Positions 1 through 21,129 of a stretch of 21,129 bases of DNA are shown here, piece after piece (position 1 is the stretch's first letter; the number at the start of each line of letters is the position of its first letter). The DNA is taken from the NCBI GenBank assembly GCA_963736115.1, contig CAVTNR010000016.1, positions 1 to 21,129 on the forward strand. Direction: 5' to 3'. The notes below the pieces were generated by a model. The model saw nothing but the letters and a program-made list of their open reading frames with translations. It made no database searches and was not told where the DNA came from. The position numbers and the translations under genes are program-made. Origin of the DNA: an uncultured bacterium. Its GTDB lineage: Bacteria > Zhuqueibacterota > QNDG01 > DTFT01.

Positions 1-96
1 AAGATGTGCGGACGGCAGAGGGATTTCTCGGACTGCACGCCCCTCCAAGAAGTCAAGACTGATTAGGGCACCGTCCGCACAATTGATGGGTTAGCA
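1..96 (-). repeat. attC site (partial; R' core lies just outside the window)
   Basis: R'' TGCTAAC on minus (gttagca at 90-96); arms GTGCGGACGG / CCGTCCGCAC; core 3-80 differs from the attC at 745-852 at only 2 positions. Confidence 0.92.
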
Positions 97-99
97 CCT

Positions 100-726
100 T
101 CAACTATTAAATGCTTCCCTTAATCGTTTGCTTGGATTATCGAAAATAACTTTCCCAGGGTCAAAATTATTTGGGTTGTAAGGGTGGTAATTTTTATGAT
201 GACCTTTTAGCCAACCAATAATATCTTTATATTCTTTATGTTTTGTATCATTTAAAACATCTAAAAGATGATAATATCCAGTCACACTTCCACAATCTTC
301 TGGTGGACAGGCTCGTTCCCCTGCAATGCATCTTGGATATTTTGCTTTTATCTCTTTTGTTAAAATATCCTCAAGAATTATTTCATGCTCCCAACAATCA
401 CCAAAGTCATATTCATAAAGTGATTTGTCTCCAGGTTTAATAAGATACTCGATAATTTTTGTTTCCCAGCCTGGTAATATTATCCTGTCATTCATCTCTT
501 CAAACATCTCATCATCTGGTATGCCAATCTCGACTTCATCGGGACTGATTCGTTTATTAAAAGTAAATTTATGAAGATGACAATCAAGCCATCCCATTGA
601 ATCCTGTATCGCTACATGGAGATCCCAAAAAGAATATTTCAACGGGACTTGGATTCGCCGCCAAATAGTTGGTGAAATATCTAGAAGCGATATCTTGAAT
701 TGCATTATTAAATTTTTATTAACCAT
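100..726 (-). CDS. Plasmid pRiA4b ORF-3 family protein (cassette)
   Basis: Family motifs IWRRIQVP, DLHVAIQ..MGW.DCHLHKF, YEYDFGDCWEH, GERACPPEDCG. Start placed at ATG 726 (GAGGA RBS); the ORF-track extension to 804 runs through the attC. Confidence 0.9.
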   Translation of the reverse strand: MVNKNLIMQFKISLLDISPTIWRRIQVPLKYSFWDLHVAIQDSMGWLDCHLHKFTFNKRISPDEVEIGIPDDEMFEEMNDRIILPGWETKIIEYLIKPGDKSLYEYDFGDCWEHEIILEDILTKEIKAKYPRCIAGERACPPEDCGSVTGYYHLLDVLNDTKHKEYKDIIGWLKGHHKNYHPYNPNNFDPGKVIFDNPSKRLREAFNS

Positions 727-744
727 GTATATTATCCTCTTAAG

Positions 745-852
745 TGCTAACGATGGTTGATGTGCGGACGGCAAAGGGATTTCTCGGATTGCACGCCCCT
801 CCAAGAAGTCAAGACTGATTAGGGCACCGTCCGCACGATTAACGGGTTATGA
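745..852 (-). repeat. attC site (108 bp)
   Basis: Minus strand: R'' TCATAAC (contains the TAA stop of the upstream gene), L'' AATCGTGC with extra C, L' GCACATC, R' GTTAGCA. Confidence 0.95.
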
Positions 853-1697
853 TCTCAAGGAATATTTCTCATCACTTTTATATAATTCTAATATGGCAAT
901 CTCCGGATAGCAATTAAATCGAACCGGATATATTGCCCAACCAATACCTCTACTTATAAATATATTAGTGGTACTTGTATGAATAAGACCACTTGTATAT
1001 TTTTTATTAACCACCGGTAAAATTGGTGGACCATAGAAGGGTATATTGACTTGCCCACCATGTGTATGACCTGATAATATTAAATCTATACGTGAATCAA
1101 ATTTGGTGTCTGCAGTATCGGGATTATGTGCGAGTAAAATTTTACAATCTTGTTCCGGAACATCGGCAAATGCCTTATCTGATTCCGAGCTTCGTCCTCC
1201 CATTGATCGCCGGCTCCACCAATCCAGATTCTTTTGTTTTTATATAATATCGGTCTTGCAGTATGTCTAACACATTGTCCGCTTTTTTTAAGCCAATAAA
1301 GTGATCTATCAAAATCACCCCAATGGTCATGATTACCTAATACACTATGTACGCCTAGATCAGCATGCAATTGTGATAAAATTGGCCAAACAATATTAAT
1401 TTGATTTGTGTTGTTCCTTTCATGAATATAATCACCAGTACAAACAATTAAATTTCCGTTAATCTGATTCGATCTTTGAATAACTGACTTGATCAATGAC
1501 TCCGGAACTAAAAATCCTAGATGCAAATCTGTTAGATGTACAATGCGGAAACCATTAAACTCTTCAGGTAAATTTGTAACCGGGATTTTATATGTATTTA
1601 TTAGGACTAAATATCTTTCAATAAAAATTGGATAGCTACATATCAACGCACCTATTCCACTACATATTCCAAGTTTTAAAAATCGTCTTCTATTCAT
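847..1697 (-). pseudogene. Calcineurin-like metallophosphoesterase (YkuE-like), frameshifted near 1180-1200 (cassette)
   Basis: N-terminal frame has MNRRRFLK, DLHLG, TGDYI, LGNHDH; C-terminal frame has LAHNPD, SGHTHGGQ, SRGIG..PVRFNCYPEI. The span is 851 nt, not a multiple of 3. True lesion or sequencing indel. Confidence 0.85.
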
Positions 1698-1725
1698 ATA
1701 ATTTTAAATTGCTATATTCAATAGA

Positions 1726-1832
1726 TCATAACGACAAGCATGAGCGTGCGGACTACGCGATTTTGCGGATTGCACAGACTCCAAGAAGCAACAATTGAGT
1801 AGGGCACCGTCCGCTCAATGCGTGGGTTCGGC
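1726..1832 (-). repeat. attC site (107 bp)
   Basis: Minus strand: R'' GCCGAAC, L'' CATTGAGC, L' GCTCATG, 6-nt spacer, R' GTTATGA; shares CGGATTGCAC and TAGGGCACCGTCCGC with the other copies. Confidence 0.9.
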
Positions 1833-1837
1833 GACCA

Positions 1838-2323
1838 TTAATACCATTTACCATTCCATTTTTTATATTCCAATATTCTTTTATTAATATAAACTCGAAT
1901 TCGTTTTGTGTTTAATATTTTAATAGTTTTTTTAATATCTTTTTGATCAAGAAGCTTTTTGATTTCGGCTATTTGAAAATCAATATTACCAGAACAGATA
2001 CTTTTTTCACTAATTGATAGGATAGAGATTTTATCAACATCCCAATCGGCCTCAGATGCTTGTAAGATGTAATAATTATCAACATTATTAGTCAGCCACA
2101 TAATTTTAGCCATTGCATAGATAGTCATCCAACCTTTTACTTCAATATATAGATATTTGTTATTCTTGGTTTTAATTCTGAAATCTACTCTATGATTTCT
2201 TTTTGAATTTGTTGCCCACGGATATGGTGGAGGAATTGGTATCATGCAATCATCATTATTTCGACTATAATTGATGTTATTTAACTTTAATTTCTTTTCG
2301 ATTGTTTCTTCTAACTTTGACAT
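1838..2323 (-). CDS. Putative PD-(D/E)xK nuclease, phage T7 endonuclease I-like (cassette)
   Basis: MSKLEETIEKKL...NHRVDF...YIEVKGW matches the SxLE / (P)DF / ExKG layout of this superfamily. ATG at 2323 follows an AGGG RBS-like motif. Confidence 0.65.
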   Translation of the reverse strand: MSKLEETIEKKLKLNNINYSRNNDDCMIPIPPPYPWATNSKRNHRVDFRIKTKNNKYLYIEVKGWMTIYAMAKIMWLTNNVDNYYILQASEADWDVDKISILSISEKSICSGNIDFQIAEIKKLLDQKDIKKTIKILNTKRIRVYINKRILEYKKWNGKWY

Positions 2324-2390
2324 GTTTACCCTATGAAAATAAATCAATGAGTACTCAATATTTCCTATTAAAATAATCTTTGCTTATACC

Positions 2391-2496
2391 GCCGAACAAA
2401 ATGATGTGCGGACGGCAAAGGGATATTTCGGATTGCACGCCCCTCCAAAAAGTCAAGACTGATTAGGGCACCGTCCGCACAATCTATGGGTTAGCG
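2391..2496 (-). repeat. attC site (106 bp)
   Basis: Minus strand: R'' CGCTAAC (contains the toxin TAA stop), L'' GATTGTGC, L' GCACATC, R' GTTCGGC; core has 3 mismatches to the attC at 745-852. Confidence 0.93.
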
Positions 2497-2748
2497 ATAG
2501 ATTTCTTTCCTATGACCAATTTTAATAACTGTAATTATCAGAACTGCATCATTTATTGAATAGATTATTCTATAATTACCAACTCTAATCCTATAATCTT
2601 CGCGATTAGTAAGCTTAATACTATCTTGAGGTCTAGGATTTAAAGATAAGGATTTAATTCTGTTTAATATTTTATATATATCTTTTTGAGGAATTGCGTT
2701 GAGTTCTTTTACGGCAGATTTTTTAAGTTCTACTTTATATTTTTCCAT
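2491..2748 (-). CDS. relE: Type II toxin, RelE/ParE family
   Basis: 85 aa basic protein with YKVELKKSAVKEL, NPRP, YRIRVGNYRIIYSI, KIGHRKEIYR; overlaps the upstream antitoxin by 14 nt. Confidence 0.92.
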   Translation of the reverse strand: MEKYKVELKKSAVKELNAIPQKDIYKILNRIKSLSLNPRPQDSIKLTNREDYRIRVGNYRIIYSINDAVLIITVIKIGHRKEIYR

Positions 2749-2968
2749 TGGATTTAAGATCCCTCAATACTTTTTCGAATGGGATATTAGATTCGTTCGC
2801 TCTTTCCTTAATAGAACGAATATCCTCTTCATCATCTGCAAATTCATTTTTAATAGCCTGGTCAATAAATTCAGAAATGGATTTATTGGTTACAGCAGCT
2901 TTTATTTTAAGGGCTTTATGAATATCTGGATCAAAATAAACTGTAGCCCGTTTATTTAACTCGGACAT
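2735..2968 (-). CDS. Antitoxin, CopG/ribbon-helix-helix family
   Basis: KRATVYFDPDIHKALKIKAA...SISEFI N-terminus and acidic C-terminus; GGAG RBS; directly upstream of the RelE-type toxin. Confidence 0.88.
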   Translation of the reverse strand: MSELNKRATVYFDPDIHKALKIKAAVTNKSISEFIDQAIKNEFADDEEDIRSIKERANESNIPFEKVLRDLKSNGKI

Positions 2969-3006
2969 TTCGCACTCCTTTGTATTAAATTATTGTGGAT
3001 TGACTA

Positions 3007-3035
3007 AATATAACGTTATAACGCTATGATGTCAA
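3007..3035 (-). promoter_or_regulatory. Cassette-internal sigma70 promoter of the TA operon with overlapping palindromic operator
   Basis: Minus strand TTGACA (3035-3030), N17, TATATT (3012-3007); palindromes ATAACGTTAT (3010-3019) and CGTTATAACG (3014-3023) overlap the -10 and spacer. Confidence 0.8.
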
Positions 3036-3047
3036 GATGTTTTATTT

Positions 3048-3154
3048 CGCTAACGATGGTCATCACTGCGCTGACGACGTTATTTCACGGCTTGCTCAGC
3101 GCATTTGCGGCCATACCAAAGTAGGATTCAGTCCACTCAAGCCGCGGGTTAGAG
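3048..3154 (-). repeat. attC site (107 bp), divergent, with poorly complementary arms
   Basis: Cores CTCTAAC / GTTAGCG at the family spacing; central motifs CGGCTTGCTCAGC and AAGTAGG align to the family, but the L-box arms do not pair well. Confidence 0.75.
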
Positions 3155-3203
3155 CCATATTTTATAGTAGCACATAATTAACTATAAACCCTTAAATGAA
3201 TAT

Positions 3204-3887
3204 TCAAGGATTCATGTTAATAAAATCATGATTTAAAATCAATTTAATACCTTCTTCTTTATATAGTTTTATGAGTTTATCCCATTTATTATCATCCATT
3301 AAGACAATACTATCGGTAATAATATTTACAGTATATCCTCGGTTTAGAGCGCCCTTTGCAGTATTATGCACACAGCCGGCAGCATCTAAACCGATAAGAT
3401 ATAATTCGTTTACATGATGATCAATGAAAAATTCCCCGAGTTTCGGATTTGAGAATGCATCGCTTCTAGGTTTTGGAAAAATATTACTGGAAATTATGTT
3501 TATTCTCTTATCGATTTCCGTCCCGGGATTTCCTTTTATGACTGTCCCTCCACCAATTAGATTTGATAATAGCTTACCCCAAAATCCTTCAAGTTCCTGT
3601 CGAATATATATTATTATGATATTTTTCTTGGTTGCTGCTTCTGTGATTGTATTTACTTTAGAAATCAGATTTTGAGAATCTTTATATGGAAATGGAGGCT
3701 TTGCTGTTGTACCGGTATAATCTTCCTGAATATCAATAACCAATACGGCCTTCTGCGGATCCTTATAGAGTTCGATTTTATTGCCCTGTGTCGGTTTTGA
3801 AATATACGTTTCAAGAATTATCAGAAGACCGATTATAAAAAGAATAAGGACGACTATTATAATTGATATTTTCTTTATCTTTCCCAT
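3204..3887 (-). CDS. Isochorismatase-family cysteine hydrolase with N-terminal membrane anchor (cassette)
   Basis: AVLVIDIQEDY, KPRSDAFS and IGLDAAGCVHNTA supply the D/K/C triad; hydrophobic helix at about residues 7-25; AGGAG RBS. Confidence 0.9.
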   Translation of the reverse strand: MGKIKKISIIIVVLILFIIGLLIILETYISKPTQGNKIELYKDPQKAVLVIDIQEDYTGTTAKPPFPYKDSQNLISKVNTITEAATKKNIIIIYIRQELEGFWGKLLSNLIGGGTVIKGNPGTEIDKRINIISSNIFPKPRSDAFSNPKLGEFFIDHHVNELYLIGLDAAGCVHNTAKGALNRGYTVNIITDSIVLMDDNKWDKLIKLYKEEGIKLILNHDFINMNP

Positions 3888-3906
3888 TGAATTCTCCTAT
3901 TTAAGG

Positions 3907-4011
3907 CTCTAACGATGGTCGTCACGGGCGGGCATGATAGCTATCGGATTGCACAGCCTTCGGAAAGTATAAACTGAGTAGTGCACCGTCCCGTGGACGA
4001 CAGTGTTATGC
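3907..4011 (-). repeat. attC site (105 bp)
   Basis: Cores GCATAAC / GTTAGAG; plus (bottom) strand TCGTCACGGGCGG pairs with CCG[T]CCCGTG[G]ACGA, leaving the canonical extrahelical G and T. Confidence 0.93.
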
Positions 4012-4212
4012 GATTTTCCTTTTCATTGTCTCAAATGAAAATTTCTGTATATTTGCTTTCTCAGCAGCATGCTCGACAGTCATGCTCACCAAATTACCTT
4101 CTTCGTCAATGTCAATGTAGATATTTTCAGATATTTCTTTTGTCTCTATTATAGCTCTGTCTGAAAATTCAAACAAAGCCGTATCTGTATCTTCAAAGTA
4201 TTTTACAAGCAT
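4006..4212 (-). CDS. DUF2283 domain protein (putative antitoxin)
   Basis: 68 aa acidic protein: VKYFEDTDT, ETKEISENIYIDIDEEGNLVSMTVEHA; GGAGG RBS; stop codon lies inside R'' of the attC. Confidence 0.85.
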   Translation of the reverse strand: MLVKYFEDTDTALFEFSDRAIIETKEISENIYIDIDEEGNLVSMTVEHAAEKANIQKFSFETMKRKIA

Positions 4213-4226
4213 AAAATTGTCACCTC

Positions 4227-4466
4227 CTATTTATTGAAATTTCGGTCAAAAAAAGCATTATGAATGGTTTCCTTGTCGTTTAGGATTATTATTCGAAGAT
4301 ATTTATGCTGTTCTTCAATCCAAGTCCACCTTCGAATTCTACCGTCAGATTGTAGCTCTTCATGTATAGGATTATAGAATGCTTCCTTAATCCATTCTTC
4401 TTTTATGTCGTGTCGGTCCGATCTGTTCCGAGTATAATGGAAATATTGTGTATATTTCATTTTCAT
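4227..4466 (-). CDS. DUF4258-like small protein (putative RNase toxin partner of DUF2283)
   Basis: 79 aa: IKEEWI, QSDGRIRRW, KYLRII, ETIHNAFFDRNF; directly upstream of the DUF2283 gene in the same cassette. Start could be 4466 or 4460. Confidence 0.7.
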   Translation of the reverse strand: MKMKYTQYFHYTRNRSDRHDIKEEWIKEAFYNPIHEELQSDGRIRRWTWIEEQHKYLRIIILNDKETIHNAFFDRNFNK

Positions 4467-4473
4467 TTATCTC

Positions 4474-4492
4474 GCATAACCTATTATTAGAT
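4474..4492 (-). other. Putative attI recombination site
   Basis: Minus strand ATCTAAT-AATAG-GTTATGC: degenerate L box, 5-nt spacer and GTT core (same layout as attI1 CCCTAAA-ACAAA-GTT), complementary to R'' of the first cassette, with no attC stem behind it. Confidence 0.7.
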
Positions 4493-4532
4493 GGAATCTC
4501 AGTGATCAACCATGTTTCCAATACCAGTAATA

Positions 4533-4603
4533 TTTTTCCTAATACTGGGAAAAAGGTGGTTTTTTCCTAATAGTAGGAAAAGGATTTTCCTATTACTGGA
4601 AAA
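4533..4603. promoter_or_regulatory. Three tandem palindromes TTTTCC-N7/8-GGAAAA (operator-like)
   Basis: Copies at 4533-4554, 4562-4581 and 4585-4603, with similar spacers TAATACTG, TAATAGTA and TATTACT. Confidence 0.6.
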
Positions 4604-4857
4604 CGGTAACAGGTATCCATCTATGCTCACCAAGTCCCAAATGTTCATGTATAGAGAAATATTTCGGGACCATACCGATAATAGTACCCGAGGAAATGCG
4701 AGAATGTAAAGGTTTTTCAGGGGGGAAAGACCAAGGTTTGGCATGCCGAATAGAGGATATCCAGCCGAGTATTCCGATTTCCCGACATCGAACGGTATCA
4801 AATCCCCCCCCGTATCGATTGAAAGGAACACTTCAGGTTGAATAAATAATTGTTTTT

Positions 4858-4886
4858 AATATAAAATAACAAATAGAATAAATCAA
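4858..4886 (-). promoter_or_regulatory. Candidate cassette promoter (Pc)
   Basis: Minus strand TTGATT (4886-4881), N17, TATATT (4863-4858), pointing at the attI-like site. The AT-rich context lowers specificity. Confidence 0.45.
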
Positions 4887-4965
4887 GCACATTCTTCTTT
4901 AGTAACACCTTCCCCCCCAATTCCTGGGTCGCTGTAACCTTTGAATAAACCCGCATAAGAGCATT

Positions 4966-5067
4966 GAAACCGTTAAAACGGGTTCGGGAGTTTTTTCGAT
5001 GTCTAACCCACGGCTGAAGCCGTGGGCTACTGCCATGGGATACTCCCATGAGCCACTGCCGGTGGCT
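4966..5067. repeat. Cluster of four hairpins including a GTAG-type REP
   Basis: GAAACCGTT-AA-AACGGGTTC (4966-4985); minus strand GTAG-CCCACGGC-TTCA-GCCGTGGG (5030-5007); CATGGGA-TAC-TCCCATG (5034-5050); AGCCAC-N5-GTGGCT (5051-5067). Confidence 0.7.
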
Positions 5068-5161
5068 GGGATTTATGATACGGGATAATCCGGAAATAAC
5101 CGAATACAATGGATCAAACGTAAGTCTTCAGGATGGCGTCAACCATCAGTTCCATCCCGAA

Positions 5162-5992
5162 TCACCGCTTCTTCCCTACCGCCTTGAAGAAAGTGTAGCA
5201 GAACACCCCATCCGGTTCGGAAGTCCGGTACAGGTCACGGATCCCCTGATCGAACTCCTCCTGTTTCATGAGGCCTGCAGCCAGGGCCGCAGTCCGCACG
5301 CCTTCAATCATGGCTGTGAATGTTTTACGTGTGAAGCCATCGACCATTCCGGGCCGGCTGGCGTCCGCGTAAACCATTCGCGGCGATACGGTGACCGATT
5401 CGAACCCGGCTTCCAGGAGCAGTGGGTACAATTCCCTTCCTAAATTCGCATTGCCGCCTGCGCGGCGCTGAAGTTCGACCTGGCATTGTATCGCGGCACT
5501 GGCATATCCGCTGTCCGGATGGAAATACGCGGAACCGTGGTCTCCCTCGATGACCGTGACCGTTCCCCCCGGCTTGAGCAGCTCCTTGAGTGACCGCAGG
5601 GCGCGCACCCGCTCGGGTATGTGCTCCAGAACGAAACATACAAAAATATGATCGAACGAGAAGAGTTTGAAAGGGGGGTGGAAGAGGTCGGCCCTGTGGA
5701 AACGGACGTTTTTCAGTCCCGCTTCAGCCGTTCTTCTCTCCGCTTCCCGGACCGAGACACCGGACAGGTCAAAGGAGATGATTTCCACATTCGGGCTGTT
5801 CCCGGCCAGAGTGACGGTCTGGGCGCCGACTCCGCAGCCGGCCTCCAGAACCAGGCTTCCCGGCGGGAAGGACGTGTCGGAATGGAGCAGTTCCACGAGG
5901 GTCGCCGCCTGGTCGCAGAGCCGGGTGTTTTCGGCCGGGTGATAGCCGTGTACGTAGGGTCGGGGCAATGCAGTGATTCCCTTCTGGTTCAA
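5162..5992 (-). CDS. Class I SAM-dependent methyltransferase
   Basis: VLEAGCGVGAQ motif I, FDHIFVCFVLEH, LKPGG. Exact start uncertain. Confidence 0.9.
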   Translation of the reverse strand: MNQKGITALPRPYVHGYHPAENTRLCDQAATLVELLHSDTSFPPGSLVLEAGCGVGAQTVTLAGNSPNVEIISFDLSGVSVREAERRTAEAGLKNVRFHRADLFHPPFKLFSFDHIFVCFVLEHIPERVRALRSLKELLKPGGTVTVIEGDHGSAYFHPDSGYASAAIQCQVELQRRAGGNANLGRELYPLLLEAGFESVTVSPRMVYADASRPGMVDGFTRKTFTAMIEGVRTAALAAGLMKQEEFDQGIRDLYRTSEPDGVFCYTFFKAVGKKR

Positions 5993-6071
5993 AACGATGC
6001 CGAAGCAAGGTCCTTCATGGGCAAAGCAAGGGAGCTGGACTCAGGACGACAACGCCATTCATCCCGATAGC

Positions 6072-6644
6072 TCATTCAATGAGTATGCCATATTTCCCCA
6101 GCAGGCCGGTCACATTCCGGAGCGAAAAGCGGGCTTTTTTCAGCTTGTTCCGCTCAGGATCGATGGAAAAGTTATAAGCGGTGCGGAAGTCCGCTTTCTC
6201 CAGAATCGTCCGGTTGAAAGCGGCCCTCTCGAGATTGCAGTTATCGAATATGGCTCCGGTCAGATTGGCTTCGATAAAATCGACTTCCTTCATGGAGCAG
6301 TCTTTGAACACGGCGTTGACGAGTTTCATTTGGTTGAACCTGGAAAAATCCAGAATGCACCCGTCGAAAGAAACCGAGAACAGGAGCGGATTGCAGTGCT
6401 GAAAATTCCATCCCAGCAGTTTGCAGGAATTGAAACGGCAGTCGTTCAGGGAGAGGTTCGCGTTTTTCGCCTGGCTCAGATTGCATCCAGTGAATTCGCA
6501 GGAGGAAAAGGACAGTTCCGACAGGTCGGTTTCCGCGAAATCGCAGTTCAGGAACCTGCAGTTTTCGAATGCCTCCTCTTTCAGCTGCGATTTGCCGAAA
6601 TGGATCTTCTCGAAGACCGCGTTTTCGACGATGGATTCTTTCAT
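6072..6644 (-). CDS. Pentapeptide repeat protein
   Basis: Continuous 5-residue repeats (FENCR FLNCD FAETD LSELS...); ends with FSIDPERNKLKKARFS. Confidence 0.92.
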   Translation of the reverse strand: MKESIVENAVFEKIHFGKSQLKEEAFENCRFLNCDFAETDLSELSFSSCEFTGCNLSQAKNANLSLNDCRFNSCKLLGWNFQHCNPLLFSVSFDGCILDFSRFNQMKLVNAVFKDCSMKEVDFIEANLTGAIFDNCNLERAAFNRTILEKADFRTAYNFSIDPERNKLKKARFSLRNVTGLLGKYGILIE

Positions 6645-6661
6645 CGGGGGATTCCAATCGG

Positions 6662-6769
6662 ATGCGGAAGGCGGAGCCTTCCGGGTGTTGCGCCCCAGGG
6701 CAGAGCCCTGGGGCTATACCGTTCCATCCACCCCGCCCTGGATTCCCGATAAAACAGCTCGGGAATGAC
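6662..6769. repeat. Composite REP-like element, copy 1
   Basis: Hairpins CGGAAGGC-GGA-GCCTTCCG (6665-6683) and GCCCCAGGGC-AGA-GCCCTGGGGC (6692-6714), then TGG-ATTCCCGA-N9-TCGGGAAT-GAC (6739-6769). Confidence 0.8.
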
Positions 6770-6800
6770 CCCGCCCCTTAATCCGATATTCGTTGTTGAG

Positions 6801-8417
6801 CTAATCCGGCAGACGGTCCCAATCCTCGGTTTTTCCGTCCGTGTAGTAGGTCTCGAACCGGATCCGTGTACGCGATCCGAGGGACGCCAACCACGGGCAT
6901 TGCGGGAGTTCGAAGACCAGGGTGTTTCCGTCCCTCCTTCCCAGAACCTCCGTATCGGATTGACTCCCCCCCTGTCCGGACAGCTCCCATACAGCCAGTT
7001 GCCCTATCGTCAGCGGATCGTCGGATATGGGATAGGAATCCGGCGGTTTGAAGTGAGTCAACTCAACGCTGACCTCGTCGGCCCCGTCTCCGTTCACGTC
7101 GAAAAAGGCGGCCCATCGGTATTCCTGCCGGTTATCAGGCACATTTTTCTGGCAGAAGGAAAGCCGCTTCGGAAAATCGGAAAGTTTCAGGCGTATCTCC
7201 AGGCCGTTTCCCTGCCGTGAAACAGACGCGGCCGTCAGATCGATGAAACGATGACTCGCATCTCCGGCGCTATCGGACCAGACCGCCGAATCCTCGAACG
7301 AACCGCTTCCCTGATCCGGGGATCCGCCCGGTTCCGGCGATTCCGCGGGTTCGGGCCGGTCTTCCACCAGATCCGCGGCATGATCTCCCTTCATCGCCTG
7401 CTCGATATCCTCGTACACCGATTCCGGTTCATAGGCATCGGCCCATTCCCGGATAACGCTCTCGATTTCGAGGTATTCCGGCTTTTTCATTTCGTCCGAT
7501 AAAAGATTCAGCACACCCTTAAAATTCATATGCCTGGTGGTGCGCCCCCCACGGACGATGGAGACGTATGAGTCATCCTCCGAAACGGTCCAGCCGTATC
7601 CGTTCAGCTTCTTGAAAACCGCCTTCTTCGAATCCTCATAGGAACGGATGAGGTCCGACACATCCCGGTCTGTTTCCAGGAACGTGTGGCACCAGGCCTT
7701 GTTTCCCAGGATGGTCCAGTATGTTCCGGGATAATGCTGCTTCGCGTACATCAGGTATCTTAAAATGTACAGTCTGAACTCGAGGCTTCCGTACAGGGTG
7801 CTGTTCACGCCCTGAAAATAATCGTGCCAGTTCGCGTCCTTTCCCTTCGTTTCGTAGTACCCCAGAAGATCAAAGGACGCCCGGGTGCCGAGGGTATAGC
7901 TGTTCATCTCGTCGAGAAGCCCGTAAATTCCTTCGTTCTGTGTGCTCTGTATTGTGTTGGATGTGTTGATGTAAGTGTCGAAACGGAACGTTTTCAGGTG
8001 TTCGGGAAACTCGGGGACCATTTCGATGGACGGGAACGTCTTGGTCTTGCGCATCAGCGTGAAGCTCCCTCCCCGATGATAGAAGTAATCGTACTCATAG
8101 AACACCTCGGAAAATCGGCCGTACTTTTTCTTCAGGATTTCCCTGCCGATAAAAGTGTGCGCGGTGTGGTTCTCCTCGTGCACGACGGTGTTGATGGAGT
8201 TCAGGCACGCCTTCTCGTCGCTTCCGTCGATCATGGAAGTGAAATCCGTCTCGGATATAGCGGGCCGAAGGGGCATGCATTGCCGGACGATTCTGGAGCC
8301 GTCCGGACAGTAGGTGTCGAGAAGTCGAAGCGTTGTGTTCTTGAGGGTCTCGTTGTTTCCCGCGGTTGCCTGGGAAAACAGGAGGAACGCGCACAGGGCT
8401 GACCATTTTACGGGCAT
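6801..8417 (-). CDS. Secreted hypothetical protein with HExxH motif (possible zinc metallopeptidase)
   Basis: Signal peptide (..FSQATA), VVHEENHTAH, downstream LLDEMNSY, acidic Pro/Ser linker and a beta-rich C-terminal domain. Confidence 0.7.
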   Translation of the reverse strand: MPVKWSALCAFLLFSQATAGNNETLKNTTLRLLDTYCPDGSRIVRQCMPLRPAISETDFTSMIDGSDEKACLNSINTVVHEENHTAHTFIGREILKKKYGRFSEVFYEYDYFYHRGGSFTLMRKTKTFPSIEMVPEFPEHLKTFRFDTYINTSNTIQSTQNEGIYGLLDEMNSYTLGTRASFDLLGYYETKGKDANWHDYFQGVNSTLYGSLEFRLYILRYLMYAKQHYPGTYWTILGNKAWCHTFLETDRDVSDLIRSYEDSKKAVFKKLNGYGWTVSEDDSYVSIVRGGRTTRHMNFKGVLNLLSDEMKKPEYLEIESVIREWADAYEPESVYEDIEQAMKGDHAADLVEDRPEPAESPEPGGSPDQGSGSFEDSAVWSDSAGDASHRFIDLTAASVSRQGNGLEIRLKLSDFPKRLSFCQKNVPDNRQEYRWAAFFDVNGDGADEVSVELTHFKPPDSYPISDDPLTIGQLAVWELSGQGGSQSDTEVLGRRDGNTLVFELPQCPWLASLGSRTRIRFETYYTDGKTEDWDRLPD

Positions 8418-8453
8418 GGAGGGGACTCCGTCAATATTTGAGTGTGCTATCGT

Positions 8454-8542
8454 ATGCGGAAGGCGGAGCCTTCCGGGTTGTTCGCCCTAAGGCAGAGCTC
8501 TGGGGCGATCCCAAATGGATCCCCGCTTTCGCGGGGATGACA
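8454..8542. repeat. Composite REP-like element, copy 2
   Basis: First 25 bp identical to 6662-6686; degenerate second hairpin to 8506; then AATGG-ATCCCCGC-TTTC-GCGGGGAT-GACA (8514-8542). Confidence 0.8.
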
Positions 8543-8560
8543 TGAATTGGATACGCTCCT

Positions 8561-9304
8561 TCACCGCCGGAAATCAGCCATTGCCTTGTAGAAGTCGTCC
8601 GTGAATCCGAAATGCGCGGTGAAAACGACCCGGACATCGGTCAGGCCGGCCAGCTTTTTCAGGGAGTGCTTCTGATTTTCGTTGTCCATATTGATGGCCC
8701 GGCTGAAAATGGCGGCTTTACCGTCCTTCAGGCGCATGGTGTCGCCCGTGAACAGAAGGCTCCCGTTCACCAGGTAGCAGACCGCGCCGGGTGTGTGGCC
8801 CGGCGTGTGAATGGCCGTGACCTTCAGGCCGGCGGCCTCCACGGTTTCATAGTCGCGGATCTGCGTGTGTGGCCCGATCGGCTTGTTCCGGATGAACAGG
8901 AACCGGGCCGTATGCCCGTCGATCATCTGTTCTTCCTGGTCTCCGAGATACGCGACTGCATTCGTGAACGCAGGCAGTCCGGACGCGTGATCCGAGTCGC
9001 CGTGCGTCAGGAAAACAGCTTCCACGTTGGCGGGATCAAGCCACAGCTTCCCCATTTCCTTCCGTGCGCTGTCCGGATCTATGCCCGCGTCGAACGCGAT
9101 GATTCCGGAGGGACCCCGCACCAGGAAGAAATTCACGTACCGGTCGCGGACCGCGAAAACGTCGGGTACGACTTCACTGGTTTCGATTGGAGTCATGGAA
9201 TGCATGGTGCGAACGACCGTCGCGATGCGTATCCCGAAGGGAACGATGAAAGCCGCCAGCGCCAGCCCGGCGATGATCAGAATACGTTTGACAGGTTTTT
9301 TCAT
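8561..9304 (-). CDS. MBL-fold metallo-hydrolase with N-terminal membrane anchor
   Basis: LTHGDSDH, HTPGHTPG, FTGD, TAH motifs. Start placed at MKKPVKR (9304, AAGGGA RBS); the longer ORF reads through a REP. Confidence 0.9.
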   Translation of the reverse strand: MKKPVKRILIIAGLALAAFIVPFGIRIATVVRTMHSMTPIETSEVVPDVFAVRDRYVNFFLVRGPSGIIAFDAGIDPDSARKEMGKLWLDPANVEAVFLTHGDSDHASGLPAFTNAVAYLGDQEEQMIDGHTARFLFIRNKPIGPHTQIRDYETVEAAGLKVTAIHTPGHTPGAVCYLVNGSLLFTGDTMRLKDGKAAIFSRAINMDNENQKHSLKKLAGLTDVRVVFTAHFGFTDDFYKAMADFRR

Positions 9305-9341
9305 GTGCTGTCCCTTTTGTTGGTCATCCTTGACGTCATTT

Positions 9342-9370
9342 AATGGATCCCCGCGTACGCGGGGATGACA
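9342..9370. repeat. REP-like palindrome (GTCATCCCCGC-type)
   Basis: AATGGATCCCCGCGTACGCGGGGATGACA, 27/29 identical to 8514-8542; both differences are in the loop. Confidence 0.85.
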
Positions 9371-9415
9371 CACCTGACTACCTCCACATGATTTCCCCAC
9401 TCCGTGAAAGCCCGC

Positions 9416-11680
9416 TCACGGCATCGGGACGAGTCCCTCGGCTTTCACTTTCCACTTACCGTCCTTCGGAAACCCGGGCGCAGGAACAGCGGGCGCGCCG
9501 TCCCAGCCTCCGGCCATCATCGCGATCGCTGCGAGAAGCCCTCCGTTGCCCGGCAGGTAGAGTGGCAGTTGGGACGTCTGGAAATTGTGTCCGTTGTTCA
9601 GGTACCGGTTTTTCCGCGTGTCGAGAAGCAGGGACCGGACCGCCAGATCCGGCCTGCCGCAGCGGGCCGCGGTCATGGCCATGAGCGGATAATCCCATCC
9701 CCAGGTGCTTTCCCAATCCCAGTCCGCCAGCACTTTTTCCAGGGTCCGGACCATGGCGGACGTGTCCACAGCCGCGCCTCCGGTCCCGTCGCCTTTCGAA
9801 AATCCCGGAAGCATGCCGAATGCCCCGAGCATGGAGGGATGATCCCTTCGCTGGGAAGAATCCGCAAATGTGGTTATCGCGGTTTCCGTGTTCTGGTACA
9901 GGCCATCCGCAATGGGCAGGCCCGGCAGGCCAGCCAGCACCGCGTCCCATTCCCGTTTCCGTTCCAGTCCGAAGCGTTCGCGCCAGGCCTGGGCCGTTCT
10001 GAGTCCCCAGGCCCAATAGGCCAGTTCAAAGGTTGGATTGGACGTGGAATCAGGCGGATGAATTTCCTGCGCGGGGATGAGCGGAGGCCCGAGGTGATAA
10101 TGTCCGGTTTTCGTGTCCGGACGGCAGTAGGAGGCCATGAATTCCGCGGTGGCGGACACGAGGTCCCGGTACCGCTCCAATACGGATGGCTTGGATTTCG
10201 ATCGATACAGGAGTTCAGCATAATAGATCGGGTGCGGCTGCTGCCAAACCAGGTAAACGCCGATTTCGGACGGGCTCTCCCGGCCGTCGGGATCCGTCAT
10301 CTTGGGCCACCGGCATCCTCTGTATCCCTGCGCTTCCGCGGTTTTCTGCGCAACCGGCTGAATCCGCTGATACCAGACGAGGCTTTTCTCCAGAAGATCG
10401 GGCCTGCCCCACAGGGTGAAATGGGCCGCGTGCCACCAGTGCATTTCCAAATGGAATTTGCCGAACCAGGAATTGCAGGTCAGTCCGGTTTCCTGCGGGG
10501 GTATGGAGCCCGCGCATTGGACAGCAGTGAGATAACGGGAGAGGATCACGCGTCTTTCGAGTTCGGACGCGGCCGGATCGCGGCTTCCGGAGAAATCAAC
10601 TGCCGCACCCGTATTCCAGAACTGTCGCCATCCTCTCCGCGAAGCTTCCAGTACCTGATCCGCGACTGGAAGCCGTTTCGTTTCTTTTTGAATGGCATAC
10701 CTGCAGACAAAGGAGAACCGTTCCCGTCCCTGGACTGAAAGCAGGAACGCATGGGGCCCTGTCCTCCGGAAGGCGCCGCCTTTCTCCCATCGGATAGAGA
10801 CGAAAAAAGTATCCGTGTCCAGGATTCTCCGGAGCAGGACCGAACGGCCGTCCTGCGGGATGATTTCAGAAACATGCTTTTCCGGACTGTCCCAGTCCGC
10901 TCCGTCCCCTCCCCAATCTCCGGATCCATACGGGAACTCGAAAACCACGGAAAGCCGTCCGTTTCTCAGCAGTGGGGAGCGGAAACGGGCCGCGACCGCG
11001 TCCAGTTCCGGATGGCATGCGGTTTCCACGGACACGGTTTCGTCCTGTACCCGGAAAGCGCTGGACAGAATACCGCTCCGGATATCCAGCGTCTGCCGGA
11101 TATCCGTCAAATCCCGCAGCACAGCATCGGCTCCATCCTCATCCGTGATCCGGAATCCGATGCGGCCCAGGTTCAGCCTGTGGGGGTTGGCCCTCAGCCA
11201 GCGGCCGGCCGGGCTCGCCTGCTCAGCGGCATAGCCCACGGACCGTCCGTCCGCTGAATGGAAACGCAGGGTCTGTTCAAGACTGTATCCTTCGGGATTT
11301 GGGAAGGAATGCCAGCCCCACTGGGACTGGGTGGAAAGCGGAATCCCTTCCTGGTACGCTTTTGGGAAGGACTGGAGTCCCGTGGCGTCCGCAGTAAAAG
11401 CGAATTCGCCGTTGCCGACCGTGAACGGGGAAAGTGGATCAAAGGAGTGGACTGAGGGATTGTGCCTGGCCGTGATGGCGAGTCTGTCGATTTTTCCAAA
11501 CGCATTGGAAGCAATCAGGAGAACGACACAGGCCGTAATACATGCCGTTCCGGATAGGATACCACGGGCGAGATTGCTTCGCCCCGCCTTGCGGGGCTCG
11601 CAATGACATGCATTTGAACTGGTAACGATCATTATTCGCCCGGGGCGAATACCCCGGGCGATCACGGCTTTTTTACTCAC
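9416..11680 (-). CDS. Secreted six-hairpin glycoside hydrolase (GH65/GH95-like)
   Basis: VGNGEFAFTADATGLQ, PQETGLT.NSWFGKFHLEMHWWH, TWGWDYP, YLPGNGGLL motifs; GTG start overlaps the GH31 stop (GTGA). Exact family not resolved. Confidence 0.8.
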   Translation of the reverse strand: MSKKAVIARGIRPGRIMIVTSSNACHCEPRKAGRSNLARGILSGTACITACVVLLIASNAFGKIDRLAITARHNPSVHSFDPLSPFTVGNGEFAFTADATGLQSFPKAYQEGIPLSTQSQWGWHSFPNPEGYSLEQTLRFHSADGRSVGYAAEQASPAGRWLRANPHRLNLGRIGFRITDEDGADAVLRDLTDIRQTLDIRSGILSSAFRVQDETVSVETACHPELDAVAARFRSPLLRNGRLSVVFEFPYGSGDWGGDGADWDSPEKHVSEIIPQDGRSVLLRRILDTDTFFVSIRWEKGGAFRRTGPHAFLLSVQGRERFSFVCRYAIQKETKRLPVADQVLEASRRGWRQFWNTGAAVDFSGSRDPAASELERRVILSRYLTAVQCAGSIPPQETGLTCNSWFGKFHLEMHWWHAAHFTLWGRPDLLEKSLVWYQRIQPVAQKTAEAQGYRGCRWPKMTDPDGRESPSEIGVYLVWQQPHPIYYAELLYRSKSKPSVLERYRDLVSATAEFMASYCRPDTKTGHYHLGPPLIPAQEIHPPDSTSNPTFELAYWAWGLRTAQAWRERFGLERKREWDAVLAGLPGLPIADGLYQNTETAITTFADSSQRRDHPSMLGAFGMLPGFSKGDGTGGAAVDTSAMVRTLEKVLADWDWESTWGWDYPLMAMTAARCGRPDLAVRSLLLDTRKNRYLNNGHNFQTSQLPLYLPGNGGLLAAIAMMAGGWDGAPAVPAPGFPKDGKWKVKAEGLVPMP
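11570..11607 (-). repeat. REP-like palindrome inside the coding sequence
   Basis: Minus strand GTCATTGCGAGCCCCGCAAGGCGGGGCGAAGCAATCTC, translated in-frame as CHCEPRKAGRSNL. Confidence 0.75.
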
Positions 11681-13935
11681 CGAACGCTGAGTTCCAGACG
11701 CGCGTCCATGCGGCTCGGGAGCTCACACACTGCCATCTTCCGCCTGGTATCGTATCGCAAACGGACCGGCCTGCCATTCAACACGGATGACAGGGGCTTC
11801 GCATCGCATCGTATCTCCACGGATGCGGCGGACGACAGGATTGGACACTCGAGCACGACTGAATCGTCCGTCCGACTCAACTTCATCTGTTTTTCCCTGT
11901 CTCCGTCGAATGCGTCCACATAATCGAACACCGCCGAATCCCCCGGCCCGCCCGGGAACGCGTGAATCACGATTCTTCCGCTGTCCTTCAATTCGCCCTT
12001 CCACTTCCGTGAATTTCCGCGGAAGATGTCGCCTGTGACGTACAGCGCATTCTCCCGCACATAAACGGGTATGGCGTCCACGGGAGGATTCACAGTGAAA
12101 GAGACGGGGCCGCCATACTCGGCCGCGGGATTGCCGAACTCGAACCATCGGCCCTCGGGCAGATAAACCCAACGCTTCGGATCCGGGGAGAAAACGGGCG
12201 CGACCAGAAACGCGCCGCAGAACATGTACTGGTCCCAGAGGTCCGCGGTCCTGCCGTCGGCCGGCCATTGGTAGGCCATGGGCTGCATCAGAACGCCGTT
12301 CCGATAGGAAGTGTTGGCCCATGAATACACGGTGGGCAGAAGGTCCATACGCAATTCGCAGGCGTCGCGGAAAACCTTCTGCAGGGATACCGGATATTTC
12401 CACGGCGGCCTGTCCTCCCCTTCCCCTCCGGAACCGTCGATCTTGATTTCGAACAGCCCGCTCCACGCGCTCCACTGCAGCCAGCGGCTGTACAGGGTTT
12501 CGTCGATGCGTCCCGGACCCAGGTAACCGCCCGTGTCCGATCCCCACATTGGGAACCCCATGAAGCCGCACCGCACGGCATTGGCCTGATTTCCGGCCAT
12601 TCCCTTCCAGTTCGAACGGCTGTCCCCGCCCCATACCGCGCTCAGGAAAGGCTGGCACCGGTGAAAAGCGGCTCTCGCGAAATTGAACTGGTCCGCGCCG
12701 TGTGCGCGGGAGAGAAATTCATGGATGGTCTTCGAGTAGAGATAAACGTACTTGTTCCGCGATTCGGATTCCCGCACCCGTTCGTGCCAGGGCTCGGTGA
12801 ACGGAAAATTTTCATCCGCGCGGTCCATCTTGTGGCCCCGGACACCGACCGCGTACTGAAGGCTCAGCCTCTTTTCGAATTCGGCGAGACCTGCGGGATC
12901 CGTCAGGTCCATATACCCCCGGTATCCGGGCAGAAGGCCGGGGAAACCGGTGTCCTGGAACGTCATCGGCCCGACCCATGTCATGAAACGGAGCCCGTAT
13001 TCGCCGGACAGGGTCCTGATCCACTTTTCCGGATCCGCGAACTTGTCCGAGAAATCCATGCGCGACCATTCGTTCGCGCCGTTGCTGTAGGGCCGGTCGA
13101 CCCAGCAGGCCGTGAGCGGAATGCGCAGGTCCGTGAAACGCCGGGCGTCGTCGAGAATCTCGTCCTTGCCGCCCCGGTTGAGGTCCCGCCAGAACACCGG
13201 GCCGCAGGCCCAGAGGGGAATAGATTTGGGCCGGCCGATGACCCGGAAATACTGCTCGTGTATGCGGCCCCCGTCCGGCCCGAAGAACAGGTACCAGTCC
13301 AACGCGTCCGATTGATGCTCGATGGAGGTGATGCCATCGATCGCGAAACCGTATCGGCCCCTGGCGAATGTGTCGAAAAACGAGCCGAATCCGGCCGTAC
13401 TCATGAAGAAAGCGGAATATGCCGATGCGTAATTCTCCGCAAAATCGCGGCTGCCCTCGCCGTACACGTCCACGTCCACGACCCGGCCCCGCAGGTCCGG
13501 ATTGAGCGCATTGTCCGGGACCAGCTTTTCGATGAGGCCGTAATAATGTTCGCCCCGGTCCTTTATCCGAACGGTGATATGCTCGAAGGAGGGATGGGCG
13601 GCTTGAAAATGCAGGCCGTCCCCGTTCCGGGAAACGGTCAGATCCAGGAAAACCGGAAAATCCCGGTGGAAACCGTCGCCTTCCGCGAAGCGCAAACCCA
13701 GGACCATCGTGTCCAGGGACGATTCCTTCACGAACATGGAGTCCGGACGGACAAAGTTGAAGGCGAACGTCAGTCCTTCGACCGGGACTCCGCCGTCCTT
13801 GAGAATGTCCAGGGTAACGTGCCCGATGCCGACGGTGAAAGGCCCGGACGTCCAGGTTTGCGAAGGTACTGCTTCACCCGGGCTGAAAAGGATCAGAACC
13901 AGGAACGGGATGAGTCTGCGGCAGGGAAAACGCAT
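11677..13935 (-). CDS. Glycoside hydrolase family 31 (alpha-glucosidase/xylosidase type), secreted
   Basis: GHKMDRADE (nucleophile region), VWGGDSRS (acid/base), WGSDTGGY, DQYMFCGAFLVAPV, VYLPEGRW. Start placed at MRFPCRR (13935, AAGGA RBS). Confidence 0.9.
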   Translation of the reverse strand: MRFPCRRLIPFLVLILFSPGEAVPSQTWTSGPFTVGIGHVTLDILKDGGVPVEGLTFAFNFVRPDSMFVKESSLDTMVLGLRFAEGDGFHRDFPVFLDLTVSRNGDGLHFQAAHPSFEHITVRIKDRGEHYYGLIEKLVPDNALNPDLRGRVVDVDVYGEGSRDFAENYASAYSAFFMSTAGFGSFFDTFARGRYGFAIDGITSIEHQSDALDWYLFFGPDGGRIHEQYFRVIGRPKSIPLWACGPVFWRDLNRGGKDEILDDARRFTDLRIPLTACWVDRPYSNGANEWSRMDFSDKFADPEKWIRTLSGEYGLRFMTWVGPMTFQDTGFPGLLPGYRGYMDLTDPAGLAEFEKRLSLQYAVGVRGHKMDRADENFPFTEPWHERVRESESRNKYVYLYSKTIHEFLSRAHGADQFNFARAAFHRCQPFLSAVWGGDSRSNWKGMAGNQANAVRCGFMGFPMWGSDTGGYLGPGRIDETLYSRWLQWSAWSGLFEIKIDGSGGEGEDRPPWKYPVSLQKVFRDACELRMDLLPTVYSWANTSYRNGVLMQPMAYQWPADGRTADLWDQYMFCGAFLVAPVFSPDPKRWVYLPEGRWFEFGNPAAEYGGPVSFTVNPPVDAIPVYVRENALYVTGDIFRGNSRKWKGELKDSGRIVIHAFPGGPGDSAVFDYVDAFDGDREKQMKLSRTDDSVVLECPILSSAASVEIRCDAKPLSSVLNGRPVRLRYDTRRKMAVCELPSRMDARLELSVR

Positions 13936-14038
13936 GTCGGTCCTTTGAATCTGTTGTGAAGAAACCATATTATATTCGCTCACATCCCCCGCCGCCCGCT
14001 GCGCGGGATCCAGCTATTATTTGCCTACTTGTTGAAGA

Positions 14039-14140
14039 CCCCGCTTTGCGGGACCAATTTATTATATTTCTAGAGTATTGAAGGCAAGCGGCGGGCCTTC
14101 AATCAGTAAAAATCGTGCTGCTTGGTCCCGCGAAGCGGGG
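14039..14140. repeat. Inverted pair of REP-like palindromes around a central hairpin (REPIN-like)
   Basis: CCCCGCTTTGCGGGACCAA (14039-14057) and TTGGTCCCGCGAAGCGGGG (14122-14140) are 18/19 inverted; ATTGAAGGC-N9-GCCTTCAAT lies at 14077-14103. Confidence 0.7.
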
Positions 14141-14232
14141 GAATGCGCTCGCTGATAGATTCACGGAACGGAATCGTTCGCAGTACGGTGACGGATGACT
14201 TGACGGAGACGGCGGCCTGAACGGAGGCCGGT

Positions 14233-15807
14233 TCACTCGAAGTTCATGAAATCGAAGTCCGCGAATCCGCCGTCCGCGGCCACATTCGGATTCACGCAGA
14301 ACAGTCCGACTTTCGAGCCGATCCACATCCCCTTCTGCGCCCGGAAGGGCAAGCCGATCGGCTCCCACGACTTCCCATCCGCGCTCCACGAGAAAGCGCA
14401 GATCGCGTTTTCATCCACGCGGACACGGAGACTGCAGGCCCCTGTGGGCATGGGAACGGATGCCTCCCGCACCGTGGCATCCTCGGCGCGTTTGTACCGG
14501 CCCCGTTCCAGAACGAGGCGGGTTTCTCCGTTGTTCCGGGTCAGTCCAAGCGCCGCCCATTCCGTGCCCATGACCGTGAGTCCCGCCTTTTCCCCGTCCG
14601 ACTCCGGATGGAACGACATCGCAGTCGTCACGGTGAAGGACGGGGCGGGGATTTTCTGAAGGAGCAGGTTGGGCACGAACCAGAAATTGCCGTTCTGCGA
14701 CGGGGACCGCACCGCGGACAGCCTCAGGCTTCCCGGGTTCGCGGAAAGGGACCACCAGTCGTCCGAGGGATTGGCGTGCCACTGCCATTGCGGGTTCAGG
14801 GCCGGCCCGCTGAAATCGTCCGAAGTCCGCGGCTGCATGGGTTTGACCTTGCCGGCGATGCGGGGCTTTCGGAATTGCGTCACCGGCTCTCCGATACCAT
14901 CCCCGTCCGGGTCCGCGCCGATCACGGGCCATCCGTCCGTCCATGCCGCGGGCTGGAGGTGCACGACGCGGCCGTAGGGTCCGCGGTCCTGAAAATGCAT
15001 GAACCACCATTCGCCCGATTCCAGTTCCACAAGACCGCCCTGATGCGGGCCGTTGATTGCGGTACCGCCCTGATGCATGACGGTCCGCGCCTCATAGGGG
15101 CCGAGGATGTTCTTCGAACGCAGCGCGGTCTGCCAGCCGCCGGTCACGCCGCCGGCCGGAGCGAGTATATAATACCAGCCGTCCTTCTTGAGGAATTTGG
15201 GACCTTCGATGGTGGGCTGATGGAGCGTGTCGCAGTAGATGACCGTTCCGTTGTCGAGCAGTCGCTCCCCGTCGGCGCTCATCCGGTGCAGGATCAGCAC
15301 ATCCGCGTGCAGTTTGCTCCGGATCAGCCAGGCGCTTCCATCGTCGTCCCAGAAGGGGCAGGGATCCTCCCACATCTCGACCGCTGTGACGTGACGCAGG
15401 GTATAAGGGCCGGCGGGGTCTTCGGCCCTGGCCATGAACAGGCCCTCGTGCGGTGTGCAGAAATAGACGAAAAAATGACCGTCATGAAAACGGATGGAAG
15501 GCGCCCAGGATCCCTGGCCGTGCGCCGGTTTGTCGAACTTCTCGAACGGCAGGCGTTCGTACACGTGTCCGAGCAGGGTCCAGTTGACAAGATCCCGCGA
15601 GTGCAGGACCGGGATGCCCGGCATGCAATTGAAGCTCGAGGCAACCAGGTAGAAGTCCTCGCCGACGCGGATGACGTCCGGGTCCGAATAATCGGCGAAC
15701 AGCACGGGATTTTGATACCGGCCGTTCCCCAGGTCCGGATTCCACATCCGGCCGTGCAGACCGGCGGCCACGGCCAGGGTCAGAACCAGAGAGCTGATTC
15801 GCTTCAT
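14233..15807 (-). CDS. Glycoside hydrolase family 43 (beta-xylosidase/arabinofuranosidase type) with C-terminal beta-sandwich
   Basis: DYSDPDVIRVG, WAPSI, WEDPCPFWD, IEGPKF, GPHQGG. Start placed at MKRISS signal peptide (15807, GGAG RBS). Confidence 0.93.
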   Translation of the reverse strand: MKRISSLVLTLAVAAGLHGRMWNPDLGNGRYQNPVLFADYSDPDVIRVGEDFYLVASSFNCMPGIPVLHSRDLVNWTLLGHVYERLPFEKFDKPAHGQGSWAPSIRFHDGHFFVYFCTPHEGLFMARAEDPAGPYTLRHVTAVEMWEDPCPFWDDDGSAWLIRSKLHADVLILHRMSADGERLLDNGTVIYCDTLHQPTIEGPKFLKKDGWYYILAPAGGVTGGWQTALRSKNILGPYEARTVMHQGGTAINGPHQGGLVELESGEWWFMHFQDRGPYGRVVHLQPAAWTDGWPVIGADPDGDGIGEPVTQFRKPRIAGKVKPMQPRTSDDFSGPALNPQWQWHANPSDDWWSLSANPGSLRLSAVRSPSQNGNFWFVPNLLLQKIPAPSFTVTTAMSFHPESDGEKAGLTVMGTEWAALGLTRNNGETRLVLERGRYKRAEDATVREASVPMPTGACSLRVRVDENAICAFSWSADGKSWEPIGLPFRAQKGMWIGSKVGLFCVNPNVAADGGFADFDFMNFE

Positions 15808-15943
15808 ATTGCGGCTCCCGGATGATATTGGACTGCGGGCGCTTTCTTCCAGCCGAAGCGCGTACTTCCCCTCCCCGCAGGACTTATGTCGCGGTTCCAC
15901 CCGGTAAGCGGACCCAGCCGCGGCTGAAACCGGTGCCGCGCTT

Positions 15944-16171
15944 TTACTGCGCGGATTCGCCGGAAATGATCTTGACCGCCCGGCCCACGTCATTCGGGGG
16001 AAGATCAGGCGGAACCGCGGGCCGGCCCAGTTTCTGAAAAATCATGAACCGGGCGCACTTGGAATTGTCGCCCAGGCAGTATGCGTTCTTCATCATGTCC
16101 GCGACCGCGGGCATTTTGGCCATCTGGTCGTTGAAGAAGAGGCATCCCTTGAGCAGTTCGCAGTCGGCCAT
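15944..16171 (-). CDS. Small four-cysteine hypothetical protein
   Basis: 75 aa with C-x5-C..C-x6-CAR and VPPDLPPND; strong GGAGG RBS. Confidence 0.75.
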   Translation of the reverse strand: MADCELLKGCLFFNDQMAKMPAVADMMKNAYCLGDNSKCARFMIFQKLGRPAVPPDLPPNDVGRAVKIISGESAQ

Positions 16172-16259
16172 TTTTCCCTCCCGGGTTGTGAGAGTGAGTC
16201 GGTGGATGCTTTACATGAGTTAGCCGTCCGGTTGATGGACGTACGGATTTTTCTGATAA

Positions 16260-16835
16260 TCAGTAGACGACGCCGCTGGCCGCGGCATAGGCCTTGAGCA
16301 CTTCGGCCGCTTCCTTCCGAAGCAGAGGCAGACCGACCTGGACGCCGCGCCTGCGGCATTCCCGCTTCCAGTCAGCCGGCAGGGGGCCCTCGTCAAAACC
16401 CGCTATTTTCTCCACATCCGTCCGTGTCGATCCGTAAATCAGCTTGTCCACGCCCGCCCAGATGACGGCTCCGAAGCACATGACACAGGGCTGGGCGCTG
16501 GAGGCGAGAACGAACCGTCCGGGTTTTCCCGCGCCCAGGTCGAGCCTGTGATGCTTCAGCTTCTCCTCCGCCAGGATCAGGGCGAGAATTTCCGCGTGAT
16601 TCACCGAACAGCGGCCCGGGACCACGGTGTTCACGCCCACGGCAAGAAGGCTGTGATTGCGGCCGTCGAACACGGCCGCGCCGAAGGGCCCGCCCGTGCC
16701 GTGCCGGACATTGGCCGCGGCGAGCGCGATCGCCAGCCGCATTTTCCCTTCATCCGACCTGCGGACCGTTCCGAAATCGACCTCCCGCTTCACCCACCCG
16801 GGAAGGGCGATGGTTCTCCGCAGGGGCGGGATCAC
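16260..16835 (-). CDS. Zinc-dependent nucleoside/guanine deaminase (cytidine deaminase fold)
   Basis: GGPFGAAV, HAE, PCVMC and GFDEGP motifs; GTG start overlaps the upstream stop. Confidence 0.9.
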   Translation of the reverse strand: MIPPLRRTIALPGWVKREVDFGTVRRSDEGKMRLAIALAAANVRHGTGGPFGAAVFDGRNHSLLAVGVNTVVPGRCSVNHAEILALILAEEKLKHHRLDLGAGKPGRFVLASSAQPCVMCFGAVIWAGVDKLIYGSTRTDVEKIAGFDEGPLPADWKRECRRRGVQVGLPLLRKEAAEVLKAYAAASGVVY

Positions 16836-17419
16836 TGCTTCAGGCCTGCGAGAATCTCAGCCCCGAAGGCCATGCATTCCGGCCGTTTCAGGTTGTCGTA
16901 ATCCTCGAACGCGGCCATCATCTTCGCGGTTTCAGGGTCCATCAGGGACTTCGTGACCCGGCCGAGAAACACATGCGACGGGACCAGCGCGGCGCCGGTC
17001 AGTTTCGCGAGATGGTTTGCGATGAGTATCTCCTCCTGCTCCGGCGCCACCGGCCGGCCCATGTTGCCGCATACGGCGAACAGGCCCGCCACCTTCCCGC
17101 TCAGAGTATCCCGGTTCGCCTTCAGGTAATCCTGCAGTTCCGGGGAGACCACGGCCATGCGTATGGCGCCGCCGATCACCACGTGCTCGAATCCGGAAAG
17201 GTCCGGTTTCTCGCGCACATCAAACACATGCGCGATGCCGCCCATTCCTTCGGATATCCAGGCCGCGGCATCGCGCGTGGAGCCGCACCAGGTGGCGTAC
17301 AGCACGGCCCACTTTTGTTCCGACGGCGTGGCGTAGAACTTCATCGCTCCGGCGTTTCCGGCCAGGGCGGCCGCGCCGAGGCCGGCGAGTCCGGATGCGA
17401 AAAATTTGCGTCTGTCCAT
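16832..17419 (-). CDS. Flavodoxin-domain protein (HemG-like) with Tat signal peptide
   Basis: MDRRKFF...AGA signal after a GGAGG RBS; VLYATWCGSTRDAA FMN-loop-like segment, VVIGGAI, LFAVC. Confidence 0.82.
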   Translation of the reverse strand: MDRRKFFASGLAGLGAAALAGNAGAMKFYATPSEQKWAVLYATWCGSTRDAAAWISEGMGGIAHVFDVREKPDLSGFEHVVIGGAIRMAVVSPELQDYLKANRDTLSGKVAGLFAVCGNMGRPVAPEQEEILIANHLAKLTGAALVPSHVFLGRVTKSLMDPETAKMMAAFEDYDNLKRPECMAFGAEILAGLKQ

Positions 17420-17559
17420 GTGACCTCCTGGGAGCCGTCCGGGTCTAAGAACCAAAATGTCCTATATCATAGAATATAAAAAACAAACCGCACAAAGTCA
17501 ATCGAATGGATTAAATGACCGGTTTCAGGACCGGCTGACCGGTCTTCTTCGGGGCACGC

Positions 17560-18327
17560 TTACTTCTTCTCCGCCATCAGCCTGGCGACCGCCGGTTCCA
17601 TGGCTTCGGTCCAGACCTTGTACCCCTCCGCGTTGGGATGGAGGTAGTCGGGCATCAGCTCCTCTTTCAGCGTCCCGTCCGGTTTCAGGAACAGACCCGA
17701 ATAGTCCTCGAAAAAGATGGTTTCCCCGTCCGCGATGCGGCTGGCCAGGCGGTTCGTTTCCGTAATTTTCATGCGCTGGGGCGTGGGGTTCAGGTCGCGC
17801 GGGAGAATGGCGAGCAGAAGAATTTTCGTGCCCGGCAGATAAGTCCTCAGCCGGCCGCACACGGCGATGATTCCGTCCGCGATCTCCTGCGGCGTGCAGT
17901 CGTCCCGGTTGGAATTGTTCGTGCCGATCAGCACGACCGCCAGTTTCGGCTTGACCGCGGAGAAATCGCAATGGTCGAGCCGCCACAGCACATGATGCGT
18001 CCAGTCGCCGCCGAAGCCCATGTTCACCGCGTTCCGCGGCGCGTAATACAGGTCCCAGTACTTCCGGCCGGTGTTGTCGAATCCGTGCGTGATGGAGTCT
18101 CCGATAAGGAGCAGATCCGCGCCGCCCCGTTTCAGCCGGTTGTGGACCGCCTCGTGTCTCGGCTGCCACCACGAAACTGCCCAGTCGAAAGTGGACGGCG
18201 CCGGAGTCACGGACCTGTGTGTTCTGGCCGCTGTTTCGCGGAAAAGCGTCTTTTGCCGGCTTGCGCAGCCTGCGAGCAGAAGCGCTGCCGTGGTTGCGGT
18301 GATTCCAAAAACAATGGTTCGATTCAT
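17560..18327 (-). CDS. SGNH/GDSL esterase lipoprotein (PAF-acetylhydrolase IB-like)
   Basis: Lipobox LAGC, IGDSITHG, GFGGD, IGTNN, DYLHP. Start placed at 18327 (GAGG RBS). Confidence 0.92.
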   Translation of the reverse strand: MNRTIVFGITATTAALLLAGCASRQKTLFRETAARTHRSVTPAPSTFDWAVSWWQPRHEAVHNRLKRGGADLLLIGDSITHGFDNTGRKYWDLYYAPRNAVNMGFGGDWTHHVLWRLDHCDFSAVKPKLAVVLIGTNNSNRDDCTPQEIADGIIAVCGRLRTYLPGTKILLLAILPRDLNPTPQRMKITETNRLASRIADGETIFFEDYSGLFLKPDGTLKEELMPDYLHPNAEGYKVWTEAMEPAVARLMAEKK

Positions 18328-18473
18328 TTTATACCTCTCATTCTTTCTGCGCAAGGGTTCCCGCGAAGGTGTCGCGCATAACGGTTCCCGCTGTCCGATA
18401 GCCCGGCTGATAAAACGCCGGGCATATCGGACCTACAACTGCCGCTTTCCAGACAGCCGCATCGGAAACACGC

Positions 18474-18556
18474 AGAAGACCCCGGGGTCCGATGGATTCA
18501 TGGATCGAGAAAACCGGACATCCAATGACGATCGTATCGAGACCCCGGGGTCTTCT
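18474..18556. repeat. Inverted pair of palindromic REP-like units
   Basis: AGAAGACCCCGGGGTC (18474-18489) and GACCCCGGGGTCTTCT (18541-18556) form a perfect 16-bp inverted repeat; each contains the palindrome GACCCCGGGGTC. Confidence 0.75.
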
Positions 18557-18573
18557 TTTATTGCCGCATGAAC

Positions 18574-20769
18574 TCATCGGACCAGCGCCGCTTTTACGGA
18601 GCGCGCAGTCCCTCCCGCGCGGACCGTGATGACGTACACGCCCGAAGCCAATCCTCCGGCTTCCCAGAGCAGGTCGTGCGGCCCGGCCTCTCGTACGCCT
18701 TGTTCAAACACAGCGGCCAGGCGGCCCTGCAAGTCCTTGACTGCGATCCGGACCGCGGACCGGGCTCCGAGATGGAAGCGGATGCGGGTGGATGCGTTGA
18801 AGGGATTGGGATAAACCGCGTTCAGTGTGAATCCCGCCGGGCTGAGCGCGGCAGGCCGGGTATTGTCCGCAGACGCCGGCTTGTCGTTGACCTGGTTCTC
18901 CGGACCGTCCCCCCTGTCGTAATACCGCCATTCCGACTCCCAGACGAACGGGAAGAGCCCGCTATCGGTCCGGATCTGGCAGTCGAAAGAGACTCCCGCG
19001 TCCGCTCCGCTGGCCGCGTGCACCTCGACCGCCACGACGTTTCCCGTGTCGCGGATGAGTGAAAGGTCGTTTGGCGCGTCGATGCGGAAAGTCGTGTAAC
19101 CCGAGGTCTGCACCCGGGTCGCGAAAGCGCCGTAAAAGGGAACTTCGTCCTCCGGGAAGTTATAGCGGCCTGCCTCGATTCCGTTGAAATAGGCCACGAG
19201 CCCGTCGCCCCCGCGTATCATGAGGGTCAGCCGGCTGACGGACGCGGATGCCGGGATGTCCAGGGCTTTCCTGAAATACACGGTACGGACCCCGGCCACG
19301 GTTGTCGTAAAACTCCCGGACGGCCGGTTGCCCGCAGGCGCGATGCCGGAAGCCCAGGCGAGATCGTCGTACCCGGGCTGCGTCCAGTCCAGGTCTGCCT
19401 TGGTCGTGTCCACGGTCATTTGCACCACAGCGGACGTGTCCATTGCGTTCCCGGCCGCGTCCGCGGCCCTCAGGTACAGCGTCCGGGTCTGCCCGTGGCC
19501 GCAGGACACGGAGGTCGCATGCTTCCGGCTTCCCGTTTCGTCGAAGGTGTTTTGCATCTCAGAAAAGGGTTCATCCGAATCGCTCCATCGCACGGTCGCG
19601 TACGTGTCCGTTTCCGCCTCGAGGGGGATGGATTCCGCGTACGCGATGAATGGCGACGCGGGCAGGCGCGTGAATGCGGGCGGTTTCGTGTCATCGTATG
19701 GCTCCCAGGGGCTCAAGCCGTCGATGGCCGTGATCAGCCGGTCCGCGATCTGGTGATGCGTGGCGACCGTGGGATGGTAATTGGCGTACCCGCCGTTGTA
19801 ATAGGGATAATCCGTGTAAAAGACGTCCCCGTGGCCTGCGGCATTTTCCTCCTCCACGACCTGCCCGATCGCGGTTTTCAGCCAGTCGAGCCCGTTGGCC
19901 GCAACGGCCAGAATCCGGACGCCCGGATACACGTCGCGGATCGTCGCGATGAATTCATGGTACCGGCCGATATACAGGTCCCGGTTCTCCTTCGCGACCG
20001 GTCCGCTGTACCCGCCGAACGCGTTGTAATCGTTCAGGCCCAGCCCGATCACCACCAGGTTGGGAACCCACTGCTCGAAGTCCCAGGTCTGGTTCCGGCC
20101 GAACGCGTGAGCCTGGTCGAACTGATCGGGCAGGTTCTTGGTGTAGTCGCCCTGCCATTCCACCACCAGTCCCCATCCGGAGATGCTGGTCATGTGAACT
20201 TCCGCTCCGTAATGGCGGCCGACGATCGGGCCGAAGCCCTCGTAGATGTTGGTCACGGGCGCGTCCGAATCCGGCGTTCCGGTGAGCTCGTTCCATTCCG
20301 CGCTGGTGAAGGAGTCGCCGATGAATTCGATTCGGCGGGCCGGACGTTCGGGCGGCGGCAGCAGCGTCTTCCCGTCGTCCAGGATGAACCCGTTGAACGC
20401 GAACCGGATCCATGTGGTCTCGTTGCGCTTGAAGAGCACCAGCGTGTGCGGCCCGTCGGTCAGGCCCTCGGCCAGTGTATAGGAAGCGGCCGCCGTGGAT
20501 GTTCCCTTGAACACGCCTTTCAGCTCGCCGTCGACGAACACGTTGAAATAGGTGAAATTGTCCGTCAGCCGGACACCGATGGACGTGCCTTCGAACCGGA
20601 CCGTGACGCTGACTCCGGGCCAGGAATGGGAAGGCGCCTTGGGATCGGAGAAGTCCCACCGGCCCGTGTATAGGATGTTCGGGTCGTCCGCGGGGATCAG
20701 CACGGACGCAGTCAGGGCGATGGAGGCGGTCAGCGTCCATGCGGCCGCAACCAGGAAGATGTTTTTCAT
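18574..20769 (-). CDS. CE2-like SGNH carbohydrate esterase with accessory beta domains and T9SS type A-like C-terminal sorting domain
   Basis: Signal peptide; YTGRW..WPG N-domain; RRIEFIGDSFT, SGWG, GLGLND, NYHP; C-terminal YPNPFNAST...LASGVY. Confidence 0.88.
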   Translation of the reverse strand: MKNIFLVAAAWTLTASIALTASVLIPADDPNILYTGRWDFSDPKAPSHSWPGVSVTVRFEGTSIGVRLTDNFTYFNVFVDGELKGVFKGTSTAAASYTLAEGLTDGPHTLVLFKRNETTWIRFAFNGFILDDGKTLLPPPERPARRIEFIGDSFTSAEWNELTGTPDSDAPVTNIYEGFGPIVGRHYGAEVHMTSISGWGLVVEWQGDYTKNLPDQFDQAHAFGRNQTWDFEQWVPNLVVIGLGLNDYNAFGGYSGPVAKENRDLYIGRYHEFIATIRDVYPGVRILAVAANGLDWLKTAIGQVVEEENAAGHGDVFYTDYPYYNGGYANYHPTVATHHQIADRLITAIDGLSPWEPYDDTKPPAFTRLPASPFIAYAESIPLEAETDTYATVRWSDSDEPFSEMQNTFDETGSRKHATSVSCGHGQTRTLYLRAADAAGNAMDTSAVVQMTVDTTKADLDWTQPGYDDLAWASGIAPAGNRPSGSFTTTVAGVRTVYFRKALDIPASASVSRLTLMIRGGDGLVAYFNGIEAGRYNFPEDEVPFYGAFATRVQTSGYTTFRIDAPNDLSLIRDTGNVVAVEVHAASGADAGVSFDCQIRTDSGLFPFVWESEWRYYDRGDGPENQVNDKPASADNTRPAALSPAGFTLNAVYPNPFNASTRIRFHLGARSAVRIAVKDLQGRLAAVFEQGVREAGPHDLLWEAGGLASGVYVITVRAGGTARSVKAALVR

Positions 20770-20796
20770 CCGGACTCCGGGAAAAAGTTCATATTG

Positions 20797-21129
20797 TCAG
20801 TGATACGCGACATCCGATGATCGGACCGCGGTCATCAGAAAGAGCGGGAATTCTCTCGGGCCTACCGCCGTTTGCTTTTCCATCCGTAAAACCGTTTGGA
20901 ACCGGACATCCGCGAATCCCTTCTGTCGCGCCAGGATGCCCAGCGCTTCCCGATCGAATCCGTGATGGCCTTCGAACCCGGGGCCGTGAAAGAAGCCGTC
21001 TTCAGACTCCAGGTCCGCGACCGCCAACCGGCCGCCTTCTTTCAACAGCGCATAAAAAGAGGAAAGAAGTCCGGCTGTATCCGGCACATGGTGCAGGACG
21101 AGGAGAGAGACGATGATGTCATATCGTTC
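20797..21129 (-). CDS. Class I SAM-dependent methyltransferase, C-terminal part (runs off the right edge)
   Basis: Frame is open to the window edge: YDIIVSLLVLHHVPD..LLKEGGRLAVADLESEDGFFH..HHGF. Confidence 0.85.
   Translation of the reverse strand, partial: ERYDIIVSLLVLHHVPDTAGLLSSFYALLKEGGRLAVADLESEDGFFHGPGFEGHHGFDREALGILARQKGFADVRFQTVLRMEKQTAVGPREFPLFLMTAVRSSDVAYH

Follow-up and report, generated by a model that had tools for sequence, protein, structure and literature searches.

The gene described here is a real, intact, single-gene integron cassette on the minus strand of the window (by which we mean the whole stretch of 21,129 nucleotides analysed), and its product is likely to be an active DNA nuclease related to T7 endonuclease I, the activity being predicted. 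Profile comparisons indicate that the catalytic N-terminal half of the protein shares ancestry with endonuclease I of phage T7, of which it is a distant relative. The features of the gene and its surroundings are as follows:

1838..2323, minus strand: nuclease ORF (P0001), 161 aa; from the window translation, phmmer and the AF2 model
1732..2396, minus strand: whole gene cassette, 665 nt, with the nuclease as its sole gene; from sequence reading and 8-mer complementarity
Cassette bounds, minus strand: from the TT of the upstream core G|TTCGGCG (2397-2390) to the G of its own R' core GTTATGA (1732-1726)
1722..1836, minus strand: own attC of the nuclease cassette; from repeat search, stem and covariance model R1
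2383..2500, minus strand: attC of the upstream ParE/RHH cassette, whose R' core is the recombination point where the nuclease cassette begins
2324..2396, minus strand: 5' leader of the cassette, 73 nt; sigma-70 scan
Domain layout of P0001: PD-(D/E)xK core, about residues 1-100; basic two-helix C-terminal hairpin, residues 106-157

A single-gene cassette in an attC array

The 161-aa ORF is intact: its translation starts MSKLEETIEKKL, ends at a TAA stop codon (1838-1840), and contains the motifs that a first-pass annotation had read in it, SKLEETIEKKL, NHRVDF (residues 43-48) and IEVKGW (residues 60-65). A TTG start at 2347, offered by the ORF finder, is unlikely because the relatives begin at MSKLE. 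When the protein was searched with phmmer against 1.84 billion representatives, 61 proteins were found at E<=1e-3 (best 2.4e-21, 45% identity), and the ORF is therefore no chance frame. The C-terminal tail, described earlier as basic and probably helical, proved to be both, with 12 K/R among the 36 residues from 126 to 161 (pI 10.3) and two helices, at 106-125 and 130-157, in the AF2 model. Within the cassette (1732-2396) the ORF list holds no further ORF of at least 40 aa, so that no methyltransferase or antitoxin partner is present, as had been stated. The gene had also been called stand-alone; this is right for the cassette in the window and does not extend to the whole family, since in one clade of relatives an Exo_endo_phos gene lies in the same cassette (L028 type).

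The proposal of an integron setting is borne out by attC repeats, exactly complementary core sites and an integrase elsewhere in the genome. The repeats, each some 91 nt long, are found at 3-93, 759-849, 1739-1829 and 2403-2493, together with two diverged copies, and an attC with paired R''/L'' and L'/R' boxes is present 3' of the nuclease ORF. Its R'' core, CGCCGAAC (1833-1826), begins 5 nt past the stop codon and is followed by a stem of the GCGGACGG / CCGTCCGC type and then by the R' core GTTATGA. Of the four main repeats this site has diverged furthest (62% identical to the reference copy), and it scores 96.2 bits (E 8e-23) against covariance model R1, in whose training set it was included. 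Upstream of the gene, the 8-mer GTTCGGCG is the exact reverse complement of the CGCCGAAC found just past the stop; complementary core sites are thereby present on the two sides of the nuclease cassette, the signature of a circularisable unit, and by eye the same complementarity is seen for every cassette of the array. The extra-helical base of attC sites follows a strand rule; such a base was read by eye on the R''/L'' arm in attC sites B and D, and not in the cassette's own site C.

Genome-wide, model R1 finds 17 attC sites, 11 of them new and 6 being the window sites on which it was trained. An integron integrase (TIGR02249, 345 bits, above the NCBIfam cut-off, with one in-frame TGA) is encoded on another contig, C12. 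No TIGR02249 match was found on the window's own contig, C16, on which the array runs off the contig start, and the array in the window is a cluster of attC sites without integrase. Rfam returned no attC family match on the window, giving two sub-threshold chance matches only, and an attC detector that needed AAC-GTT pairing in the minimum-energy fold missed true sites and was dropped. Toxin-antitoxin cassettes flank the nuclease cassette (ParE/RHH at 2491-2968 and a DUF2283 pair at 4006-4466). A promoter and terminator scan of the coding strand of the leader found nothing, the scan being sigma-70 only and uninformative for other promoters.

Fold, catalytic residues and kinship with T7 endonuclease I

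The AF2 model of the protein (pLDDT 92.9, pTM 0.87) has a helix at 3-14, strands at 48-51 and 57-63, a helix at 68-80 and a strand at 84-88, and the alpha-beta-beta-beta-alpha-beta core of the PD-(D/E)xK superfamily is present in it. The residue set is complete: the first helix carries E5, strand 2 opens with D47 and strand 3 bears E61-x-K63, and these four are the predicted catalytic residues. In alignment A1, which comprises the query and 38 of the 61 phmmer relatives picked for near full-length cover (39 members), D47 and E61 never vary, and K63 reaches at least 90% conservation. Among 56 non-redundant locus proteins, E5 is kept in 54, D47 in 55 and Q88 and W94 in 53 each; E61, K63, G64, M66 and T67 were fixed by the search pattern in this set and are not counted as conservation there. 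The basic helical hairpin is family-specific and has conserved residues of its own, Q117 (54/56), E120 (52/56) and R141 (52/56).

The closest structural neighbours of the model are Bax1 (Z 7.3, 101 aligned, rmsd 3.3) and I-Bth0305I (Z 6.8-7.3), followed by Vsr, PspGI, Hjc, AbaSI, VRR-NUC and TnsA, with Z values that are all below 8 and thus middling by the tool's scale. The PD-(D/E)xK reading of the first-pass annotation has accordingly survived a check on predicted structure, in which the fold was found and the neighbours are nearly all PD-(D/E)xK enzymes. With Foldseek, the model had no match in the PDB at E<=1e-3; the top BFVD matches were a phage 'Endonuclease' (5.7e-5) and the 'Endonuclease I' of Vibrio phage ICP2 (2.9e-3). 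The query alone had nothing above the Pfam cut-off, the best being DMP12 (E 0.0022) and SfsA (E 0.042). Its likeness to the DMP12 DNA mimic (3w1o, E 0.04; the Pfam value below cut-off; 1/39 members) is a local resemblance only. The reading of the protein as a nuclease is well supported.

Kinship with T7 endonuclease I is seen at the level of profiles. Searched against the PDB, the A1 profile retrieved only five sequences at E<=10, four of them T7 endonuclease I and one AbaSI (E 0.12), and the best solved relative was T7 endonuclease I 1m0d (E 0.0082), with S-x-LE, DF and E-x-KG aligned. In hhalign, A1 and T7 gp3 align over 61 columns (probability 93.3%, E 2.8e-7; T7 residues 15-78), the equivalents of T7 E20, D55, E65 and K67 being aligned with the family in the N-terminal half only. 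The likeness to the SGLE / PDF / ETKG layout of the T7 enzyme, which had been noticed by inspection, is thereby recovered by both methods for the E/D/ExK residues of the family. Members of A1 also match phrog_945 (16/39) and phrog_9019, 'Holliday junction resolvase' (28/39); T7 gp3 is itself phrog_945 (2.7e-65) and also matches phrog_9019 (1.4e-7). The query alone had no PHROG match at E<=0.01 and no match to Phage_endo_I (PF05367) at E<=10, and one of the 39 members reached the latter at E 0.067.

The homology is limited to the N-terminal 75 or so residues, the hhalign alignment ending at T7 residue 78 of 149 and no likeness being found over the C-terminal half. In structure, Foldseek gave T7 1m0d_A an E of 0.034 and aligned the T7 chains with an rmsd of about 21 A, and T7 endonuclease I chains are absent from the best 50 structural neighbours. 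The crystal chains may be domain-swapped, and if so a poor superposition is to be expected; in T7 endonuclease I the first helix and strand are exchanged between the two chains, according to PMC3424549. On the predicted model, the nearest solved relatives by structure are Bax1 and a homing endonuclease, and not T7 endonuclease I.

A rare family and what its members may do

The family is rare and unnamed: 61 representatives among 1.8 billion, no match to Pfam or PADLOC at a meaningful score, and, on cluster look-up, no names and only tiny clusters. A word-index search with the query alone gave no match; with A1 it gave no fused or longer forms, and since this search is weak the absence of a fused form is tentative. 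Pfam found no informative fusion partner in seven longer or partial phmmer matches or in P0020 and P0054, and P0034 looks spurious. Two DNA sequencing runs contained 5% of the sampled words and no more, and no RNA run was among those listed.

Relatives recur as integron cassettes in several phyla, which weakens the earlier comment that a nuclease of this sort is oddly placed among attC sites. An 8-mer flank test was positive at 7 of 68 relatives' loci versus 30 of 1338 permuted controls; L010, L043 and L023 are convincing, and the A/T-rich pairs of L009, L036, L044 and L079 are uncertain. A wider, uncontrolled 9-mer test was trusted where the exact 9-mer recurs (L014/L046, L026 and L028; L039 has one mismatch). 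These cassette calls are made from flank complementarity.

We propose that the gene product is a metal-dependent DNA endonuclease of the PD-(D/E)xK superfamily, predicted to be active. It would work as a homodimer, and it is probably dimeric by analogy with T7 endonuclease I, Hjc and further small enzymes that share the fold; the basic hairpin would help to hold the DNA. Tentatively, the enzyme may recognise the shape of DNA (branches, junctions or distortions) and not a long sequence. That the cell keeps the cassette so that the nuclease can attack invading phage or plasmid DNA, alone here and with the Exo_endo_phos enzyme in the sister clade, is possible and at present doubtful. It is somewhat unlikely that the protein is the founding member of a new anti-phage family carried on cassettes across phyla, a minimal enzyme cutting the branched replication or recombination intermediates of invaders, with an Exo_endo_phos partner in the sister clade and none here. 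A bolder version, in which the enzyme would act on folded attC hairpins or junctions and tune cassette traffic, is less likely.

What points to an anti-phage role, at low confidence, is context: the integron cassettes, and the presence of Mrr and further genes of defence type beside some relatives. Mrr type IV enzymes (PADLOC mREase_IV, ~1e-55) adjoin the family gene in four non-redundant loci (L013, L036, L054 and L050), three of which are in the tree, each in a different clade. Cas2, a Csm6-like protein, RloB, a SNF2 helicase and toxin-antitoxin pairs (ParE, HEPN/MNT, Gp49-HTH and MazF) are also found among the neighbours. The neighbourhoods vary widely and most have no defence gene, and the defence counts are raw, uncorrected for background. 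The PADLOC comparison named in the first-pass annotation as a check on its anti-phage candidate lent no help: the query matches 0 families at E<=10 (PADLOC-DB 2.0), 41 relatives give only weak matches (best 5.7e-5) to nuclease domains of other systems, and the Exo_endo_phos partners have no match. Literature on PF05367, Phage_endo_I and endonuclease I-like proteins yielded nothing on defence or integrons, and the accessible part of the integron-cassette phage-defence literature does not mention the present family.

The gene might instead be a captured phage gene, for a Holliday-junction resolvase or DNA-maturation nuclease, carried as neutral or weakly expressed cargo with no host role. Its nearest families are indeed phage-type (phrog_945, phrog_9019 and the phage endonucleases of BFVD), the nearest Atlas clusters are 80-100% viral (all scores <0.9), a distant branch of the family adjoins a Gp23 capsid gene on T4-like contigs, the leader has no sigma-70-like promoter, and three relatives contain internal stops. 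However, retention of the catalytic and family-specific residues in 51 or more of the 56 non-redundant copies argues for selection; the window's own branch is bacterial and cassette-borne, with a relative on one viral contig only and none found by tblastn in 50,697 phage records; and the C-terminal hairpin is absent from T7 endonuclease I. We consider such a cargo unlikely.

Quite unlikely, too, is a modification-dependent (type IV-like) or other sequence-reading restriction nuclease, whose hairpin would read the DNA and which would cut duplexes and not branches. The four Mrr-linked loci speak for it, as do the weak matches to AbaSI (E 0.12; Z 5.0) and PvuRts1I-like_N (1/39 members, 6.7e-4), the fact that the weak PADLOC matches go to methyl-directed REase models, and the lack of a methyltransferase in the cassette, as expected of a type IV enzyme. 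The known readers of modified bases are SRA, winged-helix and Mrr_N domains, however, and no such domain is found here, the extra part being a 50-residue helical hairpin only; the matches to enzymes of this kind are all weak and lie on the shared nuclease core, and by sequence the closest relative is an enzyme that resolves junctions.

A toxic nuclease, stabilising the array or working through abortive infection as the toxin half of a pair with its antidote elsewhere or absent, would fit the toxin-antitoxin cassettes that flank both this gene and its relatives, and T7 endonuclease I is toxic when over-expressed; but the cassette has no second ORF, no small partner is conserved across 75 loci and no toxin family is matched in Pfam or PADLOC, and we regard this reading as improbable. 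Finally, a selfish homing-type endonuclease spreading its own cassette is very improbable: although the I-Bth0305I catalytic domain shares first place among the structural matches (Z 6.8-7.3, 89-91 residues) and 11 of 39 members match phrog_9084, 'homing endonuclease', attC/IntI recombination already explains mobility, no intron, intein or target-site duplication context is seen, and the motif is the classical E/D/ExK, unlike that of the I-Bth0305I family.

The preferred reading, an active cassette-borne nuclease related to T7 endonuclease I, gives a rare unnamed cassette family a concrete identity, with four predicted catalytic residues, a family-specific basic hairpin and natural one-gene and two-gene cassette forms, at a time when integron cassettes are being searched, as libraries, for small genes of defence. 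If it protects against phages, a very small structure-specific nuclease would be added to the defence repertoire, and it might serve as a compact reagent comparable to T7 endonuclease I; failing such protection, it would still show cleanly how a nuclease core of phage type has been taken up into mobile cassettes of bacteria.

Comparison with known systems

The cassette nuclease shares features with several known systems and differs from each of them. (i) Defence systems in integron cassettes have been described by Kieffer et al. 2025 and Darracq et al. 2025, as cited in the accessible part of bioRxiv 10.64898/2026.03.17.712381. The present gene resembles these in forming a small one-gene cassette of nuclease type within an attC array; its family has no model in PADLOC 2.0 (2023). 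(ii) Archaeal Hjc and bacterial RecU are likewise small PD-(D/E)xK enzymes with the same core (Z 4.1-5.2), but they are less similar, give no match at the level of sequence and do not have the C-terminal hairpin. (iii) The catalytic domain of I-Bth0305I (3r3p; Z 6.8-7.3, 89-91 aligned) and the Vsr/DUF559 group (NGO0050, Z 6.2; Vsr, Z 5.8) have a compact core of the same topology, yet the likeness is one of fold only, with no profile-level sequence match, and their biology is different, being intron homing and mismatch repair. (iv) Bax1 is a structure-specific PD-(D/E)xK nuclease, and its nuclease domain in the archaeal XPB-Bax1 complex (6p4w, 8gy8) is the best structural neighbour, with 21% identity over the 101 aligned residues; the sole sequence signal to it comes from 1 of 39 members (E 0.0015, NCBIfam Bax1 model). 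However, Bax1, with its 370-480 or so residues, comprises several domains and acts together with the XPB helicase, and no helicase partner lies beside the cassette nuclease. (v) T7 endonuclease I (PF05367; 1m0d, 2pfj) shares PHROG families with the cassette family and has the same layout, with E on helix 1, D before strand 2 and E-x-K-G on strand 3 at the same spacing, and both are small proteins with a basic C-terminus. In the cassette family, though, the C-terminal half forms a distinct, conserved hairpin of two helices, and whereas T7 endonuclease I is phage-borne, the present nuclease is bacterial and carried on a cassette.

The cassette and its array

The nuclease candidate, P0001, is a 161-residue protein whose ORF has exactly the coordinates and motifs given at first pass; its N-terminus is MSKLEETIEKKL, with NHRVDF at residues 43-48 and IEVKGW at 60-65. 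The ORF finder runs its frame upstream to a TTG at 2347; since the relatives begin at MSKLE, comparison of sequences makes the ATG at 2323 the likely start codon. The tail, described at first pass as basic and probably helical, holds 12 K/R among 36 residues (126-161; pI 10.3) and is helical in the AF2 predicted structure. The gene lies in the low-GC part of the window (29-39% G+C over bases 1 to ~5000, against 51-66% beyond), which is a gene-cassette array in a source genome of 3.34 Mb (31 contigs, 87% complete); the window itself comprises bases 1-21,129 of its contig C16.

Features of the cassette array (window coordinates)
3-93, 759-849, 1739-1829 and 2403-2493: ~91-nt repeats (repeat search)
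near 3044-3158 and 3903-4015: two more diverged repeat copies
1732-2396 (665 nt), minus strand: nuclease cassette, sole ORF P0001
1838-2323, minus strand: nuclease ORF P0001 (translation, 161 aa)
neighbouring cassettes, products: PRiA4_ORF3-like protein; split metallophosphoesterase; ParE/RHH pair; isochorismatase-family protein; DUF2283 pair

The repeats all have one layout: a core that ends in AAC, a stem of the GCGGACGG / CCGTCCGC type and a core that begins with GTT. The core GTTCGGCG directly upstream of the nuclease gene is the exact reverse complement of the core CGCCGAAC directly after its stop, and matching complementarity, read by eye, extends across every neighbouring cassette; such complementarity is the mark of true cassettes, and it is present here. 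P0001 is an intact cassette gene and, as the first reading held, has no methyltransferase or antitoxin partner there, being the sole ORF of its cassette. The complementarity test is blind to orientation. The unpaired base was read in the attC sites B and D only, not in site C of the nuclease cassette itself, and lies on the arm nearest the ORF 3' end (in site B, a G on the plus strand); by the strand rule for attC sites, this position makes minus the top strand. Together with the ORFs of all six cassettes, which are on the minus strand, it sets minus as the top strand of the array.

Several features of the surroundings were also recorded. The metallophosphoesterase cassette (847-1697, minus) contains two overlapping ORFs, 1086-1697 and 847-1203, a split due to a frameshift or else to misassembly. 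In the ParE cassette, the R'' core CGCTAAC of the attC site (2490-2496) supplies the TAA stop codon of the toxin ORF (2491-2748, minus). Three 21-nt palindromic repeats (4533-4604) occupy the array end nearest host DNA (4470-5160); after them comes a non-coding stretch with a sub-threshold Acido-Lenti-1 RNA match (5007-5036, E 0.021), and G+C steps from ~35% to ~60% near position 5000.

The NCBIfam model search detected no integron integrase in the window, including the array end at 4470-5160, and therefore the array within the window is an attC cluster without integrase, interrupted by the contig end. The sole integron integrase above the NCBIfam cut-off in this genome (345 bits, C12:324986-325908) has one in-frame TGA. 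A covariance model trained on the window's six attC sites picked out another 11 of this type outside the window, on contigs C12, C14, C8 and C22; they lie in low-GC islands, six of them at C12:109339-113063 and a further three at C14:86403-91507. Several contig ends of this genome are likewise low-GC islands.

A rare family with a PD-(D/E)xK core

Taken alone, P0001 matched nothing above cut-off in Pfam (best DMP12, E 0.0022, and SfsA, E 0.042), nothing in PHROG at E<=0.01 and, in the PDB, DMP12 only (E 0.04). The search for a known defence family came back empty, with zero PADLOC 2.0 models matching P0001. The likeness to the Neisseria DNA-mimic DMP12 (3w1o) is local, covering residues 60-118 (window 1970-2146; phmmer E 0.04), and the below-cut-off match to its Pfam model, PF16779, was seen in 1/39 family members. 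An exhaustive phmmer search of 1.84 billion representatives returned 61 proteins at E<=1e-3, of which 7 reach E<=1e-10 and the closest has E 2.4e-21 and 45% identity; the ten relatives looked up have cluster sizes of 1-6 and 'hypothetical protein' as their sole name. Judged by these matches, the family is real but rare.

The family alignment comprises the query and 38 of the 61 matches, partial and much longer ones being omitted. D47, E61, G64, M66 and W94 are invariant in its 39 members, and conservation is 90% or higher at K63, T67, Q88, Q117, E120 and R141. Among 56 non-redundant clusters of genomic loci, E5 (54/56), D47 (55/56), Q88 (53/56) and W94 (53/56) are retained, as are the C-terminal Q117 (54/56), E120 (52/56) and R141 (52/56); the E-x-KG-x-MT block is not evidence in this set because it served as the search pattern. 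The PD-(D/E)xK core of P0001 has all four catalytic residues, and its basic hairpin is conserved in the family.

With the family profile, five PDB sequences were found at E<=10, namely four entries for T7 endonuclease I (E 0.0082 at best) and one for AbaSI (E 0.12), and the S-x-LE, DF and E-x-KG motifs aligned with those of the T7 enzyme. When hhalign compared the family alignment with the T7 gene 3 product (from NC_001604), the two matched across 61 columns (T7 residues 15-78) with a probability of 93.3% and E 2.8e-7. In addition, phrog_9019 ('Holliday junction resolvase') was matched by 28/39 members and phrog_945 by 16/39, and T7 endonuclease I itself matches phrog_945 (2.7e-65) and also phrog_9019. 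At the level of sequence profiles, the core of P0001 is thus homologous to T7 endonuclease I, and P0001 belongs to the PD-(D/E)xK superfamily. The likeness noted at first pass stands for this N-terminal core. Membership of Pfam Phage_endo_I, whose model reached 1/39 members at E 0.067, was rejected, since P0001 does not match it and its C-terminal half differs.

The AF2 model, computed from the family alignment (pLDDT 92.9, pTM 0.87), has a helix at 3-14, strands at 48-51 and 57-63, a helix at 68-80, a strand at 84-88 and helices at 106-125 and 130-157, a prediction that describes a minimal PD-(D/E)xK core followed by a hairpin of helices. The fold anticipated at first pass is present in this model: its structural neighbours are almost all PD-(D/E)xK nucleases, although every VIA-align Z is <8, middling by the program's own rating. 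Bax1 (Z 7.3, 101 residues, rmsd 3.3) and I-Bth0305I (Z 6.8-7.3) are followed by NGO0050 (6.2), Vsr (5.8) and PspGI, Hjc, AbaSI, VRR-NUC and TnsA (4.5-5.7). T7 endonuclease I chains are missing from the 50 best VIA-align rows, as would be expected of a protein whose first helix and strand are swapped between chains (PMC3424549), so that the superposition counts neither for nor against the link. No PDB match by Foldseek reached E<=1e-3; Bax1 (0.014) headed the matches, ahead of T7 endonuclease I (0.034, rmsd 21 A), Cas4, Hjc and RecU. Among predicted viral structures, the closest were phage proteins annotated as endonuclease (5.7e-5) or as endonuclease I (2.9e-3 at best), whose TM-scores lie between 0.3 and 0.45; the Atlas search listed viral clusters, some with Phage_endo_I, DUF1064 or TnsA-like domains, which are a lead only because all scores are <0.9.

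Relatives and their neighbours

Pattern scans confirmed by tblastn located relatives at 75 loci: 13 in species genomes (Bacteroidota, Ignavibacteriota, Myxococcota, Thermodesulfobacteriota and Lentisphaerota), one in viral contigs and 61 in metagenomes. The ORF is complete in 68/75; three of these 68 (L008, L017 and L053) carry internal stops and are possibly pseudogenes or sequencing errors. The 65 stop-free loci and the window formed the 56 clusters at 90% identity, and the tree separates a 39-row group that includes the window from a 17-row group. The window pairs with L023, the locus of the best phmmer match (support 97/96), where the nuclease gene is likewise alone in its cassette; its placement beyond this pair is unsure because its branch is long (1.56). 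In a strict comparison of flanking 8-mers, 7/68 loci scored positive versus 30/1338 permuted controls, and L010, L043 and L023 are clear single-gene cassettes. The first-pass worry that an attC array is an odd home for such a nuclease is eased, since relatives recur as cassettes.

Two kinds of neighbour recur. (i) In a clade of 8 rows (support 98/95), 7 carry an Exo_endo_phos gene that begins 9-12 nt past the nuclease stop or overlaps the nuclease gene; the partner is Pfam-confirmed in L014, L026, L028 and L041, and called from shared N-terminal sequence in L024, L034 and L039. In L014/L046, L026 and L028 the upstream 9-mer GTTACCTGC returns, without mismatch, as GCAGGTAAC 733-745 nt past the nuclease stop, beyond the partner gene, and L039 has the same pair with one mismatch. 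Because these 9-mers flank both genes, the two form one two-gene cassette in L014/L046, L026, L028 and L039, a candidate two-nuclease cassette; PADLOC gave zero matches to the Exo_endo_phos partners. (ii) Directly adjacent to the nuclease gene in L013, L036, L054 and L050 is a gene for a full-length Mrr type IV restriction enzyme (Mrr_N and Mrr_cat domains; PADLOC mREase_IV ~1e-55). It lies 49-91 nt away, on the upstream side at three of these loci and on the downstream side at the other; L040 is similar to L036 but cut short. Three of the Mrr-linked loci are in the tree, each in a separate clade.

Also encoded near relatives are Cas2, a Csm6-like protein, RloB, an SNF2 helicase, HNH, a DAC-domain protein and several toxin-antitoxin pairs. 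At many loci the surrounding genes are ordinary metabolic ones, and one copy lies between two histidine-biosynthesis genes. The distant 17-row branch (L016, L019, L020, L063-L068, L072-L078; L069-L071, L081) occurs in Prevotella-type operons (PEGA, Sel1, outer-membrane proteins) and on T4-like phage contigs with an adjoining Gp23 capsid gene.

Proposed activity and comparison with T7 endonuclease I

Taken together, the first-pass reading is borne out in part, and P0001 is probably an active, cassette-borne nuclease related to T7 endonuclease I. It would cut DNA in a divalent-metal-dependent manner, presumably as a dimer by analogy with small enzymes of this fold, and the basic hairpin would bind DNA and perhaps pair the subunits too. 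More tentatively, cutting may be structure-specific, with branched or distorted DNA as the likeliest substrate, because the best sequence relative and the fold neighbours Bax1, Hjc and RecU are junction- or structure-specific. An anti-phage or anti-plasmid role is a still more doubtful candidate; it would be consistent with the cassette setting and with the links of relatives to Mrr and Exo_endo_phos. The literature covered on integron-cassette phage defence and endonuclease-I-like proteins does not mention the family, which may be among the cassette genes assayed in two 2025 Science papers on cassette-borne defence systems that a preprint cites.

P0001 is a distant relative of T7 endonuclease I and is predicted to act alike, but the region that the family shares with the T7 enzyme stops half-way along the T7 protein and the C-terminal half of P0001 is different: a T7-endonuclease-I-like core joined to a new C-terminal module, carried on bacterial cassettes that hold either one gene or two.
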